A stretch of DNA of 64,000 bases, taken from contig NC_043005.1 of the NCBI RefSeq assembly GCF_006345805.1, positions 18,290,001-18,354,000 of the forward strand. Reading direction: 5' to 3'. Within the stretch, counting starts at the first letter, position 1; each line of letters starts with the position of its first letter. The DNA is from Octopus sinensis (taxonomy: Eukaryota). A model generated the notes under the pieces. The model saw only the letters and a program-made list of their open reading frames with translations. It did not search any database and was not told the origin of the DNA. Of this stretch, positions 1 to 64,000 are shown one piece after another. The position numbers and the translations under genes are program-made.

Positions 1-380
1 CCCTGCACCAAGACAATGCACCAGAACAAGTTTCCATCCTGGAAACAATTACGTGACAGTGAAGGACATCAAAACTATCCCTCGCCTTCCTTACAGTCTA
101 GATGCTACTCCTCGTGACGTTTAATTGTCCCCCAGACTGAAGAAGAGGTTCGGCGCAGTTGTTTCGAAGACAGTGATAAGATAAAAGGAGTCCATGATAA
201 GATTCATAGACACCTTCACTTTGAAGAACCTCCATGAAGTCTTCTCGAAGTGGCTGCAGCACTACAAGTGCATTGAAGTCAAAGTGTCCTTCTTTGAAGA
301 TGACGTTTTTGTGCTTTTCTGAAATAAGTGTCCTTACTGAAAAAAACTCCAGAATACTGAAATGCACTTTGTGTGTATAC
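1..380 (+). mobile_element. Decayed mariner transposase 3' end with terminal-repeat remnant
   Basis: Hand translation gives LHQDNAP (from 3), PYSLDATP (cf. PYSPDLAP) and FSKWLQHYKCIEVK, with frameshifts and stops; TIR-like tail near 340-380. Confidence 0.8.
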
Positions 381-1222
381 ACAAACCCAGGCATGACCAA
401 ATCACTTCGCAATAAAGTCATATGTTAAAGCCCACAGCATATTGTTATTGGCAAGTACGTTTTACCCAAACCATGGATGGTCACAAGGCTGGTGAATTAA
501 ATATAATTATAAAAATAGAAACTGTTTTGGAAGTTGTTGGATGGTGTATCCTCATACCCGTTCCTCATTTCGTCAGTATTTTTGTACTCTATGTAGACCG
601 AATCTGACTCAATATTACGCTACGACTACAAGTGTCTGTGGAATATGCAACCGTTGCATTACTCAGTAATTCGTTGACTATGTAAATTAGTTGGTCGGAT
701 ATCTGTAAGTACTCATCGAAACCGACGCAGATATCCATTTACTTTTACTGTTACACTTATAAATATCACGTATAAAAGCTCTGCATTTAGAACTCGCTTA
801 ACGATACTCAATTTTAATGATATTTCGTAAATTAAAAGAAAAACAATTTAATAGTTAATTGCGCCAAATGAATGATAAACATTTCTAATGATTGCTTTAA
901 AAGTTTAATTATCACAATGCCCTTCGATAATGTGCGCGCAAGTGTTTGTTCTTTCATTGAATCACTCAATTACTTCGCATGTACAGAAATCAATAAAACA
1001 AAATGTCAACTAATGGAAGCATTTATTATTAGCAATCCTTTGTTAGGTTTCTATGAATAAATTTCATGTGTTTTATTTATTATAATTATAAATGCTTAAT
1101 ATGCTAACTTCTCTTAAAACACAAGATATATTAATTTATAGACTAGGAAAGAATTGTAGCAGTGACTTAGCATTCCGGTGAGATATGAATTGTAGATGTT
1201 AGGAAATATAGTCGTGTGTGAC

Positions 1223-1285
<63 letters not shown>

Positions 1286-1300
1286 ATATACACACACTTT

Positions 1301-1518
1301 ATAATTAGGGTTCAGCAAAGATTTGCTTTACCACATACCGAAGTTTAGAAATAGCAGCCAAAAAACCTTAGCTATTTCTTCTACTTTAAAAAGGGACTTC
1401 CAGAAAAACCAAAATACTGGGAGTCCCTTTTAAAATAGAAGAAATAGCTAAGTTTTTTTGGCTGCTATTTCTAAACTTCGGTATATGGTTAAGCAAATCT
1501 TTGCTGAACCCTAATTAT
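1301..1518. repeat. Fold-back palindrome (~103-bp arms, 13-nt loop) next to (TA)n
   Basis: 1301-1403 is the reverse complement of 1417-1518 with about 5-6 differences; loop AAAAACCAAAATA. A related single-arm copy lies at ~30128-30250. Confidence 0.9.
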
Positions 1519-1564
1519 TAAGTATTACTTAAGTTTACCGTGAAATGGTCCTTTTTCATGCCGA

Positions 1565-1602
<38 letters not shown>

Positions 1603-1686
1603 GGATTAAGCTTTTTTTCTACAGAAAAAAATTCCATCAGGAAGTGTGGCAGTATATTAAAGAACCTTTACGGTTAAAAATTATAA

Positions 1687-1811
1687 ATATCTTATAAGCA
1701 AGGGCTAAAGAAGATTATTCTAAAGCCAATATACCGATATTCCACATTTAATCCGCTTGTGGAATATCGGTATATTGGCTTTAGAATAATCTTCTTTAGC
1801 CCTTGCTAATA

Positions 1812-1817
<6 letters not shown>
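1687..1817. repeat. Near-perfect hairpin (50-bp perfect arms plus 9 bp, 11-nt loop)
   Basis: 1697-1746 pairs perfectly with 1758-1807; loop TTTAATCCGCT. A related sequence (AAGGGCTAAAGAA..ATTATT...GCCAATA) lies at ~50327-50360. Confidence 0.92.
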
Positions 1818-1841
<24 letters not shown>

Positions 1842-1847
<6 letters not shown>

Positions 1848-2627
1848 GGCAGTTTGTCTGTCTGTGTGTCTGTCAGGTTGTACCCTCACCCTGACCACGG
1901 CTTTCAACCGATTCTGATGAAACTTGACACACACATAGCCCAATGTCATAATTCAAAACTAACACAGCGAAAATTTTGAAAAGTTCCCCCAGTTCTGAAA
2001 AAATCAATAAATTCGACATGGGTCGAGAATCTAAGCTTTTTATATGCAACACATTTTCTACAGACTGTCTAGGGGACGCAACTCGACCTTTTTAACTCTC
2101 GGAACACGTGGTGTAAGTATCCCAAAATGTATAAAAATGTACAAAAACGGCAAAAAAGCGGGCAGCAATGTGAGTGACAACAACGAAAAAGTCAAAAGTG
2201 ACCAAACTGAACAAACGAATGGAAAAGGTTGTTTTGTGCACACGACAAAAGCGGTTTATAATAAACCAAGAAATTGCAAGTAGCGTCCGAGGACCCTTAG
2301 AGTACGTCAAAAATTTAAGGTAAAACGTTTGGGGTGGTAGTTATAAAGAAAGTGTAAACAAAAAATATATTCGAATAACTTGCGGCTGCAGCAGCTATTA
2401 GTAGAAGTGGCGGTGTTGGGGGTAAAGTCTCGAATGTAATTACTTCCTGGTAGGAATTGGTTGGGTTGAATTATCGATAGCTGTTTGATAGTTATTTGAG
2501 AGTGAAGAGAAGACATTGCAACCTACACATGCGCCTTCGTTCCCTAGAAGGAAAGGACTAGATTGGGATTAGTCGTTGCCTACTAGGGGCTCTTACATAC
2601 CCGGGCAACGCCGGGCTATACTGCTAG
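1842..2627 (+). mobile_element. Non-autonomous Helitron/Helentron-type element
   Basis: 5' GTCT/GT-rich tract and CCGATTCTGATGAAACTTGACAC motif; 3' GC hairpin CCCGG-GCAACG-CCGGG (2600-2615) followed by CTAG (2624-2627). Confidence 0.7.
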
Positions 2628-2650
2628 TATATATATATATATATATATAT

Positions 2651-2866
2651 CGTAAATCCAAAGAACAATAAATTAAATATCAGAAAAAAGAAAAAAAATG
2701 AACGTGAGGACGTGCACAAGAAATATATTAATTCGACGCTCGGTGAAAGGAGAGAGTTGTTAACGTTTCGAGCATAGCTCTTCGTCGGAAAAAGAAAGTT
2801 CAAAGAGAAAGAAGGAAAAATAAGGAAAGATCCGAAAAATCACCAACAGTCCACGTTCAGTTATGT
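2651..2866 (-). mobile_element. (TA)n-flanked short element with HHR-like motif (same family as 52931-53130)
   Basis: Homologous along its length to 52931-53130; both copies are bounded by TA microsatellite. Confidence 0.7.
2757..2793 (-). ncRNA. Minimal type I hammerhead-like motif, CCGACGA core variant
   Basis: Minus strand: TTTTT-CCGACGA-A-GAGC-TAT-GCTC-GAAA-CG-TT-AACAA; stem I is imperfect. Confidence 0.5.
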
Positions 2867-2897
2867 TATATATATATATTTATATATATATATATAC

Positions 2898-2948
<51 letters not shown>

Positions 2949-2952
2949 TGTA

Positions 2953-3170
2953 AGGCGGTGAGCTGGCAGAATGGTTAGCACACCGAGTGAAATTTTTAGC
3001 AGTATTTCATCTGCCACTACGTTTTGAGTTCAAATTCCGCCGAAGTTGACTTTGCCTTTCATCCTTTCGGGGTTGACAAATTAAGTACCAGTGAAATACT
3101 GTAGTTGATGTAATCGACTAGTCCCCTCCCCCAAAATTTCAGGTCTTGTGCCTCGAGTAGAAATGATTAT
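2953..3170 (+). mobile_element. tRNA-headed SINE, family A variant
   Basis: A-box-like GGTGAGCTGGCAGAATGGTTAG and B-box GAGTTCAAATTCC; body shared with many copies in the window. Confidence 0.85.
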
Positions 3171-3177
3171 ATGTATT

Positions 3178-3212
<35 letters not shown>

Positions 3213-3570
3213 ATGTATGTATGTATGTATGCATACATGTATGTATGTATGTATGAGTGTATGTATGTATGTATGTATGTATGGTATGTATGTATGTATG
3301 TGTGTGTGTGTGTCTATGTATCTATGTATGTAATTGTATATAAGATAAACTTAGGCCGAATTCGTTATACATGAGGAAGGATTTTTGGAGTACTGGCCTC
3401 AATGGGTGAATCAGCCTTACTGTATTGTGAAATACATTCAGTATTTGTACCCTTATTGGTACTGCAAATATTATGTCGGGTAGCGTCTTCTTGAAGAAAG
3501 AAAGCTCTGAATGTCTGATGTAGTAATCTTTAGTTTTCCTTACCTTCTCAACAGCATCGCCTACGTAAAC

Positions 3571-3762
3571 TCTTTACTCTTTTACTTGTTTCAGTCATTT
3601 GACTGCGGCCATGCTGGAGCACCGCCTTCAGTCGAGCAAATCGACCCCAGACTTGTTCTTTGTAAGCCTAGTACTGCTAAGTTACGGGGACGTAAACACA
3701 CCAGCATCAGTTGTCAAGCGATGTTGGGGGGACAAACACAGACGCACACACACACACACACA

Positions 3763-3839
<77 letters not shown>

Positions 3840-4005
3840 TATGACGGGCTTCTTTCAGTTTCCGTCTACCAAATTCACTCACAAGGCTTTGGTCGGCCCG
3901 AGGCTATAGTAGAAGACACTTCCCCAAGGTGCCACGCAGTGGGACTGAACTCGGAATCATGTGGTTCGTAAGCAAGCTACTTACCACACAGCCACTCCTG
4001 CGCCT
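3571..4005 (-). mobile_element. tRNA-headed SINE, family B (CORE-like centre, internal TA/CA tract, AAAGAGT tail)
   Basis: Near full-length match to copies at 14594, 49363 and 62429. Confidence 0.88.
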
Positions 4006-5689
4006 ATAGTTATATTTAGCAAAAACATACGAATGGGATTGTTGAGTAGCTCTTGTTACGTTGTTCAATGGGAGCAACTTGGTCAGAAAATATCTTTACC
4101 AAATCTAGCTATTTCAGCTTATATGACAGGGAAACCGAGTGAATCAACTTTCTGTGATCATATTGTCACAACATTTTCTGCACTATATTTTAAATTCAAA
4201 TGTTACAGAATTATTAATCAGCAACTGTTTGATATGATCTCATAATCCTTTCTGTCCACGTGTCTTCTGAACTCGTAACACTCTCAGTGGTATTGGTTGA
4301 AGCAGCTTCTAAAGAGCCAATAAATAATGCAAACAATATATTTATATTCTACTTCAATTGTGTTTTCTCCCCTGTTAGTTGTAAGACTTGTACGAAGCAA
4401 CTTGGTGTGTGAATTTGATAGTTCTCTTAAATGTGTGGCTGTCTCTCTCGTGTTTTTCCCATTAAGCAGCTTAGGGAAGATTATGCAGTTATGATAGTAC
4501 ATACATTTACTGTCGATCCGCTTTTCTTTCCTATAATACAACTAATTGAACTACCGTTCTTCCCGGATCTAAATTTATGATTTAAAGTTTTTCTATTTGC
4601 TTTTAGGAGATCGTTTCACATAAATATTCCTTCCTTTTAATATTCCAACATTCAACTGGAAAATAATTATTGTTCGTTCTTGTATTCGTTTTTAGTGACG
4701 GAATATCTCGTTTAAGATGCTGAGTACAAATATTATATTTATCAAATCTACCACACTTATATTTGGAATGTAAAATAATCTATACATTCCAATCAGTGTT
4801 TCCAACAATTTGGTTCGTATGCTGTGGACGTATTGCGCATTATCTTGGTTCATTAATGTTCGATACTCAGTTGTAGGTTATTGATATATTTCTCTAGCTT
4901 TATTGTCGACTGGGTGGCTTGCATTTCCTAATTCCATTACCAGGTGCATTCTATGTATACCCTGGATATTTTATAACAGATAACGGCTGCATACCGTCAG
5001 GTATTGATTGTCCATTACAAACTTATCTCATATTTTCATATAGTCTCTAGTGACACTGTCGATAACATTTAACATGCGACTGGCTGTTGTTTTCTCTAAT
5101 CTCGCTAAAATGGTCTTATATCAAATGATAATATAGAGAATTCTGGATATATTCCCTGCAATCTATAGCTTTAAATTGTTGTTACATTGTGAATATTCGA
5201 CTGGATCTATTTTATACAGAGGTATAAGCGGAGTGATGGTGGTAGTAGTGGTGGTTGCAGTAGTAGTAGTTTCTTTACAATTTATTGCTCTATTCTATGA
5301 AAGATTGTCACTGGTTGTGGATGTCATTTAAAAATTGACTGACATCGTTTAACGTGGAATAACAATTGCTGTCTGTGACAGCCATTTTCTTGGACAACAA
5401 AAATTGCTTGATTTTTGAAGCTATTTACTTGTGAAGTTGTTAAATATTTGGTGGATACTTATACATCGTGACGATTAGTTGTTGCATTCGGATATGGATC
5501 AGAAAGTAGAAAAAGTATCTGACGGTTAGCAAAACAGCAGGTCACAACATCGTACACTATTTCTAACATGACATTTGTGTCCATGACTGAAAAAGAAATA
5601 TTCTAGAATCAGAACCACCTAGACTACGAGAAGACATATGAGGATGTCTTACATACACAGGGACAAAACACATACACACATGTGATATG

Positions 5690-5805
5690 GTATAATATAA
5701 CATAATATAATATAATATAATATAATATAATATAATATAAATATAATGTAATATAATATAATATAACATAATATAATATGATATAACATAGTATAGTATA
5801 TAATG
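5690..5805. repeat. (ATAAT)n pentanucleotide tract
   Basis: Directly visible imperfect tandem repeat. Confidence 0.85.
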
Positions 5806-6970
5806 ATCTATCAGGTTATTTTAGCTTGAATGTCTTAGCTATTTACGAAAAGTTATGACAGTCGACAGCTATTTCGGTGTGTCCCAACAAAAATTACCAA
5901 TAAAAGGGGAAATTCTTGAATCATTATTCTATTAGAAGGCTTTGGCCTGAGATTTTCTGTTTGTAACTATATTTCGAAATGTCTCCGAATCTGCCTCTAC
6001 TCCAATAATTTCGTATTGTAATAGTCCAGTTATACTTCTCCCTTTTATACAGGTCTTTTCCTCTATAATGATTGTCACTGATGATATCCCGGCCTGGTCG
6101 AGCGTCTACGAGTGGCATATTCCATATGATATCGTACACCGATTCTGTTACGAAGATGCTTTATACAATACAATTTGTTTGCAGATGTCTATAATTCAAA
6201 TGCTGCCTATAAGTTTATCGAGAAATTTAATTCTGTAGTATTGAAATATTATGCAAAAGCCATTATATCGTTTCAGTATCACGGTAGCTACCAGGAGGGG
6301 ACGGGACCTACAGCTGCTACCAAGAGGAGGAGAGGACCTTCAATGTAAACAAACAAGAGTACAGTGATGTCTAAACAAGCTACAGAATTACTACTGTGCA
6401 AACAGCGCTCCCAAAAATTTATAATATCCCTAGTGAAACTCTCTTGAAGATCGTTACAAAACTACTGACCGAAAAAGCACACCTTAAGCGTTATTCAAGT
6501 AATATTCACGACAGCAACAGGCAGTTCAAACTTGTCACGAAGTCCTCATGAGACATAGGAATGGATTTTGGTCATATAATTGTTCATAGTTGACAATCAG
6601 AAGTGGAATAGTGGTGAGTTAGAAAATGAACGTTAATACCAATGGCGTCTGTCTTTACTTTATCAAATAATAGCTGTTACAAATATATCTGAAGGCCTTT
6701 CCAAGCATTCAAAAGATTCAGGTGTCATTCGATTTGTAACATTTCTATTAGGTGTTGCATAACATGGCTATCCGTAGTTAAGAAATCAAGAAATTTATTG
6801 AAAAATTCCAAGACGGAATGAATGTATGTGTTAGCGTGGAAGGAGGCTCTCTGAACACTTGCAGAAAACGATGCCCTTCGTTGCCACATTAGAATTATTA
6901 TTATTTCATATTTTTCGTTTAATTCTCGTAAACTTGTCAAAAGAACCTGTTTCCTCAGGCTCAAGTGACA

Positions 6971-6972
6971 AG

Positions 6973-7009
<37 letters not shown>

Positions 7010-7168
7010 ATTATATATATTATATATATATAAAATATATATAAAATATATATATATGTATATGTATATGTATATTATATATATATTATATATATAATAT
7101 ATATATATGCATATATATATATAATATATATATAATTTATATATATATATATATGGTGTGTATATAGG

Positions 7169-7202
<34 letters not shown>

Positions 7203-7307
7203 TATATAAATAATATATATATATATATTATATATAATATATATGTATATATAATATATATATATATATTATATATAATATATATAATATATATATATAT
7301 ATATGTA

Positions 7308-7390
<83 letters not shown>

Positions 7391-7447
7391 GTATATATAA
7401 TATATATATATAACTATATATATATTATATAAATAATATATATATTT
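6971..7447. repeat. Large imperfect (TA)n microsatellite
   Basis: About 480 bp of almost pure A/T alternation. Confidence 0.95.
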
Positions 7448-8476
7448 TAGTTAGTTAGTTAGTTAATTTGGCTCAAAAGCAAATAGCAAGGCCATGTAGG
7501 GGGACATGGAGTTAAGTACAGGGTGGTGTTCATGTAAAGAGTTCAGGCCACTTGAGGTCAAGGGAGGCTTTGAACAAAGCGGTCGTCGGCATCTTCACCA
7601 TCTCGTCTGGCAGCTTGTTCCACGGATCCGCAACCCGGACGGAGAAAGCTCCTCTCCTTCGATTGAGATGAAATCGTCGCAGGTAGAGCTTTTCGGAATG
7701 ACCCCGCAGCCGACGCTCTGGAGCAGGAGTGAAGAACAGCTCTTTCGAGAGGTTACACTTTCCGCTTATGATGTTGTGGGCGAGAATGAGATCACCACGG
7801 CGGCAGCGTTTTTCAAGAGAATAAAGGTCGAGCGTCCTCAGCCTTTCTTCGTAGGACAAATTTTTGAGACCATGAACCATGCGGGTAGCCAGCTTCTGGA
7901 CTCTTTCGAGATGCTGTATGTCTTTGAAGAGATAAGGAGAAGAGGCTTGAATCCCATACTCCAATATGGGTCTCACCAGCGGGACATAGAGTGGCAGGAA
8001 TATGGCTGCTGTGAGCATTCCGAATGACCGTCGAATCAAGAACAGAATTCCGCGTGCTTTGTCGGCAGCATGGACGCACTGGGCCGAAGGCGAAAAGGAG
8101 GAATCCACCAAGATACCTAGGTCCTTTACCTGATCGGTCCTCTCCAGCAGCAGACGACCCGGCTCGAAATCAAGTTGAGTTGCAGGAGTAGAGCCGACAG
8201 GCAGATGACAGCACTTTGACACGTTCAGACACAGGTCCCAATTGTTAGACCACTTCCAAATTTGGTGGAGGCATCGACGAAGATCCTCTATATTACCGCG
8301 AGGAGCGACCAGTTTGATATCGTCGGCAAATAGAAGGGTGTGTTGCGTGAGGTCGTCGGGCAAGTCATTTATGAAGACTAAGAACAACAAGGGCCCAAGC
8401 ACTGAACCTTGAGGCACGCCACTGCTCGCACTGGAGACGTCGGACCGCGAACCATAAACTTGGACTTGATATAAGA
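7448..8476 (-). mobile_element. 5'-truncated CR1/L2-type LINE, RT 3' half open, (TAAC)n tail
   Basis: ORF 7530-8603 contains SGVPQGSVLGPLLFLVFINDLP, LFADDIKL and RLRGH; the 3' tail reads (TAAC)n at ~7448-7464. Confidence 0.93.
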
Positions 8477-8673
8477 TGCAGCACGGATTTTTGTCAGTGA
8501 ACAGGTCACGGATTTTAGCGACGAAAATACTTTGACAAATTAAACTTAAATGTTGAAGTGAATCGAACGGCTTTTGTGTGTTTCTTAAATGGCTTATAAA
8601 CACCTTCCACGCTGCAATTGTTTTCGTTTCAGCACACGATCTCAGATCAAATTACTTGCTATGCGAGTACATC
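8477..8673 (-). repeat. Unclassified 197-bp repeat fused to the 5' break of the CR1-type LINE
   Basis: Nearly identical to 15014-15210 and ends at the same base (...AAAAATCCGTGCTGCA). Confidence 0.85.
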
Positions 8674-8702
8674 TCATATAATATATATATAAATATATAA
8701 TA

Positions 8703-8790
<88 letters not shown>

Positions 8791-8800
8791 ATATATATAT

Positions 8801-8985
8801 GCTTCGAAACGCGGAGTAGATAAAACAGGGACAACTGATGAAGGGGAATATTCTTTATGTTGCATGTCTCGTTTCTATGTTTGTTCTTTTTATTACGAAA
8901 ACTGTTCGTTTTGTATGTTTTTGCTTGTATGTTTTCGTTTCTCATTGTGTTCAAATTTTTTTTTATGTCCTGTACCCACCACATA
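8801..8985 (+). mobile_element. Truncated copy of the 21.5-23.1 kb repeat family, between TA-rich tracts
   Basis: Shares GAAACG.GGAGTAGAT, CTGA(T/A)GAAGGGGAAT, ATGTTTTCGTTTCTCATTGTGTTC and TGTCCTGTACCCA with the reverse complement of 21590-21770. Confidence 0.75.
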
Positions 8986-9049
8986 TGCATGTATATATAC
9001 ATATATATGTAGGTATGTGTGTATATGTGTGTATATGTGTATATATATT

Positions 9050-9084
<35 letters not shown>

Positions 9085-10129
9085 AACCCCTTTCATCACG
9101 AAGGGACGTAGGATTGCACCTTGGAAGCTACCTTCCGAGGATTAAGTCCGGGCAAGGTTGTTTGTGGAAAACCAGTCGCCCACCCATACACGTCTTCTTC
9201 CCCCACCTCACTGATGTTTGATGTCTAAGCGGAAGGAATAGCCCAATACAACTTTAATTTCCTCTCTTCTAAGTACACGTGTAATGCTCAAGAACACAAC
9301 ACAGACATCGGTCCGGAGATCGACCTCACAACATCACGATTATAAGCCCTACGCTCTAAACAGTAAGCAATGCGTTTTCACACACACATACACACACACA
9401 CGCACTCACACACACACACGCACGCGCGCACATATACATATGTGCGTGTGTGTGTGTGTGTATGTGTGTGTGGGTAGAGAGTGTTTATGAAATTTTGTAT
9501 TGAAAGAAATTGCTCTTTCTAGGGATGTCTTAGATCCAAGCAGTCGCCGGTTTATCGCTATATAGATTAATTTATAGATATTTTCATCTATTAGATACAT
9601 GAGAAAAGAATTTTAGTAATATAAGGAAAATGGAGAGTTTGAACACAGCAAAATAAATTTAGTTACATAATAGTCAATTTCATAACGCCTACCTACGTTT
9701 CGATATGTACCTTCATTCATATTTTACAATTAAAAATGTCATTATCAATTTAGAAGGTAAAAATCTCTTCAGGGCCAAAATTGACATATTCATTTACATC
9801 TTAATAGACGTAGTGTTCTCTACAGACAGAATAGTAGCATATGCGTTCGTGTGTGCCTCAACGTGTGTATCTTTGCATTCTATTCGATTACATCGCAAAG
9901 GATGGCAGTGTTCCTTACAGACTGACTGGTATTGCATGCATCTGTGTGTGTGTCGCGCATCAGCATGTTTGCCTTTGGAATTTGTTCTAAAGATAGCTAC
10001 AATTTAAACTTCGACCATACTGGACAATGGTTAGTTGTTCTGAAGATTTAGGTCATACTATCATTCTCCTCAATGGAATATAGATTCTTTTTTTTTTTTT
10101 AAAGTGACTGCTTGTCGCTTTGCTCCCTA

Positions 10130-10362
10130 CCTATTTCTTTACTACCCACAAGGGGCTAAACACAGAGGGGACAAACAAGGACAGACGAAAAGATTAAGTC
10201 GATTATATCGACCCCAGTGCGTAAATGGTACTTATTTAATCGACCCCGAAAGGATGAAAAGCAAAGTTAACCTCGGCGTAATTTGAACTCAGAACGTAGT
10301 GACAGACGAAATACCGCTAAGCATTTCGCCCGGCGCGTTAACGTTTCTGCCAGCTCGCCGCC
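10130..10362 (-). mobile_element. SINE family A, full length
   Basis: A/B boxes, AAAGAAATA tail and an apparent 9-bp TSD (AGGTAGGGA on minus). Confidence 0.9.
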
Positions 10363-10547
10363 TTTCCCTACCTGTTTACCAAGAGAACAAAATACAGATA
10401 TAAATATATAATACTAGCAGAGGCACACGGCGTGGCCTGGGAATGAAAGTTTTCCTTATATGCTGGAAAAAAATGCAACATATGTTGTATAGAAATTTGT
10501 TATTCTAAATTCAATTTATTCTGTAATTGGGAAATCAATTCTGAATT

Positions 10548-10569
10548 AATAATAATAATAATAATAATA

Positions 10570-10612
<43 letters not shown>

Positions 10613-10634
10613 GATAATGATAATGATAATGATA

Positions 10635-10666
<32 letters not shown>

Positions 10667-10667
10667 A

Positions 10668-10708
<41 letters not shown>

Positions 10709-10733
10709 AATGATAATAATAATGATAATAATG

Positions 10734-10813
<80 letters not shown>

Positions 10814-10825
10814 AATAATAATAAA
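10548..10825. repeat. Compound (AAT)n/(GAT)n microsatellite
   Basis: Direct inspection. Confidence 0.95.
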
Positions 10826-10889
10826 CGAAAATTTACAACTTTTATGGAATGAAATAAATTATACTACATATGTTGAAGGAAATTCCGTA

Positions 10890-11790
10890 AGAGCTTCTGG
10901 GTAGACAACATGATTTGTTTTCTGGTTTCAAATCATAGACAAATAAGTCTTGAAAACTACCTACTCTGAAGCACCCAACATAAGAAAACATGGAGCACCC
11001 AGCATGAGAAAAGCAAGCCAGCAGATTTGAAAGACTGACGTTGGGCTTTATTAACAGACATTGCAAAGCGATGTCACACAGAGAATTGTGTTTGTTTGAA
11101 CACAAATAGTATGTGTGTTGGATTTTGGGGAATTCAATGGAATGAAAACCTCTTCCCCAGAGGCACATCCAGTGATGATTGTATCGTCTGTCACATTAAG
11201 TGATAATGTCTTCACAATCAAATTCGTCTCATTGTATAAATTAGGATGATCTAAATTACTTAGAAGCATTATTGGGAAAAGTTTATGTGGTGGAGTTCCA
11301 AGTTTTGCACATTGGTCCCCGTGTAACAAAGCTCACACGCAAGTAGTGGAGGTGAGATTCAGTACTTTAGTTCATATGTGTGATGACTTAATGCATGTTT
11401 ATATTTTATTAGATCTTGTTTGTCTTGGAATGACTGTTAATGTCTGTCTGAAGTCTCCTGATAAAACTAATGTAACTCCTCCCATAGATTTATTGTTGCG
11501 TCTGATGTCCTGTAAGGTCTTACCAAGAGCTTCCATTGTATCTCAATGTGATATGGGGCATTCATACCAAATGATCAGGTGGCATTGGCACAACACTTCT
11601 GCTGAACCTAAATCTTTGGTTATGTTACAAATTGGACTGCCATTTGTGACTAGGTTTAGTGCTAATTTAAAAGCAGAATGAGCTTTCGTCCTCCTGGGAG
11701 AATGGTGGCTAGCAATGTCACAAATGTTTTACCTGTGACACCAGGGGCAGCAAGAAAGAAAATTTCTCTGCTTTTTTCTGGCGATTGTGG
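10890..11790 (-). mobile_element. Decayed Helitron Pif1-type helicase fragment
   Basis: Hand translation: FFLAAPGVTGKTFV (Walker A), HSAFKL, GGVTLVLSGDFRQTL, PPHKL..PIMLLSNLD, TGCASGEEVFIP and CFSH..YVGCFRVGS, with stops and deletions. Confidence 0.88.
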
Positions 11791-11817
11791 AACGCCCCAC
11801 GCATGCACGCATGTACG

Positions 11818-11861
<44 letters not shown>

Positions 11862-12038
11862 TACATACAGTATCAGATGAAATGAACGTGTATGTGTATG
11901 AATGTGTGTGTATGAGTGTGTGTGTATGAGTGTGTGTGCATGTGTGTGTGTGAGAGAGAGACAAAGAGTGAGTAAAGGGGTGTGTCATGTATACGTACAT
12001 ACATAAATAAATAAGCATAAATCTTTCTTGTCTGTATA

Positions 12039-12080
<42 letters not shown>

Positions 12081-12220
12081 TGAGTGCCACTTAGACACCA
12101 CTCTCTCTCTCTCTCATACACACACACGTGCACACATACATACAATAAAGATGTATGCCTATGTATTTATGTATGTACGTATACATGACAACACACATCT
12201 TCACATATACATAAATATAT

Positions 12221-12435
12221 ATTTCTTTACTACCCACAAGGGGCTAAACAAGGACAGACAAACGGATTAAGTCGATTACATCGACCCCAGTGCGTAACTG
12301 GTACTTAATTTGTCGACCCCGAAAAGATGAAAGGCAAAGTCGACCTCGGCGGAATTTGAACTCGGAACGTAACGACAGACGAAATACGGCTACGAATTTC
12401 GCCCGGCGTGCTAACGTTTCTGCCAGCTCGCCGCC
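12221..12435 (-). mobile_element. SINE family A
   Basis: Full head-to-tail match to the other family A copies. Confidence 0.9.
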
Positions 12436-12643
12436 TTATATACATAAAAATATACAAACGTATGTACAAAAACACACGAGTGCGTCTGTGACTGATTAAA
12501 ATTACGTAGAACTGAACAAGTCCAACAAAAAGAAAATGAATAAAATTTTTTTACGGAAATTAACGAAGTGCGGCGAGTTCAAACAAAATAATGCACATAT
12601 TTTTGGGACGCCCCATGTTGAATTGCAAAATTTTATTGAGATA

Positions 12644-12874
12644 TTTACTCTTTTACTCTTCTATTTGTTTCAATCATTTGACTGTGGCCATGCTGGAGCA
12701 CCGCCTTTAATCGAGCAAATCGACCCCAGGACTTATTCTTTGTAAACCTACTTATTCGATCTGTCACATTTGCCGAACCACTTAGTTCCGTGGACGTAAA
12801 CGCACCAGCATCGGTTGTCAAGCGATGCTGGGGGAGAAGGACAAACACAGACACACGAACACATGCAATTACAT

Positions 12875-12915
<41 letters not shown>

Positions 12916-13040
12916 TACGACGGGCTTCTTTCAGTTTCCGTCTACCATATCGATGCACAAGACTTTGGTCGACCCGAGGCTATAGTAGAAGACATTTGCC
13001 CAAGGTGCCACGCAGTGGGAATGAATCCGGAACCACACAC
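12644..13040 (-). mobile_element. SINE family B, 5'-truncated
   Basis: Matches the family B body and tail. Confidence 0.85.
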
Positions 13041-13083
13041 ACACTCTTACACCTATGTGTAACATCATATTTCATGTGACATA

Positions 13084-13140
<57 letters not shown>

Positions 13141-13572
13141 GAGAGGGAGAGAACAATACAAGCAGTGAATGAGATAAACATGGAAAGACTAAATCGTATC
13201 AATAAAGGCACGTTAAAAACTATCTTGTAGCGAATATTTAAATTTGTGAACTTAGTAAATATTTCTTTCAGTGATTCATGGTAGTTGTTTACAAATAGCG
13301 AATTAAAACTTGAGATGAAAACATTGGAATAAACAGTGAGAGACTTCGCCGTTTTTACGTCAATACCGGAAGTTGACTTTGAGAAACCTTTTTAAAGAAG
13401 TGAATCATAAATATAAATCAATATTTATTTTATATTTTTAATAAAAAAAGATTATCAATTCAAAAGCCTAACAAGTCGAATTATCCATGCATCACACGTA
13501 TGGAAGCAATCGGTGAAGCCGCTTTTTTGTGAAAAGCGAATACACACACATCTCTACTTTATATATTAGATA

Positions 13573-13963
13573 TCTCTTTTACTTGCTTCAGTCATTTGAC
13601 TGCGGCCATGCTGGAGCACCGCCTTTAATCGAGCAAATCGACCCCAGGACTTATTCTTTGTAAGTCCAGTACTTATTCTATCGGTCTCTTTTTGCCGAAC
13701 CGCTAGGTGACGGGGACGTAAACACACCAGCATCGGTTGTCAAGCATGCTAGGGGGACAAACACACACACACAAACACACACACATATATTTATATATAC
13801 ATATATACGACAGGCTTCTTTCAGTTTCCGTCTACCAAATCCATTCACAAGGCATCGGTCGGCCCGACGCTATAGCAGAAGACACTTGCCCAAGGTGCCA
13901 CGCAGTGGGACTGAACCCGGAACCATGTGGTTGGTTAGCAAGCTACTTACCACACAGCCACTC
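13573..13963 (-). mobile_element. SINE family B
   Basis: Matches family B. Confidence 0.88.
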
Positions 13964-14249
13964 AAATATATATATATATTTGAAAGTATCCAGATCTATT
14001 TCTTTAATTGTGAGAATTTCAGTTAATAGCATAGTAATATAATTTTTCTATTTATAGAATAATATTTATTTTTATATTTTTTAGGTGTAATGGTCTTATT
14101 TGTTAACAGTTTGGGTCATTATATACATTTCTTATTAAATCAATGATATGTGCTTTTCTTACATTTTAATGTCGTTATGATTCCCTATGTATCACTTGTA
14201 TGGTGCTGTTTTAACGAAAGATTGTTCTCAGTTGGTAAGAGTACATTTA

Positions 14250-14480
14250 GGCGGCGAGCTGGCAGAAACGTTAGCATGTCGGGCGAAATGCTTAGCGGTA
14301 TTTCGTCTGCCGTTACGTTGTGAGTTCAAATTCCGCCGAGGTCGACTTTACCTTTCATCCTTTCGGGGTCGATAAATTAAGTACCAGTTACGCACTGGGG
14401 TCGATGTAATCGACTTAATCTGTTTGTCTGTCCTTGTTTGTCCCTTCTATGTTTAGCCGCTTGTAGGTAATAAAGAAATG
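14250..14480 (+). mobile_element. SINE family A with 15-bp TSD
   Basis: GGTAAGAGTACATTT at 14234-14248 and 14481-14495. Confidence 0.92.
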
Positions 14481-14593
14481 GGTAAGAGTACATTTCACTT
14501 TACGAAATGCGCCTTTGTTTATTTTAATTGATTTTAATTTTACCACAGGTTATTTATCTAAATATAATTTATTTAAAATTTATCAAATATTTA

Positions 14594-15000
14594 GGCGTAG
14601 GAGTGGCTGTGTGGTAAGTAGTTTGCTTACCAACCATATAGTTCCGGGTTCAGTTGCACTGTGTAGCACCTTGGGCAGCTGTCTTCTGCTATAGCTTCGG
14701 GTCGACCAAAGCTTTGTGAGTGGATTTGGTAGACGGAAACTGAAAGAAGTCCGTCGTATATATGTATATGCATATATCTGTATGTGTATATATGTTGTGT
14801 ACCTGTGTTTGTCCCCCCAACATCGCTTGACAACCGATGCTGGTGTGTTTACGCCCCCGTAACTTAGCGGTTCGGCAACAGAGACCGATAGAATAAGTAC
14901 TAGGCATACAAAGTATAAGTCCTGGGGTCGATTTGCTCGACTAAAGGCGGTGCTCCAGCATGGCCGCAATCAAATGACCGAAACAAGTAAAAGAGTAAAT
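14594..15000 (+). mobile_element. SINE family B, full length
   Basis: Runs from the head GGCGTAGGAGTGGCTGTGTGG to the tail AAAAGAGTAAA. Confidence 0.9.
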
Positions 15001-15013
15001 ATATATTTACGGC

Positions 15014-15344
15014 GATGTACTCGCATAGCAAGTAATTTGATCTGAGATCGTGTGCTGAAACGAAAACAATTGCAGCGTGGAAGGTGTTTGTAAGCCATTT
15101 AAGAAACACACAAAAGCCGTTCGACTCACTTCAACATTTAAGTTTAATTTGTCAAAATATTTTCGTCGCTAAAATCCGCGACCTGTTCACTGACAAAAAT
15201 CCGTGCTGCAGAGATGTCAGTGAACAGGTCGCGGATTTTAGCGACGAAAATATTTTGACAAATTAAACTTAAATGTTGAAGTGAATCGAACGGCTTTTGT
15301 GTTTCTTAAATGGCTTACAAACACCTTCCACGCTGCAATTGTTT
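15014..15344. repeat. 197-bp repeat plus inverted duplication (~131-bp arms, 19-nt loop)
   Basis: 15064-15195 is the reverse complement of 15215-15344, differing by one substitution and one CA unit. Confidence 0.92.
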
Positions 15345-15750
15345 AATATATATTTATATATTCATATATTTAATTTGTTCTTTTGACAAGCATATAGGGA
15401 GTGGAGTGACAACCAGTCAAATGTTTATGCTCTACGGTAGCTCACTCTTTCCGTCAAATTAACATTGTCTGTATAGCTGCATAGCGCGCCACACGTCAGA
15501 TCCGGAAGACATCGCAGAGAAACAGGAAATGATGTTTCGCTCAAGAACACGAAAAACGCCCGGTCAGAGAACCGTAACCACACGCCTCCACCGTCTCCTG
15601 CAGACACACACACACACACACAAGCGCGCGCACCCTCAGAGGCCCATACATTAACGCACACGCCCGTATATAAATACATGTTTGTGTGTATTGTGTGTGT
15701 TGGTGAGTTACCAAATGTACATAAGTATTGGTGTTTCTCACGAAACGTAC

Positions 15751-15852
15751 CTTCACCGTTTTTTGTCTGCCTCTCTTACCCTCACTATCACTCTCTTTAT
15801 CTCCATCTGAACTTAATTGATTCGTATGATATCGGATCGACATCGTTGACAT
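15751..15852 (-). CDS. Possible first coding exon of an unidentified gene (MSTMSIRYHTNQLSSDGDKESDSEGKRGRQKTVK)
   Basis: ATG at 15852, 34 codons, phase-0 donor-like AAG|GTACGT, and TATAAATA ~230 bp upstream in non-repetitive, CpG-richer DNA. No homology recognised. Confidence 0.25.
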
Positions 15853-16081
15853 CAACTAACTCCTGCACTACACTTGTCCACAATGGTTCGCGGTGGTAAA
15901 ATGATCTGTTATCACCAACATAACATTGATACCTCGTGACAATCTCGCATAAATCAAGCAGCCCTCTTCTACTAACCGCTAGGTGTCAAATGACAAGAAA
16001 AATACACGTCTCCAGACTGCTCAGCACAGCCATACAACAACACCTTAAGTTGTTTACGTCACGAAGCTGTCACTGTTTATA

Positions 16082-16089
16082 TATTTATA
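16082..16089 (-). promoter_or_regulatory. TATA-box candidate
   Basis: TATAAATA on minus, with GTGACGTAA ~25 nt downstream. Confidence 0.2.
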
Positions 16090-16653
16090 GATTCAAATTG
16101 ATATATTAACATTTAACATGACAATCAAGGAGAAACAAACAAAAATAAGCGCGGGAGACCCTTCCATGTTCGTTGCAACTGGTCACGTTCTGCAGTCTAA
16201 ATAACGGAATGTCACGTTAACTTATATAGCTCTAGAATTATTTGAAAAAAGGATGATCTCAGACATAATGCCTTTGATCACAGACAGGTTTGCCCGTCCA
16301 TGGGCTAAACATTAGCATAAACGACAGCCTCCGATACAGAAGCGTAGTAGATAGTATTAGGGTTGTTGGGGGTTGATATATTTATTATTTCTTTTGTTAT
16401 TTCTCTTTTTGTCTTTTTCTATCTACTATATGCATGTGTGTGTTTGTGCGTGTATACATACATACATACACACACAATTTCGCACATACATACATATATG
16501 AATATATATATGCATTTAAATATACATATATGTGTGTGTATGTATGCACATATGTATATGTGTATATACACACACACATATATATATATATGTATATGTA
16601 TACATGTATATATGTATATACGCATATATATACATCTCTCTCTCACACACTAT

Positions 16654-16687
<34 letters not shown>

Positions 16688-17253
16688 CTAGGGTGAGTCA
16701 AAAAGTAATGCCATTTTGTTTAGGACAGGTATAATTACCAACAGAGGAACATGTATCATACATCAAAGTGAAGCTGTTCCTCTGTGGATCAAATTCCTAC
16801 TTCTGAACATAGTCACCGTTTCTCTCAATAGCAATGTTCCACCTTCGAATGGGAGTATGTATCCCTGTCCTGTAACATTCTGTTGACTGTTCTTTGAGCC
16901 ACTTCTTCACGACAGTTTTCACTTCCTCGTCACTGAACTATCATCGTCACTGGATTATCATCTCTTCGGCCCCATGAAATAGGGATTGAGAGGCAAATAT
17001 TATTCAAGTGACGTGGAAGTGAAAACTGTAGTGAAGAAGTTGCTCAAAGTACAGTTAACAAAATTTTATGGAGCAGGGTTACATGCTCTCATTCGAAGGC
17101 GGAACATTGCTATTGAGAGAAGCGTTGACTATGCTAAGAAGTAGGGATGTGATCCTCAGAAGACCAGCTTCATTTTGATGTTTGATGCATGTTCCTGTGT
17201 TGGTAATTATACCCGTCCTAAACCAAATGGCATTACTTTTTAATTCACCCTCA
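16688..17253. mobile_element. Mariner-derived MITE made of two inverted 3' ends
   Basis: The right arm encodes DYHLFGPMK*GLRGK...IRRRNIAIER; the left arm is its diverged reverse complement; both ends carry the GGGTGA.TCAAAAAGTAATGCCA TIR. Confidence 0.85.
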
Positions 17254-17943
17254 GCCTCAGGAAGACATCTCCTCAAACTGGCTAACGGCACACAGTTTGT
17301 GTCTGATTAGTATTTGCATGGGAGGTCCTCGCACCCATCTCTAATCTTATGTGATACACACGGACTTGAGTTTCTGGGTGGTTACCCGTCCTCAGCGTGT
17401 GTTAATCACTAGCTAGTGATGAAAGTTCATTCCATTCACAAATTACTTTCCACTTTAGTAGCGACTCACTGTCGCTGATCTCATAGAAGGGAGTGAATGT
17501 TATATTAAATCGCTGGGGCAGAAGTAGCTGTGTGGTAAGTAACTTGCTTCCCACGAGGCTTTAAAACTTCCCATGATTTTTTGTTGTCGGTGTGCGCATG
17601 TGCCATTGTGTTGTGCATTGAAGAAGTCACGTCTTTCGTGAAATATTGAACTTTGTGTCTCGACTACAGGTAGGCGTTTGTTGTATTTTTTGAGGGCTTA
17701 GTGGAGTTTGTTATCCTGTAATCAATATTTGTTTGGTGAGCAACAGTCTCCACACTGCTCCAGACATTTGCTTGCCTGTGGTTGTGCGTAAAGACTCACT
17801 TTGCTGTGAGAATTGTGTTTTTAACGAGGCTTGGGGATAGCAGGCGCAGGCTCTTAAATGAAAGAGTGACGCCTGCGGTGAACTGGGAGGGTGCAAAGGC
17901 AAATTTGACCCTGTGGACTCCAGTGGTCAATTCGATGAAATAA

Positions 17944-18081
17944 AGTAGCTTGCTTACCAAGCAAATACCTCTAGATTCTGTCCCACTGCATTGCACCTCG
18001 GGCAAGTGTCTTCTACTATATCTTCGGGCAACCAAAGCCTTGTGAGTGGATTTGGTAGACGGAAACTGAAAGAAGGCCGTC

Positions 18082-18131
<50 letters not shown>

Positions 18132-18295
18132 GTGTGCGAGTTTGTCCCCCTACAATCGCTTGACAACCGATGTTGGTATGATTACGTCCCATAAAGTACT
18201 AAGCTTACCAAGAATAAATCCTAAGATCGTTTTATTCGACTAAAGGCCGTACTCCAGCTTGGCCGCAGTCAAATGACTGAAACACATGAAAAGAA
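17944..18295 (+). mobile_element. SINE family B, degenerate
   Basis: Matches the family B body and tail. Confidence 0.8.
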
Positions 18296-19329
18296 AGAAT
18301 ATGTACACACACATACACACACACATATATATATATATATTATACATACAATTAATATACACACCTAATTACAATATTGGTGTGTGTATGTGATATTCCT
18401 AATGTGCATGTAAACTTGTAATGGCATTAGCTGTGGAGGATATCTTGAAGAAGAGACTTATGTGTTAAAGCAAAAGTCTTAACTCAAACACCGACGGATT
18501 GCCAGGTACAGTGTTTCGATCTGATCTAGTCTTTTTATTGACTAGTCATCCGGATGTTCTGATGTAAGCCGAAAATTCTTATCCCGATCTAGAAATCTGT
18601 GAACACATCATTTGTTTACCGATTTGTTCCCCATCAGGTAAAGTGACTGGTATTCCTTGTATATCGTTCGACCACCCAGACGTTCCATCTTCAGATTGTA
18701 AATTTTCATAGGCGATCCGATAGCACGCAGTTAAAATTTTGACAAATCAACTGAGTAAATAACCAAAACTAAACTAAGAAAAATTAATTAAAGGGGAAAT
18801 AAATGTAGATCATTCATCTCTCCAGTGGCGAGGGAAGGAGTTCTCACGTATAGTTTGAATTCGTTAGAAATATCAACGAAATCTGTCTTACGAAAAGATT
18901 TACATAGAAGACATCCTACTTCCAGATATATTATACCAGAAAAGAAAAAGCGCTGTGGGGTTGGCTACGTTTGGTTAGTTGCTCTATCATGTCTAATCAG
19001 AGGAAGAGAGATAACGACGACGACGACAACAACAACAGCAGCCACAACAAAACACCACAACTCGCATCTTCCTGTCGTTTCTATGGAACATATAGATTTA
19101 TTATGAATTTGTAGATTTGGTGCGATGTAAGATAAGATTTCTGAAATCAAATCTTGCAGAGATCCGCTTTGCCCTTGGTCTTTCTACTCTTGGTAAAGCA
19201 AGTAGTGGACTAATATACGAGCAATAGTTGAGAAAATTAGATTGGTATGAACATTACAGAAATAATATAATAATAATATATAGAGTACCGTGGAAAAGTC
19301 TTCTGCTAAATACATCCAGTTGCTGAAGA

Positions 19330-19945
19330 ATATTTTGATACATGACTTGGATACAGGTGAAATTTTTAGCAGAAAATTCCACACAATCTTGAAGAGTTGT
19401 GGGAACTTAGCCACAGAGAATGGGATCTCAAATCCGTGAAGATGAAAGATTTGTACGCATCTCTTCTCAGGCGCATTGAAGCAATTATTCAAGCTAAGGG
19501 AAGCCACACGAAATATTAACAATCTACAGTAACATCTTGAAATGAACATTATGTAATAAATTTTCATTATAGATTTTTTTTCTATTTTAAAGCACTATAT
19601 TTCGATTGCTTCGTGTGAGGTGGCCGAAAACTTTTACACATCTTCAACGCTTATCTAGAACCTCTACTACAAACTATAATGTTTAGGTATGGAAATGACT
19701 CCAACAGAGCCAATGTTTCATCTGTAAAAAACGCAATGCGAACGTCCACTTAAGAAAGATAGATATTAGATATATCTAATTATGTGTAAAATATCTAGTC
19801 TGAACGTTTTGTTAATCTTCTGTAATAAATATTTCAATACACTTGTTCTTAATGAACCATATATCATGACCACTACTGTATAAGTTGGCTTTATCTAAAA
19901 AAATTACAATAGTTTAGTGGCCGAAAATCTTGTTCACAGTACTGT
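19330..19945 (+). mobile_element. Tc1-family transposase 3' remnant
   Basis: NLEELWEL...SLLRRIEAIIQAKGSHTKY*; TIR-like CCGAAAATCTTGTTCACAGTACTGTA near 19920-19945. Confidence 0.65.
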
Positions 19946-20137
19946 AATCAATTAAGATGCTGGACTCTTTACATCAATTCCCTAATTTTTGTTCCAGCAT
20001 CTTAGTTAACGACATACAAATATATATATTGTTTAATTGCTTAATGACCATACAAATCAAATATTATCAATTATCTATCTTCCATAGATTGTATATATAA
20101 ATTATAATTTTGTATGTTTACGCAGAGTTGAAATATT

Positions 20138-20710
20138 TTTTTCTTTTCAAGGCACAAAGCCCGAAATTTTGGGGGAGGGGTCAGAGTCGATTAGATCGAC
20201 CCCAGTATGCAACCGGTACTTACATAATGTATCGACCCCGAACTCAGAACATAGCGGAATTTGAACTCAGAACATAGCGGCAGACGAAATACCTATTTCT
20301 TTACTGCCCATAAGGGGCTACACACAGAGGGGACAAACAAGGACAGACAAACAGATTAAGTCGATTACATCGACCCCAGTGCGTATCTGGTACTTAATTT
20401 ATCGACCCCGAAAGGATGAAAGGCAAAGTCGACCTTGGCGGAATTTGAGCTCAGAACTCTAACGGCAGACGAAATACCTATTTCTTTATTACCCACAAGG
20501 GGCTAAACACAGAGCGGACAAACAAGGACAGACATAGGTATTAAGTCGATTACATCGACCCCAGTGCGTAACTGGTACTTAATTTTTCGACCACGAAAGG
20601 ATGAAAGGCAAAGTCGACCTCGGCGGAATTTGAACTCACAACGTAACGCAGACGAAATACCGCTAACCATTTCGGCCGGCGTGCTAAAGTTTCTGCTAGC
20701 TCACCGCCTT
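20138..20710 (-). mobile_element. Head-to-tail trimer of SINE family A
   Basis: One full copy plus two head-less units, joined at AAAGAAATA|GGTATTTCG (20478/9 and 20293/4); 15-bp flanking repeat CAGA(G/A)TTGAAATATT at 20123 and 20712. Confidence 0.85.
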
Positions 20711-21233
20711 ACAGAATTGAAATATTATTTTATACTCTAGACACAAGGCTCGAACATTTTTGGGAGGAAGCCAGCCGATTAGAGCGATGCTAGTACGCAA
20801 CTGGTACTTAATTTATCGACCCAGAAAGGATGAAAGGCAAAGACGACCGCGGCGGAAACAGAGTTGAAATATTAGTATAACTATGATATTCTAGTGACCT
20901 GAGGATCTAGACATCTATATCTGCACTGATTTGTAAATGCACTATTATATTGTGTCTTGTATATGCATCATTATTTGTGCAGGTGTGTAAAATATGTGAA
21001 AGGACTTACACACTGAAATCATTATTACATCATTAAGGCTGCGACACGGCCGAACACATGCGGATATCATATGGTTAAATAATTTATTCACTTCCCATAT
21101 CTCCTGAGTTTTTTATGGTGTACATATGTGTATGTGTACGTATATGTGTGTGTGTGTGAGAGTGTGTGCGGTGGGGCTTGTGTGTCTATGTTGCATAGCA
21201 TACACGTACGTATGCGAGCTTGTGTGTATGTAT

Positions 21234-21301
<68 letters not shown>

Positions 21302-21447
21302 CATATATACATATGTATATATATATGGACATATATATGTATATGTATGTGTATATGAGTGTACCTGTGTGTGTAACTGTGTTTGATGGGCCCTGTGCGT
21401 CTGTGTAGAGTACACATACATACGTATGCATGCTTGCGTGTATGTAT

Positions 21448-21499
<52 letters not shown>

Positions 21500-21728
21500 A
21501 TATATATATATATATTATATATATATATAAATTAATAAATAAATAAAACATATGCATATATACATACATATATGTACGTACCTACCTACATATATGGGTA
21601 CAGGACACCAAAAAAAAAAAAACGTCGAACACAATGAGAAACGAAAACATAAACACAAAATTAAGGAAATGGACATTTTTCTTAAACAACGAAAAAAATA
21701 GAGTACAGGACATACAAAACAAGGAAAA

Positions 21729-21803
21729 TTCCCCTTCTTCAGTCGCCTTTGCTTCATCTACTCCACGTTTCAAAGGTTAAGGCGATACATGACTTTCATG
21801 GAA
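21729..21803 (-). ncRNA. Candidate type II (circularly permuted) hammerhead, copy 1
   Basis: TTCCAT-GAAA-GTCATG-TA-TCGCCTT-(29 nt)-AAGGCGA-CTGAAGA-AGGGGAA; stem I 7 bp, stem II 5 of 6 pairs, stem III poor. Confidence 0.4.
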
Positions 21804-22523
21804 CAATCCTTCCCGCGAAAATCAAATTAAATAAAATTTAATTTTTTTGCGGAGGGGTAAAAATGGTAACAAACACAGGACAGTAACGACAGTACAAAAT
21901 ATAAACAGTAAAAGACAGGACAAGGAGAATAACAGTAACACAAACAAGAAGGGCTGTTAAGCCGAACGAAATAAAAATTTTTACGAACGCTATTTTTTGA
22001 GAACGGCGAGGGAGCAACAGATGTGCCGTCTCTACTTGAAGGTAGCCAGGACAGAAAGTCAGTAGCAGAGTTCTCGTCGCGGGTCAACGACGGGAGGAAG
22101 GAGGAAGAGTAAGAGAAAGGGAGCGAAAAAAAGGGAATGGTTGTAGAGAAAAGAATGAAGAATGAGAGAGAGAGAGGGAGAGACAGTAAGGTAGAAGAAA
22201 AGGAAAGCCAAAAGAATGAAGGCTGAGAAAGGGAGGGGGAGAGAAAGGTTAAGAGTGCGCATCATTTTTAATATTAAGAACAATCTTACTTAGAAATGGA
22301 TGCGTGCGTTCCGTCATATAATAAATAATAAATAAATAAATAAAACATATGCATATATACATACATATATGTACGTACCTACCTACATATATGGTACAGG
22401 ACACCAAAAAAAAAAAAACGTCGAACACAATGAGAAACGAAAACATAAACACAAAATTAAGGAATGGACATTTTTCTTAAACAACGAAAAAAATAGAGTA
22501 CAGGACATACAAAACAAGGAAAA

Positions 22524-22598
22524 TTCCCCTTCTTCAGTCGCCTTTGCTTCATCTACTCCACGTTTCAAAGGTTAAGGCGATACATGACTTTCATGGAA
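22524..22598 (-). ncRNA. Candidate type II hammerhead, copy 2
   Basis: Identical motif in the second tandem unit. Confidence 0.4.
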
Positions 22599-23235
22599 CA
22601 ATCCTTCCCGCGAAAATCAAATTAAATAAAATTTAATTTTTTTGCGGAGGGGTAAAAATGGTAACAAACACAGGACAGTAACGACAGTACAAAATATAAA
22701 CAGTAAAAGACAGGACAAGGAGAATAACAGTAACACAAACAAGAAGGGCTGTTAAGCCGAACGAAATAAAAATTTTTACGAACGCTATTTTTTGAGAACG
22801 GCGAGGGAGCAACAGATGTGCCGTCTCTACTTGAAGGTAGCCAGGACAGAAAGACAGTAGCAGAGTTCTCGTCGCGGGTCAACGACGGGAGGAAGGAGGA
22901 AGAGTAAGAGAAAGGGAGCGAAAAAAAGGGAATGGTTGTAGAGAAAAGAATGAAGAATGAGAGAGAGAGAAGGAGCGACAGTAAGGTAGAAGAAAAGGAA
23001 AGCCAAAGGAATGAAGGCTGAGAAAGGGAGGGGGAGAGAAAGGTTAAGAGTGCGCATCATTATTAATATTAAGAACAATCTTACTTAGAAATGGATGCGT
23101 GCGTTCCGTCATATAATAAATTAATAAATAAATAAAACATATGCATATATACATACATATATGTACGTACCTACCTCTACATGTATATATACATGCATAT
23201 ATGGGTATATATACATGTATATATATGTGGACATA

Positions 23236-23271
<36 letters not shown>

Positions 23272-23751
23272 TCTATGTATTTATGTATGTATGAATGTGT
23301 GCATATGTATATGTATATACAATTGCATGTATAAAATTCAGAATTAATTGCCATCATTTCTTTAAACCTGATTAATTCGTGTTTTACATTAAGTGTTCAG
23401 CGGAATAAGCAGGATAATTGCTGTTGGAAATTTCATGAAATTCAACAAAGAAAACTTTAATATTTGAAATCTTCGCAAATCTATTGTGATGCAGATATAG
23501 AAGTGAAACAGCATATTCCCCAACGTACGCATATGTATATGAGTGTCGGTGTACGTGGATATGGCTATATGGGTATATGTGGCGTATTTGTTCGGGTCTA
23601 TGAGTGGTGCGCGCCAAATATATTTCTCTGTTAATTCCTGTTACATTTTACCAGTTTATTATTCTTGAATTATACATGTATTTATTTATTTCTTAATTAA
23701 TATTTATTTCGGTTAAATATCATGAGAAGGAAAGTTTATTAAAATCTATCT

Positions 23752-23752
23752 T

Positions 23753-23840
<88 letters not shown>

Positions 23841-23841
23841 G

Positions 23842-23884
<43 letters not shown>

Positions 23885-23888
23885 TCTA

Positions 23889-23922
<34 letters not shown>

Positions 23923-24030
23923 CACCTTCTTATCTATCTATCTCTTTATCTAGCTATCTATCTAATTACTTATCTATCTACCTGTCTGTCGATCTATCTA
24001 TCTAACTATCTAACTACCTATCTATCTATT
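23752..24030. repeat. (TATC)n/(TGTC)n/(TA)n compound microsatellite
   Basis: Direct inspection. Confidence 0.92.
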
Positions 24031-24223
24031 TATCTATAATTTGCTCGCTAGATATGTTTAGGTTTTTCTATTACATGTACGACTCTCAGAGTTTTCTGTC
24101 CAGTCGGGCATTAATTTATCAAATATCACTCTCCTTTTCTTCTCATTTTCTTTCTCTCTTCTCTCTCTGTGAGTCGCTTCTGTCTCTCTGTCCGTCCCTC
24201 TCTCTCTCTCTCTCTCTCTCTCT

Positions 24224-24266
<43 letters not shown>

Positions 24267-26164
24267 ATATATATATATAGGTAGATAGTTATATAGATAT
24301 ATTTGTGTGTGTATGAAGATATATATATTTATACATAAATATTTGTGCATATATATATATATATATATTATATATATTATATATATATATATATATTATA
24401 TATATATATATATGTATTTGTGTTTGTGTGTGTGTGTCTCTCTGTGTGCTCGAGTGCGTGTGTACTAGCAATTTCCCCCATGTTGCTCACGGATAAAACT
24501 AGAAGTTTTTCTTTAAGTTGGTGTAAGTGGCTCAGTATTCTTGCTAATGATGTCTTATTCAGTTTATTAGCACACGATTACATGTCATTGTCAGGGAATA
24601 AACCACCCATGGAAGTAAATTCATTGTCATAGAAGATGGAGATGTGAATGCTGAGAGGATATTCAACAATGCAAATGCCATAACGTGAAAATGATATTAA
24701 TTATCGTGAAAAATCTCAACATATATGATATTAGCTGCTTTACATCGATCACAGACTTGGCAGTACTGGACAGAGCCATGTGAATCCCTCAGGTTATGTA
24801 ATGGTTTAGTGTTTACCAACAGTGTTTTAAATATTCATAAATAACAAGTGGTTGAAGATGTTTCTTCCTCTTGGGTATCTTTCTTAAAACTGATTATTCA
24901 CAAAACAATATTCCTGAAGATGAAATACGGCAACTATTACTAGTGGAATTGAGAGTACAATTGCATCCTATTATTTGGCGTAGCTATTATCAATGATTTT
25001 AACCTTCAACTCTTGTGCCAATATATAACTTCTGTTAATCTAAATTAAGAAGTAGCATTAGTGAGTATCAAGTCGGTGTGTTGGGGAAAGATGAAGGCTT
25101 CAGTAACTTCAAACATTCTACAAGCAAGGAAACTATTTAACCTCGTCCGGAACAGTATTTGCTGATCTGAAAAATTTTTCTTTTTCCAAGAAGTGCCTGT
25201 AACAGCTGCTAGTTGATGATGCCGACCTTAGGCGGTTTATATTTTTTGCATAAAATCTAGCATGGTAGTGAATGATGTCCCAATCTGAGGAACACTTTTA
25301 ATACCAACACGTTTGTCCTTTTAACTACTGCGATTATTGGAGCTTAATCTATGGCGTCATTGATGTCGGAAGAAAATATTCCCTGTTAAGCTTGTAACCT
25401 TTTGTTTTACTGATCATACTCTTGACTTCCAAAAGCATTGACTCTCATCTATGCATACAAGTTGAGGATTCTGAGTTTGGATTTCAATGGCTTTTGCTTC
25501 TTTTGAAGTCCCTAGCAAACAAAATTCCTCATGGGAAAGAAAGCTACATTTGGTCGCGAACGTAATTTGGACATTATTCACAAAATGTGACTTCCGTCCT
25601 AGATGAATGAAAATAGGTTGTTATACAATATTCAGATGTTTATGCATGTATCTGCACCGGCAACTGAGAGCATCAGCAACATAATCATTCGCAGTTCTGG
25701 AGTAATTAATTATTCTGCTAAAGTTAATAATTTGCAAGTTGATTTAGAGGTGAGGGTGGCAGAACAAAAAGGAAGCAATAAGGTGAGAGATGATGAAAAT
25801 GGGAGGGACACAGGGGGGAAAAAGAGATAGAGAGAGAAAGAGAGAGAGAAGGAGACATACAGATAGAAAAGGCGAGTGAGTGAGTCAGGGAGAAATAGAT
25901 AGTAATATAAAAAAAGAGTGGGAGGAATGAAGCGAAAGAATAGGAAATACTGATGTGGTGGGTGCAGAAGCAACTCTCATTTATAGTTAGTAATAATATT
26001 CTACAATAGATCTGTTGATCTTAATGAGAACGTGATGTCTTGGAAAAGCTATATCCACATAGATCTATGTGCTTCGTGGCACACAGATCCATAGGCGTTT
26101 GCGAGGTTTATTCAGAGAACTCACTAGCGTTGTATATACGTGTATATATATATATATATATAAA

Positions 26165-28865
26165 ACTTAGATATGTTTCGACCAATGATTGGTCCAGGCC
26201 ATGTCTAACTTAATAGTACCACCTGATAGGATTATTTGAATCCTGTTTAAGTCAAGTTTTGTTTATGGTCCATTTAAGTAGTGAGTTTTTGTTGGGTGAG
26301 TTGTATCCAATTATAGGTGGCTTATCTGGTATTCCTTGAAGGAATCTATCCGGACTCCGTTTAAAGTTGATGGGATCCTGTTCCTCTTTGATCTCTTTCG
26401 GGACAATGTTAAATAGGGCAGGGCCTGTTGAGGAAAAGAAATTATGTTGTAGTGTACATGTATGCTGTGATCTTGAATTAAGCAGGGGACGTATGGCCCG
26501 TGGTCCCAGTCTTGGATGAACCTTGAAGCTAATGTTCAGGTCGTTTGGGCAAAGTTGGCAGTATATTCTCCACAGCGTACAAATGATGTACCGCTCACGG
26601 CGACGCTGGAGAGAGTAGAGTTTCAAGGCTTTAAGGCGATCCCAATAATCGAGAGCAGCCATGCCTTCAATTCGTTTAGTGAGTGCTCTCTGGGGTGATT
26701 CAATCCTCGAGATGTTTTGTCTTGTATGGGGAGACCACAATGGGCAGCGGTATTCGAGGTGTGGCCGTACAAAGGAGGAGAAAAGTGGTATGATGACACC
26801 TTGTTCTCTGGACCGGAATGTTCTTAAGATCCAGGAACTCATCCTACGAGCTATATCGACCTTCTTGTTGATGTGTGCACTCCAACTGAGATCGTCATCA
26901 ACAATTACACCCAGGTCTCTGATATTGTTAGAGGCTGTGAGCGGTTCCCCTGAAGGAAGTGAGTATGGCTGTTTTAGTGAGGAATTTCTTCCAAAATGCA
27001 TCAGCTCAAATTTTCCCTCGTTCAGTTGCATTTTGTTTCTGTCTGCCCATTGACTCACAGCATATAGATCAAACTGGAGCTGAGTTCGGTCTGCTTCTTC
27101 ATTGACGATTTGCTGGAGCTTAGTGTCATCAGCAAATATTTTCACTTTGCAGTAATGGACGACACTGGAAAGCTCGTTTATGAAGATTATGAAGAGTAGC
27201 GGACTGAAACAGTTTCTATCCCAGTCAGTCATCCCGGTTTTCAAACAGGGAAACAGATCCCTCGCACTGGTGACTTTTGCTGGGCTTGAGTGGACTCCAT
27301 CAAGTACAACATGTTGTGTTCTATTCGCCAGGAAATACTTGATCCAGTGTAGAACTTTTCCACGGATTCCAACATTTGCCAATTTTGAGAGTAGGATATT
27401 ATGGTCTACCCTGTCGAACGCTTTACTGAAGTCAAGGTATATGACATCAGAGTTCGAACCTGTTCCCAAGGCTTTGAGTACATCTTCAATGTGGTGTAAG
27501 AGCTGTGTTAGACAGTCCCTACCACAGCGAAAGCCATGCTGATTTGCATTTAGGAGTTTGTGGGTCTCCAGGAAGTCAGCTATCCTTGATCTTAACACAC
27601 TCTTTCAAACACTTTGATGATGTGGGAGGTGAGTGAGATTGGGCGATAGTTGAGTGCGAGGGATCTGTTTCCCTGTTTGAAAACCGGGATGACTGACTGG
27701 GATAGAAACTGTTTCAGTATATAACCTGCGTCTAACGAATTTCTCCAGAGGTTGGTCAGAGGGACTGCAAGTTGGTATCTACATTCCTTCAGGAGACTAG
27801 CGGGAAATCTATCAGGGCCTACAGCAGAGTAATGTTTCACCTCATTTATTGCTGCTACGATGTCAGTGGCAGTGAATGTTATGTCTGAGATTTTGTGTTG
27901 GGAGTCAACTTCGTTCGTTTCGCTTACGTCAATATCAGTGGGATCACTAAAGACAGAGCAGTATTATTTCTGCAGTATTTCTGCCATTTCTTTAGCATCG
28001 TGTTGGGGAATGCCGTTATCAATCAATGGCCCAATGGGTGAGACAGTGGTTCTATGCTTATTTGCATAAGAATAGAACACTTTTGGGTTCTGTTTGATGT
28101 TTTTGATTACCCACTGTTCCTCCACAGCTCTTTGATTTTCAATGGAGGCTTTCATGTTAGTCTGCAGATGAAGTTTTTCCAGCTCTAGCCTTTTCATTGT
28201 TGTTGAATGCGGATGTTGTATGTGGGAATATTTTAACTGGTTGGTTTTTTTGTTGAGTCTTTTGATGCGCCTGATGAGTGTTTTTTTCATTTTATGGAGC
28301 CCGTTTCTGTTTGTGTTAGTAGATTTCGTGGGAGCGTGTTTAGAGCATGTATAGGTGACAATGTTTTCAAAGTGCTGCCATGCGGTCTCAATATGGATGG
28401 AATTGAGAGTAAAAGACCAGTCGATGAAAGACAGATCCTTTCTGATTGCTCCCCAGTCTGCTTTGTGGAAGTTTATGTTGTCAAATGAGTGCCATGGAGT
28501 GGGATTGGCTGGTTTGGTTTTTATATGTCGGGATTTAAAATTGCAAAGTACCATGTCGTGGTCAGAGAGGAGAGTTTTTTCAACTGAAATACTGTGAACG
28601 AAACTAGAGTGATTGGTCAATACCAGATCCAAGATCGTTTTATTCTGTCTCGTTGGTTCGAGCACAAGCTGAGTCAGGAAGTATTCATCCATTAGATTAA
28701 AGAGCAGTTCTGCTGCTGCTCTATCTGATGTAGAGCATTTGCCTTACTTCAGAGTATTTGTGGGCTAGTTCACATGAGGGAGGTTAAAATCACCCATCAC
28801 TAGTATGTTTCCGGAGTTGTACTTCCGAAGGAAGGACTTGACTTTGCTAAGGCACTCTTCAAAGC

Positions 28866-28868
<3 letters not shown>
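26165..28868 (-). mobile_element. 5'-truncated CR1/L2-group LINE (APE C-terminus + RT), disrupted
   Basis: GDFN and ILDLVLTN..SDH (APE); YLDFSKAFDRVDH, PLLFIIFINEL and IFADDTKL (RT); ORF pieces 27964-28692 and 26252-27598. Confidence 0.93.
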
Positions 28869-28933
<65 letters not shown>

Positions 28934-28991
28934 ATAAGAAATGAAAAAAGGAAAATACACACACGTACACAGTTTTAATATTATTTTTAAT

Positions 28992-29026
28992 ATATCGACC
29001 GGTTTCGCTAGTGCTATTCATGATAT
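28992..29026 (-). ncRNA. Minimal type I hammerhead candidate, A3-U8 core
   Basis: ATATC-ATGAATA-GC-ACTA-GC-GAAA-CCGG-TC-GATAT. Confidence 0.6.
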
Positions 29027-29422
29027 TATGCTTTACTTATTTGATATATATTTTTTCTTAAGAAGAAATTTTGTTCATGTTAAGTGTGATGATATTTACG
29101 AGTGAATGACTACAAAAGTAGAAAAATAAGGGGAGGAAATTGGTTATCGTTATTTCAATTCACGATTACAGCACTGTTCATAAATCCCATCGCTAAACAA
29201 GTTTTTCAAAACTTGTTTTTGTCTGTACATATATATTTCCCTCCCATTACCGAAAGCTGAACAGTTATCTCCCTTACCCACAACAATAACAATAATAACG
29301 GTAACTAATTACATCCCCTTATTTTACTACTTTTGAAGTCATTTACTCGTAAATATCATCACACATAGTATGGACAAAATTTCTTCTTAAGAAAAAATGC
29401 ATATTCAAATAAGTAAAACATA

Positions 29423-29457
29423 ATATTATGAATAGCGAAAGCGAAACTGGTCGATAT
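29423..29457 (+). ncRNA. Minimal type I hammerhead candidate, A3-U8 core
   Basis: ATATT-ATGAATA-GC-GAAA-GC-GAAA-CTGG-TC-GATAT. Confidence 0.55.
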
Positions 29458-29569
29458 ATTAAAAATTATATTAAAACTATGTAAATGTGCGTATTTCCTT
29501 TTTTAATTTCTTATATACATTACAACTTACCACTTGGGGATAATCGAAATTCCTCCTTTCTGTTACTAC

Positions 29570-29620
<51 letters not shown>

Positions 29621-29622
<2 letters not shown>

Positions 29623-30040
29623 ATAAATGGTGGGGTTGTGTTGACCGCACGTGGAGAAATGATAAGTAAGGAAAAATTTTTTTTTAAATGCTGAATGCTC
29701 AAATGAAAGAAAATTTTAATAAAATGAGAAATTGATAAAATATATAAATATATATTTATTCAACCGGTTTTCGTCATTGTATGACTTGTCAAGAATATTT
29801 ATGTTTTAAAAAGTTTTTTTAAAAATTAGAAAGGGGAAAAAAAGAAAATTGCATTGTTTTTGTAAAAGAATAATGATAAAAATGTACAAAAATTAAAAAA
29901 TAAGTTCTCCGATACATTGTGAGTTCGTTGTGTATCTTGAGTTTTATGGTTGTTTACGAAAAAATTACCTTGAGGTGTTAAGATCCAAAGGGATTAAGAG
30001 CATGTGTTGTGTTGTTAAATTCAGCATGTTTGCAGCCTTG

Positions 30041-30042
<2 letters not shown>
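29621..30042 (-). mobile_element. (TA)n-flanked element with HHR motif
   Basis: Bounded by TA tracts on both sides; contains the motif at 29757-29797. Confidence 0.6.
29757..29797 (-). ncRNA. Type I hammerhead candidate, U3-A8 core
   Basis: TATTC-TTGACAA-GTCA-TACAA-TGAC-GAAA-ACCGG-TT-GAATA (one extra A in the A run). Confidence 0.6.
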
Positions 30043-30127
<85 letters not shown>

Positions 30128-30295
30128 CTTAATTATAATAAAGGGCTTATTGCAACAAGTTGCTCAAAACCTCTTACCGAAAATATTAGAAATAGCAGCC
30201 CAAATAGGTCACTATTTCTACTACTAATAAAAAAGTCTCCACAAACAAACAGAATTTGTAACCCGTATATGGTAAAGAGAAATATATGTATATAA

Positions 30296-30385
<90 letters not shown>

Positions 30386-31199
30386 GTGTATGTATGTATA
30401 AATATATGTATTTATATACGTATATATATACATATATATATGCATATATATGTATATAAATACATATATATACATATATATATATACATTTATATATACA
30501 TACATATGTATATATATATATATATATATACGCGTATTTGCATATACATACACACATGCGCGCACATATATACATACATGCATGCATACATGCATTCATA
30601 CATACATACATACATACATACATACATACATACATACATACATGCATATTGTCTACCTTCTCCAATTCTGATATAATTTGGAGCTGAAGAGTATGATCAG
30701 TAAAACAAAAGCTATATTGAAGTCGTTAAAATTTAAGTATTGTCATTTTCAATTTAGAATATTTAATTTTATAATATTAGAAAAAATTCAATTAACTAGT
30801 TCAATTTTTACAGATCTTTTTCTTACATCATTTAACTACTCCTTTCATTCTTTCATATAATTGAGATTTTTCATCGAAACTTATTTAAATTATTTAGAAC
30901 ACTTGAGTCACTGCATGTAGCCTTAAAAATTCAATTGTAACGTTTATGAATCATATTTTATGATTTTAAGCATTGTGGCATATCTACGTAGCCATACACA
31001 AATGTGCTTATTCATATGCGTGTATATATAAGATTAAAATTTTGTTCTTGTTTGGCTTACACATTTCAGTTCCTTTAATTTTGTGCCAATATATTTCAAA
31101 TTTGGTGCACTGATATCGTATATTGATTATGGAAATGAAATTCATTTTTGCCATAAAGTGAAGAATAAAAAGTTAATAGCCTTTAATTTTTTTCTAATT

Positions 31200-31740
31200 T
31201 TGGTAATTTTAGCCAATGGAAAGTCACAGACACATTGGTGCCTGTTTCCAAAGTAACAAGCGGTGCTATGGGAAGATTGTTGAGATTGACGAAATAGCCT
31301 TCTCAAGACATAAATACAACTGGGGAAGGGTACCACCTACGCAGTGGATCTTCGGAGTAGTGTGTCGTGAGATCAGAGATATTTTTTTATGCAGTGCCAT
31401 ATCAGAATCGTGATACACTGGAAGAATGCATAACTGAGTCGATTCTTCCAAGAACGACAACTTTTGGCGACTCCTGAAGTTGATTGTTATTATTTTCCAC
31501 ATAGAACAGTGAACCAGAGCATTGAGTTTATAAATTCAAAAGATGGTATCCACACGCAACAACGGGAAACAAAACTATAAATATCGATGTGGCTCCCACG
31601 ATTCTATTGTTGGCTTGTATTTCTGCGTGTTTATGTGGCGCAGGAGATACGAAAATTGCAAAATTGTTGACAAACATCTTGAATGCATCACAATCTTCCG
31701 TTTTTCAATTTTCGCTACAAAATATGTTTTGCTAATATGA
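31200..31740 (+). mobile_element. Decayed Merlin (IS1595/ISXO2-like) transposase
   Basis: GKIVEIDEIAFSRHKYNWGRV..QWIFGVVCRE; later YKYRCGSHDS...FMWRRRY. Confidence 0.8.
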
Positions 31741-32279
31741 ACGAGTTTATTTTTTTGGCAATTTAACGTTGGTATTTTTTAGTAATTTTTCGCTAAAAAA
31801 AAGAAAGATTTTCATTGAGTATTTTTCCTTTTTATATTGTTTACAAACCTGTTCCAACATTTCACATGATTTTACTCATTAAAACTTATTAAAGCCTCAA
31901 TCGTCGTCATCGTAATGTTTCATCTAATGTTGTCAAAGACAGTTACCACGAGGAAAATACCATCTTCCAAATCCTGTTTTTCGAATGGGAGAAGATTGTC
32001 AAAGATGAAACTTCGATATCAGTTTTTCAAAATTTTGCTTCCGAGACATCAGAATTACAACATCGAATTCGGCGCGCAAGAATTACATCGCTAAGTTTTC
32101 ACTTAATTTAAAAATTTGGAGAAGTGCGAACCAAGCAGAAAAGATCCTTTATGCATACATAAACACACACACACAAACACACACATACACACACATACAC
32201 ACACAAACGCACACTTACACACACATACACATGCATAATATATATATATACACACATATATGACAATATGTATGCATCA

Positions 32280-32290
32280 ATCTATATCTA

Positions 32291-32349
<59 letters not shown>

Positions 32350-32354
32350 GTCTG

Positions 32355-32429
<75 letters not shown>

Positions 32430-32430
32430 G

Positions 32431-32487
<57 letters not shown>
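32280..32487. repeat. (TCTA)n microsatellite
   Basis: Direct inspection. Confidence 0.95.
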
Positions 32488-32563
32488 ATGTGTGTGTGTA
32501 TGTATATGTGTACATACATATGTATTAGCGACAGAGGCAGTGTTAATAGCGAGAGGCAATGCG

Positions 32564-33206
32564 TATTCCCACTTGAATGTGGGTGTCCTGTTAGGACAAA
32601 CTTTATTGCGGCAGATATCATGAAAGTCTCAGATAGGCTTTTGGTACAAAATGCACGCTTATTTATATCACTAGCGAGGAGATATGTCCCCACTGACTCT
32701 AGCGCCGAGACGAACAGATCATATGATTTCGAGCTTCGTTGATCTAATCGGTTATGGACACTCGACTCATCTCCTCACAGCGGTATAAACAAACGTGTAT
32801 TTTGCACCAAGAATCTGTATGAGACAGTAAAGTTTGTTCTATCAGAATATGCATGTTGAAGTGAGGATAAATATTACGTCTCGGTGTTAATATTGCCTCT
32901 CTTGCTTGTATATATTTTTAACGAAGTCACTGATTAATCACAACACAGTGCCTATTGTCATTGATTTTCTACATATCGCTAGCAGGCAGATGAATCGCTG
33001 CTATCTCTAGCGGCCGCTCGTCCATCACTGATGAGACTAAGGAAGGTCGAAATCTCGCGATCAGGTGCTCTTCGCAATGGAGTTGGTTAAGAATTATCTC
33101 CGTGCAATCTGCGCCGAGAGTCTATATGAAAGTTTCTCTCGTGATATCTACAGCAGTAACGATTTTACTAAGAGAACATCCACATATCCCCATTTAAGTG
33201 GGAATA
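32564..33206 (+). mobile_element. ~640-bp element with diverged ~75-bp terminal inverted repeats and an internal HHR
   Basis: TATTCCCACTTGAATGTGG...GATATC at the left end mirrors GATATC...CATTTAAGTGGGAATA at the right end. Confidence 0.6.
33023..33067 (+). ncRNA. Type I hammerhead, canonical core
   Basis: CATCA-CTGATGA-GACT-AAGGAA-GGTC-GAAA-TC-TCGC-GA-TC-AGGTG; the closing pair of stem I is an A.A mismatch. Confidence 0.65.
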
Positions 33207-33261
33207 TGTGTGTATGTGTGTGTGTGAGTGTGTATATGTCTGTGTGTGTGTGTGTGTATTG

Positions 33262-34430
33262 GGTCATCCTATAAATAATGCGGTTTCTATACTTTTATTT
33301 TTCAAAATTAAGATAAACAAATTTCTTTTTCAATATTAAATATACTCTCCTTCAGTTTCTACGATGTTCTATCTATCTGATAGACTTGCAAGACCTCCCT
33401 TCCAAAATTCACTTCTTCATTACGAAAAATACTCCTCCAGTAGTATTCTGACGTTGTCTACAAAATACATGTTTTTTTCTGCCCAAATGATTTTGAAGAC
33501 TGCAAAATAAATGATAATCAGATGGGGTAATATCCAGCAAATATGATGTGTGGGGCATCGTTTCCCATTCAAATAGTTCCAGCCTTTGAAATGTCGTCCT
33601 CGCTAAATGCAGCCGAGCATTATCCTGATGGAAGAACACCTTTTGTATTGAAACGAAAGATGGTCGTTTTCCTTCTAGCACTGATTTAAGCCGTTCAAGC
33701 AGCTTGCAGTAGATTTGATTTGTTATCGTTTTGTTTGGGTTTAAAAGTTCAAAGTCGGTTAAACCTTTCATATCCCAACAACCAAATAAGAGAACCTTAC
33801 GTGGGTAAAAATCTTCTTTAACCTGGGGTGCCGGTGTTTCTCTTTTCGTTACCCACTGTCTTCGGCGATTGACATTTCTCTAAAGAATGCATTTTTCGCC
33901 ACCAGTCACTATTCGGTCAAAAAAAGATTCATTCGTTAGATGTGACAGCAAAGAAGAGCACAGATTCAATCTATGTGCAATATTAGACTCGGAAAGTTTG
34001 CGAGGAACCCATTGACCCAATTTGCTGACTTTTCCGATGGCACACAAGTGTCTATGAATAGTCGAAATATGAAATCCAAGCTTCTCTGTTTGCTCTTCAA
34101 GATTTACGATGGGATTTTGTTCCACTAGGTTTTACAGGATGTCCTCATAGAGCTTTACAGATCTCCCAGGACAAGGATCGTCTTCTAGGATGTAGTTTCT
34201 GGCTCGGAATTTCTGGTACCATCGTTGACACAGGCTTACGCTTATTGTCCGATCACCACATCCTGCATTAATATTCCTTGCACTTTCCGTTGTATTGTTG
34301 TTTTTATTGAACTCACAGAGCAAAATATGTCGAATATACTTGTTTGTCACTTCCATTATAGCTTCGAAAAAATAACTGTTAAAATCGGACTGCTCTCTTC
34401 AGAATTTGCACTAAGAATAAGGACAATGTA
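33262..34430 (-). mobile_element. Decayed mariner transposon
   Basis: ORF pieces with IRHILLCEF, WVPRKL, IVTGGEK, HQDNAR and YLLDITPSDYHLF; TIR TATTGGGTCATCC at ~33262. Confidence 0.92.
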
Positions 34431-34992
34431 AAATTATAGTTATCGCCATACTAATATGGCATTCTTATAAAAATAAGAAAAAAGCTGTCCGCTTATTAGC
34501 TCCATGAGGCCATCGCCTTAAGTTAGCTATTTGATACACAAACTGTATCCATATAACCTTCGAACAAGGGAGGTCAGTCGCTCCACACTACTTGACCGGC
34601 AGCTACAGACGCGTTTCGGGGTATTGCCCCTTTTCAATGCAGCGTAGCCAGCCAGTAGGTGTCGCTTCCGACAATCTCTGTTCGATGGTTTTATTTACCT
34701 AGTTTCGGTGGAATACATCCACTTGTTTTCAATAATAGAAATATTAAAATTACTAAGTCTCTCTAAAAGAGAACAGCGGCAGCGTTCCCGGAAAATAATA
34801 GTTATCGCCATACTAATATGGCATTCTTATAAAAATAAGAAAAAAGCTGTCCGCTTATTAGCTCCATGAGGCCATCGCCTTAAGTTAGCTATTTGATACA
34901 CAAACTGTATCCATATAACCTTCGAACAAGGGAGGTCAGTCGCTCCACACTACTTGACCGGCAGCTACAGACGCGTTTCGGGGTATTGCCCC
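34430..34992 (-). mobile_element. 362-bp-unit partial tandem (1.55 copies) carrying an HHR
   Basis: 34430-34630 is repeated at 34792-34992; the second copy breaks off inside the ribozyme motif. Confidence 0.85.
34602..34643 (-). ncRNA. Minimal type I hammerhead, U3-A8 core
   Basis: GCTGCA-TTGAAAA-GGGG-CAATA-CCCC-GAAA-CGCG-TC-TGTAGC; 6-bp stem I, 4-bp stem II, palindromic ACGCGT stem III, GUC site. Confidence 0.8.
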
Positions 34993-35321
34993 GTATCCCC
35001 TCCTGTCACCGTCAAGTAGATTACTGGATGTTCGGCTATCTTGACCAGACCTTCACGGTAACCTCTCGAGGAATGTGAGATTTGAACTTAGTATATAGAG
35101 AGCTCGAAGACTGACCTCAAAGCATTTCTGCCGACGCGGCAACGACTCTACCATCTCATACTTGAAATGAAACGTTCCGCTCACGAACAAAACGCGCCGC
35201 CCAGCGCGGGAATTGAACCCACCATCTAGCAACCGTAAGTGCTACACTCCTTCCCATATGTGTGCGTGTGTGTGTGTATGCAGGGATGTATTACTTATTA
35301 CCATTTAAATATATATACATG

Positions 35322-35434
<113 letters not shown>

Positions 35435-35476
35435 TATATACATACATACATACATACATACATACATACATACTAC

Positions 35477-35543
<67 letters not shown>

Positions 35544-35544
<1 letters not shown>

Positions 35545-36372
35545 GCGTAGTCTGATCAAGTATCTGGGCTGTTGCCATAGAAACGAAGCTAAAGTATGCA
35601 GAGTAAAGCTGCTTGGCAAAGATTAGCCTTGAACCCACCTGTGCGTGCGCACTAAGTTTTAAAATTCTGGCTCACTTCCGCTGTCTACAGCAGTGCCTGG
35701 GAAGAAGGTGTGTATCATGTGATCGTCGCATTGACCATGACAGAGAACGTTGAGGAAAACCTGCTCAGAAGCCTACACAAAATTTTCATAAAGTTTTCAT
35801 CGTTCTCGACACAATCAAGGAAATATTGTGCAACGAAACTTGTGTGTGTTTTTGGTCAGCTGAATGCAGACTTGGTAGAGTCACATCTCATACCCAAGTC
35901 TTCAGTAATAATGAAATAATCTGTACATCCCGTGATAACTCACGGATGATAATTCGACGATTTCACCTCACAGCTGCACGAACATCTGCGATGGTTTTCT
36001 AAGTCATGCTGGTTGCGTGTCTCCCCGAACGATTGTTAATATCGACATTTTTCGGCCATCTTGGAAACGTCCGAATCACTCAAACTTGTATGCGGCTCAT
36101 ACACTCCTCTCCATATACTTTCTGCATGTTTGAGCAGGCATCTGAGCAGGTATCGCCATGACAACTTTTTCTGTCATGGTCAATGCGATGATCACACGCC
36201 ACACACGTTCATTCTATGAATTGCTGTAAACAGCGAAAGTGAGCTGGAACGTTAAACTTGGTGTGCCTGCACAGCAGATATCATGGTCAATCTTTGCCAA
36301 GCGACTTCTCTCTGACTGCTTTAGCTTCGACACTATGGAAACTGTCCTGAAACTTATAGATTAGACCTCGTA
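35544..36372. mobile_element. Mariner-derived element made of two inverted 5' ends
   Basis: Minus-strand arm encodes KVYGEECMSR...ADVRAAVR.NRRIIIRELS; the plus-strand arm 35544-35790 is a diverged inverted copy with TIR. Confidence 0.75.
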
Positions 36373-36419
36373 TAACTTTGTTCCGATAGAACATCCATGT
36401 TTAAATGGGGATGAATATT

Positions 36420-36605
36420 TATTTCTTTATTGCCCACGGGGGTGCTAAACATAAAGGGGACAAAACAAGGGCAGAGAAAGGGATTAAGTCGATTCTACTT
36501 ATCCCAATGCGACCTCGGCGGAACTTGAACTCAGAATGCAACGGCAGCCGAAATGCTGCTAAGCATTTCGTCCGGCGTGCTAACGATTCTGCCAGCTCGT
36601 CGCCC
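36420..36605 (-). mobile_element. SINE family A with internal deletion
   Basis: Head and tail match; the middle is missing. Confidence 0.8.
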
Positions 36606-37891
36606 TCTAGTGACGCTAATAAACATATTGCAGCCATGGGTTAGCACAAAACTGTAGTGGAGGACTCCTAGAAAATCATACAACCATATTAACCCGAATC
36701 CGTGCTTACGTATACATATTAACATTAAAATGAAGTAGCTAGATGAATATGAATTTTGTTATCTTTTTCCTAATGCATATTTGTGTAGAGATCAAAGTGT
36801 TCGTTTTAAATTTCACCGGATTATTAGTGACGTAAATTTTAAAAATGTATCTATGAATATGAATATATAAGACCAGAAAAAACACAGATATTCAAATGCA
36901 TATGATTATACACACACACACACACACACGCACACGCACATATACACACACAAATGTACGCATATATATATACACACACACACGCACATATATACACTTA
37001 TATGTATGTTTCTCTGTATGCTTTTATGTATGTATGTATTATGTATGTATGTATATATGTATGTATGTATGTTTGAATGTATGTATATATATAAAAGTCT
37101 GGAGATATACACGCTTCTGTAATATTTTCAATGGTATTAATTAGATTTTAATACTTTTTAAATCTGTTAAAGAATTCTTATGTAGATTTCTTGAGAATGC
37201 TTTTTTTCTAAATAGGATTATTCGAGCTCATTTCGTTCGTTATTTTTTAAAATATATTCTATCAAAAGACACACACTCCTTAAACTTTTCCTTGCATGGA
37301 TATTTTCATCCATTGAATGCATATGCGTATTTGCTTCTTGTGTTTATATGTGTTTTCTTGTACAAGTATAGGGTAGTGTATGTGTAGGTGCGTGTGTCTG
37401 TGTATAGGTGTGTGTATATGTCTCTGTATATGTCTGTATACGTGTATCTATGTTTTAACGGGTTTCACATATTTAGTATCTTTGTATCTGTGCATTTGTA
37501 TATAGCAAAATATTCAGGTTTCTTGGCCCCTAATTTTCTGTTTACTTATCAATGTTGTTTTCTCTCCCTACTTTTTCTCTCAGTCTGTTTCTATGCATTT
37601 ATATGCATGTATATACATATATTAGTATAAATAGACATGTGCATGTGTGTAGGTGTGTTTGTGTGTATGTGTGCGTGTGTGTGTATGTGAGTGCGTATGT
37701 AATACTGAAACTGAAGTTGTGATTTTCTTTTGCGATTCGAATTTCACGTGAAGCTTGTGGTTTAAGTTTCGGGCCCACGGCATTACATTTTCGGTGAGTG
37801 ATGTATAATGACATAAGATTGACCAGTGTTTCATCGTTTCATCAGTTTAATTGACTGACGGAAACAGTGAAGAGGACCAGCGTTTGTACAC

Positions 37892-37926
<35 letters not shown>

Positions 37927-37929
<3 letters not shown>

Positions 37930-39005
37930 ATAAATATTAGGGAATGAATCCAAAATTACAGGGAAAAATCAGATTTAGGGTTAAATCCAATTTTATAGTA
38001 AAGACTTAATCAATACATAAAATTTTAATATAAATTAAATAAACCGCCACTACAATTGTTTCATGTCTGCTACCGACAATCTTCAGGTGGATTTTCGATC
38101 TAAAAATATCAATATTTTAAAATATAATTTTAAATAATTTAAAATAATAAAATAATAAAATTATCAATGAATGAATATAAAAATAAAAATATAATCTATA
38201 TATAATCTATATATAATCAATATATAATCTAAAATAATCTAAAATAAACCCTATAAACAATTGAATATAAAAACCTATTATAAAAGTTCTCATATTTAAA
38301 AATGTACAAAAATCAAAAAACAACAAGCAAAAAACAAAAAACAAAAAACAAAAAACAAAAAATAAACTATATATACACACACGTGCTCATACACTCAACA
38401 CATTATTCATACTTCCTCACACACACATACAACACTCAATTCATAAACAATATACATATACCCGCTCACACATACATATACATACACATACATACAGAAC
38501 ACGATATATACCAATATATAAACACCCACACCCATACAGATAAATAAATTACGCAAACAATCACACACAGACACATACACACATTCACACATACATAAAC
38601 ACTCAAAAGAAAACCGAACAATTCTTTGCACGTGGATATCAAACGTTTTAAAAAAATTATGAATGGAAATGAAATCCATACATACAAGTATAAATATAAC
38701 TATACAACCCCTAACACAATACACACAAATACACACACATATATACACACACCCACAAACATAACCATATACACACTCACACATACAAATACATACGTAC
38801 AAATCTCGATACAAACAAACTTTAATAAAACGACCATGATAAACGAAAACTCATATATATATTAATATATATATAAAAGAGTGTGTACACGCAGACGGGT
38901 GCAATCACAATTGTAGTGGCGGTTTATTTAATTTATATTAAAATTTTATGTATTGATTAAGTCTTTCATTGTTTGGTTTTAAAATAGTGGTTTTGTCTCG
39001 AATTA
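37927..39005. mobile_element. (TA)n-flanked element with HHR and a perfect 60-bp inverted terminal duplication
   Basis: 38000-38059 is the exact reverse complement of 38907-38966. Confidence 0.75.
38047..38090 (-). ncRNA. Minimal type I hammerhead, canonical core
   Basis: CCAC-CTGAAGA-T-TGTC-GGTAGCA-GACA-T-GAAA-CAATTG-TA-GTGG; palindromic ACAATTGT stem III, GUA site. Confidence 0.75.
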
Positions 39006-39294
39006 TATTATATATATATATATATATAGCAATTAAGGACAACTACTTAATAAGGAAAACTTAACAAGAAATTGTCAGGTAGATAGCGTAAAAACCTCAT
39101 AAGAGAAAAAATTTCGAAAATAATTATTTCTTATTGAACATATTAATTTATATATAGAGGGCATTATACATACATGCCAGGAGGCATTCTACATACACGC
39201 CATACGCTAAGAGGGACAATCAGTCATTTCTACCAAAAATATTACTAATCCCACCGAATGCAATTTTTCAAAGAAAGACATTTAAAAATATATA

Positions 39295-39340
39295 GACCTG
39301 TATCACAGTGATTTCATACTTACGTAATCATCAGCAGGCC
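39295..39340 (-). ncRNA. Type I hammerhead, array copy 1
   Basis: GGCCTG-CTGATGA-T-TAC-GTAA-GTA-T-GAAA-TCA-CTG-TGA-TA-CAGGTC. Confidence 0.78.
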
Positions 39341-39774
39341 TGAATATACCATAAATAAACAACGACCCCGCTTCGCTTAAGCCGATCAGCTAACTGATCA
39401 ACATCAACGAAGCACATGGTTGAATTTATATATACTATATCCGGATGAATGGCAAACTTTTACGAATTGCATTTCGGGAGAGGAAAAGTTTTTTCGGAAT
39501 AAAAATTTAGCAATTAAGGACAACTACTTAATAAGGAAAACTTAACAAGAAATTGTCAGGTAGATAGCGTAAAAACCTCATAAGAGAAAAAATTTCGAAA
39601 ATAATTATTTCTTATTGAACATATTAATTTATATATAGAGGGCATTATACATACATGCCAGGAGGCATTCTACATACACGCCATACGCTAAGAGGGACAA
39701 TCAGTCATTTCTACAAAAATATTACTAATCCCACCGAATGCAATTTTTCAAAGAAAGACATTTAAAAATATATA

Positions 39775-39820
39775 GACCTGTATCACAGTGATTTCATACT
39801 TACGTAATCATCAGCAGGCC
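39775..39820 (-). ncRNA. Type I hammerhead, array copy 2
   Basis: Identical to copy 1. Confidence 0.78.
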
Positions 39821-40252
39821 TGAATATACCATAAATAAACAACGACCCCGCTTCGCTTAAGCCGATCAGCTAACTGATCAACATCAACGAAGCACATGGT
39901 TGAATTTATATACTATATCCGGATGAATGGCAAACTTTTACGAATTGCATTTCGGGAGAGGAAAAGTTTTTTCGGAATAAAAATTTAGCAATTAAGGACA
40001 ACTACTTAATAAGGAAAACTTAACAAGAATTGTCAGGTAGATAGCGTAAAAACCTCATAAGAGAAAAAATTTCGAAAATAATTATTTCTTATTGAACATA
40101 TTAATTTATATATAGAGGGCATTATACATACATGCCAGGAGGCATTCTACATACACGCCATACGCTAAGAGGGACAATCAGTCATTTCTACCAAAAATAT
40201 TACTAATCCCACCGAATGCAATTTTTCAAAGAAAGACATTTAAAAATATATA

Positions 40253-40298
40253 GACCTGTATCACAATGATTTCATACTTACGTAATCATCAGCAGGCC
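40253..40298 (-). ncRNA. Type I hammerhead, array copy 3
   Basis: One change, in the stem III loop (CTG to TTG). Confidence 0.75.
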
Positions 40299-40733
40299 TG
40301 AATATACCATAAATAAACAACGACCCCGCTTCGCTTAAGCCGATCAGCTAACTGATCAACATCAACTAAGCACATGGTTGAATTTATATATACTATATCC
40401 GGATGAATGGCAAACTTTTACGAATTGCATTTCGGGAGAGGAAAAGTTTTTTCGGAATAAAAATTTAGCAATTAAGGACAACTACTTAATAAGGAAAACT
40501 TAACAAGAAATTGTCAGGTAGATAGCGTAAAAACCTCATAAGAGAAAAAATTTCGAAAATAATTATTTCTTATTGAACATATTAATTTATATATAGAGGG
40601 CATTATACATACATGCCAGGAGGCATTCTACATACACGCCATACGCTAAGAGGGACAATCAGTCATTTCTACCAAAAATATTACTAATCCCACCGAATGC
40701 AATTTTTCAAAGAAAGACATTTAAAAATATATA

Positions 40734-40779
40734 GACCTGTATCACAGTGATTTCATACTTACGTAATCATCAGCAGGCC
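40734..40779 (-). ncRNA. Type I hammerhead, array copy 4
   Basis: Identical to copy 1. Confidence 0.78.
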
Positions 40780-40824
40780 TGAATATAAGCGAAGCGGGGT
40801 CGTTGTTTATTTATGGTATATTCA

Positions 40825-40870
40825 GGCCTGCTGATGATTACGTAAGTATGAAATCACTGTGATACAGGTC
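40825..40870 (+). ncRNA. Type I hammerhead, array copy 5
   Basis: Same motif on the plus strand; predicted cut 40864/40865. Confidence 0.78.
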
Positions 40871-41305
40871 TATATATTTTAAAATGTCTTTCTTTGAAAA
40901 ATTGCATTCGGTGGGATTAGTAATATTTTTGGTAGAAATGACTGATTGTCCCTCTTAGCGTATGGCGTGTATGTAGAATGCCTCCTGGCATGTATGTATA
41001 ATGCCCTCTATATATAAATTAATATGTTCAATAAGAAATAATTATTTTCGAAATTTTTTCTCTTATGAGGTTTTTACGCTATCTACCTGACAATTTCTTG
41101 TTAAGTTTTCCTTATTAAGTAGTTGTCCTTAATTGCTAAATTTTTATTCCGAAAAAACTTTTCCTCTCCCGAAATGCAATTCGTAAAAGTTTGCCATTCA
41201 TCCGGATATAGTATATATAAATTCAACCATGTGCTTCGTTGATGTTGATCAGTTAGCTGATCGGCTTAAGCGAAGCGGGGTCGTTGTTTATTTATGGTAT
41301 ATTCA

Positions 41306-41351
41306 GGCCTGCTGATGATTACGTAAGTATGAAATCACTGTGATACAGGTC
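41306..41351 (+). ncRNA. Type I hammerhead, array copy 6
   Basis: Predicted cut 41345/41346. Confidence 0.78.
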
Positions 41352-41786
41352 TATATATTTTTAAATGTCTTTCTTTGAAAAATTGCATTCGGTGGGATTA
41401 GTAATATTTTTGGTAGAAATGACTGATTGTCCCTCTTAGCGTATGGCGTGTATGTAGAATGCCTCCTGGCATGTATGTATAATGCCCTCTATATATAAAT
41501 TAATATGTTCAATAAGAAATAATTATTTTCGAAATTTTTTCTCTTATGAGGTTTTTACGCTATCTACCTGACAATTTCTTGTTAAGTTTTCCTTATTAAG
41601 TAGTTGTCCTTAATTGCTAAATTTTTATTCCGAAAAAACTTTTCCTCTCCCGAAATGCAATTCGTAAAAGTTTGCCATTCATCCGGATATAGTATATATA
41701 AATTCAACCATGTGCTTCGTTGATGTTGATCAGTTAGCTGATCGGCTTAAGCGAAGCGGGGTCGTTGTTTATTTATGGTATATTCA

Positions 41787-41832
41787 GGCCTGCTGATGAT
41801 TACGTAAGTATGAAATCACTGTGATACAGGTC
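41787..41832 (+). ncRNA. Type I hammerhead, array copy 7
   Basis: Predicted cut 41826/41827. Confidence 0.78.
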
Positions 41833-41970
41833 TATATATTTTTAAATGTCTTTCTTTGAAAAATTGCATTCGGTGGGATTAGTAATATTTTTGGTAGAAA
41901 TGACTGATTGTCCCTCTTAGCGTATGGCGTGTATGTAGAATGCCTCCTGGCATGTATGTATAATGCCCTC

Positions 41971-42016
<46 letters not shown>

Positions 42017-42027
42017 ATATATATATA

Positions 42028-42192
42028 GGCGAAGGAGTGGCTGTGTTGCATGTAGCTTGCTTACCAGCCACAGGGTTCCTGGTTCAATCCCACTGCGTGG
42101 CACCGTGGGCAAGTGTCTTGTGCTATAGCCTCGGGCCGACCAAATCCTTGTGAGTGGATTTGGTAGACGGAAACTGAAAGAAGCCCGTCGTA

Positions 42193-42266
<74 letters not shown>

Positions 42267-42290
42267 GTGTGTGTGTGTGTGTGTGTTTGC
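42028..42290 (+). mobile_element. SINE family B, 5' half
   Basis: Head and CORE-like region ending in the internal TA/TG tract. Confidence 0.85.
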
Positions 42291-44142
42291 GTTCCTTTTT
42301 GCTTGTGCGCATTCCCTGGCTTGGAATGTCTTTTAATATTTCTTTTGATCGCCTCTTCGTGGAGACGAAAACTAATTATGAATCTAAATGCTATTTATGT
42401 ATTAATAATTCTCTCTTGAACTCTTGCAAACAGAGTGCTTCCCCCCACCATCACCACACACGAACAACTTGGTGAGTAGGTACATTATTCGAGAGATTAA
42501 TGAGGCCACCTCAGCAAGAAATACAGAAAGAGAAAGAATAAGAAAACACATGGCGAGCGAGCAGGAAAAAGAAAAAGAAAAAGCGAAAGAAAAATAGATA
42601 AGACAGCACATCTATAGGTGAGAGTATGGTGTGATCTGGAACTGCGCTAGTGATATTATGTTAATTAATCGGATGACCTCTGGAGGTCGACTTGGATGTC
42701 GACAGATGTAACAACAGCACTAACTCCAGATAGTGGACAGTACTGCCTTGTGGTTTTGTAGAGGCGTAGTGATTGATGGTGGTTGAATTATTTTCTGATC
42801 CTCTAGTCGAAAACCAATGTTTATGAAGCAATATTTGTTTTGTTGAATAGTTATGCTCTTTAGGTGAGTGTACATGTATCTGTGACGCTTGGGTATCACA
42901 AGTGAACTTTCGGAATCCAGATGTGTGTTGGTCACGTTTAATGAGAATACGGTATATTTTCTTGGAAAGATATATAGATATTTTGCATTTTTGTTCAGTT
43001 TGAGAAGACAATATTGACGAATGAATTTAGCGCAGGATAGATAGATAGTCAGAGAGTGAGGGAGAGAAAGAAAGAGAGCGGAAGAAACAGAGGAGATGAG
43101 AGAGAGGTAGACAAATGGAGAGATGGAAACGTTGAAGTCTCTGAGAGTTGAAGAATTCTGTGACCATAGAAACTAGCTCTGACCCGCTTTGTTCGAGATA
43201 ACTGAAGGGAGTTAACAGAGCCGGTGTAGCTATCGACTGTATCTTTCTTCGTGTTTGATATAATTCCCACAAAGGGTGAGGCTAAAGCTTCGTTCCTCTT
43301 CCTACCATTTCTGGTTAAAACCTAAGCAGTTTCATCAGCGTTGATTTTGCTGTTGGTACTGTTACCTTTTATTTATTGTCAGAACACAATCTTTCTATTG
43401 TTGCTATTGGTGGTGTTTATTATTTCCTTGTGAAATTATATAACAATAATTCTTTAACAGAAATCACAAATAACATATAATCATTAGGAATTACATTTGA
43501 TCATTTCTCAGTGCTTTCGGATATCACCCCCAACGAAGTTGTGCAAAGAATGGAATTACAGACTAAGCAGTAAACATCTAATAAAACCGCAGAAATTTAA
43601 TAGCTGCGAGGAGAATTCTTCGAAAGAATGGAATGAGGTAGTAATAAACATTATTTTTGATGGCATGGCAGCAGAGTTAAAAATATTTAAATATATTCCA
43701 ATAAATATTTCCTGAAAGCTTTAGCATTTTAAATTTATTTAAATGTAAGGTATTTTGTTTTTCTTCTTTTCGATTTCTTTTTTTCTTTTACAATGACACA
43801 TTGCAACAGTATCCGATAAGGTGATGGAGAAATATTATAAAGTATGAACAGAGCGTATAAATCACCATACTTTAATTGTATTAAGGAATACATTCCTAGC
43901 AAGTTGAAAAGCTGAAGAGGGTGAATGCATTTCACATCACTTACGGTACTAACGTCTTAGAGGTGTTGAATGTGAGAAAAAACAGTACGGGATGGTTATT
44001 TCTGCTCGAACACTTTTGATCATAAGTCTGTTTGATCAGAGTTGACCTGAGGTCAAATATTACGATACAAACAAAACATGATTTATCGAGAGAAATATCA
44101 GAAACATCAGTCTAAATTACAAATAATATTTATAAATCATTG

Positions 44143-44290
44143 AAGGTGGTGAGCTGGCAGAATCGTTAGCACGCCTGGCATAATGCTTAGCGGCATTTCG
44201 TACGTTTTTAAGTTCTGAGTTCAAATACCGCCGAAGTCGTCTTTACCTTTTATTCTTTCATGACTAAAATAAGCTGAATACTGGGATCAA
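44143..44290 (+). mobile_element. SINE family A, degenerate
   Basis: GGTGAGCTGGCAGAATCGTTAG...GAGTTCAAATACC. Confidence 0.7.
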
Positions 44291-45214
44291 TCCCACGAAA
44301 TTGCTGGCCTTCTGTCAAACTTCGAAGCCAACACTTATAAGTATTATACTTCTTCTTTATGGAATGAAATTCTTTTGGAATATACTTTGATTTTCATTCA
44401 TCTTGATTCATTTAACTATATTCGAGTCATAGAGTGAAGTAGATTAATCGACCAAACGCGTGTGGTCTTGTGCTAATGTAAGCAGTAATCGATTTCGTTA
44501 ACGAACCATTCTTTAAAGTTAGAAGCGCGTAAACATTTTAGGTAATTTTGAAGAGCGACATATTGCGATGGTATTTGGAAAAAAATTATAAAAAGATTTC
44601 TTAATGTTTAGAAGAGGACATAGAGCAGTAAGATCAAAGTGAACAGCATCTGCAATTACGTTTAGATTTAGTTCAAAATTCATTCCATAAAACCATTTTG
44701 TTTAAGACAGTCTTATGGAAATTTTTTTGTTTATGACAGTCCTATGAAAGTCTTTGTGAAAATAATCCAACAACACTGGTACCAGCAATGGAGAAAAAAG
44801 CAGTTCTGTTCCTTTTTTTCATACTAAACATTTGGTGAAAGGAATAAAGATTTACCTAAAGTGGATAATAATACAAATATTCTAAAATGATCAGCGTTAA
44901 ACTACTTATCACTGGCTTACTGACAAACAGGTAATTAATAAGACGAAGAGAAATGGTTCCAGTGAGCAAGCTTTTCAAGATACAGATGAACCATTGAAAA
45001 TGTACACTACCAAGGCCTAGGGAAAAGCATGAAAGCCATCGAGGCTGCTTTAATCCCGCCTTTTTGAGTTTCTCTATATGTTCTGTGTATTGTTGTAGTA
45101 AATGTACAGAAAATATCGATTTATTATATCGGTATAAGACCAACAGCTGATAGAAGTATTCCTACGTATAATAGAGTCCATCGACGTCTAGCATAATAAT
45201 TGGTAAAGATAGCC

Positions 45215-45965
45215 TACCACATAGCTGGATTAAGAAATGTCTGGAAATGTATAAAATAGCACCTACTCTGCGAAACTTTATGTCTGTAAGTATGAGATCA
45301 TAGAGAATAACACTGACTTTGAACAGAGACAATGGATCTTTCAATGCTGGTGATGTAAAAATGTCATGTGGCATTTTCCAGGGTGACTACAATCACCACT
45401 CCTCTTTTGTCTAGCCTTAATACTTCTCTCGAAATTGCTCGATGATGTACCATATAGCTATAAAATGTTTGATGAAAATATAAATCATCTCTTTTACATG
45501 TATGATTTTAAGCTATTTGCCAAAAATAACCAACAACTACAGGGCTTACTAGCAATTGTTAAACAATTTAGTGATGATATCATGATGCAATTTTGTCTCG
45601 ATACATGTGCAAAAGCTACAGAAACATCCAACTTTAATCTCGACCGAGAGAATGTCATAAAGGGGTTAGACTCAGCGGAAAGATACAAATACCCATGGGT
45701 GTTTGAAGGTGATGGAATCAGATGTTCAGTAATGAGGGAAAGAATCAGGGGAGAATGTTATCGCAGGGTAAGGGCAACACTCAGGACAGAGCTGAATGCA
45801 AGAAACAAGATCGAAGTGATCAATACATTAGCCATGACAGTCGGGACTTATAGTTTCAATATCATTAACTGGTCAATTACAGATATATGTAATCTTGACA
45901 GGAAAACACGAAAATTGTTGACAATGCATAGAGTGCACTACCCTAAGGCAGATATAGAACGAATA
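45215..45965 (+). mobile_element. R4/Dong-type LINE RT fragment
   Basis: DSLPHSWIKKCLEMY, GIFQGD, INHLFYMYDFKLFAK, CAKAT and LDRKTRKLLT...HYPKAD. Confidence 0.85.
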
Positions 45966-47530
45966 AGTTTTTGCTGATTTCTTGGAGTAGGGTTATGTTC
46001 TCTTCTCCTCTTTCCCCTACCCGCTTTTGTCACTGTGATCCATTGATCGTTCAGTTCTTCCTTCTCCACGTAATTGCAGTTGATGTTGCTGTTGCTGCTG
46101 TTGCTGTTGAGCGTAGCGGTCTTCGTCCAGTGCGAGAAGTCCGAAACGTGGTCCTTTGCTATTCGTAAGGCCCGCAGAAGAGAAAGCAGGTCAAGCCCTG
46201 ACACCGAGAGTATCGACGGATGGATGAGTGTGCATCCAGGCTCAGCGGTTGCGTAGGACAAGAAACAGGAAGAAAGAATGAGAGAAAGTTGGAGCGAAAG
46301 TGTACAACAGTGGTCGCCACCACACCCTGCCGGAACCTCGTGGAGCTTTAGGTGTTTTCGCTCAACAAACACACACAACGCCCGGTCTGGGAATTGAAAC
46401 CGCGATCCTACGACCGCGAGTCCGTTGCCCTAACCATTGGGTCATTGCGCCTCCACTAGCAGTTGATGTTGGTTTGGGAGGTAGAGCATTCAGGAGAAAC
46501 TTCCTTTACCATGGTAACCGGAGGTAGACTCCATCTTTGTCTTGCTTTGGGAGTGGGTGTGAGCGTAAGTGTGAGAGAATGTGCGGGAGTCTTGAGCACT
46601 TGTTTATGATTTGGCACTTGTGGTACTTGTAATGCTGGCTACGGTGAGATTCAGTTTTCTTTGTTTCATGGCAGGAAACCTTTAAGTGTTTTACAGATCC
46701 ACATTTATGGCATATTGGCTCTCTACCCTCTACGAACACTGACAGGTAACTGCCATCCGGGAATTCGATTACATGGTCTTGCTTGCATTACAAGGTCAGT
46801 TCCTATACCTAACCAGTTTTGCTTCGGTGATTTCTTGACCTCCAGCATTGTGACTTCGTCTTCTTCTAAACCTGCCAAGACGTCCGCCAACTAACCAGGT
46901 AATGGATATTTTTCGCGACACATTCAGCACCCTAATCTTGGCAAGACGTTGTCCGCGATAGCTGTGGATTAAGAAAAAGTTGTCATTCTCCAAAGTGATT
47001 GCGGAATTACACCTTGCTTCTTCTTCCGTCCCAAATCTCACCTCAATGGTTCCAAACTTCTTTCCTCGGGTCATGTGGGTCCTTTGTTCCCACACGCGCC
47101 TAAGGCATTTATGTACTTCGCTCTCTCGAGCATTTTCCATCCGGCGAGACTTGACTCCGATGCAACGGTATGTGACCGTGCATCATGCGATATTTTCTAT
47201 CACATCCGTTGGAGGGTTTAGAGCTATCCTTCTCCCATCTCTTTTAACAATTTTTCTAGGAAATTTTAATTCTTCTTCCTCTATGTTGAAGCCCTCCATA
47301 TTCCTCGCCGCTAACGCAAAAGAAACGTGCGATATTTGCATTTTTATGCTTTTTTCTTTCGTATTGTTGCTGCTGTTATTGTTGTTGTTGTTGTTGCTCT
47401 GCCGCTACTGTCAGTGCTACTATTGCTGCTGTCACTGCTGCTGCTGTTGCTGTTGCTGTTGTTGTTTTCTTTGTCGATACTTAAAGTTTTCAGGTTGCTT
47501 AGAGACGAAACATTTTTCGCCCTGGTGACG
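45966..47530 (-). mobile_element. L1/Tx1-type LINE 5' region and decayed ORF1 with CCHC knuckle
   Basis: CHKCGSVKHLKVSC (C-x2-C-x4-H-x4-C) and WITVTKAGRGKRRR linker; frame broken by stops. Confidence 0.65.
46310..46452 (-). mobile_element. Third tRNA-headed SINE family (C)
   Basis: GGAGGCGCAATGACCCAATGGTTAGGGC...GGTTTCAATTCCC head; degenerate relatives near 9280-9375 and 35170-35250. Confidence 0.7.
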
Positions 47531-47984
47531 TCATGAAGTTTAGTCCATTCGATGTTATTCTCATTGCTTTCCTTGTTTTTTAAAATTTCTCAAGAAACGC
47601 GTTCCATTAACGAACATTATGCTGGCATCTTCATCAGCTATCTTAAAAAAAAATGCAGAAAATTGCGAAATATTTGTTTGTGCTGAAAGCAGTTAAATTA
47701 AAAAAAATTATTTATGCGCATTCCCTGCAAAGCAGGGTGTGTTTCTACACAGAAATACTATCTACACAACCCAGCCAATCTCCGAAATGTAATGCTAACA
47801 ACAGAAATGAAAAGACGGGGCTTTAGAAGGCCGAAAATATTACAAAAAACGTTGTGATGCATGTGCTTGGTGTAACCTTATCAGTCGGGTAGTCATGGAG
47901 GGTATACTGGGCTTCGTATATTTTACCCCAGTGTTATCTTGATGGCATTCGCTACTCTCTCACTCATTAATAATAATGATGATA

Positions 47985-48680
47985 AAAATGCCTATCTACA
48001 AGAATCTACCAGGCCAACATCTTAAAGAACGGCAGTAACTCAGAATGTCGTGTATGTAAACAACTGGCTGAAACCATGCTGATCATGCTGTCTTCATATG
48101 CAGCCTTGTTGCGCCTACAGATTATCTCAACAGGCATGATAGAACAGCACTGTAAAATCACCGGGTAAATTTACCAAGACCTGGACTAGTCATATGATAA
48201 AAACCGTTGGGAACACAAACCACTTCCAGTGCTTGAAAAGGATCACATCTCAATCTTTTGGAACTTTACTGTTCAAACTGACAGATGGATAAGTGTAAAT
48301 AAGCCAGACCTTATATTCTTTTCTAGACTAGTCACAAGGTCCGAAATTTTTGTGGCGGAGGGGGCCAGTCGATTAGATCGACCCCAGTATGCAACTGATA
48401 CTTTATTTATCGACCCCGAAGGATTAAAGGCAAAGTCAACCTCGGCGGAATAGGCCAGACATTATATTGAATGATTTCAGACAAAAACCATACCTCCTCA
48501 TCGATATGACTGTCCCAATCGACATAAATGTATCTGTCAACTCCTACCAAAAACTGAGCCAAAAGAGGCTGATTGCTACTTGTCTCAGATACCAGAAAAT
48601 TTTAAAATGGAAGAAATTTAAAAAAAAACATCTCATAGGAACTGCTCATATTTTACGAAAAATATTGTTTATGTGATTCT
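47985..48680 (+). mobile_element. R4/Dong-type LINE C-terminal fragment (CCHC + restriction-like endonuclease), SINE-interrupted
   Basis: CRVCKQLAET, WEHKP..VLEKDHISIFWNFTVQTD and RPDIIL..LIDMTVP. Confidence 0.8.
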
Positions 48681-49362
48681 CAAAACATCTTAATCTGTGC
48701 ATATTGTCACAAGGGCTTTTAAAAGTATATAACAACAAACACATTTTTATTCCATCTTAAGATCATATTAGCATCTTATAAATCAAATTACTTTTGGAAC
48801 AAACGTCTAATTTACTGATGTTTTGACAGACATTCTCAAGAACAAAATAAATGGCACCCTTCTCATAACACCAACTTGAACTTCTTACTTGTTGTCTCTT
48901 GATAAGACTTGGAGACAACTTGTACAAATACAAAGCGAAAGCCAAACATATAATGTTAATGATAAAAGTAATAACAGCAATAATAATAACGTAATATAAA
49001 TAAAATGACAAATGTTTTTGTCTCTGACTTTTGGCTCAACATGTATTATAATACATCATCTTAAAATTTGATATAAAATATTTTTAATATAAACTTGAGT
49101 ATTTTTGAGGATCATCTTGCCAGTTAACACATATACAGTTATTTTAGTTCATTTTCTGTTGTAATTATAGTCTTTCCATAACACTGGTGTGATATCTTAT
49201 ATAATTTTCCCTAAATGAATTTCCTCATATAGAGAAAAGAAATAAAATCACTTGGAAAATTTGAAATTATTGGAAAGTTCACACTCACCTGATAGCTTTC
49301 TAACACTCTAACTAAGCCTGGAATAAACAACTAGTTGGTAACATTCTCAGAAAATACAGATA

Positions 49363-49755
49363 GTCGCTGAAGTGGCTGTGTGGTATGTAGCTTGCTTACC
49401 AACCACATGTTTCCGGGTTCAGTCCCACTGCGTGTCACCCTGGCCAAGGGTCTTCTACTATAGTCTCGGGCCGACCAAAGCCTTGTGAGTGAGTTTGGTA
49501 GACGGAAACTGAAAGAAACCCGTAGTATATATGTATACTTATACGTGTGTGTGTGTTTGTGTGTCTGTCTTTGTCCCCCTAACATCGCTTGACAACCGAT
49601 GCTGGCGTGTTTACGTCCCCGTAACTTAGTGGTTCGGCAAAAGAGACCGATAGAATAAGTACTCGGCTTACAAAGAATAAGTCCCGGGGTCGACTAAAGG
49701 TGGTGTTCCAGCCTGACCGCAGTCAAATGACTGAAACAATCCAAAAGAGTAAACG
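49363..49755 (+). mobile_element. SINE family B
   Basis: Matches family B. Confidence 0.85.
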
Positions 49756-50489
49756 AGCGTAGCTCTTCACAGAAAGAAAATTACTCAATGTGTCAACCAA
49801 CAATTAAACCATAAGTTATCGTCCTTTCGATGGAGAATCATGTTTCACACCCGTTTCATATTTGGTTAAGGTGAGATCAACCACTAAGTTTATGAAGGAA
49901 GAAGTTATTCTACACTGCAGAAGAGGAAGCAATCCTGACTATCAGTAAAAAAAAAAATGATTATTGTTTATTACTCGTGTACAAACATACACACGCAACT
50001 ACACACATGCAATAAGATGCACGCAGTTGAGATACGCTGCTGTCGCGCACACACAAACGCACGCTCGAGCACCAACCCATAGAATCAATAGCATCCATGC
50101 AGTTGAAGATATGCAACTGAGATAGATACATCTATATACATGCGCATGCTGATATATAGATGTATACTTGACCGTACCCAAACTTACACCCTAGCACACA
50201 CGCACATATACACTAACGAGCTGATACCATTAGCTGTCACCCACACTAGGACACGCATAGCCATCCGAAACCCACAGCTACGCACTCATGCATCTGGTAT
50301 ATATATGTATATATATAACTTATAAATAAGGGCTAAAGAAAATTATTTCAATGCCAATACGCTGATAACAGACTTTTAAATCGTCAATTTCCACATATTA
50401 TTTACTCGCTACAGAAAAAAAACACGAAGAACTGAAATCGGGGAAAGCCGGTCGATAGAATTTCTTTAAAAAGTTCGTTAAAAAGTAGT

Positions 50490-50535
<46 letters not shown>

Positions 50536-50899
50536 GCGAATGTGTGAGCATATATAATTCGCACATTAATAAATTGGATAAAACAATAAAATCAACAATG
50601 TAACTCGATAGAAAGAGAAACGAGATACAAACTCACGGAACTTGGAAACCATGTTCGGTCACACTAATGGACAATAACAAGGGCAATTTCAACAAGAATA
50701 TAAAGTTCTTTCTATTTTTGACACAAGGCCAGTAATTTTAAAGCAAGACTAAGCCAATGACCCCGATCCCGGTATTCGACTAGTACTTATTATATCGAAT
50801 ACGAAAGTTCGATAAAGAACTTGAAAGGATACCGCTCAGCATTTAATGGTATTAATCTCAAATTTTAGCACAAAGCCAGTAATTCCTGAGTAGGGTACA

Positions 50900-51065
50900 A
50901 GCTGATTCCATCGACCGCACTGCTCAACCGGTACTTATTTTATCGACCCCGAAAGGATGAAAGGTAAAGTCGACCTTGGCGGCATTTGAACTCAGAATGT
51001 AAAGACGGACGAAATACCGCTTAGAATTTCGTCCAGCCGGCTAGCGATTCTGCCAGCTTACCGCC
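50900..51065 (-). mobile_element. SINE family A, degenerate (further fragment at ~50710-50800)
   Basis: Matches the family A head and body. Confidence 0.75.
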
Positions 51066-51529
51066 ATCTTTGAGCATTTAATAATACTGATACTACTAAT
51101 ATACAAACATATATATATCGATGCATCATTTAAAACATTAGTTTAGATTTTTATTTCTTCAATATATTTTTCCGGATTTTTAATAACAGATTCTATAATG
51201 TAATACAATTACATTAAACTTGATTCAATCTTGTCTTAACACATGAAAGTAAATGTTACCCTTCCCCAGATTATGGCTTTCTTTGGCACATGTGGTTTTT
51301 GTCTATAATGAAATTTATGCTATCTAATGACGAAATGTAATCTCTTTATAATAATTTAATTATCGTATCAACGACTAATGCTTTACTTTGAAAGAAAAAT
51401 GATTGCGACTGCTTGTCTTCATAATATCATCTGCGAAATATACACCCCTTCAATAGAATCTGCTGTACTTTCCGTATAGACATTGCATTGTTTGATCTGC
51501 GTTCCAGCCATGATTTCAAATACATTCTA

Positions 51530-52040
51530 AGACAGTGAGCTGGCAGAAACGTTAGCACGCCGGGCGAAATGCTTAGCGGTATTTCGTCTGCCGTTACGTT
51601 CTGAGTTCAAATTCCGCCGAGGTCGACTTTGCTTTCCATTCTTTCGGAGTCGATTAAATAAGTACCAGTTACGCACTGGGGTCGATATAATCGACTTAAT
51701 CCGTTTGTCTGTCCTTGTTTGTCCCTTCTGTGTTTAGCCCCTTGTGTGTAGTAAAGAAAAAGGTATTTCGTCTGCCGCTAAACACAGAGGGGTCAAACAA
51801 GGACAGAAAACAGATTAAATCGATTACATCGACGCCAGTGCGTAACTGGTATATATTAATCGACCCCGAAAGAATGAAAGGCAAAGTCGACTTCGGCGGA
51901 ATTTGAACTCAGAACGTAGAGGCAGACGAAATACCGCTAAGCATTTCTATCGGCGTGCTGTTTCTTATTTATTTATTGCCCACAAGGGGCTAAACAGAGA
52001 GGAGACCAACAAGGACAGACAAAGGGATTAAGTATTACAT
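51530..52040. mobile_element. SINE family A with fold-back inverted duplication
   Basis: Arms ~51554-51738 and 51777-51959; a 38-nt loop contains the AAAGAAAAA|GGTATTTCGTCTGCC junction. Confidence 0.85.
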
Positions 52041-52462
52041 CAGTTTTAAAATGTCGAGCAATCTTCAGCCACATATAGAAATTTTTAATTAAATGAACAA
52101 TGAGCATTTTTTTACTTATTTCATTTGCCAACATTACAAAGAGGGTAGATATATAGACACAGAGGTTAATTTCATCATTAAGAACATGGTATTAGAATGT
52201 CATTCTCCATCTGTAGATTTTTTAATAAGTATAAAAATGTACATTGTCCATTTAATTCAAAAATTCTGTATGTGGCTGAAGATTGCTCGACATTTTAAAA
52301 CTGATGTTTATTGGCCTCTTATGGTTTTTATAATTATATGTTATATAATACGTAATATTGTGTTATATTATATTCATAGTATTTAATGAAATATTTTAAT
52401 ATAAATAAATTATTAGATTGTCAATAGTATATCTCTATATTTAATTTATTTGTATATATACG

Positions 52463-52532
<70 letters not shown>

Positions 52533-52576
52533 AATGTATATATATCTATCTATCTACCCCTCTATCTCTCTCTCTA

Positions 52577-52650
<74 letters not shown>

Positions 52651-52882
52651 ATCAGTATATGAAAATGTGCTTACTTGCACCTCTAAGGGTTTTAACTCCT
52701 ATCTCTAGCAATGTAGCACCCTCAGTCAAAATTAGTGACAATTGAATTTTTCCTTTTTGGTTTTATATTGCGTATAACAACCGTCGTTATTATACATAAT
52801 ACATACATACATATATGTATATATATATATATATTTATTTCATATATATACACACACACACACGCACACACACGCACACACA

Positions 52883-52930
<48 letters not shown>

Positions 52931-53126
52931 GTGACCTCATGAGTACCACCGGCGATTTTTTTCCTCACTCTTCCCTTCTCGGGATCTTTCCTTCTCCCAC
53001 GTTTCCGACGAAGAGCTCCGCTCGAAACGTTAAACCCTCCTTCTTCCCATCTTTCCTGAGCGTCCAATAATACTTTATTTGTTCCACGTCCTTGCGTTGC
53101 TGTTTTTTTTGTTATCTTGTTTGGAT

Positions 53127-53130
<4 letters not shown>
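52931..53130 (+). mobile_element. (TA)n-flanked short element with HHR-like motif
   Basis: Homologous to 2651-2866; TA tracts on both sides. Confidence 0.7.
53001..53035 (+). ncRNA. Minimal type I hammerhead-like motif, CCGACGA core variant
   Basis: GTTT-CCGACGA-A-GAGC-TCC-GCTC-GAAA-CG-TT-AAAC. Confidence 0.55.
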
Positions 53131-53177
<47 letters not shown>

Positions 53178-53181
<4 letters not shown>

Positions 53182-53260
53182 CTTTGATAGGCTTCGGCCA
53201 GTATAGGCCCAGGCCATGTCTAATTTAATAGCACGACGTAATGAAGTCTCTTAGTCATAT
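53178..53260 (-). mobile_element. Short 3'-end fragment related to the 26-kb LINE
   Basis: CCAGGCCATGTCTAA(C/T)TTAATAG shared with ~26195-26217. Confidence 0.55.
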
Positions 53261-54329
53261 ATGAGGCATCATAGCCCAGTCTAGCCAAGGAAAATAAAAC
53301 ATGGTAGAAAATGCTAAAATAATTTTATCAAGAAGAACATTTTAGTACCGGTTCCAGTTTTGCTACGTTTTCAACTCAGAGTAAAGCATGAAAAACAATT
53401 AAATTGTGGAAAAATTAAATGAAATGCTTTTTTAAAAAATATATCCCATAGTTTTCAAATGCAAAGGACATTTTTTTTATTTTCTGTCTGTCTCTCTTTT
53501 TTACTCTTGTAAAGGCTTGGTAGTAGGTATTTGTGTGTGTGTGTGTGTGTGTTCATGTGTGTGTGTGTGTGTGCGTATATTTGTCTGTGTGTGTGTGTGT
53601 ATGAGTGTGTGTGTATGCCGGTAGATAGATAGAGATAGACAGAAAGATTATCTTACATATGGCTAGAAACCTAGAGCAAGCCTTGGTGTTATAATTGATC
53701 CCGTTTTGAGCGCCTTTGAATCAAACATTCTGCATCATGCTTTCGTATTTCTTATAGTCCCTTAATGCTCTCTATTGCCGCTGGTTAAATATTCCCGGAA
53801 GCAATAAATGTACTACAAAGCATCTAAATGACCTTCTAGTATAATCTCATATCCAGCCTTGCATATTTTAGTGGGATTGGGTGGGGTTAAATAGCGTCGG
53901 ATGGATTGTCCTTGCTGTGTAGATGTCCTGCCTTGGCACAAGGAATCCTATTAATTATACTCGATAATTACGTAATTACGTTAATAGAATAATTATCTGA
54001 GCAACACTAAACCGCTTACACATATAATTCAAGTACAATGAATAGTTTTGTCGGTCAAATAATAACAAAACACATCGTCGTCGACGTCGACGGAGGATCG
54101 GTCGTTCTTTTTTTTTTATTTCTTTTTCTTACATTTAAATTTATGGAAAAACAGCGTTTATTATACAAAGCGTGGTTAGAGTGGAGCAGAACGATAAACA
54201 CTGATGAATATTTAAACAGTCGACATATTAGCTGAGTGTTTATAGAAACGGTAGGAAAACACTCTTAAGCTATGGTGTGACGTCTTTTTTTTTTTGGAAG
54301 ATGTTAGATTATTAATGACGTCGTCAACA

Positions 54330-55554
54330 GCAACAACAACAACAACAACAGCAGCAGCAACAACTGTAACAACGACAAGAATACAAATGCTAGAAATAAT
54401 AGCGATAACGATATTGGCGATGACAAATGGTATTAAAGTTACTGCTGTTCGTACTACTGATGGGGGTTGGTAGTATGGTGATATTGGTAAGGATGATGAT
54501 GGTGATGATGATGATGATGACGATCATCATCATCATCATCATCATCCCCATAGTGGTGTGTTGGTGATAGTAGCAAGTGATGATGATGGTATGGTAGTGG
54601 TGATGGTGGTGATAGTGTCGGCGGTGGCGATGGTGGTGGTGGGGGTGGTGGCGGCGGTGGCGTTGATAGCGTTGGTGGTGGTGGTGGTGCTGGTGCTGGT
54701 GGTGGCGGTGATAGTGGTGATGTGGTGGTGGTATTGGTTGTGGTTTCGTGGTGGAAGTAGCGGTAGTGGTGATGTTAATGATGATGATAGTGGTGTTTTG
54801 GTGAAGGTGGCAGCGATGATAGTGGTGGTGGTAGTGGTGATAGTGGTGGTGATGATAGTGGTGGTAGTAGTGGTGATGTTGGTGATGGTAGTAGTGGTGA
54901 TAGTGGTGGTGATGATAGTGGTGGTAGTAGTGGTGATGTTGGTGATGGTAGTAGTGGTGATAGTGGTGGTGATGATAGTGGTGGTAGTAGTGGTGATGTT
55001 GGTGATGGTAGTAGTGGTGATGTTGGTGATGGTAGTAGTGGTGACAGTGGTGGTTGTCTTGGAGGTGGAGCTACTAATGCGGCTAACGGTGGTCATGGCG
55101 GCAGTCGTGGTAGCCATAGTGGTGTTAATCGTAGTTTTGGTGGTGTTGGCGGTGGTGCTGGTGATTGTGATGTTGATTGTGATGGTGGTTTGGTGGTGGT
55201 TTGGTGGTGGTAGGGGTGGTGGTAGTGGTGGTGGTGGTAACGATAATAGTAATCATGTCTTTCTGGGATTTATTGACAGGCTTTGGTTGGTTTGATTAAT
55301 AGTTGTACTTGATGGGGGGGGGGGGGGGGGAAAGCGAAAAATAAATAAATAAATAAATAAATAAATGCGACAAAAATAAAATATAAATAAAAATATAATA
55401 GTTCAAGAAATATAAAAAATTGAAAAACAAAAAAAAAACCAAAAAAAAAACCGAAAAACAAGAAACACATGCGACTACTCAAACTGAAGAGGCGGACAGA
55501 TTCTTGACAGCAAAAATGCATAAATAATAAACAAGAAAGTAAGTAAAGATAATG

Positions 55555-55652
<98 letters not shown>

Positions 55653-55895
55653 AATATTGTCAATAATAATACCAACAAGAAGCAACAAACAAGATCATCA
55701 ACAATAACAACTACAACACTGACGATGATGATGGTGATAATAATAATGATAATAATAATAATGATAATAAAAGTAATAATGATAATAAAGATGATAATAA
55801 TAATAATAGCAACAACAGCACCAAACAGCAACAAAAAACATCACCAACAAAAACAGCAACAATAACAACAATAATGATGATGGTGGTGTTGGTGG

Positions 55896-55936
<41 letters not shown>

Positions 55937-56035
55937 TTGATGATGATGATGAGGTTGATGATGATGACGACAACAACAACAAAAGCAACAAGAACAACAG
56001 CAACAACAAAAACAACAACAACAACCATAATCAGA
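54330..56035. repeat. Complex trinucleotide repeat field (GGT/GAT/AAT/CAA) with three perfect 60-bp units at 54839-55020
   Basis: Lines starting 54841, 54901 and 54961 are identical. Confidence 0.92.
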
Positions 56036-56526
56036 ATAATAACTTTTGCATTTCTATTGGTCTGAAATGCACAAGACGTTAGCAACAGTACATATGAAAC
56101 ACATAAGTGAAAAAAACACATAAAAAACACTAGATTTATCTGGAGCGAATGTGTAAAATCAACAATTTATATAAAAACATATCAATAAGTAATAATAAAC
56201 AGCACTAGAGATTTAGGGAGTAAGAAATCGTAGAAAGAATTTGTAAACTGGAGCATGTAACTTCGAATGATCCAAAGTAGAACACCTGTATCCCCGGATT
56301 AGCTTGCGGTTTTAATAGAAAAGTTTCTTCTCTCGTACCTTGCCACCAGCCTACAACCACGCGGTTAATGGAGTCTCATTTAACCACACCAGTTTCAATA
56401 TTCTAACCTATCAAGGTCGATAAATTAAGTACTAGTTGAGTACTAGGGTTGATTTGATTGAGTGGCCCCATCCCCCAAAATGTTGGGCCTTGTGCCTAAA
56501 GTAGAAAAGAATATTCTAACCTATCG

Positions 56527-56738
56527 GGGCGGCGAGCTGGCAGAATCGTTAGCACGCCGAGCGAAATGCTTAGCAGTATTTCATCTGCAGTTACGTTCTG
56601 AATTCAAATTCCGCCTAGGTCGACTTTGCCTTTCATCCTTTCAGGTTCGATTAAATAAGTACCAGTTGGGTACTGGGGTCGATGAAATCGACTTAATCCC
56701 TTTGTCTGTTCTTGTTTGTCCCTTGTAATAAAGAAATA
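56527..56738 (+). mobile_element. SINE family A with 16-bp TSD
   Basis: AATATTCTAACCTATC at 56510-56525 and 56739-56754. Confidence 0.9.
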
Positions 56739-58699
56739 AATATTCTAACCTATCTTTCGTAAAATTTACAAGACAGCCTCATTTCTTGAATTTACTCTTG
56801 GGAGAGAAAATATGTTACCTAAAGATATTGAAGATGCAAAGCTTTTGTCCTTAAACCGTTCAACCGCGCCCACAATGCAACTTCCATCACCGTATCAACA
56901 AGACGGAGAACGACAATTCATTCATTTTCGAAAGAAAGGCAGAGGTTTGATGGTTGTTATAGGGTCAGCAGAAAACGACAGTTTAGCCCTTACAAATAGC
57001 AGCTGTTCAACATAAAACCACAAACAAACAACTCATGAACATTGAAACTGTAGGGTTTATCGCCCTGTCTGTATTTCAGACAGATTCGACTTTGGTGACA
57101 CTATAGTGCCTGTTTTTTTTTTTTTTTTAGTTTACCCTGAGCAGTTACAATTACTCAGCTGCAATATCAGGCCAAGGATTTTGAAAATTATTCATAATCT
57201 CCTATTTGAACGTACTTCTAGGAGTGACTACTCAGACTGTTCTGAGAACCTCTCTCTGGCTTTAGTTGTTCGATTATTTCCCTAACATACTATAGAATAC
57301 CAAGAATGACTTTTCACTGATCACAGAGAAATTCTGAAAGCTTTCAGGGAGAGACTGGTGATACAAATGATGCTAAAAACCTAACGTCAGCGAGCGCATA
57401 TTTCAGGACTGCAACTTGGTCAAATAGACATGTTGTAGAAGGACATGTAGCTTTTTATCATCGTTGTCGCCCATGCATTTCTGTATGTGTGTCAACCGCA
57501 ATTCGTGATCTGTATAAATAGCCGTAGCACTTCTAGACACCGTTTTGGTGTTCCTTGTTAACTACCATATCGCTGTTAGCCTGAGGTTTCTCTTCTACGA
57601 AAAACGAAAAGGGTATACATTCCAATGCAGAAAAGATTGTTCTGGTCGAAACTCATTTTCAAGATGACTCTGAGTAAAGTTATTGTTAACATCATCCAAG
57701 AGATTCTGAGGAAATGGAAAGTGACATAAATTTCTAGTTTTTCCATTAACTTTAGCAGAAACGGCAACGTTCACCGTTGTTTGCACCCGACAGACAAATA
57801 ACTTAGCTAAATTTCAAGAGATTTCTGCTTTGAAGATGAAGAAATGGTAAAGAGTAACCATGATACTCTTGGTAGCAGCAACTTTGAAAGCAATAAAGAA
57901 GTTCTAACCGGTTTGTTTTAGCGAGAAATGTAACAGCAACATCATTCCGCTAAGAATAATAACGAAATCCTCACCTTCACCAACGCCATATCAATACCAT
58001 CTTCATCATCAGTGACATCACTACTACTACTGCCATCAATAACAGCAACAATAACAAAAACAACGTGCCAAGTACAACTGCAAGAACACCAGCCACAAAA
58101 AGTATTTAGACAGACAACAATAATTTCGATTTCGTTATTTTTAAAGAAAAAAAAAACGCTTCCCAGCTCTATCTCGGGGGAGACTGGGCTGTAAAAACAT
58201 TGGCCAAGGACAAGGAAGAACAACGGCTGGGGTGAGGGAGAAAAATTCCTAAAAATAGCAACGAAATAAACACCACGATTATCATCACCATCATAAACTT
58301 GCAAAACCGGCAGCAAGCAATGTCACCAATGCAACAACTGACACCCAAAACGTTTACTCTTACCTACCATTATGTCGATCAGTATTATGCTCCTCCTCCT
58401 AATTCTCATTCTCTCCTCCTTCGCAAACACTACCACCACTAAAACATTTTCGCGTCTTTCATAACTACCTCGACTGCCACTCTCTCGTTCAATGTGTTCT
58501 CCAGAACCACCAACGACACTTCCATCAGCAAGTCTCGTAAAGGCCAGCGCTTTTGCAATGGAGGCAAAAATAATTCAGCAATTTCTTTCTAGTAGAAGAA
58601 CCAACATTACTAATTCATCCAAAATATTGCCCAGTGACACCATAAGAGAAGCTCATTTATTCTGGTTACAAAGCATTTGCTTGAAAAAGACAGGAATGA

Positions 58700-59980
58700 T
58701 TAGTTATTGCTGATGTGATCCAACATCTGAAGTCTGGTTTGGTACTGTGAATAGACAGACTATTACGTAAAGGAGTCGAGTACCATGGAGTGGGGTTGCC
58801 GAGACTATTCGAAAGAAATACGTAGGATGATAGGAACACAGATTAACCTAGGCAGGTCAGTGTATTTGCAGGGATACGTGTATGTTTTAGAAAGAATCGT
58901 GGAGCGCTGAAACGAAAACTTTTTAGAAATACTTGGGATCTTTCTCAGCCTGAAACAACTCGATGGAAAACGATTTTGTTTAGGGTCACTACTTACTCTG
59001 AGAAAAGGGCTCTGAGGATACTATCCTTGAAAGGTGAGACAGAAGTGTTGATGCGTCTATTGTTTAGTTATATTTAAGCGCCTAATCTCCCTTTCATTTT
59101 TCATCTGACCATATTAGAACGTCGGCTCTTTTGCGCTCTGTGGATTTCATGCTCATTGCTCTTAAACGATTTGCATGGAAGGTGTGTTATGGCTTAGTTG
59201 ATGTTGCGCAAAAATGCGTGGAAGGTATGCTATATACAGAGATTCGTATATACCGAACATATTTTGTTCCCCTTTTCGGACACCTTTTTTTTTACAGCAG
59301 GTCTCATTGAAGGAAAAGCGGTCCTGAATAAAATTAAGAACCAGATTGGACTCCTGGCATCTGGAATGTGTTCAGACATCAAATACTGTAAATGGTCGGT
59401 TAATGCGCCCAGTGAAACTTTCATTTTAGCAGTTTATAGATGATCAGTGGTGAATGAGGACAACGATATATTCTAGAGAAAATACTGGTTGTTGATGAGA
59501 ATCAGTAGTTTGGTCCGCTTTGCTCAGTATCTACGGATTACTAAAAGCAATTCCTAGCTTAGTAATGCTAATGTAGGTACTGTTTGCTGGAAATAATCTT
59601 TACCTGTCCGAGATGCATCCCAATAGATGAAAGCTTCCTGTGCACTCTTTCGTTTGCGCATTACTAACATGAACATTTTTGTCGAATAGCTTGTGTTGTA
59701 TATGAGACAGATTTATTTGCCGTTCGAAATCATCATGAAGTCACCTCAGCCCCTTCCTTCTATCAAGAAGGCCTGGCAGTTGTTCTGTTCGATTGTTAAG
59801 TCAAATGAGTCTGTGTAGTGGACAAAACTGAAAAATTCAAGTCAGCTACTTTCCTTGGGAGCCAAGCCCCAAGCAAAGTTTTCAGGTTACATTGAAATCG
59901 GAGGTAGCAAAGGATTGGTGTAGGTAATGACGATGCCCTGAATAAACGAACCCGTTATCAACATGAATCTGAAGGGCCGT
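58700..59980 (+). mobile_element. Highly decayed L1/Tx1-type ORF2 3' part
   Basis: EVWFG, CPRCIPIDES and ATFLGSQA...FRLH resemble Tx1 C-terminal motifs; many stops. Confidence 0.5.
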
Positions 59981-60449
59981 TACAGATACAACATAGACAT
60001 ATACCTTAATTTTTATCTCAGTCAATTTCAATGTAAGCCACACCCAGTTTCATATTTTTCCCCCTTAAATCGTGGAACAATATAAGCTAAGGTATACGAG
60101 ATGAGAGTTCAAACTCCGTCAAATCTAACTTTGTTTTTCATTCTTTCAGTTTGGATAAATTAACGTACTATTAAAGTACTACGATCGATTTAATCGACTA
60201 ACCTGCCCTCTTGACATATCAGGTCTTGGAACTCTGGCAGATTCTTAGTGCGGCGGACAGAATGGCCTGCTGCATGTCTTATGCATTTATGTTCTGAGTT
60301 CAAATCCCTCTAACTTTGCCTTTCATCATTTCGAGTCGATAAGTATCAGATGAGCACTGCAGTCGGTGGGATTAACAATTCTCTTCCCAAAGATTTCAAA
60401 CTTTGTCCCTGTGAAACTACAGATAATGCAAAAGTCATACACACACAAC

Positions 60450-60492
<43 letters not shown>

Positions 60493-60941
60493 TCACACAA
60501 ACACACTCACAAAAATATTATATATATATATTATATATATATATATACATACATATATATGCATACACATACACATATATATATATGTAGAGAGAGAGAG
60601 AGCGCGAGAGAGAGAGCAATAAGAAAATGGAGGAGGTCAATAGGTGGTATTCCTCAACTTTTAGACATTATATTATGTCAATATCTTTATTTACTAAAAT
60701 GACAATTGTTACAATATACATACATGCATAACATGTTATGCTTTACATATATAATATATAAAATATAAAAACATCAGTAATTAGTAAAATATATAACATA
60801 TAGCAATAGAAATTGGGATAATATCTTACAAACATTTGTGTATTGATAATTGGGTATTCTACCAGCAGTATATTGGATATATATTATCCCTTAGTTGGTT
60901 GGATTAACAGCCTTTAACTTTCTAGGAATTATATATAGAAA

Positions 60942-61006
<65 letters not shown>

Positions 61007-61017
61007 TATATATATTA

Positions 61018-61065
<48 letters not shown>

Positions 61066-61146
61066 TATATATATATATATATTTATATTATATATATATA
61101 ATATATATGTTCGTGAGCCTCTCTCTCTATATATATGTTCAAAAGC

Positions 61147-61215
<69 letters not shown>

Positions 61216-61899
61216 CTAACGAAACATACAATATATACAAACACATGTTTTCGCTAAGACTAGACAGACAGAAAATATCTGAAAGTTTTTTTCTCCATAT
61301 ATACACTGCTATTATACACCCTATTATTATTCTTTTGTATTCGCTTTCAGAGTATTATTTTGGTAGATTCTGGTTGTGATTTTGGACTGGCATCGCAATT
61401 AAAGACTTTTCTCTTTATTCCCAATGCGTCTCACTCTCCGTTGATTTTACTTTTTTCATCCATTCTTACTGTGTACACTCTTGTCAAGTACTGTCCACGA
61501 AAGATATTTGACACACATTGCTCTATCACAATATTCAGTATTTCTATTTACTGTTTAGTTACATATTTTAAAGAATTCCGTTTTGTGTTTCTCCATTCTC
61601 TTCGCCATTGTGTGTTACTCCAGCCTTTTGTTTACTTTTGTTAGCTTTCTTGCAGTCAGAAAATGATTTTTATTTGTTTTAGTATGTTTTGTAGCTAATT
61701 GTATAAAGTTACCTTTATTATTTACCATACATTTTTGTATTTCTATTAGTAAATATAGTAAATATTTAATAAAGATTTTCTAGCCGCAGAATTTTTATGC
61801 TCCACCTACGTACTTAAGGTAAATATAATTATGCTGTTTGAGATTTTAGATTGTGCCATCTAAATACAGTAATTGTTTTTTACTTTGTTTTCCTGTCTA

Positions 61900-62637
61900 A
61901 CCTTGCTAATTCACTTGTCATCCAGTTGGGAATATTACAACTAAAATGTGTCCCAGAATAGCTAGAGAAATGATAGCTACGAATTCATTAAAAAATATAT
62001 CGGTTTTAATCATTCATCGAATGCGTCAAAAATATTCCCTCCTAGCTTATATTTGTTTTACGCTGTCTGATTTACTAATTCTAAAAAGTCTTGTTTTCTC
62101 TCTTCAGCATTTCTTTGGCACATGTTGCAAATTGAATCTCATATGAAATCCTCTAGTTTATGTATGTTCTGTCTGTATTATAGTATTTCTACCTGTTAAC
62201 CATCTGCAGCCTACACCTTTAGGCCAATTACGTACAAAATGTAGTAGATTATCCTCATGCACCCCATATATTCGAACGCTGGCGGGTTTCCCATAAAGGT
62301 TGAATATGTTAACGCCTGGTACAAAATAAAAGGCAGGGAGAAAGCTGTCTTTTTGGAATATCCTTCCTACAATAATCGGCTTCGTTTTTAGAGTTCACCC
62401 GTTTTATGTATTACTACAAAATAAATTATTCTTTACTCTTTACTCTTTTACTTGTTTCAGTCATTTGACTGCGGCCATGCTGAAGCACCGCCTTTTTTAG
62501 TCGAGCAAATAGACCCCAGGACTTATTCTTTGTAAGCCTAGTACTTATTCTATCGGTCTCTTTTTGCCGAACCGCTAACGGGGACGTAAACACACCAACA
62601 TCTGTTGTCAAGCGATGATGGGGGGACAAACAAACAA

Positions 62638-62690
<53 letters not shown>

Positions 62691-63130
62691 CGATAGGCTT
62701 CTTTCAGTTTCCGTCAACCAAATCCACTCACAAGGCTTTGGTCGGCCCGATGCTATAGTAGAAGACACTTGACCAAGGTCTGAACCCGGAACCGCGTGGT
62801 TGGTAAGCAAACTACCTACCACACATCCACTCCTGCGCCTAATACAAATTGTTACTTTTACTTTACAATATGTTTAACACCCTGCTTATTACTGCAAAAG
62901 CCTTCAAGAACCATGTATGTGGATTCTTTTAAACAACTTCCGGTAGTCACCCATGGAAAACTCGTACGCATCGATTTACTGCTACGTTGTTCTCTCTCTC
63001 ATGACTTTACTGAGAAATTATTGATCTTCGCAGTCATACAAACCATTGTGACATCCTTTGTGTTCTCCCTGAAACAGCTTTATTATTTCGTAGCTAATAA
63101 TTTAACTCTGTGATATTATTGCTAAATCTT
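61900..63130 (-). mobile_element. Highly decayed R4/Dong-type RT, split by a SINE
   Basis: EHKGCHNGLYDCEDQ, DYRK..PHTWFLK, RIFQKDSFLP and TCAKEMLKR across frames. Confidence 0.6.
62429..62840 (-). mobile_element. SINE family B
   Basis: Full match to family B with a small internal deletion. Confidence 0.88.
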
Positions 63131-64000
63131 TATCATATTATTGTTAAATCTTTAGAATATACAGACAAATAGATTATGAAGCTGTGTTTTGATTTGCTGT
63201 GTTTTTCTGACAATCATCATACTAGCCTCGATGAGTCGTCCAAAAGTTTCGATTACAACGACATCCGATCGTTATTTCGGTCAGTTATTAAATATTTCGC
63301 ATACACATTTATCTATGCTAGGGAAATATTTCATTCAGAGGTTTTCAAATTACAGAAGTATCAATTATAGTCAGTTTAAAGAAAAGCACTGCTCAATCTC
63401 AAGGCACTTACAACTGCACTTCGTTATGTAATCAACGCACGTAATACTAATAATCGAACGTAAATAACTATAACGTCTCGTTTGGCTTCGTATAAAGTAG
63501 ACAGCCTGGTGGAGCAGATGGTTTGGAACCAAATATAGTGAGGATGATAAAAGATAATGTACATTATTTAAAAGGTTGGGCATAGATGGGAGCAAAACTA
63601 TGAGTGTGTGTGTATGGGGAGGGTATCCAGAAGGAAAATGAATACCTTAGGATAGTAAAAAAACAACATTTAAAATTTATTTCAGCCGCAGGAAAATTGT
63701 GTATAACATCAAGATATTAATAGCGCCAGCTATGATATGTGTATTTGTGGTACTGGACTGGGGAGTAACAAATACAGACCCTATAGAATATTAAACAAGA
63801 GACCCGTTAAATACAACACATGTTACAAAGTATGTGTACCATCTAAATGACTCGACATCCGTCCCTGAAAGAGAGGAAGTTAGGAACTATTGTCAAGAAG
63901 GCAATCATTAATGTTGTCTAGCTTTGACAAAGGTATGATTATGATTAGGTAACAAATAGGTTGTATCAGCAGCAGCAACATTCTCACACGACATTGAACA

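What the first reader, a model, noticed from the sequence alone, without database searches (positions are those of the whole stretch)
39028..41981. Array of ~480-bp units, each carrying a type I hammerhead ribozyme (retrozyme-like)
Seen: 3.7 direct units followed by ~2.5 inverted units, near-identical, with no long ORF and (TA)n on both flanks. Every unit contains GGCCUG-CUGAUGA-U-UAC-GUAA-GUA-U-GAAA-UCA-CUG-UGA-UA-CAGGUC. That is a full catalytic core, a 6-7 bp stem I, a GNRA-capped stem II and a near-palindromic stem III (AUCAC-U-GUGAU). Known: Penelope-like retroelements and metazoan retrozymes are tandem non-coding repeats with minimal type I hammerheads, which often cleave as dimers and yield circular RNAs. 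Inferred: a transcript would be cut into ~480-nt monomers (plus-strand cuts 40864, 41345, 41826, spaced 481 nt) that could circularise and be mobilised by a PLE reverse transcriptase. The U.U at 10.1/11.1 is non-canonical. I cannot tell whether this family has been described before.
Basis: partly seen in the sequence, partly recalled or inferred. Interest (0 to 1): 0.95.

Follow-up and report, generated by a model that had tools for sequence, protein, structure and literature searches.

The report
Hammerhead retrozyme array, Penelope-style insertion
This 3-kb block is one insertion of a small non-coding jumping element whose 481-base repeats each carry a self-cutting hammerhead RNA motif. It is a new family of the already known animal "retrozymes", and its insertion scars match those of Penelope-like retrotransposons.

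Summary
Window 39027-41981 is two head-to-head arrays of a 481-bp unit: 3.7 units with their sense on the minus strand and 2.5 with their sense on the plus strand. The units are 99% alike, lie in (TA)n and hold no ORF of 70 aa or more. All seven units carry a complete type I hammerhead motif.

The family has about 2,100-2,300 motif copies at several hundred loci of this 2.7-Gb genome. Three subfamilies differ in the ribozyme only at position 10.1 (U, A or G).

Every two-armed locus examined has the same layout:
- The sense strands diverge from the centre (35 of 35 loci).
- The inner junctions vary from locus to locus.
- One outer end falls at unit position about 156 and the other at about 275 (9 of 9 complete insertions).
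- The flanks are (TA)n.

This tandem/inverted, one-sided-"tail", (TA)n-targeted layout is the one described for Penelope-like elements. Intact Penelope-like ORFs inserted in (TA)n exist in the genome.

Contigs of one probable RNA run show a strongly skewed A>G and T>C pattern. That indicates transcription of both strands and ADAR editing of double-stranded RNA.

Self-cleavage and RNA circles are untested. Rfam does not score the motif above threshold, and the window's subfamily has a U.U at 10.1/11.1.

Verdict: a new member of a known kind (metazoan non-LTR retrozyme). This scan has already noted similar octopus retrozyme families elsewhere in this genome.

The parts
39027..40787 (-). Left arm: 3.7 units of the 481-bp repeat, with sense (ribozyme) on the minus strand. 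Its outer (3') end is of the 'beta' type, ...CCTTAATTGCTA, joined to (TA)n at about 39029. Its inner (5') end is truncated at unit position 435.
40786..41981 (+). Right arm: 2.5 units with sense on the plus strand. Its inner 5' end is at unit position 404, sharing 2 nt (TA) with the left arm. Its outer 3' end is of the 'alpha' type, ...CCCTCTATATATAAAT, joined to (AT)n at about 41971.
39295..39340 (-). Hammerhead motif, copy 1 of the left arm
   Evidence: exact match
39775..39820 (-). Hammerhead motif, copy 2 of the left arm
   Evidence: exact match
40253..40298 (-). Hammerhead motif, copy 3 of the left arm, with C>U in loop III (a G.U pair in the dimer form)
   Evidence: 1 mismatch
40734..40779 (-). 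Hammerhead motif, copy 4 of the left arm
   Evidence: exact match
40825..40870 (+). Hammerhead motif, copy 1 of the right arm; predicted cut after A40864
41306..41351 (+). Hammerhead motif, copy 2 of the right arm. C3-A9 = 41312-41318; U10.1 = 41319; stem II 41320-41322/41327-41329 with a GUAA loop; U11.1 = 41330; G12-A14 = 41331-41333; stem III 41334-41337/41341-41344; A17 = 41345 with the cut after it; stem I 41305-41311/41346-41352.
41787..41832 (+). Hammerhead motif, copy 3 of the right arm; predicted cut after A41826
39005..39028 (.). (TA)n target microsatellite, left flank
41971..42027 (.). (TA)n target microsatellite, right flank

Best explanation
This is one insertion of a young, non-autonomous, non-coding retroelement of the metazoan 'non-LTR retrozyme' kind.

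Proposed mechanism. Steps 1 and 2 are inferred from published retrozyme biology, and step 3 from the DNA layout here; the layout itself is shown.
1. Sense transcripts that run outward through an arm are multimers of the 481-nt unit.
2. The type I hammerhead in each unit cuts after A17. It probably acts as a dimer, because its stem III is a near-palindrome. The cut releases 481-nt monomers, which a host RNA ligase can circularise.
3. A Penelope-like element (PLE) RT/GIY-YIG enzyme nicks a (TA)n microsatellite. It primes cDNA synthesis at two fixed TA-rich sites of the RNA, alpha at about position 156 and beta at about 275. It copies the circular or multimeric template for one to many turns from both nicks, and the two cDNAs are joined head to head.

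Read-through transcripts of such an inverted pair fold into long double-stranded RNA, which ADAR edits.
For: Motif:
- All conserved core nucleotides are present: C3 U4 G5 A6 G8 A9 G12 A13 A14, A15.1-U16.1 and H17 = A.
- The helices are a 7-bp stem I, a GUAA-capped stem II and a 4-bp stem III. In a dimer, stem III becomes a 10-bp helix.
- The dimer cofold MFE is the hammerhead fold, -28.3 kcal/mol against 2 x -10.3 for two monomers.
- The motif occurs 2,260 times in the genome with up to 2 mismatches; the reversed control gives 0.

Constraint:
- Three subfamilies are 89-96% identical overall. In the ribozyme they differ only at 10.1 (U, A, G), sporadically at 11.1, and at one loop III nucleotide.
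- The core and stems are unchanged: 2 of 432 other cells changed, against about 6% in the rest of the unit.
- Variants seen in other runs improve pairs: U10.1>G, U1.5>C opposite G.
- The sense RNA folds with z = -6.1, the antisense with z = -3.7.

Mobility and PLE signature:
- At least 312 units that are 98-100% identical lie on many chromosomes.
- In 35 of 35 two-orientation clusters the minus copies lie left of the plus copies.
- In 9 of 9 complete insertions one outer end is alpha and the other beta, both in (TA)n.
- Inner junctions differ at every locus, with 0-2 nt microhomology or 2-13 nt filler.
- Both arms of an insertion share the same marker haplotype in 10 of 12 arrays, although several haplotypes circulate.
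- Published PLE insertions show the same tandem/inverted structure, a tail at one end only and (TA)n targets (PMC8557442). Opposite-strand hammerhead pairs near PLEs are reported in PMC4209133.
- The genome holds thousands of GIY-YIG candidates (147 of the 150 scored matched). One intact 781-aa RT plus C-terminal GIY-YIG element lies between (TA)n tracts.

Transcription: contigs of run X7 show A>G at 8 places and T>C at 6, against G>A at 1 and C>T at 0. One loose end has every A of the ribozyme segment read as G.
Against: - No Rfam hammerhead model reaches its gathering score. The best is HH9 at 13.8 bits against 52, E = 0.3 on 67 nt.
- The window's subfamily has U.U at 10.1/11.1, where G-C is highly conserved (PMC4209133). 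Stem II then has only three pairs.
- The hammerhead fold is not the MFE of the isolated monomer (-8.3 against -10.3 kcal/mol).
- Counted as independent events, the lower divergence of the ribozyme has little statistical power.
- The run types were guessed, and only contigs were available. No 5'/3' ends at the cut site and no proof of circles could be obtained.
- The one intact PLE examined has no hammerhead and no similarity to the unit. No ribozyme copy was seen within 5 kb of a listed GIY-YIG hit on contig C1.
Confidence: 0.78

Rival explanations
1. The ribozyme motif is a relic. The family is still copied by PLE-type machinery, but from uncleaved multimeric transcripts, so the hammerhead no longer cuts and no RNA circle is involved.
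For: The most prolific subfamily has the non-canonical U.U at 10.1/11.1 and a 3-bp stem II. Rfam scores are far below threshold. The outer ends of insertions never coincide with the cut site. Homogeneous donor arrays could by themselves give homogeneous daughter arrays. Published PLE minimal hammerheads cleave poorly in vitro (PMC4209133).
Against: The core and stems stay intact across three subfamilies that differ by 4-11% elsewhere. About 2,100 exact 27-mer cores exist. Arms of 12-15 units in a young family are hard to regenerate from 5'-truncating linear templates. The dimer fold is strongly favoured.
Confidence: 0.15
2. It is a foldback-type DNA element or an ordinary satellite: inverted arms built of tandem subrepeats that spread at the DNA level, with a hammerhead-like string present by chance.
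For: Inverted arms made of tandem repeats with almost no spacer resemble foldback elements. No target-site duplication can be read in (TA)n.
Against: The two outer ends are different sequences (alpha and beta), not terminal inverted repeats. The inner junctions differ at each locus. The units are dispersed at hundreds of loci, always in (TA)n. The chance expectation for a full hammerhead motif in a 481-nt unit is negligible, and the reversed-pattern control gives 0. The layout matches published PLE insertions.
Confidence: 0.03
3. The palindromic array is an assembly artefact, for example chimeric long reads.
For: A near-perfect 760-nt palindrome with a 29-nt spacer is the kind of structure that assemblers can create.
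Against: The same architecture recurs at 35 listed loci, each with different inner junctions. Runs of about nine organism labels from at least 11 studies hold the unit.
Confidence: 0.01

Closest known systems
Metazoan non-LTR retrozymes (Cervera & de la Pena 2020, PMC7229834; Li et al. 2026 preprint, 10.64898/2026.07.22.740005)
   Same: [quoted passage not shown] There is a type I hammerhead in each unit and a highly self-paired RNA. Copies are dispersed across the genome, and dependence on PLE enzymes is proposed.
   Different: The unit (481 bp) is longer than the published 150-450 bp range. The host is a cephalopod-type genome, for which I found no description in the paper library. 10.1/11.1 is U.U, A-U or G.U rather than G-C. 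The obligatory head-to-head twin arms with two fixed 3' ends are not mentioned in either paper. Circles and cleavage are not shown here.
Minimal hammerheads of Penelope-like elements (Cervera & de la Pena 2014, PMC4209133)
   Same: A type I motif with a small palindromic helix III that is predicted to work as a dimer. Motif pairs occur on opposite strands a few hundred bp apart. It is associated with PLE-type insertions.
   Different: Here helix II is short (3 bp plus GUAA), not the long 6-8 bp helix. There is no unpaired nucleotide only on the 5' side of stem II, no G10.1-C11.1 pair and no linked RT ORF.
EN+ Penelope-like element insertions (Neptune/Naiad-type structure; Craig et al. 2021, PMC8557442)
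   Same: Partial tandems with an inverted 5'-truncated copy at the 5' side, an extension ('tail') at only one end, and a (TA)n target preference.
   Different: There is no ORF. The 'tail' is about 120 bp (unit positions 157-275) instead of 30-40 bp. Both arms are multimers.
L1 twin priming
   Same: Both nicked target strands prime cDNA synthesis, which gives an inverted junction with microhomology.
   Different: In L1 the second primer anneals internally on a linear RNA, and only one end carries the 3' terminus. Here both flanks abut 3' termini, and the template behaves as endless.

Membership tests
Hammerhead ribozyme, type I (Rfam clan CL00010) | Conserved core: C3 U4 G5 A6 N7 G8 A9, G12 A13 A14, A15.1-U16.1, H17 | tested here: met
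   CUGAUGA ... GAAA ... U-A, with the cut after A, in all 7 copies. About 2,100 exact cores genome-wide.
Hammerhead ribozyme, type I (Rfam clan CL00010) | Three helices around the core, with helix I open | tested here: met
   Stem I is 7 bp, stem II is 3 bp plus a GUAA loop, and stem III is 4 bp with a 3-nt loop (10 bp in the dimer). The structure energy is -8.3 kcal/mol, and the dimer MFE adopts the hammerhead fold.
Hammerhead ribozyme, type I (Rfam clan CL00010) | G10.1-C11.1 base pair | tested here: not met
   U.U in this window. Sister subfamilies have A-U or G.U, and a single genomic copy has G-C.
Hammerhead ribozyme, type I (Rfam clan CL00010) | Score at or above an Rfam gathering threshold | tested here: not met
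   No hit at gathering threshold. The best is Hammerhead_HH9 at 13.8 bits against 52. RF00163 does find other, canonical hammerheads in this genome.
Hammerhead ribozyme, type I (Rfam clan CL00010) | Site-specific self-cleavage | not testable with these tools
   Only contigs were available, so no molecule ends could be read.
Metazoan non-LTR retrozyme | Short non-coding tandem repeat (about 150-450 bp) of low GC, with a type I hammerhead in every unit | tested here: met
   481-bp unit (slightly above the published range), GC 0.32-0.33, no ORF of 70 aa or more, 7 of 7 units with the motif.
Metazoan non-LTR retrozyme | Dispersed, multi-copy, recently mobile | tested here: met
   At least 312 units at 98-100% identity on many contigs, with a different inner junction at each locus.
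Metazoan non-LTR retrozyme | Expressed as linear and circular RNA of unit length | tested here: inconclusive
   Contigs of probable RNA runs hold the unit and show an A>G/T>C editing signature. The 481-nt 'goes back' joint fits a tandem array as well as a circle.
Metazoan non-LTR retrozyme | Highly self-paired monomer RNA | tested here: met
   MFE -127 kcal/mol, z = -6.1 against shuffles.
Element inserted by Penelope-like RT/GIY-YIG machinery | Tandem plus inverted 5'-truncated copies, a one-sided tail, and a microsatellite (TA)n target | tested here: met
   35 of 35 clusters divergent, 9 of 9 insertions with alpha plus beta ends, and (TA)n flanks. Compared with PMC8557442.
Element inserted by Penelope-like RT/GIY-YIG machinery | Autonomous partner present in the genome and sharing terminal sequence with the unit | tested here: inconclusive
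   Intact RT plus GIY-YIG ORFs are present and lie in (TA)n. The one copy examined shares no sequence or hammerhead with the unit. Both end in ...TAAAT before (AT)n.

The most novel reading that the evidence does not exclude
Each insertion is made in a single event by twin-primed, rolling-circle reverse transcription of one 481-nt RNA circle. Priming occurs at two fixed sites, alpha on one nicked strand and beta on the other. That would give a concrete, testable model of the still undefined PLE integration reaction. The perfect hairpins so created are then transcribed into double-stranded RNA that ADAR hyper-edits, including the ribozyme core. Host editing would thus disable the element's own ribozyme.
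Probability: 0.3. Interest if true: 0.6.

Novelty: new member of a known kind. Interest (0 to 1): 0.4.

Why it matters
Retrozymes and their dependence on Penelope-like elements are known, so the class is not new. This family adds three things:
- It is a cephalopod-type example with roughly two thousand very young copies.
- It is a natural series at ribozyme position 10.1 (U.U, A-U, G.U) in which the mismatch variant is the most prolific. That makes it possible to test how much self-cleavage such elements need.
- Its insertion architecture is unusually regular: divergent arms, and one alpha plus one beta end at every complete locus. This constrains models of the poorly understood PLE integration step.

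The head-to-head arrays are also a ready source of long double-stranded RNA in an animal known for heavy RNA editing.

Tried and rejected
- Rfam at gathering threshold on the whole window, and at E up to 10 on 3.2 kb, gave no hammerhead hit. Only a 67-nt search gave HH9 at 13.8 bits.
- I looked for an autonomous partner. GIY-YIG hits on contig C1 do not lie within 5 kb of listed ribozyme copies. The intact PLE in L047 has no similarity to the unit and no hammerhead.
- A lone 'cousin' hammerhead with a G-C stem II at C3658:3961 (L048) is single-copy and unrelated outside stem III, so it was not used as evidence.
- An apparent cDNA run-off exactly at the cut site in L041 was a BLAST break; the 16-nt 'filler' is ribozyme sequence.
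- The extended stem I (7 further AU/GU pairs) predicted by the MFE is not conserved between subfamilies, so it was dropped.
- Snap-back copying of one arm from the other was considered. Private variants are not mirrored between arms and the outer ends differ, so twin priming is preferred, though snap-back is not excluded.
- Per-position variation among 83 young copies is about 2.4 times lower in the ribozyme. The cells are not independent, so this is weak evidence.
- ARAGORN finds no tRNA in 36000-45000.
Full report
**Observation**

The region is as described.
- Tandem Repeats Finder reports a 481-bp period with 3.7 copies at 39027-40787 and 2.5 copies at 40786-41981, each 99% matched.
- The two blocks are inverted. 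The innermost 760 nt of the arms are about 100% complementary, with 29 nt between them.
- (TA)n flanks both sides.
- No ORF of 70 aa or more overlaps the array, and GC is 0.32-0.33.
- The 46-nt hammerhead string occurs seven times, 4 on the minus strand and 3 on the plus strand. Six copies are exact and one has a C>U in loop III; shuffles give none.

**The ribozyme motif**

Numbering the middle plus-strand copy:
- Stem I is 41305-41311 paired with 41346-41352 (7 bp, one G.U).
- C3-A9 = 41312-41318 (CUGAUGA).
- U10.1 = 41319 and U11.1 = 41330.
- Stem II is UAC/GUA with a GUAA loop.
- G12-A14 = 41331-41333.
- Stem III is AUCA/UGAU with a CUG loop (41334-41344).
- A17 = 41345, with the predicted cut after it.

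All conserved core positions are present; the 10.1/11.1 pair is U.U.

In isolation the hammerhead fold costs -8.3 kcal/mol against an MFE of -10.3 kcal/mol. When two copies are cofolded, the MFE is the hammerhead fold with a 10-bp intermolecular stem III, at -28.3 kcal/mol. This fits the dimer mode published for animal and PLE hammerheads (PMC4209133; PMC7229834).

Rfam does not recognise the motif. There is nothing at gathering score, nothing at E up to 10 on 3.2 kb, and only Hammerhead_HH9 at 13.8 bits against a threshold of 52 on a 67-nt search. RF00163 does find canonical hammerheads elsewhere in the same genome (best 48.2 bits), including a tandem pair 431 nt apart. The genome therefore hosts other ribozyme repeats.

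**Genome-wide picture**

The window is C9:18290001-18354000 of a 2.72-Gb assembly.
- A single unit finds at least 312 matches at 98-100% identity on many contigs.
- The ribozyme pattern occurs 2,260 times with up to 2 mismatches, and 0 times in the reversed control.
- Exact 27-mer cores number 1,918 with U, A or C at 10.1. In the first 100 listed, 67 have U, 33 have A and none has C.
- A further 189 exact cores have G at 10.1.

G-type arrays are 89-96% identical to the window's unit, and an A-type array is about 92% identical.

Across these subfamilies the ribozyme differs only at 10.1, sporadically at 11.1, and at the middle loop III nucleotide.
- Excluding 10.1, 2 of 432 ribozyme cells differ, against about 6% elsewhere in the unit.
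- A10.1-U11.1 is a Watson-Crick pair and G10.1.U11.1 is a wobble pair. The window's U.U subfamily is the youngest and largest.
- Counted as independent events, the depletion has little statistical power. The placement of the changes in tolerant positions is what a constrained ribozyme would show.
- An extended stem I suggested by the MFE is not conserved.
- The sense monomer RNA is strongly structured (z = -6.1), more so than the antisense (z = -3.7).

**Insertion architecture**

This is the strongest new evidence.

I mapped units in 13 loci.
- Each two-armed locus has the ribozyme-sense strands diverging from the centre.
- In the place lists, all 35 clusters that hold both orientations have the minus copies to the left of the plus copies.
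- The inner (5') ends fall at different unit positions at every locus. They are joined with 0-2 nt of overlap or 2-13 nt of filler, so these are independent events and not duplications.
- The outer (3') ends are of only two kinds. Alpha is ...CCCTCTATATATAAAT (unit position about 156). Beta is ...CCTTAATTGCTA(AAT) (unit position about 275-278). Both abut (TA)n.
- All nine complete insertions have one alpha and one beta end. Neither end coincides with the ribozyme cut site.
- Marker haplotypes that differ between loci are uniform within an insertion, both arms included, in 10 of 12 arrays.

Published PLE insertions are partial tandems with an inverted 5'-truncated copy at the 5' side. They have an extension present at one end only and a preference for (TA)n (PMC8557442). 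This family reproduces all three features, with a longer 'tail' of about 120 bp.

**Candidate enzymes**

The genome holds thousands of GIY-YIG candidates; 147 of the 150 that were scored matched the family, many inside long open frames. [quoted passage not shown] It lies in a 3.9-kb element bounded by (TA)n on both sides. That copy has no hammerhead and no similarity to the unit, so the partner is not identified.

**Mechanism (inferred)**

- The templates are endless (circular) or multimeric RNAs of a single sequence variant.
- Both nicked strands of a (TA)n target prime cDNA synthesis, one at alpha and one at beta.
- The cDNAs stop at variable points and are joined head to head.
- Arms of 12-15 units in a young family favour rolling-circle copying of a monomer circle. 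That in turn would need the ribozyme and a ligase, as published for retrozymes (PMC7229834).
- Multimeric uncleaved transcripts cannot be excluded.

**RNA evidence**

About nine organism labels from at least 11 studies hold near-identical sequence, but no run is on record as RNA.

I laid contigs of four probable RNA runs on one permuted unit.
- Run X7 gave 82 contigs, many below 95% identity, whose differences are A>G at 8 places and T>C at 6, against G>A at 1 and C>T at 0.
- One loose end has every A of GAUUACGUAAGUAUGAAA read as G, and another shows dense T>C changes.
- Genomic divergence would give symmetric transitions, as in run X19. This is therefore best read as ADAR hyper-editing of double-stranded RNA made from both strands, which the inverted arms would form.
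- Contigs cannot show molecule ends, and the 481-nt 'goes back' joint fits tandem DNA as well as circles. Cleavage and circularity therefore remain untested.
- Variants in other runs (U10.1>G in X19; U1.5>C opposite G in X9) keep or improve pairing.

**Comparison and novelty**

The element matches the published definition of metazoan non-LTR retrozymes (PMC7229834) and the proposal that these are non-autonomous PLE derivatives (preprint 10.64898/2026.07.22.740005).

I found no paper in the library that describes retrozymes in an octopus or other cephalopod. Neither retrozyme paper mentions the head-to-head architecture with two fixed ends.

Earlier notes of this scan already describe several hammerhead repeat families of 349-505 bp in this same genome as octopus retrozymes with Penelope-style insertion, some as inverted twin arrays in (TA)n. 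They agree with my reading but are not independent evidence. That the host is an octopus rests on those notes and on my recollection of the flanking tRNA-derived SINE; I did not test it.

**Verdict**

This is a real, young retrozyme-type element and a new member of a known kind. Its ribozyme activity is untested. Interest is moderate, and lies mainly in the regular insertion architecture, the natural 10.1 series and the editing signature.

Noticed in passing
window 42029-42185: A repeat of about 155 bp (ggcgaaggagtggctgtg...gaagcccgtcgta) lies between two (TA)n tracts, right after the array. From memory it resembles the abundant tRNA-derived SINE of octopus genomes. ARAGORN calls no tRNA there.
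   Followed up: partly
window 7530-8603 (-) and 26252-27598 (-): ORFs of 357 and 448 aa with Pfam RVT_1 (52.5 and 65.6 bits) and no GIY-YIG hit. They are probably LINE-type fragments, lie 11 kb or more from the array, and are not linked to it.
   Followed up: partly
G000:C16:25146363-25146408 and 25146794-25146839 (L036/L037); G000:C13:29988995 (L031): Canonical Hammerhead_1 hits above the Rfam threshold elsewhere in the genome. They include a tandem pair 431 nt apart and a 48.2-bit copy with the CUGAAGAG...CGAAACAUGU core. These are other ribozyme-bearing repeat families.
   Followed up: no
L047 1332-5220 (G000:C3:65733831-65737719): A full-length EN+ Penelope-like element with an intact 781-aa ORF (RVT_1 plus C-terminal GIY-YIG). 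It has five repeats of about 51 nt in the 3' region, is bounded by (TA)n on both sides, ends in ...CTTAATATAAAT, and has no hammerhead. Many GIY-YIG hits with identical scores suggest a young high-copy family.
   Followed up: partly
L046 1572-3272 (G000:C1:37668571-37670271): A foreign segment of about 1.7 kb interrupts the minus arm of a G10.1-subfamily array. About 22 nt of the unit (positions 378-400) are present on both sides, so it looks like a nested insertion with a long target duplication.
   Followed up: no
G000:C1:143653222-143658987: A 12-unit array shows a higher-order pattern of two marker haplotypes (3+2+3+4 units). This suggests internal duplication or a mixed template, unlike the uniform arrays elsewhere.
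   Followed up: no
run X7 laid on window 41100-41580: A strongly skewed pattern of A>G and T>C differences and hyper-edited loose ends, including all As of the ribozyme core segment. This is the signature of ADAR editing of double-stranded RNA from this repeat.
   Followed up: partly
L048 1562-1598 (G000:C3658:3961-3997, -): A single-copy hammerhead-like string has the same stem III (AUCACUGUGAU) but a different stem II closed by G10.1-C11.1 (GCAUU...AAUGC). It shows no other similarity to the unit.
   Followed up: partly
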